NCBI RefSeq assembly: GCF_051860665.1
Contig: NZ_JBHYDM010000017.1
Span: 11,501-75,500, forward strand
DNA length: 64,000 nt
Origin: Falsiroseomonas sp.
Lineage (GTDB): Bacteria; Pseudomonadota; Alphaproteobacteria; Acetobacterales; Acetobacteraceae
Reading direction: 5' to 3'
Made by a program: the position numbers and the translations under genes. Below are positions 1 to 64,000 of this stretch, piece after piece (the first letter of the stretch is position 1; each line of letters begins with the position of its first letter). A model generated the notes under the pieces. The model had not been told where the DNA came from. It did no database searches and saw only the letters and a program-made list of their open reading frames with translations.

Positions 1-741
1 GGTGGCGACCAGGGTCGGCGTCTCCCGCGCCGTGCGGACCAGCCTGGCCGTGACGGGGATGCGCAGCCGCGCATCCGCCACCACGCGCGGCGCGGGCACC
101 GGCACGCCGCCGGGCAGGCGGCAGGTCAGGTCCGGGTCGTCGTCCAGCACGGTGCCCGATCCCACCAGGATGGCGTCGTGCCGGGCGCGCAGCGCATGGG
201 CGGCGCGGCGGGAGTCCGGGCCGGTGATCCAGCGGCTTTCCTTGCTGGAGGTCGCGATCCGGCCATCCAGGCTGGTCGCCAGCTTCAGCGTCACCAGGGG
301 CAGGCCCTGGCGCAGGCGCTTGATGAAGCCGGCATTGAGCCTTGCCGCCTCCTCCGCCAGCAACCCCTCCTCCACCGCGATCCCGGCCGCGCGCAGGCGG
401 GAAAAGCCCTCACCGTCCACGCGCGGATCCGGGTCCCGCAGCGCCACCACAACGCGAGAAATGCCGGCGGCGGTCAGGGCATCGGTGCAGGGGGGCGTGC
501 GGCCCCAGTGGCAGCAGGGCTCCAGCGTGACATAGGCGGTGGCGCCGCGGGCGGCGGTGCCGGCGCGCTTCAGCGCCTCCGTCTCCGCATGCGGGCGGCC
601 GCCGGGCTGGGTCCAGCCGCGGCCGACCACCTGGCCATCCGCCGCCACGATGACGCAGCCGACCGCCGGATTGGGCCAGGTATTGCCCAGGCCACGCGCC
701 GCCAGCGCGAGCGCGGCCCGCATATGGTCTTCATCCGCCAC
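1..741 (-). CDS. ribD: Riboflavin biosynthesis deaminase/reductase RibD (runs off window edge)
   Basis: Manual translation from GTG at 741: VADEDHMRAALALAARGLGNTWPNPAVGCV...HAETEAL...TLEPCCHWGRTPPC...KLATSLDGRIA; directly downstream of nrdR. Confidence 0.95.
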   Translation of the reverse strand, partial: MADEDHMRAALALAARGLGNTWPNPAVGCVIVAADGQVVGRGWTQPGGRPHAETEALKRAGTAARGATAYVTLEPCCHWGRTPPCTDALTAAGISRVVVALRDPDPRVDGEGFSRLRAAGIAVEEGLLAEEAARLNAGFIKRLRQGLPLVTLKLATSLDGRIATSSKESRWITGPDSRRAAHALRARHDAILVGSGTVLDDDPDLTCRLPGGVPVPAPRVVADARLRIPVTARLVRTARETPTLVAT

Positions 742-744
742 GGA

Positions 745-1197
745 TCAGGAGCCTTCGATATTCCCGAGGAAGGCGCGGAAATCCTTCGCCTCGCGGAAAT
801 TGCGGTAGACGCTGGCGAAGCGGACATAGGCCACCTCGTCCACATCCCGCAGGGTTTCCATCACCACCTCGCCGATGCGGCGGGAGGGCACCTCGCTATC
901 GGCCTCCACCTCCAGCCGGCGCTGGATGCCGTTGACGATGCGCTCGATGCGCTCCTCGTCGAAGGGGCGCTTGCGGAGCGCGACGCGGACGGAGCGGGCG
1001 AGCTTGTCCCGGTCGAAGGGCACGCGGCGGCCATCGGTCTTGATGACCAGCAGCTCGCGCAGTTGGACACGCTCGAAGGTGGTGAAGCGGTTGCCGCAGG
1101 CGGGGCAGGACCGGCGGCGGCGGATCGAGGCGCCGTCCTCGGCCGGGCGGCTGTCCTTCACCTGGGTGTCTTCGTGGCCGCAGAAGGGGCAGCGCAT
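745..1197 (-). CDS. nrdR: Transcriptional repressor NrdR
   Basis: MRCPFCG...DSR...[17 protein letters not shown] Zn ribbon, ATP-cone, YVRFASVY. Confidence 0.97.
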
Positions 1198-1230
1198 CGT
1201 CTCTAGACCCCCAGCCCCGCCGGAAGGGTT

Positions 1231-1355
1231 AAGCCCTCTCCCCCCACAGGGGGGGGAGGGTTGGGTGGGGGGGGCGCGCAGAAGAAGGAACGCGCGCCTG
1301 ATCCGCCGCAGCCCCCCCCACCCAACCCTCGCCCCCCGTTGGGGGGAGAGGGCTT
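1231..1355. repeat. REP-like palindromic doublet (two ~44-bp inverted units)
   Basis: AAGCCCTCTCCCCCCACAGGGGGGGGAGGGTTGGGTGGGGGGG (1231-1273) and a near-perfect inverted copy (1311-1355); each unit has an internal hairpin. Confidence 0.85.
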
Positions 1356-1390
1356 TCGGGACGTCGTGGGAAGGGGGCGGCGCATCCGTA

Positions 1391-2688
<1,298 letters not shown>

Positions 2689-2692
<4 letters not shown>

Positions 2693-3150
2693 GCGGGCTG
2701 GCTCCATCCGGGGCTGAGCTTCAGGACGCGGCGGTCATGCCGGCCGCCTTCATAGGGCGTGGTGAGGAAGACGTTCAGCGCATCCAGCGCCACCTCGGCG
2801 CCGATCATGCGGGCGCCCAGCGCCAGCACATTGGCATCGTTGTGCTGGCGCGTCAGGCGGGCGCCGGTCGCGTCATGCACCAGGGCGCAGCGGATGCCGG
2901 CATGGCGATTGGCGGCGATCGAGATGCCGATGCCGGTGCCGCAGACCAGCACGCCGAAGCGGGCGGTGCCTTCCAGCACCGCGCCGGCGACGGCGGCGGC
3001 GAAATCCGGGTAGTCCACGCTTTCCGGCCCATGCGTGCCGAAATCCAGCACCGGATGGCCGGCGGCTTCCAGCGCCGCGCGCAGCGTCGCCTTCAGGCCG
3101 ATGCCGGCATGGTCCGAACCGAGGGCGATGGGCGTGGCGGCGGGGGTCAT
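2689..3150 (-). CDS. rpiB: Ribose-5-phosphate isomerase B
   Basis: [42 protein letters not shown]. Confidence 0.96.
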
Positions 3151-3157
3151 GCCGAGC

Positions 3158-3186
3158 CTGTTACCACTTCCGGTGGCCGCCAGGAA
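3158..3186 (-). promoter_or_regulatory. Putative sigma70-type promoter of leaderless rpiB-glyA-nrdR-ribD mRNA
   Basis: TTCCTG-N17-TAACAG, 7 nt before the rpiB ATG; no SD. Confidence 0.4.
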
Positions 3187-3386
3187 CCACTGCCGCCATA
3201 TCTTGCGCCGCAATGCCGCCCTCGGCATGCCGCATGGCAAAGCCTGCCGCCGCTGCCGTGCAACAGGAGAAACACGCGCTGCGGCAGAGGCGAAACAAGG
3301 GTGCAATCCCTCCGCCTTGCCTCCGCCCCCCCGGACGTGGAACGGATGCGCCCAAGGCAAAGGCCTGGGGACAGGAGAGACAGAAC

Positions 3387-4678
3387 ATGGCGTCGTCCGA
3401 GAATCCGGAGACCATCGCACTGCATGCCGGCTGGCGGGCGGATCCGACCACCGGCTCCGTCGCGGTGCCGATCCACCAGACCACCAGCTTCCAGTTCCAG
3501 GACACCGGCCACGCCGCCCGCCTCTTCGGCCTGGCCGAGATGGGCAATATCTATACCCGCATCATGAACCCCACCGTGGACGTGCTGGAAAAGCGCGTGG
3601 CGGCCCTGGAGGGTGGCGTGGCGGGGCTGGCGCTGGGCTCCGGCCAGGCGGCGACCACCTTCTGCGTGCTGAACCTGTGCGAGGCGGGGGACAATATCGT
3701 CTCCTCCACCGATCTCTATGGCGGCACCTGGAACCTCTTTGCCAATACGCTGAAATCCTTCGGCATCGAGGTCCGCTTCGTCGATCCGGCCGACCCCGAG
3801 GCCTTCGTCCGCGCGACCGACGACCGCACCCGCTGCTGGTATGCGGAGACGCTGCCGAACCCGAAATTGCAGGTCTTCCCCATCGCGGAAGTGGCGGCAC
3901 TGGGCCGCAAGCTCGGCGTGCCGCTGATCATGGACAACACGGCGGCGCCCATCCTGTGCAAGCCGCTGGCGCTGGGCGCGGCGGTGGTCATGCATTCCAC
4001 CACCAAGTGGATCGGCGGCCATGGCACCAGCATCGGCGGCATGGTGGTGGATGGCGGCAATTTCGACTGGGAGGGGAATGCAGCGCGCTTCCCCACCCTG
4101 AACAAGCCGGACCCCAGCTATCACGGCGCGGTCTGGACCCAGGCGGTGAAGCCGCTCGGGCCGATCGCCTATATCATCCGCATGCGGGTGATCCTGCTGC
4201 GCGACCTCGGCGCGCCGATGGCCCCGATGAACGCCTTTCTGACATTGCAGGGGCTGGAGACGCTGCCGCTGCGGATGGAGCGGCATTGTGCCAATGCCAT
4301 CAAGGTGGCGGCCCACCTGGCCGCGCATCCCGCGGTGGCCAGCGTGACGCATCCCAGCCTGATTACCGGCGAAGCCAAGCGCCGGGCGGATGCCGCGCTG
4401 AAGGGTGGTTATGGCAGCCTGATGGGCTTCGAGCTGAAGGCGGGCGCCGAGGCCGGAAAGAAATTCATCGAGGCGCTGAAAATGTTCTACCACGTCGCGA
4501 ATATCGGGGATGCGCGGTCGCTCGCCATCCATCCGGCCACCACCACGCATAGCCAGCTCTCGGCGGAGGAGCAGAAGGCCTCCGGCGTCAGCCCCGGCTA
4601 TGTGCGCCTGTCCATCGGCATCGAGCATATCGACGACATCCTGGCCGACCTCGACCAGGCGCTGGCGGCCGCCGCGGC

Positions 4679-4682
<4 letters not shown>
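3387..4682 (+). CDS. metY: O-acetylhomoserine aminocarboxypropyltransferase/sulfhydrylase
   Basis: IYTRIMNPT, YGGTWNLF, HSTTKWIGGHG (PLP Lys), ANIGDARSL, HPATTTHSQL; SD AGGAG upstream of ATG 3387. Confidence 0.92.
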
Positions 4683-5679
<997 letters not shown>

Positions 5680-5683
<4 letters not shown>

Positions 5684-5961
5684 GCGAACTGGCGGAGATC
5701 CGGGCCCAGCGGGCGGAGGTGGAGGCGCTGCTCGCCTTCCGGCACGCGGCGCCGGGGCCGGAGAAGGCGCTTGCCTGGTGGCGGCTGCACCGGGCGCGGG
5801 GGGCGCGGCCGGGCACGGCCAGGCTGCCACCCCTGCCCGCCCCGCCGCCCGGCAGCTTCTCCGCCCTACAGTCGCTGGCGCTGCGACTGGGCTTGCTCCG
5901 CATCGAGTCGGCCAGGCCGCCGCGCCATATCCGCCGGGCGATGCGGCCGCGGCAGGGCTGA
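5680..5961 (+). CDS. Hypothetical protein (93 aa)
   Basis: GTG start overlaps hemB stop (GTGA); fills gap to convergent gene; no family recognised. Confidence 0.55.
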
Positions 5962-5964
5962 CGC

Positions 5965-6951
5965 CTACTCCACCTGCATCCGCAGCTCGCGCACCAGCGG
6001 GCGCACGGCGGCGATCTGCTCGTGCACCGCGGCGCCGAATTCGGCCGCGCTATTGCCGCCCGGTTCCGCGCCCAGCTCCGCGATGCGCGAGGCCAGCTGC
6101 GGATAGCGGGCCGCGGCGGCGATCTCCGCATTCAGCCGCGCCAGCACGGGCTCCGGCGTCCGCGCCGGGGCAAAGAAGCCGTTCCAGCCCAGCATCTCGG
6201 CGCTGGCAAAACCCTGTTCGCGCACCGTGGGCACATCCGGCAGGGCGCGCGCCCGGCTCGCCGCCAGGGTGGCGATGGGCTTCAGCGCGCCGCTGCGCAC
6301 ATGCTGCAGGGAGGAGGAGAGCTGGTCCCCGCCAAAGGCGATGCGGCCGGCCAGCATCTCCTGCACCAGGGGCGCGGCGCCGCGGAAGGGCACGTGCTCC
6401 ATCTGGAAGCCGCCGTCGCGCTTCACCACCTCCCCGATCAGATTCATCGTGCTGCCGGGGCCGGTCGAGCCATAGAAGGGCGGCGTGGGCTGCGCCTTCG
6501 CCCAGGCGACGAACTCCGCCAGGTTGCGCGCCGGCACCTGCGCGCCCACCAGCAGCAGCATCGGCACATTGGCGCCCAGGCTGATGGGGGCGAAGTCGCG
6601 CTCCAGCACATGCGGCGCGCGGCCGACGAATTCCAGCGCGGCGGTGGTGGTGGAGAAGGTGAGGTTGTGGAACAGCAGGGTCTGCCCATCCGGCGCCGCC
6701 TTGGCCACCACATCCGCGCCGATGGAGCCGCCGCCGCCGCCGCGATTCTCCACCACCACGGAAACGCCCAGCGTCTCCGTCAGCCGCTGCGCATAGAGCC
6801 GCGCCAGGATGTCCGTGGTGCCGCCCGCCGGGAAGGGCACGATGATCCGGACCGGGCCGCTGGGCTGCCAGGCCGGGGCCTGGCCCTGGGCCAGGCTGGC
6901 GGCCACAAAGGGCGATCCAAGGGCGGCCAGCATCAGGTTTCGGCGCTGCAT
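5965..6951 (-). CDS. Bug/TctC tripartite tricarboxylate transporter substrate-binding protein
   Basis: MQRRNL Tat-like leader, IIVPFPAGGTTDILAR, VENRGGGGGSIG, HVPFRG, LPDVPT; GGAGG SD before ATG 6951. Confidence 0.92.
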   Translation of the reverse strand: MQRRNLMLAALGSPFVAASLAQGQAPAWQPSGPVRIIVPFPAGGTTDILARLYAQRLTETLGVSVVVENRGGGGGSIGADVVAKAAPDGQTLLFHNLTFSTTTAALEFVGRAPHVLERDFAPISLGANVPMLLLVGAQVPARNLAEFVAWAKAQPTPPFYGSTGPGSTMNLIGEVVKRDGGFQMEHVPFRGAAPLVQEMLAGRIAFGGDQLSSSLQHVRSGALKPIATLAASRARALPDVPTVREQGFASAEMLGWNGFFAPARTPEPVLARLNAEIAAAARYPQLASRIAELGAEPGGNSAAEFGAAVHEQIAAVRPLVRELRMQVE

Positions 6952-7051
6952 GACGCTGTTTTCCTCCCGCTTCGCCCCTTTGGCGGGGCGTTTGCCCGGC
7001 AAGGCTAGTGAAGCGAAGGCCGCGGCGTCAATCATCCATGCCAACGATCTC

Positions 7052-7897
7052 TCAGCCCAGGAAGGCGAGGATCCGCGCCACCTGGTCCGGCGCCATCAAG
7101 GCGGGCGCATGGCCAATGCCCGGCAGCGTGGCGAGTTCCACCCCCGGCCGCTGCGCCATGGCGGCGGCGGTCGATTCCTCCAGCACGTCGCTTTCCGCGC
7201 CGCGCAGGATCAGCACCGGCTGGCGCACCGCCTGCCAGACCGGGCGCAGGTCGATCGGCCCGATCCCTTTCCCCTCCTGGGCCTCGGCCAGCGGCACGGC
7301 GATGGCCGGGTCGTGATGCAAGGCGAGTCGTCCATCGGCCCGCATGCGCGTGCTGGTCTCGGCCATGTGCCGCCATTGGGCGTCGTTCAGCCGGCCGAAG
7401 GGGGCATGGACCTTGCGCAGATAGGCCTCGAACCCGGCCAGGTCGGCCTGCGCCGGCGCCTCCGCCAGATAGGCGGTGATGCGCCGCAGGGCCGCGGCGG
7501 GCACCAGGCTGCCGACATCGTTCAGCACCAGGCGGCGGATCGGCGTGCCGGGGGCGGCGGCCAGCAGCATGCCGCAGATGCCGCCCAGCGAGGTGCCGAC
7601 CCAGTCCACCGGCCCCTCCAGCCGCGCCAGCAGATGCGCCAGCGCCACCACATAGGCGGGCGGCGCATAGGCGCGCGGGTCGGGCAGCCAGTCGGAGTCG
7701 CCGCGCCCCGGCAGATCCGGGCAGAAGACCCGCCGGCCCTGCCCGGCCAGCGCCTGGGCCAGCACGTCGAAATCCCGCCCATTGCGGGTCAGGCCATGGA
7801 CGCAAACCACCGGCGCGCCCTCCGCCGGTCCCCATTCCGTCCAGGCCAGCTGGTGGAAGGCCGCACCCATAAGGTAGTGCAGCCTTCCCGCCCGCAT
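7052..7897 (-). CDS. Alpha/beta hydrolase
   Basis: CVHGLTRNGRDFD, DLPGRGDSDW, GTSLGG nucleophile, LNDVG, GHAPAL. Confidence 0.9.
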   Translation of the reverse strand: MRAGRLHYLMGAAFHQLAWTEWGPAEGAPVVCVHGLTRNGRDFDVLAQALAGQGRRVFCPDLPGRGDSDWLPDPRAYAPPAYVVALAHLLARLEGPVDWVGTSLGGICGMLLAAAPGTPIRRLVLNDVGSLVPAAALRRITAYLAEAPAQADLAGFEAYLRKVHAPFGRLNDAQWRHMAETSTRMRADGRLALHHDPAIAVPLAEAQEGKGIGPIDLRPVWQAVRQPVLILRGAESDVLEESTAAAMAQRPGVELATLPGIGHAPALMAPDQVARILAFLG

Positions 7898-7898
7898 C

Positions 7899-9107
7899 TC
7901 AGACCACACCCTTGGCGCGCAGCGCGGCGATTTCCGCCTCGCCCAGGCCGAGCAGGCCGGAGAGCACCTCCTCCGAATGCTCGCCGAGCTGCGGCGGCGG
8001 CACGCGGTAGTCGGCCGGGGTGGAGGACAGGCGCACCGGATTGGCGATGACCTCCACCGTGGCGCCGGAGGCATGCGGCATCTCGACCACCACCTTGCGG
8101 GCCTGCACATGCGGGTCCGCAAACACCTTTTCCAATGTATTGATCGGGCCGCAGCCGATCTTGGCCGTCTCCAGCGCCGCGACCCATTCGTCCGTGGTGC
8201 GGGACTGCATCACGGGCGTCAGCGTCTCCGTCACGAACTGGCGGTTGGCGACGCGCGCCGCATTGGTCGCGAAGCGCTCGTCGCCCAGCAGCGCCTGCTG
8301 GCCCGTCACCTCGCAGAACCGCACGAAGGTGGGGTCATTGCCGACGGAGAGCACGATATGCCCGTCCTTCGTCGGAAAGACCTGGTAGGGCACGATATTC
8401 GGGTGCTGGTTGCCCAGCCGCGGCGGATTCTCCTTGGTCGCCAGGTAGTTCATGCCCTGGTTCGCCAGCCAGGCCACGCTGGTGTCCAGCATGCCGATAT
8501 CCACCTGCTGGCCCTGGCCGGTGCGTTCCCGGTGGCGCAGCGCCGCCAGGATGCCGATGCAGCCATAGAGGCCGGCGAAGAGGTCCGCCACCGGCACGCC
8601 CACCTTCTGCGGCAGCCCATCCGGCTCCCCGGTCAGGGACATGACGCCGCCCATGGCCTGGATCAGCGAGTCATAGCCCGGGCGTGGCGCATAGGGGCCG
8701 GTCTGGCCGAAGCCGGTGATGGAGCAGTAGATCAGCCCGGGAAATTTCTGGGCCAGCTGCTCGAAGCCGAGACCATACTTGGCCAGGGCGCCGACCTTGA
8801 AGTTCTCCACCAGGATGTCGCAGCCATCCAGCAGCTGCATCACGATCGCCTGGCCCTCCGGCTTGGCGATATCCAGCGTCAGCGACTTCTTGTTGCGGTT
8901 GACCCCCAGGAAATAGGCGCTTTCCTCCGTCTCCGGCCAGACCGGCGGGGCGAAGCCGCGGGTATCGTCGCCGGAGCCCGGCTTCTCGATCTTGATGACC
9001 TCGGCACCCAGGTCCCCCAGCATCTGCGTGCAGGTGGGGCCCGCCAGGACGCGCGTGAGGTCCAGAACCCTGAGGCCGCGCAAGGGTCCGCTCGGCGCCT
9101 TCTCCAT
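7899..9107 (-). CDS. CaiB/BaiF class III CoA-transferase
   Basis: LRVLDLTRVLAGP, LGDLGAEVIKIE, NRNKKS, ENFKVG, YCSITGFGQTGP, GYD. Confidence 0.95.
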   Translation of the reverse strand: MEKAPSGPLRGLRVLDLTRVLAGPTCTQMLGDLGAEVIKIEKPGSGDDTRGFAPPVWPETEESAYFLGVNRNKKSLTLDIAKPEGQAIVMQLLDGCDILVENFKVGALAKYGLGFEQLAQKFPGLIYCSITGFGQTGPYAPRPGYDSLIQAMGGVMSLTGEPDGLPQKVGVPVADLFAGLYGCIGILAALRHRERTGQGQQVDIGMLDTSVAWLANQGMNYLATKENPPRLGNQHPNIVPYQVFPTKDGHIVLSVGNDPTFVRFCEVTGQQALLGDERFATNAARVANRQFVTETLTPVMQSRTTDEWVAALETAKIGCGPINTLEKVFADPHVQARKVVVEMPHASGATVEVIANPVRLSSTPADYRVPPPQLGEHSEEVLSGLLGLGEAEIAALRAKGVV

Positions 9108-9254
9108 GGTCAATCCAGTCCCTTCCCAATCTGTGGCCGAGCCGGGCATTCCCCGGGGCATTGCCGCCCGGCGCCCGGCACCGCATCCTGCGGCCATCGG
9201 GCGCCAAGACTATGGCGGCCGCTTATAGTGCCGTGTTCCCGCGGGAGGAAACCC

Positions 9255-10766
9255 ATGCTCGACCTGCCCCACAAGACGCCCGAGGCGCCGACCACCGACC
9301 CCTTCGCCCTGGCGCGCGCGCTGTCCGGCGTGCATCTGATCGGCGGGCGCTATGTGCCGGCGCGCTCCGGCAGGACCTTTGCGGTGGTGAATCCCGCCAC
9401 CGGGGAACAGGTGGCGGAGGCCGCGGAAGGCGATGCGGCGGATGTGGACGCCGCCGTGCAGGACGCCGCAAAGGCCCAGAAGGCCTGGGCCAAGGTCCCG
9501 GCCCGCAAGCGCGGCGCCCTGGTGCATGCCTGTGCAGCGGCCATCCGCGCCCATGTCGATGAGCTGGGCCTGCTGATCGCGCTCGAGACCGGCAAGGCGC
9601 TGCGCACGGAATCCCGCGTCGAGGCCAATGTGGTGGCCGATGTCTTCGAATTCTTCGGCGGCCTCGGCGGCGAGCTGAAGGGGGAAAGCGTGCCCTTCGC
9701 CCCCGATGTGCTCTCCGTGACGGTGCGGGAGCCGCTGGGCGTGGTCGGCGCCATCATCCCCTGGAACGTGCCGATGCTGCTGATGGCGCTGAAGGTCGCG
9801 CCCGCTTTGGTCGCCGGCAATGCGGTGGTGGTGAAGTCGGCCGAGGAGGCGCCGCTCGCCGTGCTGCGGATCTGCGAGATCATGAACCGCATCCTGCCGC
9901 CCGGCGTCTTCAACATGGTCTCCGGCATGGGCCCGGAATGCGGCGCGCCGCTGGTCGCCCATCCGCTGGTGAAGAAGGTGACCTTCACCGGCTCCGTCGA
10001 GACCGGGAAGATCGTGGCCCGCGCAGCGGCCGAGAAGCTGATCCCGGTCACGCTGGAGCTCGGCGGCAAGTCGCCGATGATCGTCTTCGCGGATTGCAAT
10101 TTCGAGAAAACGGTCGCCGGCGCGCTGACCTCCATGCGCTTCACGCGCCAGGGCCAGTCCTGCACCGCGGCCAGCCGCATCTATGTCGAGCGCCCGATCT
10201 TCGACCGCTTCGTGGCGGAGATGAAGCAGGCGGTGGACAGGATGGTCATGGGCGACCCGCTGGACGAGAAGACGGACATCGGCACCATCGTCAGCCAGGG
10301 TCAGCTGGAAAAGGTGAAGGCCTTCATCGAAGAGGGCAAAAAGACGCCCGGCGCCACCGCCCATGTCTGCTCCGCCATGCCGACCGACCCGGCGCTGAAG
10401 AAGGGGCTCTTCGTGCAGCCCGTCATCTTCACCGGCCTCGATGGCAGCTCCCGCCTGGTGCGGGAGGAGATTTTTGGGCCGGTCACCGTGATCCAGCCCT
10501 TCGACGATGCGGAAGCGGTGCTGGCCGAGGCGAATGACAGCGAATACGGCCTGGCGGCCTCGCTCTGGACCAACAACCTGAAGATCGGCCTGGACCTGGC
10601 GCATCGGCTGGAGGCGGGGCTGGTGCAGATCAACCAGAACCTCGTGGTGCAGGCGAACCTGTCCTATGGCGGCGTGAAGTCCTCCGGCCTCGGCAAGGAA
10701 GCCTCGCTGGAATCGATGCTGGAGCACTTCACCCACAAGAAGACCATCATGGTGAACATGGGCTGA
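9255..10766 (+). CDS. NAD(P)-dependent aldehyde dehydrogenase
   Basis: IIPWNVP, FTGSVETG, LELGGKSP, QGQSCTA, EEIFGPV; SD GGGAGG before ATG 9255. Confidence 0.95.
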   Translation: MLDLPHKTPEAPTTDPFALARALSGVHLIGGRYVPARSGRTFAVVNPATGEQVAEAAEGDAADVDAAVQDAAKAQKAWAKVPARKRGALVHACAAAIRAHVDELGLLIALETGKALRTESRVEANVVADVFEFFGGLGGELKGESVPFAPDVLSVTVREPLGVVGAIIPWNVPMLLMALKVAPALVAGNAVVVKSAEEAPLAVLRICEIMNRILPPGVFNMVSGMGPECGAPLVAHPLVKKVTFTGSVETGKIVARAAAEKLIPVTLELGGKSPMIVFADCNFEKTVAGALTSMRFTRQGQSCTAASRIYVERPIFDRFVAEMKQAVDRMVMGDPLDEKTDIGTIVSQGQLEKVKAFIEEGKKTPGATAHVCSAMPTDPALKKGLFVQPVIFTGLDGSSRLVREEIFGPVTVIQPFDDAEAVLAEANDSEYGLAASLWTNNLKIGLDLAHRLEAGLVQINQNLVVQANLSYGGVKSSGLGKEASLESMLEHFTHKKTIMVNMG

Positions 10767-10785
10767 GGCCGCGCCGCCTGGCGGG

Positions 10786-11175
10786 CTACCGCGTGCAATA
10801 GGGGTGAAAGGACGTGCCCCGCATCGTGACGGTGGTGGCCACCACCGGGAAGAGCGAAATGTGGCAGGCATGGACGATATTGAAGCCCGTGTCGGAATAG
10901 GCGGAGACACGGACGCCGACGGCACCGGCCGGTGCCGTGACGCAATGCCGCTGCCCCAGCAGGAAGTTGCTGCGCGTGATCAGCTTGATGACGGGCAGCC
11001 CGGAGCGCTGAAAGGCATCGATATCGATGCTGCCGACATAGCCGCCGCGGTGATCGACACAGATCTCGATCGGGCGATCGCTGGGCTGCGCCAGAGCCGG
11101 GCCGCTGGCGGCAAGCAGGGCCGCCAGCGCGGCGATGCGGCCGGCGCCGCGCCAGGAGGATGCGTCGCCTGGCAT
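10786..11175 (-). CDS. Secreted 4-Cys protein, CDC domain-4-like paralog D (start uncertain; 11232 possible)
   Basis: Signal peptide ending ALA-Q; ICVDHRGGYV...RHCVTAPAGA...DTGF..HACHI...TVTMRGTSFHPYCTR; paralogous to three upstream ORFs. Confidence 0.8.
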   Translation of the reverse strand: MPGDASSWRGAGRIAALAALLAASGPALAQPSDRPIEICVDHRGGYVGSIDIDAFQRSGLPVIKLITRSNFLLGQRHCVTAPAGAVGVRVSAYSDTGFNIVHACHISLFPVVATTVTMRGTSFHPYCTR

Positions 11176-11382
11176 CACCTCCGCCCCATGCGTCACGGAA
11201 CCCGGCCCGCGCGGCGTCTGTCGATTTGGCATGTTCGATCTGGACCTTCTTGCAATGCTGCGCTTCGGCGCGAGGTGACGCGGTTTCGGCCGGGCCGCTG
11301 TGGGGCCGGGTCCATCCCTGAACTGGCCGCTACGGGACCATGGACGGCGTGGCGTTCACGCGGGCAGGCGTGATGAAATCCG

Positions 11383-11769
11383 TCAGCGGCTGCAATGGGC
11401 CTGCAGCGAGGTCCCGCCCATGGTGATGGTGGTGGGCACCACGGGCCGGATGGTCAGCTGGCAGGCCTCCCGCCCGCCGACGACGGAGAGCACCACCCGC
11501 ACCTCCCAGGTGCCGGCCGGCGCCGTGCCGCATCGTTGCTGCCCCACGGGCACGGAACTGTCGCTGAGGATGGCCTGGGTGTGCAGCCCGCCCCCTTCGA
11601 TATAGTAGCGCGCAGTGATCAGCATATTGGCGACATAGGCGCCGCGCTGCTGGATGCAGATCCGCACCGGCGTGCCGTTCACCTCCTGCGCCACAGCCGG
11701 CGGCGCGGAGGCGGCCAGGGGCGCGAGCAAGGCAGGCAGCATCAGGCAGCGCATCAGGTGGCGGGGCAT
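11383..11769 (-). CDS. Secreted 4-Cys protein, CDC domain-4-like paralog C
   Basis: SD AGGAG; signal AVA-Q; ICIQQRGAYVA...QRCGTAPAG...EACQLTI...TITMGGTSLQAHCSR. Confidence 0.85.
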   Translation of the reverse strand: MPRHLMRCLMLPALLAPLAASAPPAVAQEVNGTPVRICIQQRGAYVANMLITARYYIEGGGLHTQAILSDSSVPVGQQRCGTAPAGTWEVRVVLSVVGGREACQLTIRPVVPTTITMGGTSLQAHCSR

Positions 11770-11811
11770 GCGGCGTCTCCTGTTCTTGGGGGGAATCGGG
11801 TTGCTTCGCGC

Positions 11812-12189
11812 CTATTGCGTGCAGTGATGCTGCAGCGTGGTGCCATGCGCGGTGACGGTGATGGCGCGCACCGGCTGCACCCGCACCCGGCAGGCCTCCA
11901 CGAAGTCGGACCCGTTGAAGACCCGCACCAGGATCTCGACCTGGGTGGTGCCCTCCGGCGCATTCACGCAGAGCCCCTGCATCACCGGGATGCCCGCCTG
12001 CAGCCCGAGGGTGCGCGCCTCCGGCCGCCCCGAGGCGCCCGGCACCATGCCTCGGATCTGCGTGCTGATGACGAAGCCGCCGCGGTTCTGGACGCAGAGG
12101 CGATGCTCCTGCGCCGCAGCCTCGCCTGGCAGGGCGCCGGCCAGCAGCAGGGCCAGGGCCGCGGGGAGGACGGCAGGGTGACGCGGCAT
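11812..12189 (-). CDS. Secreted 4-Cys protein, CDC domain-4-like paralog B
   Basis: SD GAGGAG; signal AAA-Q; LCVQNRGGFV...GLCVNAPEG...EACRVRV...TVTAHGTTLQHHCTQ. Confidence 0.85.
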   Translation of the reverse strand: MPRHPAVLPAALALLLAGALPGEAAAQEHRLCVQNRGGFVISTQIRGMVPGASGRPEARTLGLQAGIPVMQGLCVNAPEGTTQVEILVRVFNGSDFVEACRVRVQPVRAITVTAHGTTLQHHCTQ

Positions 12190-12208
12190 GAAGCTCTCCT
12201 CTCGCATC

Positions 12209-12607
12209 CTATTGGGTGCAGTGGCTGTTGAAGGTGGTGCCGCCGACGGTGACGGTGGCCGTGCGGACCGGGTCGATCGTCACCTCGCAGGCCTGGCGCC
12301 AGCCGAGGCCGGTATGCAGCTGGACCTTGACCACCACGCGATCGGTGGCATCGGGCATGGTGGCGCAAAGCTCCTGCAGCGCCGGCAGGCTGGCGTTGCT
12401 GGCGACCAGCCGCAGCGTCCGCGCGCTGGTCGCCCCCGTCGGCACCGGCTGGCGGGCATGGATCTCGGCGGCGATGACGAAGGCGCCGCGATTGGCGACG
12501 CAGATGCGCGCCGCGCCCGCCTGCGCCAGGCCTTCGGCCGGCAGTGCGGTGGCCAGCAGCAGCGCCAAGGCGGGACAGGCGGCGAGGCCTGCAAGAGGGC
12601 GAGCCAT
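12209..12607 (-). CDS. Secreted 4-Cys protein, CDC domain-4-like paralog A
   Basis: SD AAGGAGG; signal GLA-Q; ICVANRGAFV...ELCATMPDA...QLHTGLGWRQACEV...TVTVGGTTFNSHCTQ. Confidence 0.85.
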   Translation of the reverse strand: MARPLAGLAACPALALLLATALPAEGLAQAGAARICVANRGAFVIAAEIHARQPVPTGATSARTLRLVASNASLPALQELCATMPDATDRVVVKVQLHTGLGWRQACEVTIDPVRTATVTVGGTTFNSHCTQ

Positions 12608-13000
12608 GGAACCTCCTTTGGTAGGCCTCAGCGGGTGCAACTCGGGTGGGCGCCCCGCAGCGCCGCCGGGGCGGGTCATGCGGGGATCCTCCTGAGCGAA
12701 GCAGGAAGGCACGCAGCAATCAGGACAGATACAAAGGCCCGCAAGGCTTCATTGCTCCAAAAAATGCAATCCCCGCCCGGATCTCTGCTCATTCTTGGAA
12801 CACGCCATTGGTTCTTCTGTGCTGGATTTCGGTTACTGCATTAACATCCGGGCCGTTACGGGGAAGCAAGTCCATTCCGATGGGCGCGATAGGCTTTGGC
12901 TGCATCACATGTCTTGCCTTCGGCGCCACGAAACAGCCCGAGCCGGTCGCTCTCCCGGCCCTCCCTTCCCTTCCCCGCCCATCCGGTCCATCTGGCGCCC

Positions 13001-15340
13001 ATGCGCTTCCTCCTCCGCCTCACCGGGCGTCTCCTCCTGCTGGTCGTGCTGCTGGCCGGCCTCGCCATCGCCTTCGCCGCGGCGGTGGTCTTCACCTCCC
13101 TGCCCGATGCGCGGGAGGAGCTGGCGATCCCCAGCCTCTCCGCCCCCGTCGCCATCACGCTGGACGCGCAGGGCATCCCCCGCATCCGGGCGGAGACGGA
13201 GCGCGATGCGGCCGTCGCCATGGGCTACCTGCATGCGCGGGACCGCATGTTCCAGATGGAGGCGATGCGCCGCAGCGCCGCAGGACGGCTGACGGAACTC
13301 GCCGGCCCCTCCGCCCTCAGGCTCGACCGCATGTCCCGCACCCTCGGCCTGCTGCCGCGGGCGGAGGCCGACCTCGCCGCGCTCGATGCCGGCACGCGGG
13401 ACATGCTGGTGGCCTATGCGGAGGGGGTGAATGCGCTGATCGCCGCCCGCGGCCGTCTCGCCGCGCCGGAGTTTCTGGTGATTGGCGAGCCGGAGCCCTG
13501 GCGGCCGGAGCACTCCCTGCTCTGGGGCAAGGTCATGGGCCTGTGGCTGTCCGGCAATTGGCGGCGGGAGCTGGAGCGCGCTGCCCTGGTCGAGGCCCTT
13601 CCGGCGGAGAAGGTCGAGGATCTCTGGCCGCGGGATGGCAGCGCCGGCCGGCCGGATCTCGCGGCCCTGCCCAGCGCGCCCCACCTGGCGCGGGTGCTGC
13701 AGGCGATCCCGGTCTTCGGCGAGGATGCGCCGCTGCCATCCTCCGCCTCCAATGCCTGGGCGGTGGGCGGGCGGCGCAGCGCCAGCGGCGCGCCGCTGCT
13801 GGCGAATGACCCGCATCTCGGCTTCAACGCGCCGATCCTCTGGTACCTGGCGCGCATCGACCTGCCCGATGGCCAGTTCCGGGCCGGCGCCACGGCGCCT
13901 GGCGTGCCGGCGATCGTCATCGGCCGCAACCAGTCCCTCGCCTGGGGCTTCACCACCACCCATTCGGATACGCAGGACGTTTTTGTGGAGCGGCTGGCGG
14001 GGCCGGATGCCTATCTGACGCCGGAGGGGCCCCGGCCCTTCCTGGTGCGGGAGGAACGCATCGCCGTGCGCGGCCAGGCCGAGCCCGAGATCCTGCGGGT
14101 GCGGGAGACGCGGCACGGGCCGGTGATCTCGGACCTCGACGGGCTGGCGGCGGCGGAAGGGCATGTGCTGGCGGTCGCCATGGCAAATCTCCAGCCGGAT
14201 GACACGGCCGCCGCCTCCCTGCTCGCGCTGAACCGCGCCACCTCCATCGCCGAGGCGCGGCAGGCTGCCGCGCTGTTCAGCAGCCCACCGCAGAACCTGA
14301 TGGTGGCGGATGCGGCCGGGCGCATCGCGCAATACCTGGTCGGGCGCACACCGATCCGCGCCAGCGGCGATGGCAGCCTGCCGGCGCGCGGCTGGGACGG
14401 CAGCATGGACTGGACCGGCTTCGTGCCCTTCGACGCCATGGCGCATGTGGAGGACCCGGAAAGCGGCCAGATCGCCAATGCCAATTCCCGCCCGGCACCG
14501 GCCGACCACCCGGTCTTCCTCGGCCGCGACTGGTATGGCGACTGGCGCCTGCGCCGCATCCGGCAATTGCTGGCGGCGCGGCCGCAGCATGACGCGGCGG
14601 GTTTCGCGGCCATGCAGAACGACGTCACCTCGCTTCTGGCGCAGGCGCTGCTGCCGGTGCTGCGCGCCGTGCCGCCGCCGGCCGGCCTGCCCGCCCGCGC
14701 CCATGCCCTGCTGGCGGACTGGAACGGCGAGATGCGCGCCGATCTGCCGCAGCCGCTGATCCACCACGCCTGGCTCGCCCGCTTCCGACAGCTGGCGCTG
14801 CAGGCCGGCGGGGCGCCGGAGGGCACCGCGGGCGGGCCGGAATTCCTGGAACGCCTCCTGCTGGACCCCGCCCGCGGCGCCGCCTGGTGCGGGGCGGAGG
14901 GTTGCGGACCCCTGCTGGCCCGCGCGCTGGGCGAGGCGGTGGCGGAGCTCGAATCCGCTCAGGGCAGCGACCCGGCCGCCTGGCGCTGGGGCGCGGCCCA
15001 TGTGGCGAGCTTCGAGCACCCGCTGCTGCGCTTCGTCCCTGGCCTCGCCCAGCTCACCCGCCTGCAGGCCGGCACCGGCGGCGACAACGAGACGCTGTCC
15101 CGCGGGGGCATGCGCGGCACCGGCACGAATCCCTTCGCCCACCAGCACGGCGCCGGGCTGCGCATGGTGGCGGACCTGGCGGATCCGGAGGGGACGCTGG
15201 CCATCATCGCCACCGGCCAGTCCGGCCATCCGCTTTCCGATAATTTCGCAAGCCTGCTGCAACGTTGGACAAGCGGGGACGTTCTGCGCCTGGGTCGGCA
15301 GCCTGAAAACGAGGCGGGGTCCATCCGACTGACCCGATGA
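13001..15340 (+). CDS. Penicillin acylase family (Ntn-hydrolase) protein
   Basis: N-terminal TM; GIPRIRA, GYLHARDRMFQME, SNAWAV nucleophile, LLANDPHL, WGFTT, NANSRP, GQSGHP. Confidence 0.93.
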   Translation: MRFLLRLTGRLLLLVVLLAGLAIAFAAAVVFTSLPDAREELAIPSLSAPVAITLDAQGIPRIRAETERDAAVAMGYLHARDRMFQMEAMRRSAAGRLTELAGPSALRLDRMSRTLGLLPRAEADLAALDAGTRDMLVAYAEGVNALIAARGRLAAPEFLVIGEPEPWRPEHSLLWGKVMGLWLSGNWRRELERAALVEALPAEKVEDLWPRDGSAGRPDLAALPSAPHLARVLQAIPVFGEDAPLPSSASNAWAVGGRRSASGAPLLANDPHLGFNAPILWYLARIDLPDGQFRAGATAPGVPAIVIGRNQSLAWGFTTTHSDTQDVFVERLAGPDAYLTPEGPRPFLVREERIAVRGQAEPEILRVRETRHGPVISDLDGLAAAEGHVLAVAMANLQPDDTAAASLLALNRATSIAEARQAAALFSSPPQNLMVADAAGRIAQYLVGRTPIRASGDGSLPARGWDGSMDWTGFVPFDAMAHVEDPESGQIANANSRPAPADHPVFLGRDWYGDWRLRRIRQLLAARPQHDAAGFAAMQNDVTSLLAQALLPVLRAVPPPAGLPARAHALLADWNGEMRADLPQPLIHHAWLARFRQLALQAGGAPEGTAGGPEFLERLLLDPARGAAWCGAEGCGPLLARALGEAVAELESAQGSDPAAWRWGAAHVASFEHPLLRFVPGLAQLTRLQAGTGGDNETLSRGGMRGTGTNPFAHQHGAGLRMVADLADPEGTLAIIATGQSGHPLSDNFASLLQRWTSGDVLRLGRQPENEAGSIRLTR

Positions 15341-15359
15341 GACACTCCGGAGAGGTGCC

Positions 15360-15839
15360 GTGCAGGCCACCCCTGATGAATTCGATGGCGTGCTGCGGCG
15401 CCGCCTGGCCGCCTGGGCGGTGGATGCGCTGCTGCTGCTGATCCTGTCCTGGCTGGTCTGGGGCGGCGCGGCGCTGCTCGCCATGCTGACCATCGGCCTG
15501 GTCGGCGGGCTGCTGCTGCTGCCCTGGGCGCTGCTGCTGCCGATTCTCTATGGCACGCTGTCGATCGCCTCCCCGCTCTCGGCCACCCCGGGCCAGGCGC
15601 TGATGGGCCTCGCCGTGCGGTCGGAGCTGGATGGCAGCGCGCCGACGCTGGGCCAGGCCTTCACCTCCACCACCCTCTATGCCCTGTCCTGGGCCGCGGG
15701 CGGCGTGCCGCTGCTGGCGCCGCTGTTTTCCCACCGCCGGCGGACGCTGCACGACCTTTTCTCGGGCACGCTGGTGCTGCGCAGTGCGACACTGGCCCGG
15801 CGTTCCTCCACACAGGGTCTTGCCGCCGAGGATGGTTGA
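15360..15839 (+). CDS. RDD family membrane protein
   Basis: RRRLAAWAVD, ATPGQALMGL, RRTLHDLFSGT; precedes ate/bpt as is common in alphaproteobacteria. Confidence 0.88.
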   Translation: MQATPDEFDGVLRRRLAAWAVDALLLLILSWLVWGGAALLAMLTIGLVGGLLLLPWALLLPILYGTLSIASPLSATPGQALMGLAVRSELDGSAPTLGQAFTSTTLYALSWAAGGVPLLAPLFSHRRRTLHDLFSGTLVLRSATLARRSSTQGLAAEDG

Positions 15840-15877
15840 TTTGCGGCCGGCTTGCGCGGAGACTATGGCCCGAAAAC

Positions 15878-16654
15878 ATGCTGCACCGCCCCGCACGTCG
15901 CCCCCAGTTCTTCTATACGACCGCGCCTCTGCCCTGCCCCTACCTGGCCGGGCGGACCGAGCGGAAGATTGTCACCGAGCTGGCGGGGGCGGAGGCGGAG
16001 ACGCTGCATGACCGGCTCTCCCGCGCCGGCTTCCGCCGCAGCCACAATATCGCCTATTCGCCGGTCTGCCCCGGCTGCCGCGCCTGCATCCCGATCCGCA
16101 TCGTCGCAGGCGATTTCTCGCCGGACCGCACCCAGCGCCGCATCTTCCGCCAGAATGCCGACCTGCTGACGGCGGAACTGCCGGCGCGGGCCAGCGCCGA
16201 GCAATTCGCCCTGTTCCAGCGCTACCAGGGCGCCCGCCACGGCGATGGCGACATGGCGGCCATGGGCTTCTACGACTATCGCGCCATGGTGGAGGACACG
16301 CCGATCACGACCGGCATCGTGGAGTTCCGCGAACCAGGTGGCCGTCTGGTCGGCGCCTGCCTGACGGACTGGCTCTCCGACGGTCTCTCCGCCGTCTATT
16401 CCTTCTATGAGGCGGAGGCCGGCAAGCGCAGCCTCGGCACCTATACCATCCTCTGGCTGGTGGCCCGCGCCCGGGCGCTGGGCCTGCCCTATGTCTATCT
16501 GGGCTATTGGGTGCCGCAGAGCGCCAAGATGTCCTACAAATCCCGCTTCCGCCCCAGCGAGACCCTTTCGGGCGGTGTCTGGCGCGTGCTGGCCGAGCAC
16601 CAGGACCATGCCGCGGCCCTGGCGCCGGAGGAGAAGCTGACCGTCACCGGCTGA
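15878..16654 (+). CDS. ate: Aminoacyl-tRNA--protein transferase (Ate/Bpt family)
   Basis: PCPYL, GFRRSHNIAYSPVCPGCRACIPIRI, LSAVYSFY, SLGTYTIL, YVYLGYWV, KMSYKSRF. Confidence 0.93.
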   Translation: MLHRPARRPQFFYTTAPLPCPYLAGRTERKIVTELAGAEAETLHDRLSRAGFRRSHNIAYSPVCPGCRACIPIRIVAGDFSPDRTQRRIFRQNADLLTAELPARASAEQFALFQRYQGARHGDGDMAAMGFYDYRAMVEDTPITTGIVEFREPGGRLVGACLTDWLSDGLSAVYSFYEAEAGKRSLGTYTILWLVARARALGLPYVYLGYWVPQSAKMSYKSRFRPSETLSGGVWRVLAEHQDHAAALAPEEKLTVTG

Positions 16655-16657
16655 GGC

Positions 16658-17785
16658 TCACGCCAGCACGGCATGCCGGCTGCGCTCGGCCTCCTGCTGC
16701 TGTGCCGCCTCCAGCATCTTGAAGGGCGGCTTGCCGCCGGACAGCAGCGCGGCCAGGGCGGCGCGGGCCTTCAGATCGTTCCGGTACCACTGGTGCTGCA
16801 CCACGTCCCATTCCGTGCCGCCCTTGGCCAGGATGCGGTCGCGCGAGCCCCAGTCCAGCCCCGGAAAGCAGTCCACCACCACCACCTGCGAAGGCAGGCT
16901 GGCGAGGCTGGTCGGGCCGTAATGGCCGAGCCGCCGATTGCCATTGGCGATCTGGCTGGCGACCGACAGGGTGCAGTCCTGGCTGATGCAGACCGTCACC
17001 TGCTCCACCATCTGCGGCAGCAGGCGCAGCGGCTGGCCGGGCTCGAAGCTGGTGGCGGGGACATCGGCGCTGACCAGCGCGGCCTGGGCGAAAAGCCCCT
17101 CCAGCTCGCGGGTCAGCAGGCCGTTGTTCATCGCCTCCAGCCCGCAGGCCAGGGCATGGTTGCCCATGCTGTGGGCCAGCAGCGCCACGCGCGGACGCCC
17201 CGCCCGCTCCCGCGCCCGCCAGATCTCCCGGATCAGCCGGGCGAGCGCGGGGGCGGAGGCCGTCGCATCCCGCTGATCGTCCAGATACTGCGCCCGCAGC
17301 CCCTCCTCGGCCGCGAAAAGCCGCGGGTCCAGCACCCGTCCATCCGAGGGCCAGGAGAAGACCAGCGGCGCGAGGGCCAGCTTCTCCGCCTCATAGAACT
17401 CCTCGATCTGCGCCGCCCGCTGCAGCGCATCGGCAAAGCCGTTGGAGAAGCCGTGGATGTAGAAGACCGGCACGGCGCCGCGCGCGGCGGCACTCGCAAA
17501 CCAGTCATCCAGCAGCCGGGCGCAGCTGCCGCCGATCGGGTCGCCAAAGTCGTCCTCGCCGGCGATATCGGGGGCACGCAGCAGGGCGCGCGGCGCCTCC
17601 GTGTCGATCGGGTCGCCGACCCATCCAACCTCCGCCCTGCCGAGGTAAAGGCGCTGGGCGGCGCCGGGGACCAGGTCCGCATCCTGGGCGAAACCGTCCG
17701 ACAGGCGCGGGCGGTTGGTGGCGAAATGCAGCACGGTGCTGGCGCGCTTGGCCTTCGGCGCCGCAGGCTTGCCCGGCTTCGGCAT
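16658..17785 (-). CDS. DUF900-type alpha/beta hydrolase
   Basis: HFATNR, YIHGFSNGF, FSWPSDG, LAHSMGNH. Confidence 0.8.
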   Translation of the reverse strand: MPKPGKPAAPKAKRASTVLHFATNRPRLSDGFAQDADLVPGAAQRLYLGRAEVGWVGDPIDTEAPRALLRAPDIAGEDDFGDPIGGSCARLLDDWFASAAARGAVPVFYIHGFSNGFADALQRAAQIEEFYEAEKLALAPLVFSWPSDGRVLDPRLFAAEEGLRAQYLDDQRDATASAPALARLIREIWRARERAGRPRVALLAHSMGNHALACGLEAMNNGLLTRELEGLFAQAALVSADVPATSFEPGQPLRLLPQMVEQVTVCISQDCTLSVASQIANGNRRLGHYGPTSLASLPSQVVVVDCFPGLDWGSRDRILAKGGTEWDVVQHQWYRNDLKARAALAALLSGGKPPFKMLEAAQQQEAERSRHAVLA

Positions 17786-17842
17786 CTCCGCCCCCTTCTG
17801 GTTCCGGGGGCGGATCGGATCACGCGGCGGGGGCGCTGTCCA

Positions 17843-20086
17843 TCAGACTCCGAACTTGCGCGACTTCGGGAAGCGGTCGGGCGGCATCTTGCCCGCCCCC
17901 GCGCGCTGGCCGGCCCAGGTGCGGAGGTCCGTCTCCGTCTTGACCCCGGCGCCATAGCGCCAGGCGAGGCCCTCCTTGGCGGCGAAGACCTTGGCGTCGT
18001 TCAGCGTGGCGCCGTCCTTCAGCTGCATCAGCTGCACGCCGCGGCCGCGCGTCATCTCCGGCACCTGGGACAGCGGGAAGACCAGCAGGCGGTTGTTGCT
18101 GCCGATGGTGGCGACGCTGTCGCCCTCCGCCGGCACGCAGAGCAAGGCCTCCACCGCCGCATCCACCACCAGCACCTGCTTGCCGGTGCGCTTCTCCGCC
18201 AGCAGCTCCTCCCCCTTCACGACGAAACCCTTGCCGTCGGTGGAGGCCAGCAGGAAGCGGCGGCCTTCGCGATGGACAAACAGAGTCACCACATCGTCGC
18301 CATTGGACAGGTCCAGCAGCAGCCGCACCGGCTGGCCATCGCCGCGGCCGCGCGGGATGGCATCCGCCTTCACGGTATAGGCCTTGCCGTTGGTCGCCAG
18401 CACCACGATGCGGTCCGTGGTCTCCGCATGCAGGGCGTATTTCAGGCTGTCGCCTTCCTTGAAGCGCAGTTCCGCATCGGCGCCGAGATGGCCCTTCTGC
18501 GCGCGGATCCAGCCCTTTTCGGAGAGGATGATGGTGATCGGCTCGCGCTCGATGAAGGCGGTCTCGTCCACCACGGCGCCGGGCTCGATGGTGCCGGGGA
18601 TGGTGCGGCGCTTGCCCAGCGCCGTTTCCTCGCCGAATTTCTTCCGGGTCTCCCGGATCTCGTCGGCGATGGCAGCCCAGCGCTTGGCATCGCTGGACAG
18701 CAGGCCGCGCAGCTTCGCCTGCTCCTTGCTGAGCTTCGTGTGCTCCCGCCGGATCTCCATCTCCTCCAGCTTGCGCAGGGCACGCAGCCGCATGTCGAGG
18801 ATGGCATTGGCCTGGGTCTCGGTCAGGCTGAAGGTGGCCATCAGCGCCTCCTTCGGCTTGTCCTCCTCGCGGACGATGCGGATCACCTCGTCCAGGTTCA
18901 GGTAGACGATCAGGTAGCCGTCGAGGATCTCCAGCCGCCGGGCGATGGCGGCCAGGCGATGCTCCGACCGCCGCACCAGCACCACATGGCGATGGTCGAG
19001 CCAGCAGCGCAGCACCTCCCGCAGCCCCATCACGCGCGGGGTGCGGTCGGCGTCCAGGACGTTCATGTTGAGAGGAAAACGGGTTTCCAGCTGGGTGTGC
19101 CGGAACAGCGTCTCCATCATCATCTTCGCGTCGACGGCCCGCGACTTCGGCTCCAGCACCAGTCGCACCACATCCGTGGATTCGTCGCGCACATCGCCGA
19201 GCAGCGGGAGCTTCTTCTCCTCCATCAGCGCCGCGATCTGCTCGATCAGGCGCGACTTCTGGACCTGGTAGGGGATTTCGTGGACCACGACCTGCCAGGT
19301 GCCGTTCTTCAGCGGCTCGACCGTCCATTGCGCGCGCAGCCGGAAGCCGCCGCGGCCGGTGGCATAGGCCTCCCGCATCGATTCCGGGCTTTCGACCAGC
19401 AGGCCGCCGGTCGGGAAATCCGGGCCCTTCACATGCGCCAGCAGGTCATCGATGCCGGCCTGCGGGTTGTCGATCAGCACCAGGGCGGCATCACACAGCT
19501 CGCCCGCATTGTGCGGCGGGATGGAGGTTGCCATGCCCACCGCGATGCCGGCCGCGCCATTGGCCAGCAGGTTCGGGAAGGCGGCCGGCAGGACCAGCGG
19601 TTCCTTTTCCTCGCCATCATAGGTGGCGCGGAAATCCACCGCGTTTTCCTCGATGCCTTCCAGCAGCGCCTGGGCGATCTCGGTCAGCCGCGCCTCGGTG
19701 TAGCGCATGGCCGCGGCGTTATCGCCGTCGATATTGCCGAAATTGCCCTGGCCCTCGACCAGCGGATAGCGCGCGGCGAAATCCTGCGCCTGGCGGACCA
19801 GCGCCTCATAGATGCTGCTGTCGCCATGCGGATGGTACTTGCCCATCACGTCGCCGACGATGCGGGCGCATTTCTTGAAGCCGGCGGCGGGATCCAGCTT
19901 CAGCTGGTGCATGGCGTAGAGCAGCCGCCGATGCACCGGCTTCAGCCCGTCCCGCACATCCGGCAGGGACCGGCTGACGATGGTGGACAGGGCATAGGCC
20001 AGGTAGCGCTCGGACAGCGCATCGGCCAGCCCGGTTTCCCGCATATTGCCGCCCTCGGGCGGCAGGCCCTTGATGTCGTCTGGCAT
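17843..20086 (-). CDS. parC: DNA topoisomerase IV subunit A
   Basis: [53 protein letters not shown]; recO-parC synteny. Confidence 0.96.
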
Positions 20087-20119
20087 TGGCGCTGATTCGT
20101 GCTTTGTTCAGGGTGGTGT

Positions 20120-20869
20120 CTAGACCGGCGGCTCGGGTGTTACCAGCGCCGCCACCCGGTCCGCCAGCATCTCCCGCGCCGCGGGCAGGCCGCGGTTGTG
20201 GACGCCGAAGACGTCGCGGGCCAGGAAATGGCCGGTCAGACGCAGCCCCGCCGCCCAATCCGCGGGGCCGGAAGGCCCCTGCCCCAGCAGGAAGGCCGGC
20301 AGCGGCAGCAGCCGGTCGCGCCATTCCCCGGCCGCGGCTTCCGAGACGGCGCGGCCGGATTTCGGCGAGACGAAGGTCAGGTCGTCATGGCTGCCGGTGA
20401 CGGCGCAGGCGGAGAAATCCAGGCCGTAGCCGAGATCGGCCAGCAGATCGGCCTCCCACCGCACCAGGTCGGGCAAAGCGAGGTCGGTGCCGCGCGCCAG
20501 GGTCGCGATGAAGGCGACCAGGCCGTGGAAGATGCGCGGATGCGCCTCCCGCTCCGGCAGCGCGGCCTCCGCCACGGCGCAGGCGGAGCGAAGCGCGGCG
20601 AGTGCCAGCGGGTCCTCCATGGCCAGCGCCGCGGCGGGGTGGACCAGCTCCGCGCCCAGCGCGCCGAGCTGTTCCGGCAGGCGCGCCACCCAGCGCGCCT
20701 CCACAAGGTTGCCCGGCTGCCACAGCGCCGCCTGGCCGCGGGAGGCGCCGCCCTTGGCGAGACCGGCGTGGCGGCCGTGTTCCTCCGTCAGCAGGGTCGC
20801 GATGACGCCGCCCTCGCCATGCGGACGGATGTCGAGGATGACGGCGGGGGCGGTCCATTCGATGGTCAC
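20120..20869 (-). CDS. recO: DNA repair protein RecO
   Basis: IEWTAPAVILDIRPHGE, HGRHAGL, LGYGLDFSACAVTG, VSPKSGRAVS; GTG start. Confidence 0.95.
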   Translation of the reverse strand: MTIEWTAPAVILDIRPHGEGGVIATLLTEEHGRHAGLAKGGASRGQAALWQPGNLVEARWVARLPEQLGALGAELVHPAAALAMEDPLALAALRSACAVAEAALPEREAHPRIFHGLVAFIATLARGTDLALPDLVRWEADLLADLGYGLDFSACAVTGSHDDLTFVSPKSGRAVSEAAAGEWRDRLLPLPAFLLGQGPSGPADWAAGLRLTGHFLARDVFGVHNRGLPAAREMLADRVAALVTPEPPV

Positions 20870-20922
20870 GGCCCGGAAGGTGGGGGTTTGCGGGGCGGCT
20901 GGGAAGCCGGCATGGAAGCGGG

Positions 20923-21540
20923 ATGCTCGCCCATCTGAAGACACCCCTGCTCGCCTCCTCCGCTGGCCTGGTGCTGGCCAATCTCATCCCGCTGGCCGGT
21001 GCGTTGCTGGGCTATTGGTCGAGCTTCGAGCTGATGCTGCTGTTCTGGGCCGAGAACGTCGTCATCGGCCTGTTCCAGGTCCTGCGCATGGGTACGGTGC
21101 TGGTGCTGCGGCGGGAGCGGGAGCTGCTGTTCCTGATCCCCGTCTTCGCCCTGCACTACGGCATCTTCACCTACGGGCATGGCACCTTCCTGGTGGTTCT
21201 GATGGGCGGCGGGACGACGATGGACGGGGCCTTGGCGATGCTCGGGCAGTCATCCGGCCTGCTCTGGCCCATGCTGGGGCTGGTCGCCAGCCATGGCCTG
21301 TCCTTTGCGCTGAATTTCTGGGGCGCCGGGGAATGGCGGCAGGTGGCGCCCAAGGCGCTGATGACCCAGCCCTATGGACGGGTGATGCTGCTGCACCTCG
21401 TTATCATGCTCGGCGGGGCCATCGCCCTCGCGCTGCAGGATGCGACCCCCACCCTTGCACTGCTGGTGGTGGCGAAGATCGTGATGGACCTGCGGGCGCA
21501 TTGGCGGGAGCATCGCGCGGCCCCCGCCGCCGCCGGATAG
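20923..21540 (+). CDS. Membrane protein, DUF6498-like
   Basis: LANLIPLAG...FWAENVVIG, FALHYGIF, PYGRVMLLHLVIMLGG, KIVMDLRAH; multiple TMs. Confidence 0.75.
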   Translation: MLAHLKTPLLASSAGLVLANLIPLAGALLGYWSSFELMLLFWAENVVIGLFQVLRMGTVLVLRRERELLFLIPVFALHYGIFTYGHGTFLVVLMGGGTTMDGALAMLGQSSGLLWPMLGLVASHGLSFALNFWGAGEWRQVAPKALMTQPYGRVMLLHLVIMLGGAIALALQDATPTLALLVVAKIVMDLRAHWREHRAAPAAAG

Positions 21541-22467
21541 TCAGCCGGCGTCGTCGAGCCCCAGCGCCCTGATCCGCCCGCGCTCCTCGTCCCAGCCGGC
21601 GCGCTCCTTCACATTGACGAAGAGATGGATGCGCCGTTCCAGCAGCGCCTCCAGCTCCCGCCGCGCGGTCTGGCCGATATTCTTGATCTTGCTGCCGCCG
21701 TCGCCGATCAGGATGGCCTTCTGGGTGGACCGCGTGACGTAGATGGTCACGTCGATCCGGGCACTGCCGTCCTTGCGCTCGGTCCAGCTCTCGGTCTCGA
21801 CCGTCGCGTGGTGCGGCACTTCCTCATGCGTCTGGCGCAGCACCTGCTCGCGCACGATCTCGGCGGCCAGCATGCGCTGCGGCAGGTCGGAGAGGTCGTC
21901 CTCGGGGAAGAGCCAGGGGCCCTCCGGCAGGTTCTTCGCCAGCACCGCCAGAACGCGGTCGAGACCCCTGCCCTTCAAGGCGGAGACCATGAAAGTCTCG
22001 GCAAAGGGCAGAATCTCGTTCAGCGCCTGGGCCAGCGGCAGCAGCCGCGGCGGGTCCACCAGGTCGGCCTTGTTCAGCAGCAGCATGGCGCGCCTTCCGC
22101 CCTGCTTCAGCTTCTCGGTGATCTGCCGCACCTCATCCGTCAGCCCGGCGCGGGCATCGACGATCAGCACGGCGAGGTCCGCATCCTGCGCACCGCCCCA
22201 GGCGGCCGCCACCATGGCGCGGTCCAGCCGCCGGCGCGGGGCGAAGATGCCGGGTGTGTCCACCAGCACGATCTGCGCCTGGCCCTGCATCACCACGGCG
22301 CGGATGCGGAAGCGCGTGGTCTGCGGCTTGGGCGAGACGATCGAGACTTTCGTTCCCGTCAGCGCATTCACCAGCGTCGACTTGCCCGCATTGGGCGCGC
22401 CCACAATCGCCACCAGCCCGCAGCGTCGCGGGCCTTCGGCCGGTGCCGGGGTTTCGGTCTCGCTCAT
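21541..22467 (-). CDS. era: GTPase Era
   Basis: GAPNAGKSTL, VSPKPQTTR, DTPG, NKAD, SALKG, KH domain ILIGDGGSKIK. Confidence 0.97.
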   Translation of the reverse strand: MSETETPAPAEGPRRCGLVAIVGAPNAGKSTLVNALTGTKVSIVSPKPQTTRFRIRAVVMQGQAQIVLVDTPGIFAPRRRLDRAMVAAAWGGAQDADLAVLIVDARAGLTDEVRQITEKLKQGGRRAMLLLNKADLVDPPRLLPLAQALNEILPFAETFMVSALKGRGLDRVLAVLAKNLPEGPWLFPEDDLSDLPQRMLAAEIVREQVLRQTHEEVPHHATVETESWTERKDGSARIDVTIYVTRSTQKAILIGDGGSKIKNIGQTARRELEALLERRIHLFVNVKERAGWDEERGRIRALGLDDAG

Positions 22468-23219
22468 GCCGCGCCCAGAATCTGCAAAAGTCGCTCCGCG
22501 GCCGCCTGCTCGGCGGCCCTCTTGTTGTCGCCCTTCCCTTCGGCCTCCTGCCCCGCCGCCACGGCGCGGACCACGAAGACCGGGCTGTGGGAGGGGCCGG
22601 TGGTGGACATCATGACATAGTCCGGCAGGCCGAGCCCGCGCCCCAGCGTCCATTCCTGCAGCCGGCTTTTCGGCGAGACCGGCGGCCGCAAGGGCCCCTC
22701 CAGCAGCGCATCCCATTCGCGCCGGATCAGGGCGCGGGCCGCCTCCAGCCCGCCATCCAGATAGAGCGCGCCCAGCATCGCCTCCAGCGCATCGGACAGC
22801 ACGGAGGCCCGCCCCCGCACGCCGCTGCGCTCCTCATTCACCGTCACCCGCAGCGCCGGGCCGACGCCGAGGGCTGCCGCCACCCGCGCCAGGCTGTCCT
22901 GCGCCACCAGCACGGCGAGGCGCTTGCCGAGATCCCCCTCCCGCTCCTGCGGGAAGCGTTCGGCCAGCCATTCGGCCATCACCAGGGCCAGCACGCGGTC
23001 GCCGACGAATTCCAGGCGTTCATTGCTGTCCAGCATCTGCCGGCGTGGATCGGCGGCGGAACGGTGGGTCAGGGCCTGCAGCAGCAATTCGGGCCGCTGG
23101 AAGCGGTGCGGCAGCCGCGCGGCCAGCGCCGCGATGGGGTCATCCGCCCCCTCCGCCTGCGGTGCCGCCGGCTGCGCGCGCCCGCCACGCCCCCGGCCTG
23201 GGGTGTTCGGCGCCTTCAC
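22464..23219 (-). CDS. rnc: Ribonuclease III (start uncertain)
   Basis: ALTHRS, NERLEFVGDRVL, DALEAMLGALYLDGG, dsRBD PKSRLQEW; GTG overlaps lepB stop. Confidence 0.95.
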   Translation of the reverse strand: MKAPNTPGRGRGGRAQPAAPQAEGADDPIAALAARLPHRFQRPELLLQALTHRSAADPRRQMLDSNERLEFVGDRVLALVMAEWLAERFPQEREGDLGKRLAVLVAQDSLARVAAALGVGPALRVTVNEERSGVRGRASVLSDALEAMLGALYLDGGLEAARALIRREWDALLEGPLRPPVSPKSRLQEWTLGRGLGLPDYVMMSTTGPSHSPVFVVRAVAAGQEAEGKGDNKRAAEQAAAERLLQILGAA

Positions 23220-23968
23220 CGCACCGCGCTGAGCAGGCGGCTCCAACGGATCGCCATCGGCCAGGCCCAGACCTCCCACCAGCGGGCGGAGCCATCGACG
23301 GAGAAGAAGATGAATTCCGCGCGGCCCACCAGGTTTTCGACCGGGATGAAGCCCACCGCATTCTGCGCCCGGCTGTCCAGGCTATTGTCGCGGTTGTCGC
23401 CCATGGCGAAGACATGGCCCTCCGGCACCCGGTATTCGCCGGTATTGTCGAAGGGCTGGTCGTCCGACATCTCCAGGATGTTGTGCGCATGCGCCACCAT
23501 CCCCGGCTGCGGCGGCAGGAATTCGCGGTATTCGCGCACCACCAGGCGGGGGCCGTCGCCCTCCACCGTATAGGGCCCGATCAGCTCCCGCCGCACGGAC
23601 TGGCCATTCACATAGAGCACGCCGGCACGGACCTGGATGCGGTCGCCCGGCAGGCCGATGATGCGCTTGATATAGTCCGTCGCATTGTCCCGCGGCAGCT
23701 TGAACACCGCGACGTCACCCCGCTCCGGCAGGCTGCCGAAGATCCGGCCCTGGAAGAGGTTCGGGCTGAAGGGCATGGAATGCCGCGAATAGCCGTAGGA
23801 GTATTTCGAGACAAAGAGATAGTCGCCCACCAGCAGCGTCGGGATCATGCTGCCGGAGGGGATGTTGAAGGGCTCGAAGGCGACCGTGCGGATGCCGATG
23901 GCGATGAGCCCGGCATAGACCACCGTCTTGATGGATTCGAGCCAGCCGCCCGACTTGTGTTTGGCCAT
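23216..23968 (-). CDS. lepB: Signal peptidase I
   Basis: PFNIPSGSMIPTLLVGD, DYIKRIIGLPGD, MGDNRDNSLDSR. Confidence 0.97.
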   Translation of the reverse strand: MAKHKSGGWLESIKTVVYAGLIAIGIRTVAFEPFNIPSGSMIPTLLVGDYLFVSKYSYGYSRHSMPFSPNLFQGRIFGSLPERGDVAVFKLPRDNATDYIKRIIGLPGDRIQVRAGVLYVNGQSVRRELIGPYTVEGDGPRLVVREYREFLPPQPGMVAHAHNILEMSDDQPFDNTGEYRVPEGHVFAMGDNRDNSLDSRAQNAVGFIPVENLVGRAEFIFFSVDGSARWWEVWAWPMAIRWSRLLSAVR

Positions 23969-24059
23969 GGTGGGAATTTGCGCGGGCATCCTCAACGGAC
24001 GCCCCAAATGCCGGACGCGTCACTGCGGGGCGGGATAGAGCGCGAGGCGATGCAACCTG

Positions 24060-24497
24060 TCAAGGAAGCTGCGATGACGGGGGCATCATGCGCGGCAGCG
24101 GGACCGCGGTGATGATGACCATGGCCTGGGCATAGGGGAACTCGTCCGTCATGGTCAGCGCGACATGGGACACAAGGCCGGCGGGCGTGATGGCGGCCAG
24201 CCGGGCCGCGGCGCCGCCCGTCATCCGCAGGGTCGGCTGGCCGGAGGAAAGGTTCACCACGCCCAGGTCGCGCCAGAAGACCCCGGCCCGGAAGCCCGTG
24301 CCGAGCGCCTTGGAGGCGGCCTCCTTCGCCGCATAGCGCTTGGCATAGGTGGCGGCGCGGATCTTCTCGGTGCGCCGCTCCGCCTTGGCGCGCTCCGCCG
24401 GCGTGTAGATGCGGGCGAGAAAACGGTCACCGTATTTCTGCATCACCCGCTCGATGCGGCGGATGTCGATGATGTCACTGCCGAGGCCGATAATCAT
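24060..24497 (-). CDS. acpS: Holo-ACP synthase
   Basis: [32 protein letters not shown]. Confidence 0.96.
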
Positions 24498-24506
24498 GGA
24501 GACGAA

Positions 24507-26777
24507 CTAACCCTTCGACCGCTCGACCTGCGCCACGCCCTGCAGCGCCCGCAGCGCGGCGATGATATTGGACAGGTGGCGCAGGTCCTGCACCTCCACA
24601 TCCACCGCGATCTCCTGGAAATCCGGACCGCGATGGACGATGCGGATATTCTCGATGGCGCCGTCCTGCCGCGCGATCGCCTCCGTCACCGCCGAGAGCA
24701 CGCCGCGGTCATTGCCGGTAACCACGTCGATCCGCCCGGTATGCGCCACGCCGGCGCCGCCGCCATAGTCCCAGTCGATGTCGATGAAGCGTTCCGGGCT
24801 TTCGGCAAAACCCGAGAGATTGTGGCAATCCGTCTTGTGGACGGTCACGCCCTTGCCCGTGGTGACAATCCCCAGGATGCGGTCGCCCGGCAGCGGGTGG
24901 CAGCAGCCGGCGAAGTGCACCTCCATCCCCGCCACCAGGCCGGTGATGCCCATGGTGACGTCGCGCTTGAAGCCGCCCTTGGCCAACGGCACGGCGCGCG
25001 GGCGGGACCGGGCCAGCGGCAGGGAATCGGCCGCCCGCGGCGGGCCGCGCAGCTCGGGATAGACCGCGTGCAGCACATCCTTGGCGCTGGCCCCGCCCGC
25101 CGCGACCACCAGGCAGAGCTCCTCGAAGCTGGATTGCTTCAGCGCCTTCAGCGCCGGCTCCATATGCTTCTCGGAGAATTCCACGCCTTCCGCCCGGAAG
25201 GCCTTGGCGATGGCGGCGCGGCCTTCCTGCTGCTGCTGCTGGCGCTGCTCGGCATGCACGAAGCGGCGGATGCGGGCGCGGGCTTTCCCCGTGACAACAA
25301 ATCTTGCCCATTGCGGATTGGGCGTGCCGCCGCGGGCGGTGATGATCTCCACCTGGTCGCCGTTTTCCAGCGGCGTGCGCAGCGGCTTGATCTGGCCGTT
25401 GATCTTGGCGCCGACGCATTGGTCGCCGACCTGGCTATGCACCTGGTAGGCGAAGTCGACGCAGGTGGATCCCCGCGGCAGCGCGATCAGCTCGCCCTTG
25501 GGCGTGAAGCAGAAGACCTCGTCGCGGTGCAGCTCAAGCCGCGTGGCGTCCAGGAACTCCTGCGGCTCGCTCGCCTGTTCCAGGATTTCCAGCAGCGCCT
25601 TCACCCAGGGGAATTTCTGCTGGTCGCGCGCGGCCTCGCCGCCCTGCTTGTAGATCCAATGCGCGGCCACGCCGTATTCGGCGACCTCGTGCATCTCCCG
25701 CGTGCGGATCTGCACCTCGATCTTGGCGTTTCGGCGTTCCGGCACCGTCAGGCCGGTATGGATGGACTGATATCCGTTGGTTTTCGGTGTGCTGATATAA
25801 TCCTTGAACCGCCCCGGCACGACCCGATAGGCCGAGTGCAGCACGCCGAGCGCCTGGTAGCAGGCGGCCTGGTCCGGGACGATGACCCGGAAGGCCATGA
25901 TGTCCGAGAGCTGCTCGAATTCGATGCTCTTGCCGTGCATCTTCAGCCAGATGGAATAGGGCGACTTCTCCCGCCCCGTCAGCTCCAGCAGGTTGATCCC
26001 TGCCTCCTCCAGCACCCGCTTCAGGTCGGTGCGGATCTCGGCGATCAGGTCGGCGCCCTGGCCGTAGAGGAAGCCGCGGCGGGCGACGATGGATTGGCTG
26101 GCATCCGGCTCCAGCTCGCGGAAGGCGAGCGTCTCCAGCTCCGTCTTCAGCGCGTCCATGCCGATGCGCTCCGCCAGCGGGGCGAAGATCTCCATGGTCT
26201 CCCGGGCGGTCTTGCGTCGCCGGGCTTCCTGCGGGACGAAGTGCAGCGTCTGCATGTTGTGCAGACGGTCCGCCAGCTTCACCAGCAGCACCCGGATATC
26301 CTCGGACATCGCGAGGACCAGCTTCCGGAAATTCTCGGCCTGCTTGGTGCGCTCGGATTGCAGTTCGAGGCGCGTCAGCTTGGTGACGCCATCCACCAGC
26401 CGCGCGACTTCCTTGCCGAAGCGCTTTTCCAGCTCGGCCAGGCCGACCTTGGTATCCTCCGCCACGTCATGCAGCAGGGCGGTGGCGATGGAGGCGGCGT
26501 CCAGCCGGTACTGCACCAGGGTGCGGGCCACGGCGACGGGATGGATGATATAGGGGTCGCCGTTGTCGCGCTTCTGGCCCTCATGCGCGGCGCTGGCGGT
26601 GACCCAGGCGCGCTCGATCATGGCCGTATCGGCGCGGGGGGAATAGGCGGCGACGAGGCGGGCCAGTTCCTGGCCGATGGTCTCCCCGGCCGGTGTCGGG
26701 CCCGCGGGGGCGGGCGCCGGGGCGGCGGGCGGAGGGTCCAGGGCGATCCCGGCCGGCATGCCGTCGGGCGCGTTCAT
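24507..26777 (-). CDS. spoT: Bifunctional (p)ppGpp synthetase/hydrolase Rel/SpoT
   Basis: HEGQKRDNGDPYIIHP, LLHDVAED, KLADRLHNM, GREKSPYSIW, YQSIHT, TGS and ACT domains. Confidence 0.97.
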   Translation of the reverse strand: MNAPDGMPAGIALDPPPAAPAPAPAGPTPAGETIGQELARLVAAYSPRADTAMIERAWVTASAAHEGQKRDNGDPYIIHPVAVARTLVQYRLDAASIATALLHDVAEDTKVGLAELEKRFGKEVARLVDGVTKLTRLELQSERTKQAENFRKLVLAMSEDIRVLLVKLADRLHNMQTLHFVPQEARRRKTARETMEIFAPLAERIGMDALKTELETLAFRELEPDASQSIVARRGFLYGQGADLIAEIRTDLKRVLEEAGINLLELTGREKSPYSIWLKMHGKSIEFEQLSDIMAFRVIVPDQAACYQALGVLHSAYRVVPGRFKDYISTPKTNGYQSIHTGLTVPERRNAKIEVQIRTREMHEVAEYGVAAHWIYKQGGEAARDQQKFPWVKALLEILEQASEPQEFLDATRLELHRDEVFCFTPKGELIALPRGSTCVDFAYQVHSQVGDQCVGAKINGQIKPLRTPLENGDQVEIITARGGTPNPQWARFVVTGKARARIRRFVHAEQRQQQQQEGRAAIAKAFRAEGVEFSEKHMEPALKALKQSSFEELCLVVAAGGASAKDVLHAVYPELRGPPRAADSLPLARSRPRAVPLAKGGFKRDVTMGITGLVAGMEVHFAGCCHPLPGDRILGIVTTGKGVTVHKTDCHNLSGFAESPERFIDIDWDYGGGAGVAHTGRIDVVTGNDRGVLSAVTEAIARQDGAIENIRIVHRGPDFQEIAVDVEVQDLRHLSNIIAALRALQGVAQVERSKG

Positions 26778-26844
26778 TTGCGGCCGATCCTGGCCGTTGG
26801 CCGGGGCGCGGGGGCCTCGCGGCCCCTGCGCGGTCGATCCGGCG

Positions 26845-27240
26845 TCAGCGCTTTCCGCCGAGTTCGGCGGCGATCGCCGCCTCGATATCGTCGGCCGAGA
26901 GGTCTTCCAGCCCGGCGCCGTCGCCGATCGCTTCCTCGTTCACGTCCATGACGCCGAAGATGTTCTCGTCGGTGGCGATGAGGTCGAGCACCTCCTCCTC
27001 CGCCGGCTCCGGCTCCGGCGCGCGCTGCAGCGACTTCACCAGGTCGGCCTGCAGCAGGTCGAGGTCGACCGTGCCCTCGGCGATCTCGCGCAGCGCAACG
27101 ACCGGGTTCTTGTCATTGTCGCGATCGACCGTCAGCTCCTCGCCGCGGCTCACATTGCGGGCGCGCTGCGCCGCATGCAGAACCAGCTCGAAGCGGTTGG
27201 GAACGCGGAGGATGCAGTCCTCGACCGTAACGCGCGCCAT
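26845..27240 (-). CDS. rpoZ: RNA polymerase omega subunit
   Basis: [35 protein letters not shown]. Confidence 0.97.
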
Positions 27241-27336
27241 GGCGGCTCCAATCCCGATGCGGGGGGAATAGTGCGGGGAACCCGAGGCGCAGGCGCTGCG
27301 CGCGGGACTCCCCTCCCCACCCTATGGTGAACGCTC

Positions 27337-27365
27337 CATGTAGCCAGCCCGGGCGCCGCTTGCAA
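27337..27365 (-). promoter_or_regulatory. Putative sigma70-type promoter of rpoZ-spoT operon
   Basis: TTGCAA-N17-TACATG about 100 nt upstream of rpoZ ATG. Confidence 0.45.
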
Positions 27366-27376
27366 GGCGCGCGAGT

Positions 27377-27717
27377 TCAGCTTCCGGGCGGGCAGTCGCG
27401 GGCGGCCGCCAGGTCCCGCAGCCGGGCATTGCGCCGTTCCAGCGCCGCCGTCTCGCTGCGCTGGGTGTCGCCATTGTCCATGAAGGCCATCCGCCCAGGC
27501 CCATCAGCAGCAGCATCCCGGCATTGTCCGCGCCGCGGCGTTCCGATTCCCGCGCCAGTTCCGGCAGCCGCGCCTGATTGGCGGCAAGCTCGCCTTGAAT
27601 GTGTGCGCAGCTCAAACGATCATCGAGCCCGGTCGATTCGGCGGGCGGCTGCGCCTGCCGCGCACCGCAGCCCGTCAGGAAAAAGAGGATCGCCAGCGTG
27701 CCGAATGCTTTTGTCAT
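27377..27717 (-). pseudogene. Small lipoprotein with 1-bp frameshift near 27491 (pseudogene or sequencing error)
   Basis: MTKAFGTLAILFFLTG-C lipobox; restoring one G in GGCGGATGG gives ...GGMAFMDNGDTQRSETAALERRNARLRDLAAARDCPPGS-stop; span 341 bp = 3n-1. Confidence 0.65.
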
Positions 27718-27724
27718 AACCGCA

Positions 27725-28327
27725 ATGTTCCATGCCCGCAGCGCCGGCGGAAGATGGGGTCGCGCCCTGCGCGGGCTGGCGTTGGCGCTGATCCTGCCGC
27801 TCGCGGCCTGCGCCAGCGGCGCCACGCCGGGGGCGATGACGGTGCCCCTCTCGGCCGATACCATGATCGCCGAGGGCTCCGGGCTGCGGCAGGCGGTGGC
27901 CACCGGCACGCTGGGCGGCGGGCAGGAGACCAACCCGATGTGGACCTCCCAGGTCTCCAACGAGGCCTTTGCGAGCGCGCTGCGGCAGAGCCTCGGCACC
28001 CATGCGATGCTGGCCATCCAGGGCGGGCGCTTCCGGCTGGATGCCACGCTCGGCGCGCTGCGGCAGCCGCTGATGGGCGCCTCGCTGGAGGTCACCTCGA
28101 CCGTCGCCTATCGGCTGACCTCGGTGGAGACCGGCGCCGTGGTCTTCGAACGCACCATCGAGGCCGCCTATACCGCCCCCTTCAGCGCCGCCTTCGCCGC
28201 GGTCGAGCGGCTGCGCCTGGCCAATGAGGGCTCGGTGCGGGAGAATATTCGCCGCTTCCTGGTGGCCCTGGTGGCGGAGGAAGCCCGCAACCCGCAGGCC
28301 TTCCGCGCCGGCACGCCGATCTCCTGA
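27725..28327 (+). CDS. Hypothetical lipoprotein
   Basis: LILPLAA-C lipobox; GGQETNPMWTSQVSNEAF..., RLRLANEGSVRENI; clean coding bias. Confidence 0.75.
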   Translation: MFHARSAGGRWGRALRGLALALILPLAACASGATPGAMTVPLSADTMIAEGSGLRQAVATGTLGGGQETNPMWTSQVSNEAFASALRQSLGTHAMLAIQGGRFRLDATLGALRQPLMGASLEVTSTVAYRLTSVETGAVVFERTIEAAYTAPFSAAFAAVERLRLANEGSVRENIRRFLVALVAEEARNPQAFRAGTPIS

Positions 28328-28331
28328 AGCC

Positions 28332-28841
28332 TCAGCCGAGCGGGCGCACCCCGGCCCGCCCCACCTGCCCCAGCAGATCCGCCGCCGTGGCGCCGAGGCC
28401 GGGATGCACCCAGCCCGGCGCCACATCCGCCAGCGGCGCCAGGACGAAGGCGCGCAGATGGGCGCGGGGATGCGGCAGGATGGGGTCGGGCGCGTCCCGG
28501 ACCAGCCCGTCCAGGTCGATCAGGTCCAGGTCCAGGGTGCGCGGCGCATTGGGATAGGGGCGGACCCGGCCGAAGCGGGCCTCGATGCCCTGCAAGGCGG
28601 CCAGCAGCGCCGCGGGGTCGGGCGGCGTGGCGCCGGGGCGCGGCTCCAGCCGGGCCATGCCATTGACATAGTCGGGCGCGCCGGGGCTGGGCGGCACGGG
28701 GGCGGTCGCATACCAGCGGGACAGCGCCCGCAGCCGCAGGCCGGGCAAGGCATCCAGCGCCGCGGCGGCGGCGCGGCAGGTGGCCAGGGCATCACGCCCA
28801 TCCGGGCCGGGCAGGTTGGCGCCAAGGGCGATCAGGATCAT
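28332..28841 (-). CDS. folK: 2-amino-4-hydroxy-6-hydroxymethyldihydropteridine diphosphokinase
   Basis: MILIALGANL, PDYVNG, PRTLDLDLI, LPHPRAHLRAFVLAPL. Confidence 0.95.
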   Translation of the reverse strand: MILIALGANLPGPDGRDALATCRAAAAALDALPGLRLRALSRWYATAPVPPSPGAPDYVNGMARLEPRPGATPPDPAALLAALQGIEARFGRVRPYPNAPRTLDLDLIDLDGLVRDAPDPILPHPRAHLRAFVLAPLADVAPGWVHPGLGATAADLLGQVGRAGVRPLG

Positions 28842-28881
28842 ATCCCGCGCTCTACCGCCCGAACCTCGGAAAGACCACGCC

Positions 28882-29535
28882 TTGCAGCCGCCCAACCCGG
28901 GGACGCCCGAGACGCCAAGCCACGACTGCCCGCTCTGCCCGCGCCTGGTGGCCTATCGGATGGAAAATCGCCAAAAATGGCCGGAGTGGCACAATGGGCC
29001 GGTGCCCTGCTGGGGGCAGAGCGAGGCGCGGCTGCTGGTGCTGGGCCTGGCGCCCGGGGTGCGCGGCGCCAATCGCACGGGCCGGCCCTTCACCGGCGAT
29101 TTCGCCGGCAAGCTGCTCTATGCCACGCTGTTGAAATACGGCCTGGCGGCCGGTGAATACCGGGAGGATCCGAAGGACGGCATGCAGCTCCGCGGCGTGC
29201 GGATCGCCAATGCGGTGCGCTGCGTGCCGCCCGAGAACCTGCCGACGCCGGCCGAGATCACCACCTGCAACCGCTTCGTGGTGGCGGAGCGATCGGCCAT
29301 GCCGCAGCTGCGCGTGGTGCTGGCGCTGGGGCTGGTGGCGCATAATGCATTTCTGAAGAGCCACCGCATTCCCGTGGCACGGTACAAATTCGCCCATGGC
29401 GCGCAGCACGTGCTGCCGGATGGGGTGGTGCTGGCGGACAGCTATCATGTCAGCCGCTACAACCAGAATACGGGCCGCCTGACGACGGAGATGTTCGAGA
29501 CCGCGGTGGAGCGGATCCTCCCCCTCATCGCCTGA
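28882..29535 (+). CDS. Uracil-DNA glycosylase (family 5-like, Fe-S)
   Basis: DCPLCPRL, GLAPGVRGANRTGRPFTGD, NAVRCVPPENLP, SYHVSRYN; TTG start. Confidence 0.92.
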   Translation: MQPPNPGTPETPSHDCPLCPRLVAYRMENRQKWPEWHNGPVPCWGQSEARLLVLGLAPGVRGANRTGRPFTGDFAGKLLYATLLKYGLAAGEYREDPKDGMQLRGVRIANAVRCVPPENLPTPAEITTCNRFVVAERSAMPQLRVVLALGLVAHNAFLKSHRIPVARYKFAHGAQHVLPDGVVLADSYHVSRYNQNTGRLTTEMFETAVERILPLIA

Positions 29536-29578
29536 GAAGGCGGGTGGGGACGCGGCAGGCCACGCCCCCGTCCATTCT

Positions 29579-29653
29579 TCAGCGCAGCCCGAGGAAGCTC
29601 AGGATGGCGATGACGATGACCACGGCGCCGACGATATAGACAATGCTGTTCAT
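29579..29653 (-). CDS. 24-aa single-pass small membrane protein MNSIVYIVGAVVIVIAILSFLGLR
   Basis: Manual translation; SD GAGGGA; GC3-rich codons; fills gap between udg and gpx; below ORF-track cutoff. Confidence 0.75.
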   Translation of the reverse strand: MNSIVYIVGAVVIVIAILSFLGLR

Positions 29654-29683
29654 GGGGTGTCCCTCGGTTCACGACAGCGGGGT

Positions 29684-29708
29684 AACGGGGCAGCAACATC
29701 AAAGTTGC
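29684..29708 (-). promoter_or_regulatory. EcfG (general stress sigma)-like promoter
   Basis: GCAAC-N16-CGTT, one mismatch to GGAAC-N16/17-CGTT, ~30 nt upstream of the 24-aa ORF. Confidence 0.5.
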
Positions 29709-29718
29709 AGACTCCCTC

Positions 29719-30264
29719 TCACCCCGTCGGCATGCCACCGAGGGCCGCCTGCACAGCCTGCAGCAGCGTGGGATTCTCGGGCGCCACGGAGGTCGGGAAG
29801 CTGCGCACCGCCAGCCCGTCCCGCGCCACCAGGTACTTGTGGAAATTCCAGCGTGGCGGCCCGCCGGCGCGCGCGGCGAGCCAGGCGAAGAGGGGATGCG
29901 CCTGCGGCCCGCGCAGCGTGGTCAGCCCGGCCATGGGGAAGGTGATGCCATAGACCGTCTCGCAGAATTCGCGGATCTTCGCGGCCTCGGTGCTTTCCTG
30001 CCGGAAGTCGTTGGAGGGCACGCCGATCACGGCAAAGCCCATTGGCGCGAAACGGTCATGCAGCCGCTGCAGCCCCTCATACTGCGGCGTATAGCCGCAG
30101 AAGCTGGCGGTGTTCACCACCAGCAGCGCCTGGCCGCGGAACTCGGACAGCGCCAGCGGCCCGCCCTCCAGCGCCTCCAGCCGGAAGTCGAAGACGGTCT
30201 GGGCGGGGGCCGCGGCCATCAGCAGGGGCGTGGCCAGCAGGGCGCGGCGCGGGACCTCAGCCAT
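29719..30264 (-). CDS. Glutathione peroxidase family (Cys), Tat-like leader
   Basis: MAEVPRRALL; VNTASFCGYTPQY, GVPSNDFRQE, PRWNFHKYLV. Confidence 0.93.
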   Translation of the reverse strand: MAEVPRRALLATPLLMAAAPAQTVFDFRLEALEGGPLALSEFRGQALLVVNTASFCGYTPQYEGLQRLHDRFAPMGFAVIGVPSNDFRQESTEAAKIREFCETVYGITFPMAGLTTLRGPQAHPLFAWLAARAGGPPRWNFHKYLVARDGLAVRSFPTSVAPENPTLLQAVQAALGGMPTG

Positions 30265-30928
30265 ACCTTTCCTCCATCCAGGGATCGCCGCGATTGTGGT
30301 AGCCGCGCACCTCCCAGAAGCCGGGCCGGTCCTCGCGCAGCAGCTCGACACGGGTGAGCCATTTCGGGCTCTTCCAGAAATACAGATGCGGCACGACCAG
30401 CCGCAGCGGCCCGCCATGCTGGCGCTCCAGCGGCGCGCCCGCCCAGGAATGGGCGAAGAGGTTCTCGGGCCGCGCGAAATCCTCGATGGCGAGATTCGTC
30501 GTGTAGCCGTCGTAGCTGGTGAGCGCGACGAAGCGCGCTTCCTCCTTCGGCCGCGCCAGCGCCAGCAGGTCCGGGACCGGCACGCCCTCCCAGTCATTGT
30601 CGTAGCGCGACCACTGCGTGACGCAATGGATGTCATTGCGGCGGCGCGCCTGCGGCATGGCCAAAAATTCGTCCAGCGTCAGGCGCAGCGGCGCGGCCAC
30701 CAGGCCCTCGATCCGCAGGCGAAACTTCTCCCGGCTCACATCCGGCTGCACGCCCAGGTCGAGCACCGGGAAATCGGACACAAGGCGCTGGCCAGGCGGC
30801 AGGCGATCGGCCTCGGGGGTGGAGGTGGTGCCGGTCAGCAGCCGGCCATCCCGGGCCCAGCCCTGCTTGGTCTCGACCAGCTTCTCCCGCACCCTTCCGG
30901 TCAGCGGGATATCCTCGTCCTCGGGCAT
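30257..30928 (-). CDS. Sulfite oxidase-like molybdopterin oxidoreductase
   Basis: LPPGQ, FPVLDLG, DIHCVTQWS, DGYTTNL, HGGPLRLVVPHLYFWKSPKWL, GFWEVRGYH. Confidence 0.92.
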   Translation of the reverse strand: MPEDEDIPLTGRVREKLVETKQGWARDGRLLTGTTSTPEADRLPPGQRLVSDFPVLDLGVQPDVSREKFRLRIEGLVAAPLRLTLDEFLAMPQARRRNDIHCVTQWSRYDNDWEGVPVPDLLALARPKEEARFVALTSYDGYTTNLAIEDFARPENLFAHSWAGAPLERQHGGPLRLVVPHLYFWKSPKWLTRVELLREDRPGFWEVRGYHNRGDPWMEERYG

Positions 30929-31076
30929 CGCGATCTCCTCGTGGCGATAGGTGCCGATGCGGCGAGCGGATGCAAGGGGCGCCGCAGCTTTCGGAACATC
31001 CAGGCCATGGCTCGATCCGCCCCGCGCCCGGGCCGGACCCTAAGCCAGGCCCGGGGCGGCTGATGACCGCCCGTCC

Positions 31077-31925
31077 CTACCGGGTGCGAAACCCCTGCGC
31101 CATCAGGAAGGGTTCCACCACCGGGCCCCAGACCGCGCTGCCGCCGCGGCCGAAGAACAGGCCGTGGCCATCGGCGCCGAAGGCCGGCAGGGCCACCAGT
31201 TGCGCGCGGCCGCCGGCGGCGGTGAAGGCCTGGTGCATGGCCCGTGCCAGCTCCGGGGCGAAGAAGCTGTCATTGGCGGTGTAGATCCACAGCGTCGGCA
31301 GCCGCGCCGTCTGGCCGAAGCGGCCGGCGGCGGCCACCAGCCTGTCGGGCGCGCAGACGCTGTTCGGCTGGCCGCCGGCCCAGCCGCCGCGGCCGCCGGC
31401 CATGTTCACCACCGCGACCACCCCTTCCGGCGGGGCCGAGGCCAGGGCCAGCGCGCCCCAGCCACCGGCGGATTGGCCGACCACCAGCACCCCGTCCGGC
31501 CGGATACCCGGCAGGGCGCGGCCGGCGGCCACGGCGGCGGCGATATCCTGCGCCGTCTGCCGCCCGCCGGCCGCGAAATCCGGATTGGCGCAGGGCCCAT
31601 AGGCTTCCGCCCAGGCTCCCGCCTCCGCCCCATAGCCGCGGCGCAGCGGCAGCAGCACGGCGAAGCCGCGGTCGAGGAACCAGCGCACCGCCTCCGCCGA
31701 GCAGGGCTGCGGCTCCATGCCGGCGCGGGCGGCGGCATTGGCGGGGGATCCGTGGTTGATGACGGCCAGCGGCACCGGCCCCGCGACATCGGGCCGGCAG
31801 AGCCGGGCCGGAATCTCCCGCCCCGTGCCGGGGATGGCGATGCCCAGCAGCGCCGGGTCGGCGGCGGGCGCCGGACCGGCGCAGGAAGCGGCCAGCAGGG
31901 CGAGGAGAATCAGGATTTTGCGCAT
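31077..31925 (-). CDS. Dienelactone hydrolase-like lipoprotein
   Basis: LLAAS-C lipobox; INHGSP, PLRRGYG, GQSAGGW, TLWIYTANDSFF, DGH. Confidence 0.85.
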   Translation of the reverse strand: MRKILILLALLAASCAGPAPAADPALLGIAIPGTGREIPARLCRPDVAGPVPLAVINHGSPANAAARAGMEPQPCSAEAVRWFLDRGFAVLLPLRRGYGAEAGAWAEAYGPCANPDFAAGGRQTAQDIAAAVAAGRALPGIRPDGVLVVGQSAGGWGALALASAPPEGVVAVVNMAGGRGGWAGGQPNSVCAPDRLVAAAGRFGQTARLPTLWIYTANDSFFAPELARAMHQAFTAAGGRAQLVALPAFGADGHGLFFGRGGSAVWGPVVEPFLMAQGFRTR

Positions 31926-31984
31926 CGGCACGGCTCCAGCATCTCGCGGGAGCCTGCCCGTCATTGCGGCACCGTGTCGAGGTG

Positions 31985-32027
31985 CCCCCACCCAACCAGC
32001 CCACCGCCCCCAACCGGGGGAGGGCTT
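31985..32027. repeat. Degenerate single REP-like unit
   Basis: CCCCCACCCAACC...CCCCCAACCGGGGGAGGGCTT; same termini as the 1311-1355 unit. Confidence 0.6.
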
Positions 32028-32032
32028 CGATG

Positions 32033-32524
32033 CTAGCCCCGGTCGCGCATCAGCCGGGCCTTGTCGCGCGACCAGTCGCGTTCCGCGATGGCGGCGCGCT
32101 TGTCGTGCTTCTTCTTGCCCTCGCCCACGCCGAGCAGGATTTTTGCGACGCCCCGCTCGTTGAACTGGATGGCCAGCGGCACCAGCGAGATGCCGTCCCG
32201 GGCGATGCTGGCGGACAGTTCCTTCACCTGCTTGCGGTGCAGCAGCAGCTTGCGGGGGCGGCGCGGCTCGAAGCTCGCCACATGGCTGCCGGCCTGCCAT
32301 TCGGGGATATAGCAGTTGAACAGCCACATCTCGCCGTCGCGCTCGCCGGCCCAGGCCTCGGTGAGCGTGGCCCGGCCGGAGCGGAGCGACTTCACCTCCG
32401 GCCCCACCAGCATCACGCCGGCCTCGATCTCCTCGCCGATCTTGTAGTCGAAGCGCGCCTTGCGGTTCTGGGCGGCGATGCCGTGGCTGATCAGCGCGCT
32501 TTTCTTCTTCCTGGGCTCCGCCAT
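32033..32524 (-). CDS. smpB: SsrA-binding protein
   Basis: NRKARFDY, EVKSLR, RPRKLLLHR, GKKKHDKR. Confidence 0.97.
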   Translation of the reverse strand: MAEPRKKKSALISHGIAAQNRKARFDYKIGEEIEAGVMLVGPEVKSLRSGRATLTEAWAGERDGEMWLFNCYIPEWQAGSHVASFEPRRPRKLLLHRKQVKELSASIARDGISLVPLAIQFNERGVAKILLGVGEGKKKHDKRAAIAERDWSRDKARLMRDRG

Positions 32525-33402
32525 CAGTTCAGCAATCCGGCCCCCGTCATGGCGGCGCGGACGCGGCTGCGCGTCGACTCCGCCACGGGGGCCATGGGCA
32601 GGCGGCAGAAATCGGTGCCGTGGCCGAGCAGGCTGGCGGCGAGCTTCACGGGGCCGGGGGAGGTCTCGCAGAACATCGCGTCATGCACCGGGGTCAGCCG
32701 GGCCTGGATCGCCTGCGCGTCCTTGATGCGACCTTCCGCCCAGGCGTCATGCATCTCCCGGCACAGGCGGGGGGCGATATTGGCGGTGACGCTGATGCAG
32801 CCATGCCCGCCGGCGGCCAGGAAGGCGAGCGCCGTATGGTCCTCCCCCGAAAGCTGGCAGAAGTCCGGGCCGATGGCGGCGGTGGTGTGCAGCGGGCGGG
32901 TCAGGTTCGCGGTCGCATCCTTCACGCCCACGATATTCGGGTGCTTCGCCAGCCGCGCCATGGTCTCCACCGACATGTCCACCACGCTGCGCGGCGGGAT
33001 GTTGTAGATGATGATGGGCAGGTCCACCGCATCGGCGATGGCCATGAAGTGGCGGTACATGCCTTCCTGGGTCGGCTTGTTGTAATAGGGCGTCACCACC
33101 AGCGCGGCGTCCGCGCCGGCAGCCTTGGCATGGCGCGTCAGGTCCACCGCCTCCGCCGTGCTGTTCGACCCCGTGCCGGCGATCACCGGCACGCGGCCGG
33201 CGGCGGCGGCGATGCAGAGATCGACCACCTGGTGGTGTTCCGCATGGCTCAGCGTCGGGCTTTCGCCGGTGGTGCCCACCGGAATCAGGCCCTGCGTGCC
33301 CTCGGCGATCTGCCAGGCGACGAAATCGGAAAACGCTTTGGCGTCCAGGGACCCATCGGCGTGCATGGGCGTGATCAACGCCACGAGCGATCCCCTGAAC
33401 AT
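32524..33402 (-). CDS. dapA: 4-hydroxy-tetrahydrodipicolinate synthase
   Basis: GTTGES, GTGSNST, VTPYYNKP, IYNIPPRS, GVKDA. Confidence 0.97.
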   Translation of the reverse strand: MFRGSLVALITPMHADGSLDAKAFSDFVAWQIAEGTQGLIPVGTTGESPTLSHAEHHQVVDLCIAAAAGRVPVIAGTGSNSTAEAVDLTRHAKAAGADAALVVTPYYNKPTQEGMYRHFMAIADAVDLPIIIYNIPPRSVVDMSVETMARLAKHPNIVGVKDATANLTRPLHTTAAIGPDFCQLSGEDHTALAFLAAGGHGCISVTANIAPRLCREMHDAWAEGRIKDAQAIQARLTPVHDAMFCETSPGPVKLAASLLGHGTDFCRLPMAPVAESTRSRVRAAMTGAGLLN

Positions 33403-33508
33403 GTTTTTCCTGCCGTGCTCAAGCTGATGAAGGGGAGAGAGAGTAATGGCCCCCCTGCCCTGCGACAAGGGCGCGAGACCCGCGGCGTTTTGCGCTAGAC
33501 TGCCGGGC

Positions 33509-35467
33509 ATGCGCCGTATCCCCCTGCTTCTCCTGCTCCTCACCCTCGCCCTGCCAGCCCAGGCGCAGCCCTGGGCCAGCGATTCGGCGCGTGCCGCCGG
33601 CCGCCAGGCGCTGGAGGCGGTGCGCCAGAACCGCTTCCTGGAGGCCGACAGCCTGTCGCTGGCCGCCGATCCCGTGGTGCGCAAGCTGGTGGTCTGGAGC
33701 CGGGTGCAGAACCGCCAGGGCGGCGCCAGCGCGGCCGAGATCGTCGGCTGGCTGGATGCCAATCCGGACTGGCCGATGCCCATCACGGTCGCGATCCGGG
33801 CGGAGGAGGCGCTGGTCGGCGAGGCCGATGACGCCCTGGCCCTGCGCCAATTCGCCCGCAGCGCGCCGCGGACCCTGGCGGGCGTCCAGCGCTACGCCGA
33901 TGCCCTGTCCCGCGCCGGCCGCACGGCGGAGGCCGCGGCCGCACTGCGCGCCGGCTGGCGCGAGGCCGATGGCGACAGCTTTTCGGAAGCCGACTTTCTC
34001 GCCCGCAATGCCGCGGCGCTGACCGCCGAGGACCACTGGCAGCGCGCGGACCGGCTGTTCTGGGCCGGCCGGGCCGATGGCGCCGCCCGCGTGCTGCCGG
34101 TGCTGGATGCGCGCCGCCGCGCGGTGCTGGAAGCCCGCCTCGCCGCCCGCGCCGGCACTTTTGCCGGCACGCCGACCGATATCGGGGTGGCGCATGATGT
34201 GGCCCGCAACCTGCGCCGCGCCGAGCGCGATGCCGAAGCGGCTGCCGTCTGGAACGCCGCCGAGCCGCTGCAGCGCGACCTGACGCCGGAGGCGCAGCGC
34301 GCCATCTGGGTGGAACGCCAGGTGCTGTCGCGCAAGCTGCTGCGCCTCGGCGACCCCGCCAGCGCCTATCGCCTGGCCGCCAATCACGGCCAGGTCGAGG
34401 CCGGGGAGCCCCGGCAGGAGGGCGAGTTCCTGGCCGGCTTCATCGCGCTGCGCCGGCTGAACCAGCCGGCCCAGGCGCGGGCGCATTTCGCCCGGGTCGG
34501 CGAGGGCAGCCGCAGCGTCATCACCCGTGCCCGCAGCGCCTATTGGGAAGGCGCGGCGCTGGCCACGCTGGGCCAGGCGGCGCAGGCCCAGGCGAGGTGG
34601 CAGGAGGCCGCGACCCTGCCGGTGGCCTTCTACGGACAGCTCGCCAGCGTCTCGCTCGGCGAAAGCCCGGCCCAGCTCGCGGCGCGGATCGGCGCCATCC
34701 CCTCCCCGGCGCCGGACCAGGCGGCGGGGCTGCGCTTCCTCGGGCGGGACCTGGTGCGGGCGGTGATCGCGCTCGCCGATCTCGGCCAGTCCGACCGGGC
34801 GCGGATCTTCCTGCTGCGGCTGGAGGAGCTTTCGCCCGAGGCCTCCGAACATTGGCTGGTGGCGCGCCTCGGGGTCGCCATCGGACGGCCGGACCACGCG
34901 GTCTGGATCGCCCGCCGCGCTGGCGCCGATGGCGTGATGCTGCTGGAGGATGGCTGGCCCACCCCCTACCCAGCCCCGACCGATGGCGCGGAGCCGGCGC
35001 TGGTGCATGCCATCACCCGGCAGGAGAGCAATTTCGACCTCTCGGCCGTCTCCTCCGCCAATGCGCGGGGGCCGATGCAGCTGCTGCCCTCCACCGCCGC
35101 GGGCGTCGCGCGGCGGCTGGGCGTGCCGCATACCACGGCGATGCTGACCACCGACGCCGCGCATAACCTCCGCCTCGGCAGCGCCTTCATCAACGACCTG
35201 CTCGGCCGCTTCAGCGGCGCCATGCCGCTGGCCGCCGCCGGCTACAATGCCGGCCCCGGGCGGGTCGACCAGTGGCTGTCCACCTATGGCGACCCGCGCG
35301 CGGCGGACGGGCCGCATATCCTGGACTGGATGGAGCAGATCCCCTTCTCGGAGACCCGCAACTACGTCCAGCGGGTGATCGAGAATGTCGTGGTCTATCG
35401 CGCCCGCAACCCGGCCACCGGCGACCAGCCGCATCCGCTCGCCAGCCTGATGGCCGGCCGCCGATGA
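33509..35467 (+). CDS. Soluble lytic transglycosylase (Slt70-like)
   Basis: Signal peptide; helical repeat region; AITRQESNF (catalytic Glu), AGYNAGPGRV, IPFSETRNYV. Confidence 0.93.
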   Translation: MRRIPLLLLLLTLALPAQAQPWASDSARAAGRQALEAVRQNRFLEADSLSLAADPVVRKLVVWSRVQNRQGGASAAEIVGWLDANPDWPMPITVAIRAEEALVGEADDALALRQFARSAPRTLAGVQRYADALSRAGRTAEAAAALRAGWREADGDSFSEADFLARNAAALTAEDHWQRADRLFWAGRADGAARVLPVLDARRRAVLEARLAARAGTFAGTPTDIGVAHDVARNLRRAERDAEAAAVWNAAEPLQRDLTPEAQRAIWVERQVLSRKLLRLGDPASAYRLAANHGQVEAGEPRQEGEFLAGFIALRRLNQPAQARAHFARVGEGSRSVITRARSAYWEGAALATLGQAAQAQARWQEAATLPVAFYGQLASVSLGESPAQLAARIGAIPSPAPDQAAGLRFLGRDLVRAVIALADLGQSDRARIFLLRLEELSPEASEHWLVARLGVAIGRPDHAVWIARRAGADGVMLLEDGWPTPYPAPTDGAEPALVHAITRQESNFDLSAVSSANARGPMQLLPSTAAGVARRLGVPHTTAMLTTDAAHNLRLGSAFINDLLGRFSGAMPLAAAGYNAGPGRVDQWLSTYGDPRAADGPHILDWMEQIPFSETRNYVQRVIENVVVYRARNPATGDQPHPLASLMAGRR

Positions 35468-36300
35468 GCCGCGTTTTTGTGACCGCGCGGGATGGGCTGA
35501 AGCTCGCCGCGCTGGACCATGCGGGGCCGGAGGGGCGCACGCCGATCCTGTGCCTGCCGGGCCTGACCCGCACGGCCGAGGATTTCGATGCCCTGGCCGC
35601 CCGGCATGCCGGCAAGCGACGGGTGCTGGCGCTGGATCATGCGGGGCATGGGGAGAGCGGGCGGGCGGAGAGCGTGGCGCGCTACGGCATCCAGCACAGC
35701 CTGGGCGATGTGCTGGACTGCATGGCGGCGCTGCACTGCCACCACGCGGTGATCGTCGGCACCAGCTATGGCGGCATCCTCGCGATGATCCTCGGCATTC
35801 TGCGCCCCACCGCGCTGGCCGGCGTGGTGCTGAACGACGTCGGGCCGAAGCTGGAGCCGGTGGCGCTCGGCCATGTGCAGGATTTCGTCGGCCGCGACCC
35901 CGCTTTGCCAGGGCTGGAGGCGGCGGTGGCGCATCTCAAGGCCACCCTGCCGCCTATGGTGATGGACGAGGCCGCCTGGCAGCGCTTCGCCGCCGGCACC
36001 TACCGGGCCGGTCCGGACGGGGCCTGGCATCCGCGCTGGGATATCCGGATCGCCCAGGCCATGCAGGGCGCCGGCGCGATGCCCGACCTCTGGCCCGCCT
36101 TCGGGGCGCTGGCGCATGTGCCGGTAATGCTGCTGCGCGGCGCGCTTTCGGAACTGCTGTCGGAAGACACCGCGCTGCGCATGGGCGAGGCGCGGGCCGA
36201 CATGCGCTTCGTCGAGGTGGCCGGCACCGGCCATTGCCCGACGCTGGAGGAGCCCGAGGCGGTGGCCGCCCTCGACGCCTTCCTCGACCGCATCCCATGA
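35464..36300 (+). CDS. Alpha/beta hydrolase
   Basis: PGLTRTAEDFD, GTSYGG, LNDVGP, GHCPTL; ATG overlaps slt stop. Confidence 0.9.
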   Translation: MSRVFVTARDGLKLAALDHAGPEGRTPILCLPGLTRTAEDFDALAARHAGKRRVLALDHAGHGESGRAESVARYGIQHSLGDVLDCMAALHCHHAVIVGTSYGGILAMILGILRPTALAGVVLNDVGPKLEPVALGHVQDFVGRDPALPGLEAAVAHLKATLPPMVMDEAAWQRFAAGTYRAGPDGAWHPRWDIRIAQAMQGAGAMPDLWPAFGALAHVPVMLLRGALSELLSEDTALRMGEARADMRFVEVAGTGHCPTLEEPEAVAALDAFLDRIP

Positions 36301-36743
36301 CCCCTGCCCTTTTGGTGGCGACGCTGGGCGGCGTCGGCCGGCTGCGGCCGGGGCCGGGCACCTGGGGCTCGGCCCTCGTGCTGCCGGCGCTGTGGCTGGG
36401 GCCTGTGGCCTGCCTCGGCCTGGCCGCGCTGTGCCTTGTCGCGGGCTGGTGGGCGGCCGGCGAGGTGCTGCGCGACGGCGTGGAAGACCCGGGCTGGTTC
36501 GTGGCGGATGAGGGGGCGGGCATGCTGCTGGCGCTCGCCGCCCTGCCGGCCGCGACCCTGCCGGGCGCGCTGCTGGCCTTCGCCCTGTTCCGTCTGCTGG
36601 ACATCACGAAGCCCTGGCCGGTGTCCTGGTTCGACCGGCAGCCCGGCGCCTTCGGCGTGATGCTGGATGATGTGATGGCCGGCGCCCTGGCCGCCGCCGC
36701 CCTGCTGGCCTTTCATGCCCTGGTCCCGGGAGTCCTCGCCTGA
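36297..36743 (+). CDS. pgpA: Phosphatidylglycerophosphatase A
   Basis: [39 protein letters not shown]. Confidence 0.93.
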
Positions 36744-37240
36744 TGCTGTCCGAAGCCACATTGCAGGACGCCGCGGCACTGCTGGGGGAACTGCAGGCCC
36801 GGAACCTCACCCTCGCCACCGCGGAATCCTGCACCGGCGGGCTGATCGCGGCGGCGCTGACCGCCATCCCCGGCTCCTCCGCCACCCTGCTGGCCGGCTA
36901 TGTCACCTATTCGAACGCGGCCAAGACCGCGATGGTCGGCGTGCCCGCGCCGATGATCGAGACCCTGGGCGCGGTGAGCGAGCCGGTGGCGCGGCAGATG
37001 GCGGAGGGTGCGGCGCGGGAATCCGGGGCCGATCTCGCCGTCTCCTGCACCGGCATCGCCGGGCCGGGCGGCGGCAGCGCGGCCAAGCCGGTGGGGCTGG
37101 TCCACCTGGCCTGCACGCTGCGCGGTGCGCCGACGCTCGCCGAGCACCACATCTTCCCCGGCGACCGCACGGCGATCCGCGCCGCCACCGTCGCCGCCGC
37201 CTTCGCCCTGATCCGCCGCGCCCTGGAGCATTCTGCATGA
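36743..37240 (+). CDS. pncC: CinA C-terminal / nicotinamide-mononucleotide deamidase
   Basis: [47 protein letters not shown]. Confidence 0.9.
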
Positions 37241-38625
37241 GCCTGACCGAAGAGCTTCTCTCCACCCTGGACGCCGGCCGCGACGCGGCGGTGGCGCGCC
37301 TGGTGGACTGGCTGCGCATTCCCTCCATCAGCGCGCAGCCCGATCATGCGGCGGATTGCGTGCGCGCCGCCGAATGGGTGCGCGACCAGCTTTTGCAACT
37401 TGGCTTCACGGCCAGCCTGCGCCAGACGCCGAAGCATCCCGTGGTGGTGGCGCACCACCCCGGACCGGCGAAGGGCGCCAAGCGCCACCTGCTGTATTAC
37501 GGGCACTACGACGTGCAGCCGCCGGATCCTCTGGAGCTCTGGACCAGCCCGCCCTTCGAGCCCGCGATCGTGGAAGGCCCGCATGGCCAGCGCGTCGTTG
37601 CGCGCGGGGCGGTGGACGACAAGGGCCAGGTGCTGATGTGGATCGAGGCGCTGCGCGCCTGGCAGAAGGTCGCCGGCGGCCCGCCCTGCGCCATCACCGC
37701 CGTCATCGAGGGCGAGGAGGAAATCGGCTCCCCCAACCTCGCCCCCTTCATGGCAGCCAATGTCGATGAGCTGAAGGCCGACGTCGCCATCATCAGCGAC
37801 ACCGGCATGTGGGACATCGACACGCCGGCGCTCAGCACGCGCCTGCGCGGCATGTGCTTCGTGCAGCTCGACATCAGGGCGGCCAGCCGGGACCTGCATT
37901 CCGGCATGTATGGCGGCAGCGCGCTGAACCCGAACAACCTGATCACGAAGATCCTGGGTGACCTGCACGACGCGAACGGCCGGGTGAATCTGCCGGGCTT
38001 CTACGACGGCGTGCCGGAGCTTTCGCCCGAACTGCGCGCGCAATGGCAGGCGCTGGGCTTCTCGGAACACGATTTCCTGGGCGCCATCGGGCTTTCGGTG
38101 CCGGTCGGCGAGAAGGACCGCGGCGCGCTGGAACGCCTCTGGGCGCGGCCGACGGCCGATATCAACGGCATCTGGGGCGGCTATACCGGCGCCGGCAGCA
38201 AGACCGTGATTCCCAGCGAGGCCCACGCCAAGATCACATTCCGCCTCGTCCCCGGCCAGCACCACGAGAAGGTCTTCGACGCCTTCAAGGCTTTCGTGAA
38301 TGCGCGGCTGCCCGCGGATGCCACGGCCACCTTCCAGGGCGGCGGCGCCAGCCCGGGGATCGAGGTGCCGGCGGACAGCGAATTCGTGAAGGCAGCCCAG
38401 GCGGCGCTGGCCGACGAATACGGCAAGCCCGCCGCCATGATCGGCTGCGGCGGGTCCATCCCCATCGTCTCCTCGATGAAGGAGGTGCTGGGGCTCGACA
38501 CCGTGCTGATGGGATTCGGGCTGGAGGACGACCAGGTGCATAGCCCGAACGAGAAGTTCGACATGCGCTGCTTCCACCAGGGCGCCCGCAGCCATGCGCG
38601 GCTGCTGGCGAAGCTGGCCGGGTAG
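37237..38625 (+). CDS. M20/M25/M40 family dipeptidase
   Basis: [43 protein letters not shown]. Confidence 0.93.
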
Positions 38626-38632
38626 CGCCCGC

Positions 38633-39319
38633 CTACCCCGCGCCTCGCGCGCGGGGTACCTGCAGCAGATGCGCCTCGATCCCCTGGCGCAGCGCCTCGA
38701 GCGGGCCGGGTTCGGCGATCTGGTCCTGGATGAACTGGCGCAGCGCGCGATGCTGCGTCACCACCGCGGCCAGGTCATCGTCGCGATACTCCGGCCGGCT
38801 GAAGATGATGAGCGCATGCCGCGCGATCGCCTCCCATAGCGTCAGCGTGATGCCCTTCCCCGCCGCCTGGCCGATGGCACGATGGAAGGCGAGGTCGGCA
38901 CGCAGGGAGCCCAGCTTCTCGCCCCGCCTGGCGGCCCCCTCCAGCTCCGCGATCGCGGCATCCAGCACCGCCACATCGGCCTGGCCGGCGCGCCAATGGG
39001 CGATGGCATCGCGCAGCAGCAGGCATTCCAGCATCAGGCGCAATTCCATGATGCGGGCGATCATCTCGGCATCGAAGGCGGCGACACGGAAGCCGCGCCG
39101 GCCGCCGGTCAGGATGCCCTGGGTATGCAGCACCTTCAGCGCCTCCCGCGTCGGCACGCGGCTGACGCCGAGTTCGGCCGCGATCGTCGCCTCCACCACC
39201 CGTTCATCCGGCAGCAGGCGCCCGAGGGCGATCGCCTCCGCCACCGCATCGGCGATCATCTCCGGCAACGGCACCAGCGCGGAGCGCCAGGCCGACCGGC
39301 CGCGCCGGAATGTCGTCAT
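38633..39319 (-). CDS. GntR family (FCD) transcriptional regulator
   Basis: LLPDERVVE..LGVSRVPTREAL wHTH; ADLAFHRAI FCD; divergent from catabolic operon. Confidence 0.9.
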   Translation of the reverse strand: MTTFRRGRSAWRSALVPLPEMIADAVAEAIALGRLLPDERVVEATIAAELGVSRVPTREALKVLHTQGILTGGRRGFRVAAFDAEMIARIMELRLMLECLLLRDAIAHWRAGQADVAVLDAAIAELEGAARRGEKLGSLRADLAFHRAIGQAAGKGITLTLWEAIARHALIIFSRPEYRDDDLAAVVTQHRALRQFIQDQIAEPGPLEALRQGIEAHLLQVPRARGAG

Positions 39320-39453
39320 CCGCCCTTCCCAAAGATAATCACCGAAAACCTCTTGCCGTGTCTGCGGTCCCGGATCAACGTATAACAATCGGGAGAGCGT
39401 CCAGTCGGCTTGGTCAATGGCTGCGGCATGACAGTGTCATGCCCGGCCTGGTG

Positions 39454-41007
39454 ATGGATGGCGCTCGAACGATGCTGATCAGGGGTGGCTGGGTCCTCAC
39501 GGATCCCACGACAGGCGCGGTGCAGCGGGATGCCGCGGTGCGGCTTCTGGGCAACCAGGTGGCCGAGGTCGGCGATGCCGCCCGGCTGATGGCGGCCTAT
39601 CCCGAGCTGCCGGTCATGGGCCAGGCGGATGCCGTGGTGATGCCCGGTCTGATCGACGCGCATTCGCATGGGCGCGGCCTGTCGCCGATCCAGAAGGGCG
39701 TCCTCTACGACTATCTGGAGAATGCCTTCCTCGACTGGTCGTCGATGGTCTATCTGCCGAACGAGCTCTGCGCCGCGCTCTCCGCCGTGCGGCACCTGCG
39801 CATGGGCGCGACGGCCATCCACCACACCGGCTGGAACGACGAGGGCCCGCGGGCGCTGGAGGAAGCGCAGGCGGCGATCAATGCCTATCGGCGCGCCGGC
39901 ATCCGCCTGGCCTATTCGCCGGCGATGCGCGACCGCAACCGCTTCTGCGTCGATGAGCAGGGCTTCCTGGAAACCCTGCCGCCCGCCCAGCGCGCCTTCG
40001 TCGAGCCGCTGACGCGCTACGACCCGGTGGCGATCCAGGACCAGTACATGGCGCTGTTCGAGGCGCTGCACGCGGCGCATGACGGGCCGATGTCGCGCAT
40101 CTTCCATGGCCCCTCCTGGGCGCATGGCACCACGGATGCCTTCTTCGCCCGCATCCGCGAAAGCGCCGCGGCGCATGGCGGCCTGCCGATCCATATCCAT
40201 ACGCAGCAGACGCCGCACCAGCGCGCCTGGAGCATCAAGACCTACGGCCATTCGCTGGTCACGCATCTGGACCGGCAGGGTGTGCTGGGGCCGCGGACCA
40301 CGCTGGGCCATGCGGTCTGGTTGAGCGAGGCGGATATCGAGCTGATGGCCGCGCGTGGCGCCTCCACCACCCATCACGCCTCCTGCAACCTGCATGTGCG
40401 CAACGGCATCTCGCCGATCTGGCACATGATCCGCGCCGGCGTGAATGTCGCCATGGGCATCGACGACAAGTCGCTGAACGATGACGACGATCCCTTCATG
40501 GAACTGCGCCTGGCCGCGACCCTGTCGCGCGTGCCGGATTTCGACCTGGGCGCCACGCCGGTGCTGACGGCGCCGCAGGTGCTGGCGATGGGCACGGTGA
40601 ATGCCGCGCGCACGCTGGGCTTCGCGCCGGAGCATGGCCGCCTGGTGCCGGGCGCGCCGGCCGATCTCGTCGTGCTGGACACCGCCTCCCTGCTGCGCGA
40701 TCCCTGGACCTCGGACCGGCTGTCCATCCCGGACCTGGTGCTGTGGCGGGCCAAGGGACAGGACGTCACGGATGTCGTCGTCGACGGCAAGGTCGTGATG
40801 CGCGACCGCGCGATCACGACGATGGATGTCGCCGCGCTCTACAAGGAAGTGCGGGATTACGTGGCGCGGCATGAGGCGGCGCCGGCGCCGCAGGCGCGCA
40901 TCGACGGCATCAATGCCGTGCGGCCCTTCTTCCACGAATGGCACCGCAGGATGCTCACCCATCTCGATGTCAGCGAGCCCTTCTACCGCATGAACGGCAG
41001 GGCCTGA
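39454..41007 (+). CDS. Amidohydrolase superfamily (Atz/Trz/MTA-deaminase-like); start may be 39472
   Basis: VMPGLIDAHSHG, HIH, LGHAVW, HHASCN, MGIDD, GAPADLVV. Confidence 0.9.
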   Translation: MDGARTMLIRGGWVLTDPTTGAVQRDAAVRLLGNQVAEVGDAARLMAAYPELPVMGQADAVVMPGLIDAHSHGRGLSPIQKGVLYDYLENAFLDWSSMVYLPNELCAALSAVRHLRMGATAIHHTGWNDEGPRALEEAQAAINAYRRAGIRLAYSPAMRDRNRFCVDEQGFLETLPPAQRAFVEPLTRYDPVAIQDQYMALFEALHAAHDGPMSRIFHGPSWAHGTTDAFFARIRESAAAHGGLPIHIHTQQTPHQRAWSIKTYGHSLVTHLDRQGVLGPRTTLGHAVWLSEADIELMAARGASTTHHASCNLHVRNGISPIWHMIRAGVNVAMGIDDKSLNDDDDPFMELRLAATLSRVPDFDLGATPVLTAPQVLAMGTVNAARTLGFAPEHGRLVPGAPADLVVLDTASLLRDPWTSDRLSIPDLVLWRAKGQDVTDVVVDGKVVMRDRAITTMDVAALYKEVRDYVARHEAAPAPQARIDGINAVRPFFHEWHRRMLTHLDVSEPFYRMNGRA

Positions 41008-41011
41008 CCCG

Positions 41012-41671
41012 ATGGTCGACTGGGGCTTCGTCGCCACCTATGGGCCGCATCTGGTGGAGGCCTGCTGGATCACGCTGACCATCAGCGCGGCCTCCCTGGC
41101 GCTGTCCAGCATCCTGGGGCTCGGCATCGCGCTGGTCCGCATCGGGCCTGGCCGCGTCGGGCCGGGCCTGGCCTGGACCTATGTCTGGATCGTGCGCGGC
41201 ACGCCGCTGCTGCTGCAGCTTTTCGCCATCTACTACGCCGTGCCTGCCGCCGGCATCCGCGTCGGACCCTGGGAGGGTGGCATCATCGCGCTGTCGCTGA
41301 ATTCCTCCGCCTATTTCGCGGAGATCTTCCGCGGCGCGATCCGCGCCGTGCCCGCCGGGCAGCGGGAAGCGGCGCTCGCCATCGGCATGATGCCCGCCCA
41401 GGCGATGCGCCGCATCGTGCTGCCGCAGGCCGCGCGCCCGGCCCTGCCGCCCTATATCGGCCAGGCGACGACGCTGCTGAAGAACTCCTCCCTGGTCTCC
41501 GTCATCGCCGTGCCGGACCTGATGCTGACGGCGCAGAGCATCTACTCCTCCACCTACCGGGTGGTGGAGGTCATGGTCATGACCGGCCTGCTGTACCTGC
41601 TGATGACCAGCCTGTTGCAGATCGCCCAGACGGTGCTCGAGCGCCGGCTCGGCTACTACACGGTGAAATAG
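41012..41671 (+). CDS. Polar amino acid ABC transporter permease
   Basis: RGTPLLLQL, SAYFAEIFRG, GQREAA, LKNSSL. Confidence 0.93.
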   Translation: MVDWGFVATYGPHLVEACWITLTISAASLALSSILGLGIALVRIGPGRVGPGLAWTYVWIVRGTPLLLQLFAIYYAVPAAGIRVGPWEGGIIALSLNSSAYFAEIFRGAIRAVPAGQREAALAIGMMPAQAMRRIVLPQAARPALPPYIGQATTLLKNSSLVSVIAVPDLMLTAQSIYSSTYRVVEVMVMTGLLYLLMTSLLQIAQTVLERRLGYYTVK

Positions 41672-42412
41672 ATGAGCGTCGTATCCTTCGAGGGCGTCTG
41701 CAAGCGCTTCGGCACGGCGGAGGTGCTGCGCGACATCACGCTGGACATCGCGGAGGGCGAGGTGGTGACCGTCATCGGTCCCTCCGGCGCCGGCAAGTCC
41801 ACGCTGCTGCGCTGCGTGAACCAGTTGGAACGGCATGACAGCGGCCGCATCCTGATCGATGGCGAGCCGATCGGCCGCGGCCAGCGGATGCGCGACCTGG
41901 CGCGGCTGCGCCAGCGCGTCGGCATGGTGTTCCAGTCCTTCAACCTGTGGCCGCATCTCTCGGCGCTCGGCAATGTCATGGAGGGGCCGCGACAGGTGCT
42001 GGGGCTGCCGCAGCGGGAGGCCGAGGCGCGCGCCGGCGCGCTGCTGGAGCGCGTCGGGCTCTCCGCCCATGCGGCGAAGTATCCCGCGCAGCTGTCCGGC
42101 GGCCAGCAGCAGCGCGTCGCCATCGCCCGGGCACTGGCGATGCAGCCGCGCGTGATGCTGTTCGACGAGGCGACGAGCGCGCTGGACCCGGAACTGGTCG
42201 GCGAGGTGCTGGCGGTGATGACGCAATTGGCCGCCGAGGGCATGACCATGATCGTGGTCACGCATGAGATGGGCTTCGCCCGCGAAGTGGCGCATCGCGT
42301 CGTGCTGATGGCGGAAGGCGCGATCGTCGAGCAGGGCCGGCCGGCCGAGTTCTTCGCGGCCCCAAGGGAAGCCCGCAGCCGCGCCTTCCTCGGCAAGGTG
42401 CTGAAGGCGTGA
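41672..42412 (+). CDS. Polar amino acid ABC transporter ATPase
   Basis: [49 protein letters not shown]. Confidence 0.96.
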
Positions 42413-43533
42413 GCCGCATCGCGGCGGTGGAGCCGCATCCGCTCCGCCTGCCGCCCGAGACTCCCGGCGGGCGGCAGGAGGAGTGCTTCCTGCTGCGCAT
42501 CGTCACCGAGGATGGCCGCGAGGGCTGGGGCGAGGCGCATGGCAGCCCCTGGCTCTGCCATGCCGTGGTGGAAGCCCCCGTCACCCATGTGACCGCCCAG
42601 GGGCTGCGCCACATCCTGCTGGGGCAGGATGCGGCGGATGTGCCGGCACTGCGGCGGCGGATGGAGAAGGGCACGCAGTGGATCGGGCGCGACGGCGTCG
42701 TGATGCAGGCCATCGCGGCGGCGGAGATCGCGCTCTGGGACCTGGCGGGCCAGCGTGCCGGGCTGCCGCTGGCGCGCCTGCTGGCCGCCGCGCCGCGCAG
42801 CGCCCTGCCCTGCTATGCCAGCGCCAAGGTCGCCGCCACGCCGGAGGGCACCGCCGTGCGCATCGCGGCGGAACGCGCCGCCGGCTTCGCCGCGCACAAG
42901 ATCGGCTGGCCGCCCTTCGGCGCCTCGCTGGACGGCGACCTCGCCTTCCTGGAAGCCGCGCGCGATGCCGCGGCGCCCGGCGCGCTGCTGATGGTGGATG
43001 CCGCCCAGGCCTTCGACGAGCCGACGGCGCTGGCCCGCGCACGCGCCTTCGCCCGCTTCGACCTGGCCTGGCTGGAGGAGCCGCTGGATCGCGACGACCT
43101 GGACGGCCAGGCCCGGCTGCGCGCCGCCAGCCCCGTGCCGATCGCAGCCGGCGAGGGCGAATGCGGGCTACCCGGCCTCACCCGCATCGCGAGGCTTGTG
43201 GACGTGCTGCAGCCCGATGTGACGCGCTGCGGCATCCTGGCCGCGCTGGCCGCCGCCCCGCTGGCGCCGCGCGTCTGCAGCCATTCCTTCACCACGCTGC
43301 TGAACGTGGTGGCCCATGCCCATGCGCTGGCCGCCATGCCGAATGGCTGGATGCTGGAATGGCCGGTGCGCGGCCTGGCCATGTGGGAGGCGCTGTTCCC
43401 CGGCGCCGCGCGGCTGCGCGACGGCCACTTCACCCTTCCCCAAGCCGCGGGCCTCGGCCTGCGGCCCGATCCCGCCGCGCTGGCCCGCCATCGCATGCCC
43501 AGCCTGCCCGACCCCGATTTGCGAGTGCCTTGA
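42409..43533 (+). CDS. Mandelate racemase/muconate lactonizing enzyme family
   Basis: [19 protein letters not shown], metal ligands [21 protein letters not shown]. Confidence 0.9.
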
Positions 43534-43534
43534 G

Positions 43535-44866
43535 ATGACACAACGCCGGCAGATGACGCTCGGTCTTTTCGTCGAACCCTATGGCCGCCACGTCGCCGCC
43601 TGGCGCCACCCGGCCGCCACGCGGATGGCCGGGATCGACTTCGGCTACTACCGCGACCTGGCGCAGCTCGCCGAATCCGCCTGCCTGCACTTCATGTTCA
43701 TCGCCGATACCAACAATGTCTGGGCGGATATGGACTTCTTCAGCCGCAGCGACCGCGGCGCCATCCTGGACCCGATGCAACTGCTGCCGGCGCTGTCGCA
43801 GGTGACGCAGCGCATCGGGCTGATCGCCACCACCTCCACCACCTATACCCAGCCCTATCATGTCGCCCGCAGCTTCGCCTCGCTGGACCAGTTGAGCGGC
43901 GGCCGCGCCGGGTGGAACCTCGTCACCTCCATGTTCGCGGCGGAGGCGCAGAACTTCTCCACCCCCGTGCAGATGCCGCATGGCGACCGCTACGCCCGCG
44001 CCGAGGAATTCGTCGATGTGGTGCGCGGCCTGTGGTCGAGCTGGGAGGAGGATGCCTTCCTGCATGACCAGGACAGCGGCCTGTTCTTCGACCCGGCGCG
44101 CCTGCATATCCTGCACCACGCCGGCGAGCATTTCCTGGTGCGCGGCCCGCTGAACGTCCCGCCTTCCCCCCAGGGCCAGCCGGTGATCGTGCAGGCCGGC
44201 TCCTCCGATGCCGGGCGGGACCTGGCGGCGCGCACGGCGGAGGTGGTCTTCACCATCCAGCAGACCCTGCCCGCCGCCCAGGCCTTCTATGCCGACCTGA
44301 AGGGCCGCATGGCCACCTTCGGCCGCAGCCCGGACCAGCTGCACATCATGCCGGGCTGCTTCATCATGGTCGGCCGGACGGAAGCCGAGGCGCGGGAGAA
44401 GTTCGAGGAGCTGCAGGCCCTGGTGCATCCCAAGGTCGGCCTGTCCCTGCTCTCCACCCTGCTCGGCGGCATCGACCTCTCCGCCTATCCGCTGGATGGC
44501 CCGGTGCCGGACCTGCCGGAGACCCAGGCCGGCAAGGGCCACCAGGCCACGCTGCTGGATCGGGCGCGGCGCGATGGGCTGACCATCCGGCAGCTCTACC
44601 TCGCCACCATGGGCGGGCGCGGACACTGGGAGCTGGTCGGCACGCCCGCGCAGATCGTGGACCAGATGGAGGAACGCTTCCTGGCCCATGCGGCGGATGG
44701 CTTCAACATCATGCCGCCCTTCCCCGGTGCGCTGCGGGAGATCGTGGACCTCGTGATCCCCGAGCTGCGCCGTCGCGGCCTGTTCCAGGACGCCTATGCC
44801 GGCACCACGCTGCGCGCGAATCTCGGCCTCGCCAAACCCGGCCGCCCCAAGAAGGAGCCCCGCTGA
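43535..44866 (+). CDS. LLM-class flavin-dependent monooxygenase (NtaA/SnaA/DszA family)
   Basis: AWRHP, FIAD, ARSFASLDQLSGGRAGWNLVTS, YARAEEF, SWEEDA, QAGSS, LRANLGL. Confidence 0.93.
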   Translation: MTQRRQMTLGLFVEPYGRHVAAWRHPAATRMAGIDFGYYRDLAQLAESACLHFMFIADTNNVWADMDFFSRSDRGAILDPMQLLPALSQVTQRIGLIATTSTTYTQPYHVARSFASLDQLSGGRAGWNLVTSMFAAEAQNFSTPVQMPHGDRYARAEEFVDVVRGLWSSWEEDAFLHDQDSGLFFDPARLHILHHAGEHFLVRGPLNVPPSPQGQPVIVQAGSSDAGRDLAARTAEVVFTIQQTLPAAQAFYADLKGRMATFGRSPDQLHIMPGCFIMVGRTEAEAREKFEELQALVHPKVGLSLLSTLLGGIDLSAYPLDGPVPDLPETQAGKGHQATLLDRARRDGLTIRQLYLATMGGRGHWELVGTPAQIVDQMEERFLAHAADGFNIMPPFPGALREIVDLVIPELRRRGLFQDAYAGTTLRANLGLAKPGRPKKEPR

Positions 44867-45657
44867 TGCGCCTCACCCCGCGTTCCCGCCTGCTCGCCCT
44901 GGCCGGCCTGGCCCTGGCCCCCGCCCTGGCCGCGCCCCGCCTGGCGCGGGCGGACCTGGCTTCGGTCCGCCGCGCCGGCGTGATGCGCATCGCCACCACC
45001 GGCACCCGCGTGCCCTGGACCTATACCGACCAGAACAACCGCCTGACCGGCTACGACATCGCCTGGGGCGAGCTGATCTGCGCCGATCTCGGCCTGCGCG
45101 CCGATTGGTCCAAGCTGGATTTCCGCGGCATGCTGCCGGGGCTGCTGGCCGGGCAATACGATGCCGTCATGTCCGGCGTCACCATCACCGAGCAACGCCA
45201 GCAGACCTTCGCCTTCTCCGAACCCTATGCCTATGACGACACGGTCGCCGTGGTGCGCGCCGACAATGCGCGGGTGCGGGAGATGGCGGATCTGCGCGGC
45301 CTGGTCGTCGGCGCCGGCACCGGTTCGCAGCAGGAGAGCATCGCCAAGGCCATCCCCGGCGTGCGGGAGGTGCGCAGCCTGCCGGGCTTCACCGACCTGA
45401 TCCTCAATATCCGCACCAATCGCATCGATGCCATGGTGACCAGCGGGCTCGCCGCCTCCCACTACCTGGCCACCACGCCCAATTCCGGGCTCCGCATCGC
45501 CGGCAGCGGCGTGGAGCCCGCCTTCCAGGGCGTGGTGCTGCGCAAGGGGGAGCCGGAGATGGAGGCGGCGGTGAGCGGCGTCATCCGCGCCCGCAAGGCC
45601 GACGGCACCTACCGCCGGCTGTTCCGGGAGCATTTCGGCATGGACCCTGCGCGGTAG
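44866..45657 (+). CDS. Polar amino acid ABC substrate-binding protein (family 3)
   Basis: Signal peptide; PWTY..GYDI, LLAGQYDAVMSGVTITEQR, SEPY. Confidence 0.92.
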   Translation: MRLTPRSRLLALAGLALAPALAAPRLARADLASVRRAGVMRIATTGTRVPWTYTDQNNRLTGYDIAWGELICADLGLRADWSKLDFRGMLPGLLAGQYDAVMSGVTITEQRQQTFAFSEPYAYDDTVAVVRADNARVREMADLRGLVVGAGTGSQQESIAKAIPGVREVRSLPGFTDLILNIRTNRIDAMVTSGLAASHYLATTPNSGLRIAGSGVEPAFQGVVLRKGEPEMEAAVSGVIRARKADGTYRRLFREHFGMDPAR

Positions 45658-45663
45658 AGGATC

Positions 45664-46731
45664 CTATCCGCGGGCGAGTGCGGCGCGGATGATGCCGAGC
45701 GCGTCCTCGATCATCGGCGCCGTCACATCCAGATGCGTGCAGGCGCGCAGACGCCCGCCCAGCAGGGACAGGGCCAGGCCCTCCATCCGCACCCGCCGCA
45801 CCAGCTCCGTGGCCGCGACGCCGGTGCCGGGTATGGTGAAGAAGACCAGGTTGGTGTCGGGGTCCTGCACCTCGACGCCTTCCATCTGCGCCAGGCCGCG
45901 GGCGAGCGACTTGGCATTGGCGTGGTCCTCGGCCAGCCGGTCCACATTGTGGTCGAGCGCGTAGAGGCACCCCGCCGCGCAGATGCCCGCCTGCCGCATG
46001 GCACCGCCCAGCCGCTGCTTCCAGCGCCAGGCCTCGTCGATGAAGTCCGCGCTGCCGCAGAGCACGGCGCCGAGCGGGGCGCCGAGGCCCTTGGTGAAGT
46101 CGAGCCAGACGCTGTCGTACCCCGCGACCATATCGGCCGGCGCGACGCCGGCGGCGACGCAGGCATTCATCAGCCGGGCGCCGTCCATATGCGTATTGAG
46201 GCCCGCGCCATGGGCGATGGCGGCGATCTCATCCAGCGTGGTCTTGGCCCAGACGGCGCCGCCGCCTGTATTCGCCGTCTGCTCCACCTCCACCAGCCGC
46301 TGCGTCGGCGTGTGGCGCGACTTGCCGCGCAATGCGCCACGCAGGGCATCGGGCGAGTACATGCCGCGCGGGCCGGTCAGGGGAAGAATCTGCACGCTGC
46401 CGAGGGCGGCATGGGCGCCGCCCTCGCTGGTCAGGATATGCGCGGTTTCATGGGCGATGATCTCCTCGCCCGGGCGGCAATGCACCAGGGTCGAGGCGAC
46501 GTTGCACATGGTGCCGGAGGGCATGAAGACCGCAGCCTGCTTCCCCATCAGCGCCGCCATGCGGTCGCAGAGCGCATGCACGGTGGGGTCGTCGCCATGC
46601 TGCTCGTCGCCGACCTCGGCGCGCATCATGGCATCCAGCATCGCCGGCGTCGGCTTGGTCTGGGTGTCCGAATAGAGGTTGATGCGGACGGGCGGCGCGC
46701 CGGCGGGCGGGCGTTCGGGGGCGTGGACCAT
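45664..46731 (-). CDS. Low-specificity L-threonine aldolase
   Basis: SDTQT, VGDEQHGDDPTV, SGTMCN, HMDGARL, DFTKGLGAPLG. Confidence 0.92.
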   Translation of the reverse strand: MVHAPERPPAGAPPVRINLYSDTQTKPTPAMLDAMMRAEVGDEQHGDDPTVHALCDRMAALMGKQAAVFMPSGTMCNVASTLVHCRPGEEIIAHETAHILTSEGGAHAALGSVQILPLTGPRGMYSPDALRGALRGKSRHTPTQRLVEVEQTANTGGGAVWAKTTLDEIAAIAHGAGLNTHMDGARLMNACVAAGVAPADMVAGYDSVWLDFTKGLGAPLGAVLCGSADFIDEAWRWKQRLGGAMRQAGICAAGCLYALDHNVDRLAEDHANAKSLARGLAQMEGVEVQDPDTNLVFFTIPGTGVAATELVRRVRMEGLALSLLGGRLRACTHLDVTAPMIEDALGIIRAALARG

Positions 46732-46786
46732 GCGGCGGGGCTCCGGCGTTTGTGCCGGCGCACTCCGCTATGGGTGCCGGGCTACG

Positions 46787-47434
46787 TCAAGTCGCGCTGG
46801 CCATGTGATGCTTCGCCCAGAGCGGCGCGATGGCCGGGCGCCGCGCCACCGCCTGGGCCAGGGCCTCGATCCGCGGCAGGTGGGCCGGGGTCCAGACGCG
46901 GCCGCCGGCCCAGCGGGACAGCACGGCGATATAGAGATCCGCCACGCTGAAGCGCGTGCCGAGCAGATAGGGCGAGGCCGGATCGCCGGTGAGGCCCGCA
47001 TGCGCCTCGATCACCCGCATCACGTCGCGCGCCATCTCCTGCGCCCGATCCTTCAGCGCCTGGTGCTGGTCCGGCGTCACGCCGAAGCGGGCCGGATAAT
47101 CCCAGCGGGTGATCTGCGGATAGAATTCGCCGGCCAGCAGCGCCATCCAGCGCAGCGCCCGGGCCCGGCCGGAATCGCCCGGCGGCGGGAGCAGGCCGGG
47201 ATGGATATCGGCCAGCGTCACCAGGATGGCGAGGCTTTCCGTCATCACCGTGCCATCCGGCAGGATCAGCGTCGGCAGCCGGCCCATGGGGTTGATGGCG
47301 CGATAGTCCGCGCGCAGCTGGTGGTCGCCCTCCAGCGGCACCTCGCGCAGTCCCACCGGGGCGCCGACCTCGGCCAGCGCCATCTCGACAGGGGCGGAGC
47401 CGGAGCCGGCCTCGCCATAGAGGATGTAGGACAT
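46787..47434 (-). CDS. Glutathione S-transferase family
   Basis: LYGEAGSGS, INPMGRLPTL, TESLAI, FSVADLY. Confidence 0.9.
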   Translation of the reverse strand: MSYILYGEAGSGSAPVEMALAEVGAPVGLREVPLEGDHQLRADYRAINPMGRLPTLILPDGTVMTESLAILVTLADIHPGLLPPPGDSGRARALRWMALLAGEFYPQITRWDYPARFGVTPDQHQALKDRAQEMARDVMRVIEAHAGLTGDPASPYLLGTRFSVADLYIAVLSRWAGGRVWTPAHLPRIEALAQAVARRPAIAPLWAKHHMASAT

Positions 47435-47546
47435 GTGTCGCAGCATGCGCGAAGTGGCGGCGGCGCGTAACACGCAACGGCGTGAAGCCGCGCGCCTGCC
47501 ATGCGATGCTTCGTTCCGGAGTGGGCATCCGTGCGGAGGGCGAGGC

Positions 47547-48545
47547 GTGGCGGTCAGGGCATGGCTTGCGATCTGGATCCTGCTGCTGGCCGCCTGCGGG
47601 ACGGCGGCCCCGCCCCCGCCCGCCACCGTCACGGCCTTCCGGGTGACGCCGGCAGACCGCGCGACACCGGTTTCCCATATTCTCGGCGGACCGCATCGTG
47701 TGACCGAGGGCTATTGGCCGCCCGATCCCGCGATCCTGGACGGGGCGAGCCGCTTCCTGCTGGAGCAGCGCGAGGACGGACGCTTCGATGCCTCCCTGGT
47801 GATCGCCCGCCAGTCGCTGGACCCGGCGGCGCATCTTTCGCCCGAACAGGTTGCCATCCTGACAACCTTCCGGCATTGCCTCGGCATCCCCGATATCCCG
47901 CTGGCGCGGCTGCGGCCGCACTACCTGTTCACGCGGTTCATCGCCTTCCCGCAGGCGCGTTGGCACGAGGCCGGTTGCGTCGAGCATGCGCGCGTCATGC
48001 GGGACCTGATGCCGGCACCTGGCATGATCGAGCCCGTTCCCGGCAGCCATCTGCCCGTGCCGCCGCCCGGCATCGGGGGTGATGCCTGGCTGGCGGCGGA
48101 AGCGCGCCGGCGCAACATCCCGGTGGACGGACTGGAGACACCGTCCGAGGCCATGGCCATGATGGCGCGGGCGCCGGATCGCGTCTGGTACGGTGCCCTG
48201 CGGCAGGCGCTGGCGGTGGACCGGGGCAGCGTCGAACGCATCGCCCTGCTTGATCGGGCCCGCAGGGAGGCCACCTTCGCGCAGGATTACGAACGGCTTC
48301 GCGACGTGTCGATGCAGGCCCTCGCACCGGACCCCGCGGACCGCATCCTGCTCGCCCGGCACTTCGTTGATGATCGCAATGCGCTGATGGCCGAGCGCCT
48401 GCTGCCGATCCTGCAGCAGGACAGCGTGGTGGCGACCTTCGGCTCCGCCCATCTCGCCGGGCCCACCGGCGTGCCGGCACTGCTGCGCCAGGCCGGGATG
48501 CGGGTGGAGCGGGTGCGCATCCGGGCCTATGGCGCCACGCCGTAG
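47547..48545 (+). CDS. TraB/GumN (Tiki-like) family lipoprotein
   Basis: LLLAA-C lipobox; GLET, DDRNALMAERL, FGSAHLAGPTGV..LLRQAG; start uncertain. Confidence 0.75.
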   Translation: MAVRAWLAIWILLLAACGTAAPPPPATVTAFRVTPADRATPVSHILGGPHRVTEGYWPPDPAILDGASRFLLEQREDGRFDASLVIARQSLDPAAHLSPEQVAILTTFRHCLGIPDIPLARLRPHYLFTRFIAFPQARWHEAGCVEHARVMRDLMPAPGMIEPVPGSHLPVPPPGIGGDAWLAAEARRRNIPVDGLETPSEAMAMMARAPDRVWYGALRQALAVDRGSVERIALLDRARREATFAQDYERLRDVSMQALAPDPADRILLARHFVDDRNALMAERLLPILQQDSVVATFGSAHLAGPTGVPALLRQAGMRVERVRIRAYGATP

Positions 48546-48573
48546 CGCGCGGCGTCCCGCCGGGTGGCCAAGA

Positions 48574-49371
48574 TCAGAAGAAGGGCAGCGGCCCCCGGAA
48601 GCTGCCGATCGGCACCAGATGCGTCACCAGCCCGGTCTCCAGCCGCCAATGGTGCAGCAGCATCCCGGGCGGCTCGACGAAGCTCGCCGGCTCGGCCCCC
48701 GGCGCCAGGCGCAGGGCGAGCGCCGTGGTGGTGCTCGGCGCGGTCATCAGCAGGGCGCCGGCGAAGCGGAGCTGCATGAAGCGGTGGACGTGGCCGCAGA
48801 GGATGCGCTCCACCGAAGGATGGCGCGCGACGATCTCGGCCAGGCGTTCGCCGCCATGGCAGCGATAGGGGTCGATGAAGGGGATGCCGCTGGCGAAGGG
48901 CGGCTGGTGCATCATGATGAGCGTGGGCCGACCCGGCTGTTCCGCCAGCCGCGCCTCCAGCCAGGCACAGGCGGCGGCATCCATCTCGCCGTGATGCGCG
49001 CCGGGCACGGTGACATCGAGGCCCAGCACCCGCAGCGGACCGGGTCCATCGACGGCGAAATGCAGCGGGCCGGAGGCCGGCAGATGTGGATGATGCACGA
49101 AGCTGCGCCGGAAGGCTTCCCGGCAATCGTGATTGCCGGGGATCACCAGCAGCGGCACCCGCAGGCGCGCGAGCAGCGCGGCGGCCTGGGCATATTCGGC
49201 CTCCGTCCCCTCATCGACCAGGTCGCCGCTGAGCAGCACCAGGTCGGGCTGCGGGTCCAGGCTGGCAAGCTGGTCCAGCGCCGCCGCGAACATGGCGTTG
49301 GAGTCCACCAGCCCCTGGTACAGCACGCCCGGCGGCCGCAGATGCGGGTCCGAGAGCTGGGCGATCAGCAT
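48574..49371 (-). CDS. Class III cyclic-nucleotide phosphodiesterase (CpdA-like)
   Basis: LSDPH, SGDLVD, PGNHD, MMHQPP, CGHVH. Confidence 0.9.
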   Translation of the reverse strand: MLIAQLSDPHLRPPGVLYQGLVDSNAMFAAALDQLASLDPQPDLVLLSGDLVDEGTEAEYAQAAALLARLRVPLLVIPGNHDCREAFRRSFVHHPHLPASGPLHFAVDGPGPLRVLGLDVTVPGAHHGEMDAAACAWLEARLAEQPGRPTLIMMHQPPFASGIPFIDPYRCHGGERLAEIVARHPSVERILCGHVHRFMQLRFAGALLMTAPSTTTALALRLAPGAEPASFVEPPGMLLHHWRLETGLVTHLVPIGSFRGPLPFF

Positions 49372-49378
49372 GGCCGCC

Positions 49379-49849
49379 TCAGGCGGAAGGCGCGGGCGTC
49401 GCAGCCGGCGGCGGGGGCGCGCGGCGATAGAGGTTGGCGGCGCGGCGTTCGAAGGACCGCACCATCAGCCGCACCGCCTCGTTGAAGACGGTGCCGATCA
49501 CGGCCTGCAGCAGGCGCGACTTGAATTCGAAATCGACGAAGAAATCGACCTCCGTCCCCTGCGCCACCGGCCGGAAGCGCCAGTGGTTGTTCAGGTAGCG
49601 GAAGGGACCCGTCAGGTAGCGCACATGGACATGATGCGGCCGTTCCAGCGTCACCTGGCTGCGAAAGGTCTCGCGGAACATCTTGAAGCCGATGGTGAGG
49701 TCGGCGATCAGCTCGTTCTCGGTGCGAGAGACAATGCGCGCGCCGACGCACCAGGGCAGGAATTCCGGGTAGCGGCGCACATCGGCCACCATGTCGAAGA
49801 GCTGCTCATCCGTATAGGGCAGCACCCGCTTCTCGGCATGGGTGGGCAT
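49379..49849 (-). CDS. ratA: RatA/Coq10 START-domain protein
   Basis: VADVRRYPEFLPWC, GPFRYLNNHWRF, VDFEFKS, FERRA. Confidence 0.92.
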   Translation of the reverse strand: MPTHAEKRVLPYTDEQLFDMVADVRRYPEFLPWCVGARIVSRTENELIADLTIGFKMFRETFRSQVTLERPHHVHVRYLTGPFRYLNNHWRFRPVAQGTEVDFFVDFEFKSRLLQAVIGTVFNEAVRLMVRSFERRAANLYRRAPPPPAATPAPSA

Positions 49850-50820
49850 CAGGCGGCCTTCAGCTTGGCGATACGCGCATCCCGCAGCGCCGCGAAATCG
49901 CGGTCGGCGTGGTAGGAAGACCGGGTCAGCGGCGTGGCGGAAACGAGGAGGAACCCCTTGCCGCGCGCCGCCTGCGCATAGTCCGAGAACTCATCCGGCG
50001 TGACGAAGCGATCCACCGCCGCATGCTTCACCGTGGGCTGAAGGTACTGGCCGATGGTCAGGAAATCGATATCGGCGCTGCGCATGTCGTCCATGACCTG
50101 CAGCACCTCGATCCGCTTCTCGCCGAGGCCCACCATGATGCCGGACTTGGTGAAGATGGTGGGGTCGAGCTGCTTCACCCGGTCCAGCAGCCGCAGCGAA
50201 TGGTAGTACTTCGCGCCCGGCCGGATCGTCGGATACAGCGCGGGCACCGTCTCCAGGTTGTGGTTGAAGACGTCGGGCCGCGCCGCCACCACCACCTCCA
50301 GCGCACCGTCCTTGCGCAGGAAGTCGGGGGTCAGGATTTCGATGGTGGTCTCGGGGGCCGCGGCGCGGATGGCGGCGATGGTTTCCGCGAAATGGCGGGC
50401 GCCGCCATCGGCCAGGTCGTCGCGGTCGACGGAGGTGATGACCACGTGGCGCAGGCCCAGCTTCGCCACCGCATCGGCCACCCGGCGCGGCTCATCCGTG
50501 TCCAGCGCCTTCGGCATGCCGGTGATGACGTTGCAGAAGGAGCAGGCGCGGGTGCAGGTGTCGCCCATGATCATCATGGTGGCGTGGCGCTGCGACCAGC
50601 ACTCGCCGATATTCGGGCAGGCCGCCTCCTCGCAGACCGTGACCAGGCCATTGGCCCGCATCAGCGCGTGGGTCTCGCGGTAGATCGGGCTGGTGGGCGC
50701 CTTCACCCGGATCCAGTCGGGCTTCCGCTGGATCGGGTTGTCGGGGCGCTTCGCCTTCTCAGGATGCCTTTCGGCACCCGTCCGGGCGGCCCGGTGGTCG
50801 ATTTCGAGGCGGGTGCTCAT
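49849..50820 (-). CDS. lipA: Lipoyl synthase
   Basis: [45 protein letters not shown]. Confidence 0.98.
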
Positions 50821-50824
50821 GGCG

Positions 50825-52219
50825 CTAGATGTGGATCACCCGGCCATAGGCATCAAGCACCGACTCATGCATCGTCTCGGAAACCGTCGGATGCGGGAAG
50901 ACGGTGTGCATCAGCTCGGCCTCGGTCGATTCCAGGGTGCGGGCGATGCCGTAGCCCTGGATCATTTCCGTCACCTCGGGCCCGACCATATGCGCGCCCA
51001 GCAGCTCGCCGGTCTTGGCGTCGAAGACGGTCTTCACCAGGCCCTCGGGCTCACCCATGGCGATGGCCTTGCCATTGCCGATGAAGGGGAAGCGGCCGAC
51101 GCGGACCTCGTGGCCCAGCTCCTTCGCCTTCTTCTCCGTCAGGCCGACGCTGGCCACCTGCGGGCGGCAATAGGTGCAGCCCGGGATGTTCAGCACGTCC
51201 ATGGGGTGCGGGTGCTTGCCGGCGATCGCCTCGACGCAGATCACCGCCTCATGGGAGGCCTTGTGGGCCAGCCAGGGGGCGCCGGTGAGGTCGCCGATGG
51301 CATAGACGCCGGGCTCCCCGGTCGCGCCGAAGGCGTCCGTCACCACATGGGTGCGCTCCACCTTCACCTTGGTCCCTTCAAGGCCAAGGTCTTCCACATT
51401 GCCGACGATGCCGACGGCGGAGATCATGCGGTCCGCGGTGATCTCCTGCACCTTGCCGTTCGCCTCGACGATGGCGGTGATGCTGTCCGCACCCTTGCGC
51501 ACGCCCTGCACCCGCGCGCCGGTGATGATCTGCATCTTCTGCTTGGCGAAGGCCTTGTGGACGAAGGCCGAAATCTCCTCGTCTTCCACCGGCAGGATGC
51601 GGTCCATCACCTCGATCAAGGTGACCTCGGCGCCCATGTTCAGGTAGAAGCTGGCGAATTCGGAGCCGATGGCGCCGGAGCCCATGACGATCAGCTTCTT
51701 CGGCAGGGCCGCGGGGGTCATCGCCTCCCGATAGGACCAGATCAGCTTGCCGTCCGGCTCCATCCCCGGCAGCACGCGCGCCCGCGCGCCGGTGGCCAGC
51801 AGGATGTGCTTGGCCTGGATATCCGCCGCCGGCTTGCCGTCCTTGGTGACGGAGAGCTTCCCGGGGCCCGCGAGCTTGCCGTGGCCGTCGAAGACGGTGA
51901 CCTTGTTCTTCTTCATCAGGTGCTTCACGCCACCCGAGAGCTGGCCCGCCACGGCGCGCGACCGCTTCACGACTTTCGCAAAGTCGAAGCGGATATTGTC
52001 GGCCGCAAAACCATAGGCATCCAGCGTGTGCAGCAGATGGTTGATCTCGCTGGCGCGCAGAAGTGCCTTGGTCGGGATGCAGCCCCAGTTGAGGCAGATG
52101 CCGCCCAGATTCTCGCGCTCCACCAGCGCGACCTTCATGCCGAGCTGGCTGGCGCGGATGGCGCCGACATAGCCACCGGGGCCGCCGCCAACGACGACGA
52201 GATCGAAAGTCTCGGCCAT
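50825..52219 (-). CDS. lpdA: Dihydrolipoamide dehydrogenase
   Basis: [34 protein letters not shown]. Confidence 0.97.
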
Positions 52220-52220
52220 T

Positions 52221-52706
52221 TCAGGATTCTCCTGCCAGGGCGCGCAGCGCGTCACCCGAGAGGCGCCTTACGCGCCATTCATCGCGGCTTTCCGAGCCGA
52301 TGCGGTCATAGAAGCGGATGGCCGGTGCGTTCCAGTCCAGCACCTGCCATTCCATCCGCGTGCAGTTCTCCGCCACGGCGCGCTTCGCGAGGTGACGGAA
52401 GAAGGCCATGCCGACGCCGAGGCCCCGATGGGCGGGCTCGACATAGATGTCCTCGAGATAGATGCCCGGGCGGCCGGTGAAGGTCGAGAAGTTGTAGAAC
52501 CAGATCGCCTGGCCGATGGCGCGACCATCGCGTTCCGCCAGGGTGCAGAAGACGCGTGGAGTCGGGCCGAACAGGGCCTCGCGGAAATCCGCCTCGGTGC
52601 CGACGGCCTCGTGCAGCAGCTTCTCGTACTCGGCGAGGTCGCGGACCAGGCGGAGGATTTCCGGCAGGTCCGCCTCGGTCGCGTCGCGCAGGGTGAAGTT
52701 GGTCAC
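52221..52706 (-). CDS. GNAT N-acetyltransferase (SSAT-like)
   Basis: LAEYEK, NFSTFTGRPGIYLEDIYV, RGLGVG, VLDWNAPAIRFY. Confidence 0.92.
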   Translation of the reverse strand: MTNFTLRDATEADLPEILRLVRDLAEYEKLLHEAVGTEADFREALFGPTPRVFCTLAERDGRAIGQAIWFYNFSTFTGRPGIYLEDIYVEPAHRGLGVGMAFFRHLAKRAVAENCTRMEWQVLDWNAPAIRFYDRIGSESRDEWRVRRLSGDALRALAGES

Positions 52707-52712
52707 GTCACA

Positions 52713-52800
52713 CCCCCACCCCGACCCTCCCCCGCAAAGGCGGGGGAGGGAGAAGGACTGCTCCCTCCCCCGTGGTTACGGGGGAGGGTCGGGGTGGGGG
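52713..52800. repeat. REP-like palindromic doublet (variant)
   Basis: CCCCCACCCCGACCCTCCCCCGCAAAGGCGGGGGAGGGAG (52713-52752) and inverted CTCCCTCCCCCGTGGTTACGGGGGAGGGTCGGGGTGGGGG (52761-52800). Confidence 0.85.
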
Positions 52801-52811
52801 CATGCGCGCCA

Positions 52812-54140
52812 TCACAGCATCAAGCTCAGCGGCTCCTCGACGATCTTCTTGAAGGTCGCGATCCATTCCGCCGCCAGCGCGCCATCCACCACGCGGTGAT
52901 CGACCGAGAGGGTGCAGGTCATCACCGTGGCAATGGCCAGCGCGCCGTCCTTCACCACCGGCCGCTGCTCCCCGGCCGAGACCGCCAGGATGCCGGCCTG
53001 GGGCGGATTGATGATGGCGGCGAAGTCGCGCACGCCATACATGCCCATGTTGGAGATGGAGAAACCGCCGCCCTGGAACTCCTCCGGCTTCAGTTTTCCA
53101 CTCTTTGCCCGCGCCGCCAGGTCCTTCATCTGGTTGCTGATCGACGCCAGCCCCGCCTGGTCCGCCTTGCGGATGATCGGCGTGATCAGCCCGTCGGGGA
53201 TGCTGACGGCGACGGAAATATCGACGTCGTGGTATTGGAGGATCGCATCCTCGGTCCAGGTCGCATTGACCTGCGGCAGGCGCCGCAGCGTCACCGCCGC
53301 GGCCTTGATCACCAGGTCGTTCACCGAAAGCTTGAAGGCGCCCGGCCCGTCCTTGGGCGAGGTCGCGTTCAGCTGCGAACGCAGCTTCAGCAGCGCATCG
53401 ATCTCGATATCCATCGAGACGTAGAAATGCGGCACCGTCTGCTTGGATTCCGAAAGGCGCCGCGCGATCACCTTGCGCATGCTGCTGTTCGGCACGGCGG
53501 TATGCGGCGCCGTGATGACGGGCGCGGGTGCCTTCGGCGCGGCGGCGGGGGCCGCGGCCGGTGCCGGCGTGGCGGCCTGGGCCGCTGCGGGCTTCGCGGC
53601 CTCCGTCCTGCCTGCCTGCGGCCTGGCCAGCGCGGCCTCCACATCGGTCTTCACGATGCGGCCATTCGGCCCGCTGCCGGTGATGCCGGAAAGCTCCAGC
53701 CCGGCCTGCGCCGCCATGCGACGGGCGAGCGGGGAGGCGATGGTGCGGTCGCCGGAGTCGACAGCCTTGGGCGCTTCCGCCTTCGGGGCCGCCGCCGGCT
53801 GGGTCTTCGGCGTCTCCGGTGCCGGGGCCGGCTTCGCCTCGGCCTTCGGCGCCGCCGGCGCCTTCGCCTCTGGCGCGCCTTGCGGCGCGACGCTCTCGCC
53901 CGGCTCCACCAGCACGGCGATCGGGTCGTTGACCTTCACGCCGGCGGTGCCGCCCTGCACCAGGATCTTGCCGAGGACGCCCTCATCCACGGCTTCCACT
54001 TCCATGGTCGCCTTGTCGGTCTCGATCTCGGCGATGATGTCGCCGGCCTTGACCGTGTCGCCCTCATTCTTCAGCCAGCGCGCCAGCGTGCCCTCGGTCA
54101 TGGTGGGGGACAGCGCCGGCATCAGGATGTTCGTGGCCAT
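52812..54140 (-). CDS. pdhC: Pyruvate dehydrogenase E2
   Basis: Lipoyl ETDKATME, E3-binding ASPLARR, FSISNMG, DHRVVDG. Confidence 0.97.
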
Positions 54141-54152
54141 GTGCTGTCCCCC

Positions 54153-55502
54153 TTACTTGTAGGTCACGCGCTTTGCGGCCTCGACCACCTGTTCCAGCCG
54201 CGGCAGCGCCAGCTTCTCGAGGTTCGCGGCATAGGGCATCGGGATATCGAGGCCATGCACGCGCACCGGCGGCGCATCCAGGTCGTCGAAGCAGTTCTCC
54301 AGGATCTGCATGGCGACTTCCGCGCCGATGCCGGCATAGGGCCAGCCTTCCTCGAGCGTGACCAGCCGGTTCGTCTTCTTCACGGATCGCACGACCGTCT
54401 CGATATCCAGCGGGCGCAGCGTGCGCAGGTTGATCACCTCCGCGCTGATGCCCTGGGCGGCGAGCTCCTCGGCCGCCTGCATCGCCATGCCGACCATGAT
54501 GGAGAAGGCCACCAGGGTCACGTCGGTGCCCTCGCGCTCCACCTTCGCCTTGCCGATCGGCAGGATGAAGTCCTCATCCACCGGGCAGTCGAAGGTCTGG
54601 CCGTAGAGGATCTCGTTCTCCAGGAAGATGATCGGGTTCGGATCGCGGATCGCGGCCCGCAGCAGGCCCTTGGCATCGGCCGCCGACCAGGGCGCCAGCA
54701 CCTTCAGGCCTGGCAGATGCGCGTACCAGCTGGCGTAGCACTGGCTGTGCTGGGCTGCGACGCGGCTGGCCGCGCCGTTCGGGCCGCGGAAGACGATGGG
54801 GCAGCCGAGCTGGCCGCCCGACATGTACAGCGTCTTCGCCGCCGAATTCACGATGTGGTCGATCGCCTGCATCGAGAAGTTGAAGGTCATGAACTCGACG
54901 ATGGGCTTGAGGCCGGTCATCGCCGCGCCGACCGCCATGCCCGTGAAGCCGTGCTCGGTGATGGGCATGTCGATCACGCGCTTCGGGCCGAACTCGTCCA
55001 GCAGGCCCTGGCTGATCTTGTAGGCGCCCTGGTACTGGCCGACCTCCTCGCCGATCAGGAAGACGTCCTTGTCGGCACGCATCTCGGCGGCCATGGCGTC
55101 GCGCAGGGCTTCCCGCACCGTCATCGGCCTGGTCGCGCCCCAGTCCTTCTCGGGCGCCGCGGCGGCCTGGGCCGGCACCGGGGCGGCGGCGGGCTTGGCC
55201 GCCTCCATCTTCTCGACCGGCGCCTTGTCCGGCGCGGGTGCCGAAGCCTTCGGCGCTTCCGCCGCGCCGCCATCCAGCTCCGCGATCGGCGTATTCACGG
55301 ACACGCCCTCGGTGCCTTCCGGCACCAGGATCTTGGTCAGCGTGCCCTCATCCACCGCTTCCACTTCCATGGTCGCCTTGTCGGTCTCGATCTCGGCGAT
55401 CACGTCGCCGGCCTTCACGGCATCGCCTTCCGCCTTCAGCCAGCGGGCGAGCTTGCCCTCCGTCATGGTGGGGCTGAGGGCGGGCATCAGGATCTGCGTC
55501 AT
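54153..55502 (-). CDS. pdhB: Pyruvate dehydrogenase E1 beta with N-terminal lipoyl domain
   Basis: [37 protein letters not shown]. Confidence 0.97.
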
Positions 55503-55503
55503 C

Positions 55504-56547
55504 TCAGCGGGACTCCACCAGGACGTCCGTCCACAATTCGCTCTCGTCGGGCTCGGGCGAGGTCTGCGCGAATTCGGCGCTGTCCTGCACGATGGCCTTC
55601 ACCTCGTCGTCGATCACCTTCAGCGCGGCCTCGCTGGTGTCGAAGACCTCCAGCAGCATCTTGCGCGCGGTCTCGATGCAGTCGTTCTGCTCCCGCATCT
55701 TCTGCACCTCCTCCCGCGTCCGGTACTTGGCCGGGTCGGACATGGAGTGGCCGCGGTAGCGATAGGTCTTCATCTCCAGCAGATAGGGGCCGTTGCCGGC
55801 GCGGCAGTGGGCGATGGCGCGCTCGCCCGCCTCCTTCACCGCGACCACGTCCATGCCGTTCACCTGCTCGCCGGGGATGCCCCAGGGCGCGCCGTTCTTC
55901 GACAGGTCGCGCGACGCGCTGGCACGCTCCACGCTGGTGCCCATGCCGTATTTGTTGTTCTCGATGATGAAGACGCAGGGCAGCTTGAACAGCGCGGCCA
56001 GGTTCATGCTCTCATAGACCTGCCCCTGGTTCGAGGCGCCCTCGCCGAAATAGGCCAGCGCCACCGCGCCGTCGTTGCGGTACCAGTTGGCGAAGGCGAG
56101 GCCGGCGCCGAGCGCGACCTGGGCGCCGACGATGCCGTGGCCGCCGTAGAAGCCCTTCTCGCGGGAGAACATGTGCATGCTCCCGCCCTTGCCCTTGGAA
56201 TAGCCGCCGATCCGGCCGGTCAGCTCCGCCATCACGCCGCGGGCCTCCATGCCGGTGGCCAGCATATGACCGTGGTCGCGGTAGGAGGTGATGACCTGGT
56301 CGCCTGGCTTCAGGCCGAGCTGCATGCCGACCACCACGGCCTCCTGGCCGATATAGAGGTGGCAGAAGCCGCCGATCAGACCCATGCCATACAGCTGGCC
56401 GGCCTTTTCCTCGAAGCGGCGGATCAGCAGCATGTCGCGATAGGCGCGGGTCAGCTCTTCCTTGCTGATCGAAGGCTGGTTGGCCCCCGGGTTGCCCCCT
56501 CGGGAGGCCCCCTTTCCGCGGGTTGCGCGGGCGGCGGTCTCGGCCAT
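55504..56547 (-). CDS. pdhA: Pyruvate dehydrogenase E1 alpha
   Basis: [46 protein letters not shown]. Confidence 0.97.
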
Positions 56548-56578
56548 GCGGTATCCTCCTCAGGGCGTCCTTCCTCCG

Positions 56579-56607
56579 CATCTACGCGCGGCTTCCGCGT
56601 GGTGCAA
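56579..56607 (-). promoter_or_regulatory. Putative sigma70-type promoter of pdhABC
   Basis: TTGCAC-N17-TAGATG upstream of SD GAGGAGG. Confidence 0.5.
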
Positions 56608-56634
56608 GCATGTCCGCATTCGAAAATCTGCTTA

Positions 56635-56646
56635 TTGTGCAACGCA
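56635..56646 (-). promoter_or_regulatory. PhaR(AniA)-like operator
   Basis: Minus-strand TGCGTTGCACAA fits the recalled Bradyrhizobium PhaR consensus TGCRNYGCASMA at all positions; inside a TTATTG-N7-CAATAA palindrome. Confidence 0.5.
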
Positions 56647-56655
56647 ATAAGACGA

Positions 56656-56674
56656 TTAACCGCAATGCGGTTAA
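56656..56674. promoter_or_regulatory. Perfect 19-bp palindrome, candidate operator
   Basis: TTAACCGCA-A-TGCGGTTAA between divergent pdhA and MFS genes. Confidence 0.5.
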
Positions 56675-56787
56675 GCATGATTTGCCCCCTCTTCAGGCCG
56701 TATTTCGTCATTGCGGCGCAACCGCCGGATGGCGGCTGATTCGTGCAAGGCGCACCCCTTCGGCCGCAAGATTCTGGAACCGCGCCG

Positions 56788-57981
56788 ATGCCACACCCGA
56801 GCCGAACAACCCTGCCCCTGGCCTTCGCCGCGCTGCATGGCGCGGACCAGCTGGCGCTCGCCGCCCTGCCGCTGATCGCGGCCCTGCACCTGGGCGCCGG
56901 CCCGGCGCTGACCGGCGCGCTGGTCGCCGCCCAGGGCGCCGCCTGGCTGCTGGTGGCGCTGCCCGCGGGCGTGCTGGCAGACCGGATGGACCGCCGCCGC
57001 CTGCTGGCCGGCGGCGGGCTGGCGGCCGCGGCCGGATTCGCCCTGGCGGTCGTGGCGGCGGGCCAGCCGGTCCTGCTGGGCCTGGCGGCCTTCCTGGGCG
57101 CCGCCGGGGTGGTGGCGGCGGCGCTCGCCGCCTTCGCGCTGCTGCCGGCCCTGGTGCCGCGCCCGGCGCTGCCGGCGGCCAATGCTCGGCTGGAGCTGGG
57201 CCGGGCGCTTGCCACCCTGGCCGCGGCGCCACTCGCGGGCCTGCTCGCCGCGCGCGGGCTGCCGCAGGCGGGGCTGGCCCTGGCCGCGCTGGCGGCGCTG
57301 GCGGCGGCGGGGCTGGCCTGGCGTCTGCCGCCCTTGCCCGCGACCCAGCCCGCGACCCGCCCGGGCCTCAGCGCCGCGGTGGCGGAGGGGGCGCGCTTCG
57401 TCCGCCGGCAGCCGCTGCTGCGCGCCATTGCGCTCGCGGCCATCGCCTGGAATGCCGGCTTCTTCGCGCTGATGGCGGTGGCGGTGCCACTCGCGCTGGG
57501 GCCGCTGGGGCTGGAGGCCGGCACCACTGGCCTGGCGCTGGGCTGCTACGGCGCCGGGCTGGTGGCGGGCGCAGTGCTGGCCCCCGCGGCGGCGCGCGCC
57601 CTGCCGCTCGGCCAGGTGCTGCTGAGCGGGCCGGGCCTTTCGGTGCTGGGGGTGGCGGCGCTGCTGCTGGCGCCCAGCGCCGCGACGCTGGCGGGCTGCA
57701 TGGCGCTGCTCGGCTTCGGACCGATGCTGTGGCAGGTGGCGCAGACCAGCCTGCGGCAGGCGGTCACGCCGCCCGGGCTTCTGGGCCGGGTCGGCGCGGT
57801 GATGCAGGTGGCGGTCTTCGGCGTGCGGCCGCTGGGCGCGCTGGCCGGCGGCGCGGTGGCCGCCTGGCTCGGTGCGCCGGCGGCGGTATGGCTGGCGGCG
57901 CTGGGTTTTGGGCTGTCGCTGCTGGCGGTCGCAACCAGCCGCCTGGCGCCGCTGCGCGCGCTGCCGGAGGCAGTGGCCTAG
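56788..57981 (+). CDS. MFS transporter
   Basis: ~12 hydrophobic segments; GVLADRMDRRRLL motif A, LRQAVTPPGLLGRV. Confidence 0.9.
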   Translation: MPHPSRTTLPLAFAALHGADQLALAALPLIAALHLGAGPALTGALVAAQGAAWLLVALPAGVLADRMDRRRLLAGGGLAAAAGFALAVVAAGQPVLLGLAAFLGAAGVVAAALAAFALLPALVPRPALPAANARLELGRALATLAAAPLAGLLAARGLPQAGLALAALAALAAAGLAWRLPPLPATQPATRPGLSAAVAEGARFVRRQPLLRAIALAAIAWNAGFFALMAVAVPLALGPLGLEAGTTGLALGCYGAGLVAGAVLAPAAARALPLGQVLLSGPGLSVLGVAALLLAPSAATLAGCMALLGFGPMLWQVAQTSLRQAVTPPGLLGRVGAVMQVAVFGVRPLGALAGGAVAAWLGAPAAVWLAALGFGLSLLAVATSRLAPLRALPEAVA

Positions 57982-58012
57982 GCTGATGGCAGGCCCTGGC
58001 CGTTCGTCGCGG

Positions 58013-58054
58013 CCCCCTCACCCAACCCTCTCCCCCTGTCAGGGGAGAGGGCTT
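58013..58054. repeat. Single REP-like unit
   Basis: CCCCCTCACCCAACCCTCTCCCCCTGTCAGGGGAGAGGGCTT between convergent MFS and ftsB. Confidence 0.8.
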
Positions 58055-58064
58055 GAGGCTCCCG

Positions 58065-58418
58065 TCAGAACAGGCGGCGGTCGGGCTCGTAGGGGACGAC
58101 GATCTCGTTCTTGTCGACCAGGTTCAGCAGCTGCCGCGCCCGCTCATCCAGCTGGTCGCGATCCAGACGGTCGCCGCGCAGGCCGGCGACGCGGCGCTCC
58201 ACCGCCTCCAGCTCGCTGCGCACGCGGCCGAGCTCGGCCCGCGCCTCCTGCAGCCTTTCCTGGCGCTGGTCGCGCGCGATCAGGCCGCGCTCGCCATGCA
58301 CCGCATGCCAGACGAAATAGCCACTCGTTCCCAGGAACAGCACCGGCAGCACGGCCGCGCGCAGACGGCGCGACAGCCAAGCCCCGAATCCCCCCCGCCG
58401 CTGTGGCGGCAGATACAT
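58065..58418 (-). CDS. ftsB: Septum formation initiator FtsB/DivIC (start uncertain)
   Basis: TM YFVWHAVHGERGL, coiled coil, DRDQLDERAR; eno-ftsB-pdh synteny. Confidence 0.9.
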   Translation of the reverse strand: MYLPPQRRGGFGAWLSRRLRAAVLPVLFLGTSGYFVWHAVHGERGLIARDQRQERLQEARAELGRVRSELEAVERRVAGLRGDRLDRDQLDERARQLLNLVDKNEIVVPYEPDRRLF

Positions 58419-58562
58419 GTCAGACACCCGCGCAGGCCCCCCCGCTGATGGCCGCATCAAGAAGGGCGTGACCCCGCCTGTCCAGCGGAATCACGCCCTC
58501 TCAATGCGTTAACCACCGTACCGTGTGTTTCATGCCACGATACGGCGCCAAGCCGTGGTAGC

Positions 58563-60129
<1,567 letters not shown>

Positions 60130-60245
60130 CTCGAAAACCCGAAGCGCGATTCTGGAAGGTCGGGCGGATGGGATGGCGGGAATGGGCGGGCCTCCGCGCG
60201 GAGGGCGTCAGGATAGGGCCCGCCGCGGCGCGCGGGGAAGCGCAA

Positions 60246-60551
60246 TCAGCGCGGCGTGCGCGTGTCCCAGACGGCCGAAAAGCCGCGCTTCAGCGGCATG
60301 CCCTGGCGATCGCAGGGCTCAACCCGGCCACAGGGCACGGCCACCGCCCGGGTCAGCACCGCATCCTTGGCGCGGCTATAGCCGGCCAGCTTGAGGTCCA
60401 AGGCGCCACAGGCATGCACCTTTGTCACCAGGCCCCAGTCGCCGGCCCCCACGGTATTCAGGGCGCCGCCCTCGCTGCGGACCAGGCGCACGAGGTCTCC
60501 GGGCTCGAAGAGGTAGGTCTCGCTGCCGTCTGTGCCGTTCAGGGTGCGCAT
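60246..60551 (-). CDS. Hypothetical protein (101 aa, SH3/KOW-like beta pattern)
   Basis: FEPGDLVRLV...GDWGLVTKV; co-oriented with pyrG-eno; no family recognised. Confidence 0.6.
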   Translation of the reverse strand: MRTLNGTDGSETYLFEPGDLVRLVRSEGGALNTVGAGDWGLVTKVHACGALDLKLAGYSRAKDAVLTRAVAVPCGRVEPCDRQGMPLKRGFSAVWDTRTPR

Positions 60552-60609
60552 GACGGCAGTGCAACAGAATTTGCTGAGCGAAAGGTTGATGCCCCGCCCG
60601 CAGGCCAGC

Positions 60610-60774
60610 TCAGCCCTTGCTGCGCCCGCCGCCCAGCAGCAGCGTCGCGCCCAGCCCGATGGCGAGCGACAGCGGCACGGCCAGCGAGCCGAAGAGCGCC
60701 CCCACGACCACCGTCACCACCAGGGTCACGGCCATGCCGATGCCGAAGCGCTTCAGCCTTGCCTTCTCATCCAT
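60610..60774 (-). CDS. 54-aa two-TM small protein
   Basis: MDEKARLKRFGIGMAVTLVVTVVVGALFGSLAVPLSLAIGLGATLLLGGGRSKG; ATG 3 nt after pyrG stop; below ORF-track cutoff. Confidence 0.7.
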   Translation of the reverse strand: MDEKARLKRFGIGMAVTLVVTVVVGALFGSLAVPLSLAIGLGATLLLGGGRSKG

Positions 60775-60777
60775 GGC

Positions 60778-62421
<1,644 letters not shown>

Positions 62422-62431
62422 TCATAGCGAA

Positions 62432-62459
62432 GCCGGACGGGCATGTGAACCCGTCCGGC
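62432..62459 (-). terminator. 10-bp perfect hairpin between secG and pyrG
   Basis: GCCGGACGGG-N8-CCCGTCCGGC followed by TTCGCTAT (weak U-tract) just before the pyrG SD. Confidence 0.35.
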
Positions 62460-62515
62460 GTGTGGAACCGGTTTTGGCAGGCATGACCCCCGCGCAGGCC
62501 GCGGGGGGCGTTACA

Positions 62516-62848
62516 TCAGTTGTTCGGCACCGTCGGCGCGGCGGGTGCCACCGGCACGGCCGGGGCGGTGGCGGCCGGCACGCCGCCGGCCGGCGCATCC
62601 AGGATCGAGCCGCGCGGCGCCTGGCCCTTGCCGAGCATGGCCAGCACCAGGGCCAGCGCCATGAAGGCAGTGCCGAGCACGGCGGTGGTGCGGGTCAGCA
62701 GATTGGCCGTGCCGCGGCCGGTCATGAACCCGCCCATGCCCTGGGAGGTGCCGATGCCCAGGCCGCCACCCTCGCTGCGCTGCACGAGGATGACCCCGAT
62801 CAGCGCCAGGGTGACGAGGAGGAAGATGACAAGGAGGATGGTGGTCAT
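62516..62848 (-). CDS. secG: Preprotein translocase SecG
   Basis: LVQRSEGGGLG, RGTANLLTRTT. Confidence 0.95.
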   Translation of the reverse strand: MTTILLVIFLLVTLALIGVILVQRSEGGGLGIGTSQGMGGFMTGRGTANLLTRTTAVLGTAFMALALVLAMLGKGQAPRGSILDAPAGGVPAATAPAVPVAPAAPTVPNN

Positions 62849-62892
62849 GGCGCGCGCCTTCTAGCGGGTCTGCTGGCGGAAGGCCAGCGCGG

Positions 62893-63636
62893 CTAGGCCG
62901 CCGCCGCCGCGATCGCCAGGAAATCGGCGGCGACCAGGCTCGCCCCGCCGACCAGCCCGCCATCGACATTCGGCAAGGCGAGGATCGCCCTGGCATTGCC
63001 GGGCTTCATGGAGCCGCCATAGAGGATGCGCATCCCCTGCCCCGCCGCACCGAAGCGCGCCACCAGGCTTTCCCGGATGGTCGCATGGATGGCGGCGATA
63101 TCGGCCTCGGTCGGCGTGCGGCCGGTGCCGATGGCCCAGACCGGCTCATAGGCGATGATGCCGCCGAAGCCGTCCGGCAGCGATTCGGCCAACTGGGCAC
63201 GGACGACGGAGTCGGCCTCCCCGGCCAGGCGCTGCGCCTCCGTCTCGCCCACACAGACCACCGGCACCAGCCCGGCACCCAGCGCCGCCGCCACCTTGGC
63301 CCGCACCACCGCATCGCTCTCGCCATGATCGGCGCGGCGCTCGGAATGGCCAAGGATGACATGGGTGGCACCGGCATCGCGCAGCATGGCAGCCGAGATA
63401 TCGCCGGTATGCGCGCCCTTGGCCGCCGCATGGCAATCCTGCGCGCCCAGCGCCACGGCGCCGCCGCCCAGTGCGGCCGCCACGGCCGGGATATGCAGGA
63501 CGGGCGGGCAGACCAGCAGATCGGCCGGAAGGCCCCCGGCGCCGGCCCGCACCCCCTCCGCCAGGGAAGCGGCCTCCCGCAGCGTGCCGTGCATCTTCCA
63601 ATTGCCTGCGATCAGCGGTCGGATGCCTGGGGTCAC
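62893..63636 (-). CDS. tpiA: Triosephosphate isomerase
   Basis: [40 protein letters not shown]. Confidence 0.98.
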
Positions 63637-63719
63637 CTGCGTCTCCTCTCGGGTTGGGCTGCGGGTAGCAATGCCGCGCCGGGCTGGCAACCGCGCGCGT
63701 TTCCGGCTACCGGGGCCGT

Positions 63720-64000
63720 ATGATCACCTGGTTCCGCGCCCTCACCCAGACCTGGTTCGCCAAGGTCCTGTTCCTGCTGCTGGTGCTGTCCTTTGCCATC
63801 TGGGGCATCGAGGACACCGTGCGCAATTTCGGCCGGGAAACCGCCGTGGTCAGCATGGAAGGCGGGGATATCGAGGTGCCGGAGGCGCAGATGGCCGCGC
63901 GGCGCGAATTGCAGCGCGTGCAGGCCCAGCTGGGGTCCGGCTTCGAGGCGGAGGAGCCGCTGCGCCGGGCGATCGCCATGCAGGCGGTGGAACAGCTGAT
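63720..64000 (+). CDS. ppiD: PpiD/SurA N-terminal-domain chaperone (runs off window edge)
   Basis: [30 protein letters not shown]; divergent from tpiA as is typical. Confidence 0.8.

Follow-up and report, generated by a model that had tools for sequence, protein, structure and literature searches.

A tandem array of small, predicted exported proteins homologous to domain 4 of cholesterol-dependent cytolysins in a Falsiroseomonas-like bacterium

A soil Falsiroseomonas-like bacterium carries a tandem array of four genes, here called paralogs A, B, C, and D. The mature domain of their small, predicted exported products is remotely homologous to the beta-sandwich with which cholesterol-dependent cytolysins (CDC) bind membranes, their domain 4 (D4). 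A CDC relies on D4 to locate its target membrane, and truncated forms of D4 are in standard use as cholesterol probes. What is new here is a branch of the D4 superfamily that consists of D4 only, has four cysteines, is tandemly amplified, and lies below Pfam detection. The best overall explanation, which is held with moderate confidence, is that these are tandem D4-like paralogs that are non-lytic and tuned in the binding done by their tips. A search of the literature accessible to us found no description of the family, of natural stand-alone D4 proteins, of the Pfam family PF17440 (Thiol_cytolys_C) outside CDCs, or of hopanoid binding by D4.

The window, which is the whole stretch of 64,000 nucleotides that was analyzed, holds the four open reading frames head to tail on the minus strand, flanked by a divergent penicillin-amidase-family gene (the acylase) on one side and a convergent aldehyde dehydrogenase (ALDH) gene on the other. 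These reading frames, and every short motif quoted for them in a first-pass annotation of the same DNA, were found again in the sequence and its translations (Table 1). Paralogs A, B, and C are separated by 17 to 42 nt, and the gap from C to D is about 200 nt. Each product begins with a Sec-type signal peptide with an AxA-like end, followed by a single mature domain of about 100 amino acids, and the mature N-terminus is Gln in B, C, and D. Pairwise identity between the paralog types is 29 to 42%, and, to judge by sequence comparison, all the genes of the array descend from a common ancestor. The four proteins share four invariant cysteines, which in mature paralog B are Cys6, Cys48, Cys74, and Cys97 and which probably form two disulfides.

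Table 1. Genes of the array, their tip-loop motifs, and the probable relic of a further copy, in window positions
Feature	Position	Strand	Details
Probable relic, 3' end of a lost fifth copy (ALRGAHPSCTR*)	12628..12663	-	just upstream of A's ribosome-binding site; out-of-frame translation
Paralog A gene	12209..12607	-	132 aa; signal peptide and ~103 aa mature domain with 4 Cys; ORF AAAGGAGG
A RGAFV, L2-equivalent	12476..12490	-	model loop 11-15
A PALQ (within SLPALQ), L3-equivalent	12374..12385	-	model loop 46-49
A HTGLGWR, undecapeptide relic with one Trp	12296..12316	-	model loop 70-73 TGLG, then W74
A GTTF, L1-equivalent	12230..12241	-	model loop 95-98 TTFN
Paralog B gene	11812..12189	-	125 aa from ATG 12189; alternative ATG 12207
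B RGGFV, L2-equivalent loop (beta1-beta2)	12070..12084	-	model loop 10-14; aligned to CDC HSGAYVA region
B PVMQ, L3-equivalent loop (beta3-beta4)	11977..11988	-	model loop 42-45; Gln45 invariant among paralogs
B NGSD, short loop replacing undecapeptide (beta5-beta6), without Trp	11905..11916	-	model loop 66-69; aligned to CTGLAW region
B GTTL, L1-equivalent loop (beta7-beta8), Thr-Leu pair	11833..11844	-	model loop 91-94 TTLQ; aligned to CDC D4 GTTL
Paralog C gene	11383..11769	-	128 aa
C GAYVA, L2-equivalent	11629..11643	-	sequence and alignment
C GTSL, L1-equivalent	11404..11415	-	sequence and alignment
Paralog D gene	10786..11175	-	129 aa from Shine-Dalgarno-led ATG 11175; longer ORF from 11232
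D DHRGGYV, L2-equivalent	11035..11055	-	sequence and alignment
D NFLLGQ, L3-equivalent	10951..10968	-	sequence and alignment
D DTGF, undecapeptide-equivalent	10882..10893	-	sequence and alignment
D GTSFHP, L1-equivalent, Pro at position of CDC-conserved Pro	10801..10818	-	sequence and alignment

There are good reasons to regard the array genes as real. A Shine-Dalgarno site is present at each of the four (in A, ahead of ATG 12607), and the same locus occurs in three genomes. Compared with Falsiroseomonas tokyonensis K-20, the nearest named relative, the array genes have dN/dS values of 0.22 to 0.40, against 0.058 for the aldehyde dehydrogenase and 0.16 for the acylase, which points to purifying but relaxed selection. 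Values of this size are usual for exported proteins. The sequencing runs on record for the locus are of DNA, with no RNA-seq run among them. The placement of the Shine-Dalgarno sites makes ATG 12189 the most likely start of B, not 12207, and ATG 11175 that of D, not 11232; read from ATG 12189, B is identical to database protein P0001. A lipoprotein reading of the sequence LAAC in paralog A was considered and rejected, since its Cys is residue 11 and lies ahead of the true hydrophobic core and the AxA site. The probable relic upstream of A shares 88% identity over 25 nt with the 3' terminus of the third array copy of L007, which is the third genome with the locus, and it gives a weak tblastn match to the C-terminus of D.

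Several methods agree on the relationship to D4, on which the motif claims of the first-pass annotation depended. AlphaFold2 models of the mature proteins had a pLDDT of 96.6 for B and 94.0 for A, and when these were compared to the PDB with Foldseek, the top 31 matches of B and the top 32 of A were all CDC D4 (TMq 0.65 to 0.80, E 1e-6 to 1e-4). Isolated pneumolysin D4 (5cr8_A) was matched with a TMq of 0.80 by B and 0.77 by A, at a TMt of 0.71, and the next folds were unrelated sandwiches with a TMq of at most 0.58. An exhaustive search with a hidden Markov model (HMM) built from the four paralogs brought up some 20 relatives that are small and secreted, as well as two metagenomic proteins, P0018 and P0020, whose matched segments coincide with their PF17440 domains; in P0018, positions 6-99 of the query matched residues 587-677 with an E of 1.2e-5 among 1.84 billion proteins. 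The D4-like repeats cut from P0018 and P0020 all match PF17440 (5/5, best E 8.9e-13). In HHalign, these five PF17440-positive repeats aligned over 89 to 90 columns both to the Falsiroseomonas set (probability 97.1%, E 5e-11) and to the 22-member family (probability 98.4%, E 8e-15). When the family profile was run against PDB sequences, CDC D4 made up 10 of the 12 best matches (suilysin, pneumolysin D4, listeriolysin O, perfringolysin O, and 6nal among them), full-length and collinear, though individually weak (E 0.26 to 1.1). Matches in the PDB to cinnamoyl-CoA reductase, FBF-2, and kavalactone reductase were discarded as driven by the signal peptide, with only an N-terminal strand of the type ICVxxxGxxVA being aligned.

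The assignment of the loops proposed in the first-pass annotation stood up as well. In HMMER alignments to solved CDC structures, the family motif nRGayVa falls on the HSGAYVA region of loop L2, htGfxW on the CTGLAWEWW of the undecapeptide, and GTtl on the GTTL of loop L1. This means that RG[GA][FY]V corresponds to L2, TG[LF]xW to a relic of the undecapeptide, and GT[TS][LF] to L1, while the L3 equivalent is the hydrophobic loop ahead of an invariant Gln (in B, it is part of the motif GIPVMQ, which ends at 11977, and in C, it reads SVPVGQ). The CDC region aligned to RG[GA][FY]V includes A401, which we take to be the membrane-inserting residue of L2. In CDCs, H398, Y402, A404, and P493 are among the conserved residues near the pocket of L1, L2, and the undecapeptide, and the recognition pair of L1 is T490-L491 (PMC5744101). 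The models of A and B have eight strands in an up-down sandwich, in which the motif loops are loops 1, 3, 5, and 7. Being the odd loops of such a sandwich, they would all lie at one end, with the termini and the even loops at the other. Strand topology and the alignment to D4 thus place the L1, L2, L3, and undecapeptide equivalents in one predicted cluster at the same end of the sandwich and not on different faces. The arrangement in CDC D4 is alike, with the termini opposite to the tip, towards domain 2.

The family is rare, is found mainly in Acetobacteraceae, and escapes Pfam. Scans of Pfam and NCBIfam with the four paralogs and 23 family members gave no relevant match at threshold, and PF17440 (gathering threshold 23 bits) was matched by 0/23 members even at E<=10. 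The four-paralog HMM found 30 matches at E<1e-3 among 1.84 billion representatives, several of them spurious. These include multi-repeat Big_2 proteins, in which only short, V/T-rich strands of 35 to 60 residues were aligned. Word-indexed homolog searches gave few relatives (2, 9, and 1, the 9 being from an index of 5.8 billion clusters), a scan of a genome collection matched F. tokyonensis alone, and a metagenome scan with one family alignment had no matches. The named sources are F. tokyonensis, Falsiroseomonas sp. HC035, Sabulicella rubraurantiaca, and one Acetobacteraceae metagenome-assembled genome. At the shared acylase–ALDH locus, the content of the array differs from genome to genome. 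The order is A-B-C-D in the window and D'-B-C-D in F. tokyonensis, whose orthologs of C and D are 81% and 86% identical and are joined by the second D-like copy; in L007, one copy resembles D, one A/B, and one C, and the gene call truncates the C-like one. The homolog searches found no ortholog of paralog A on record. The more distant members, single genes or a tandem pair, have unrelated surroundings, such as a place beside GH1 and HldE-like genes or beside a CHAP hydrolase. In the contexts examined, no constant partner gene and no pore-forming domain was seen near family members, and since the context varies outside the Falsiroseomonas group, it offers no clue to function.

Could the likeness to D4 be convergence, or a generic effect of beta-sandwiches, with the short motifs arising by chance? 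Such a view can draw on the absence of a direct Pfam match, on direct HMMER E-values against PDB chains that are weak (0.26 to 1.7, that is, all above 0.2), and on the spurious Big_2 matches, which reveal a tendency of the profile to match generic V-T-V-T strands. It is countered by the 98.4% HHalign probability over 90 columns, by two independent models whose top matches are CDC D4 only, well separated from other folds, and by four motifs that run in the order of L2, L3, the undecapeptide, and L1. Given four agreeing lines of evidence (HMM search, HHalign, PDB profile matches, and AlphaFold2 with Foldseek), chance or convergence is very unlikely, and hardly any weight is given to it. A related question is whether the proteins belong to a toxin. 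The pore-forming domains 1-3 (PF01289, the MACPF/CDC fold) are absent from all four, which at 125 to 132 amino acids have room for a signal peptide and one domain, so the proteins would form no pore themselves. They might still be subunits that do the targeting for a split toxin, the pore-forming, CDC/MACPF-type subunit of which is encoded elsewhere in the genome. D4 is, after all, the targeting domain of CDCs, and two-component CDC-like systems exist in which one component is a membrane platform (PMC11169675). Against this, no CDC/MACPF or other pore-forming gene lies within 10 kb on either side of the array in the window's contig or at the syntenic loci, and the binding domains of the known CDC-like toxins are unrelated to D4. 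A split toxin is therefore rated as highly improbable, and homology to D4 without pore formation is the reading carried forward.

The first-pass annotation also held that the membrane-binding signatures of CDCs are split among the paralogs. In the family tree, A, B, and P0006, a protein from L007, form one clade, and P0006 is the closest single-copy relative of A and B, with the tip RGAFV / IPVMQ / HTGFDI / TTLNN. Compared to P0006, A has kept L2 (RGAFV) and the start of HTG[LF] and has changed L3 and L1, and B has kept L3 (IPVMQ) and the T-L of L1, with its undecapeptide-equivalent loop rewritten. What survives of the idea is that A and B retain different features of the P0006 tip; that CDC functions were parcelled out among the copies does not follow. 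This complementary retention is modest, and on the sequences compared, it fits a paralog-specific tuning of a single site. The L1 pair itself is T-L in B and its ortholog, T-F in A, S-L in C, and S-F in D. By alignment, the pair in B sits at the position equivalent to the CDC T-L pair. However, since GT[TS][LF] is found family-wide, the exact T-L of B is not readable as cholesterol recognition. The undecapeptide ECTGLAWEWWR has not been retained; what is left is TG[LF] in a loop of 4 residues, and the family consensus there is HTGFxW. Among the four paralogs, only A has a Trp behind the TG motif, as had been noticed from the start, and C has a 3-residue deletion in the loop.

It had further been proposed that the scaffold is fixed while the membrane-facing tips vary. 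The data point the other way: the tips are the most conserved part among the paralogs, in the family, and between orthologs. The four paralogs have a mean pairwise identity of 0.50 in the tip loops, 0.32 in the strands, and 0.36 in the loops of the opposite end, and column entropy over 22 members is 1.57, 2.26, and 2.46 bits, respectively. Between the orthologs of B, C, and D, substitutions affect 3/51 tip positions compared to 45/246 elsewhere (Fisher p=0.035, from three gene pairs in two genomes, the window's and that of F. tokyonensis). The loops differ among themselves, with a paralog identity of 0.73 in L2, 0.46 in L1, 0.46 in L3, and 0.29 in the undecapeptide equivalent. Constraint at the tip takes two forms. 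Five of its 17 columns are invariant, and 9/17 differ between the B, C, and D lineages yet are identical within ortholog pairs; these lineage-fixed columns include G/A and F/Y in L2, T/S, L/F, and Q/H in L1, the apex of L3, and the undecapeptide-equivalent loop. Taken together, 14/17 tip columns (82%) are constrained in one way or the other, compared to 55% of strand columns and 47% of those in opposite-end loops. With 9 of 17 tip positions paralog-specific and fixed between species, the tips may be specific to each paralog, a pattern with which different ligands for the copies would be compatible. The tips also differ from the other end in chemistry. Their mean Wimley-White interfacial value in the 22 members is -0.02 kcal/mol per residue, compared to +0.25 for the opposite-end loops; they are the more interfacially hydrophobic end in 22/22 members (paired Wilcoxon p=7e-6, the sequences being non-independent), and they carry 1 to 5 aromatic residues each.

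These features suggest that the tip may be the working surface of each predicted exported protein and that the ligand onto which it docks would be hydrophobic or amphipathic. A sterol- or hopanoid-type membrane lipid is the most likely ligand, with a glycan as the main alternative, and by analogy with D4, a sterol-like lipid is the leading candidate. The proteins would then bind and not lyse, and the paralogs would be variations on a single binding site, each tuned in its own way, instead of each carrying a separate piece of the apparatus with which CDCs bind cholesterol. To our knowledge, sterol synthesis is not known for Acetobacteraceae. Hopanoid biosynthesis genes have been found in all the Acetobacteraceae type strains (PMC8776678), so the hopanoids of the cell's own envelope and the sterols of eukaryotic neighbors are both candidate ligands. 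Published work also speaks against reading the exact T-L pair of B as evidence for cholesterol: the L491S variant keeps cholesterol binding (PMC5744101), and directed evolution of perfringolysin O has shown that other motifs can bind cholesterol (PMC11416283, PMC9057304).

A more specific form of this proposal, in which each paralog is a non-lytic reader of D4 type for a different sterol-like lipid (own hopanoids or neighbors' sterols), is improbable. If it were true, these would be the first lipid-binding proteins in nature to consist of D4 alone, new lipid probes could be drawn from them, and the targeting domain of CDCs would seem to have begun, or to persist, as a lipid-binding module in its own right. 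A serious alternative, though a less likely one, accepts the homology to D4 and takes the tip motifs to be only tight turns, with specificity residing in the beta2-beta3 hairpin or on the face of the sheet and the ligand being a protein or a glycan, as would be the case for a periplasmic inhibitor, an adaptor, or a lectin. The beta2-beta3 hairpin is indeed the most variable segment (identity 0.13 to 0.22) and carries indels, and Gly, Thr, and Gln account for most of the invariant residues of the tip, where they could be turn-forming determinants of the fold instead of ligand contacts. The adjoining CHAP peptidoglycan hydrolase of one family member, the sugar-bound pneumolysin D4 structures among the fold matches (4qqq and 4zgh), and the occurrence of D4-like repeats fused to ricin-B lectin domains would fit such a role too. 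However, exposed aromatic and aliphatic residues are enriched at the tips compared to the other end, apex residues that are not turn formers (F/Y, L/F, and V/M/L) are fixed between orthologs, and a conserved partner gene is absent across the contexts. Binding through tuned tips remains the preferred explanation.

The significance of the family lies partly in what it says about D4, a module that has also evolved separately from pore formation. In this case it is probably stabilized by four family-specific cysteines and has been multiplied in tandem in hopanoid-producing environmental alphaproteobacteria. Since GT[TS][LF] and xGAYV persist and the Trp-rich undecapeptide does not, the family can be used to test which features of the tip are structural and which are ligand-specific. 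New reagents that bind lipids or glycans could also come from it. Annotation would gain as well, since a set of “hypothetical proteins” that go unseen by Pfam at present can now be recognized as a family.

The closest known system is CDC D4 itself (PF17440; perfringolysin O, pneumolysin, 5cr8), with which the family shares the eight-strand beta-sandwich of about 100 amino acids (TM 0.65 to 0.80), as well as the L2 (xGAYVA-like), TG[LF]xW, and GTT[LF] motifs, collinear and, in the family, predicted to lie at one tip. Good conservation of L2 and L1 is common to both (PMC11416283 for CDCs). The family differs from CDCs in being without domains 1-3, in its four cysteines, in its tandem multi-copy genes, in falling below the Pfam threshold, and in its host, a Gram-negative, hopanoid-producing environmental alphaproteobacterium. 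The 11-residue, Trp-rich undecapeptide of CDCs is replaced by a loop of 4 residues with at most one Trp, and the most conserved element of CDCs is here the least conserved tip loop (identity 0.29).

The metagenomic proteins P0018, with a ricin-B lectin domain and three PF17440 repeats, and P0020, with two repeats, likewise have D4-like modules outside the CDC architecture and have the motifs NxGAYVA, HTG[FL]xW, and GTTxxP in common with the family. They form the sequence bridge from PF17440 to it (HHalign 98.4%), and they differ in that their repeats lie within larger proteins, have no four-Cys pattern, and score above the Pfam threshold. The engineered stand-alone D4 cholesterol probes made from perfringolysin O (PMC4810212, PMC5653841) may serve as a working model, in which D4 on its own is soluble and non-lytic and attaches to membranes by its tip; these probes are laboratory truncations with a proven cholesterol dependence, whereas the family is natural and far diverged. 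Last, the CDC-like (CDCL) toxins of Bacteroidota are, like the family, distant relatives of CDCs in Gram-negatives, and these two-component toxins do not use cholesterol (PMC11169675, PMC11952106). They are its mirror image: the CDCL toxins have kept domains 1-3 with a binding domain unrelated to D4 (PMC11169675), whereas the family has kept D4 only.

Judged by its sequence, the array of D4-like genes is remodelled between the window and F. tokyonensis: copy A is found only in the window, and D', a second D-like copy, only in F. tokyonensis. The region upstream of A matches the spacer that separates D' from B in F. tokyonensis, with 71% identity over 201 nt, so the upstream control region is common to both genomes and the gene that follows it is different.

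The window also probably holds the remnant of a lost fifth copy. Directly upstream of the A ribosome-binding site, an out-of-frame stretch encodes ALRGAHPSCTR*, similar to the way D-like copies end (..MRGTSFHPYCTR*), and its nucleotides share 88% identity over 25 nt with the 3' end of the third, C-like copy in L007, a syntenic metagenome contig. For this copy, the gene call gives a truncated product of 67 aa (P0009), and a 75-aa call on the opposite strand overlaps it; the complete ORF reads ...HRICVEQRGAYVARV...GTTFHPTCTR*.

The divergent neighbor of the array, a penicillin-amidase-family (Ntn hydrolase) gene, is kept beside it in three genomes and has a dN/dS of 0.16 between the window and F. 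tokyonensis. No functional link between this gene and the array was found.

Coordinates of the array-associated features and of family members in other settings
Feature	Locus	Position	Strand
Region upstream of A	Window	12696-12888	(-)
D'-B spacer	L001 (F. tokyonensis)	5678-5874	
ALRGAHPSCTR* stretch	Window	12628-12663	(-)
Penicillin-amidase-family gene	Window	12896-15340	(+)
C-like third copy	L007	6647-6934	(+)
P0013-like copy	L002 (822-kb metagenome contig)	5465-5923	
P0033	L002	6001-6396	
CHAP-domain gene	L004 (Acetobacteraceae MAG)	5154-5912	same as family member
Single family member	L004	6001-6375	same as CHAP-domain gene

Stand-alone D4-like proteins are present in other genomic settings as well. 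In L002, two distant members form a tandem pair, with an HldE-like gene on one side and a GH1 glycosidase on the other; therefore, tandem duplication recurs in the family outside Falsiroseomonas. In L004, a single member lies immediately downstream of the CHAP-domain (peptidoglycan hydrolase) gene.

A different arrangement is seen in P0018, a 682-aa protein from a Logan contig. From its N-terminus, it carries a ricin-B lectin, one D4-like repeat, a hydrophobic low-complexity segment rich in Ala/Ser/Val, and two further D4-like repeats. This architecture is unusual and is an example of PF17440 (Thiol_cytolys_C) being used outside the CDCs.
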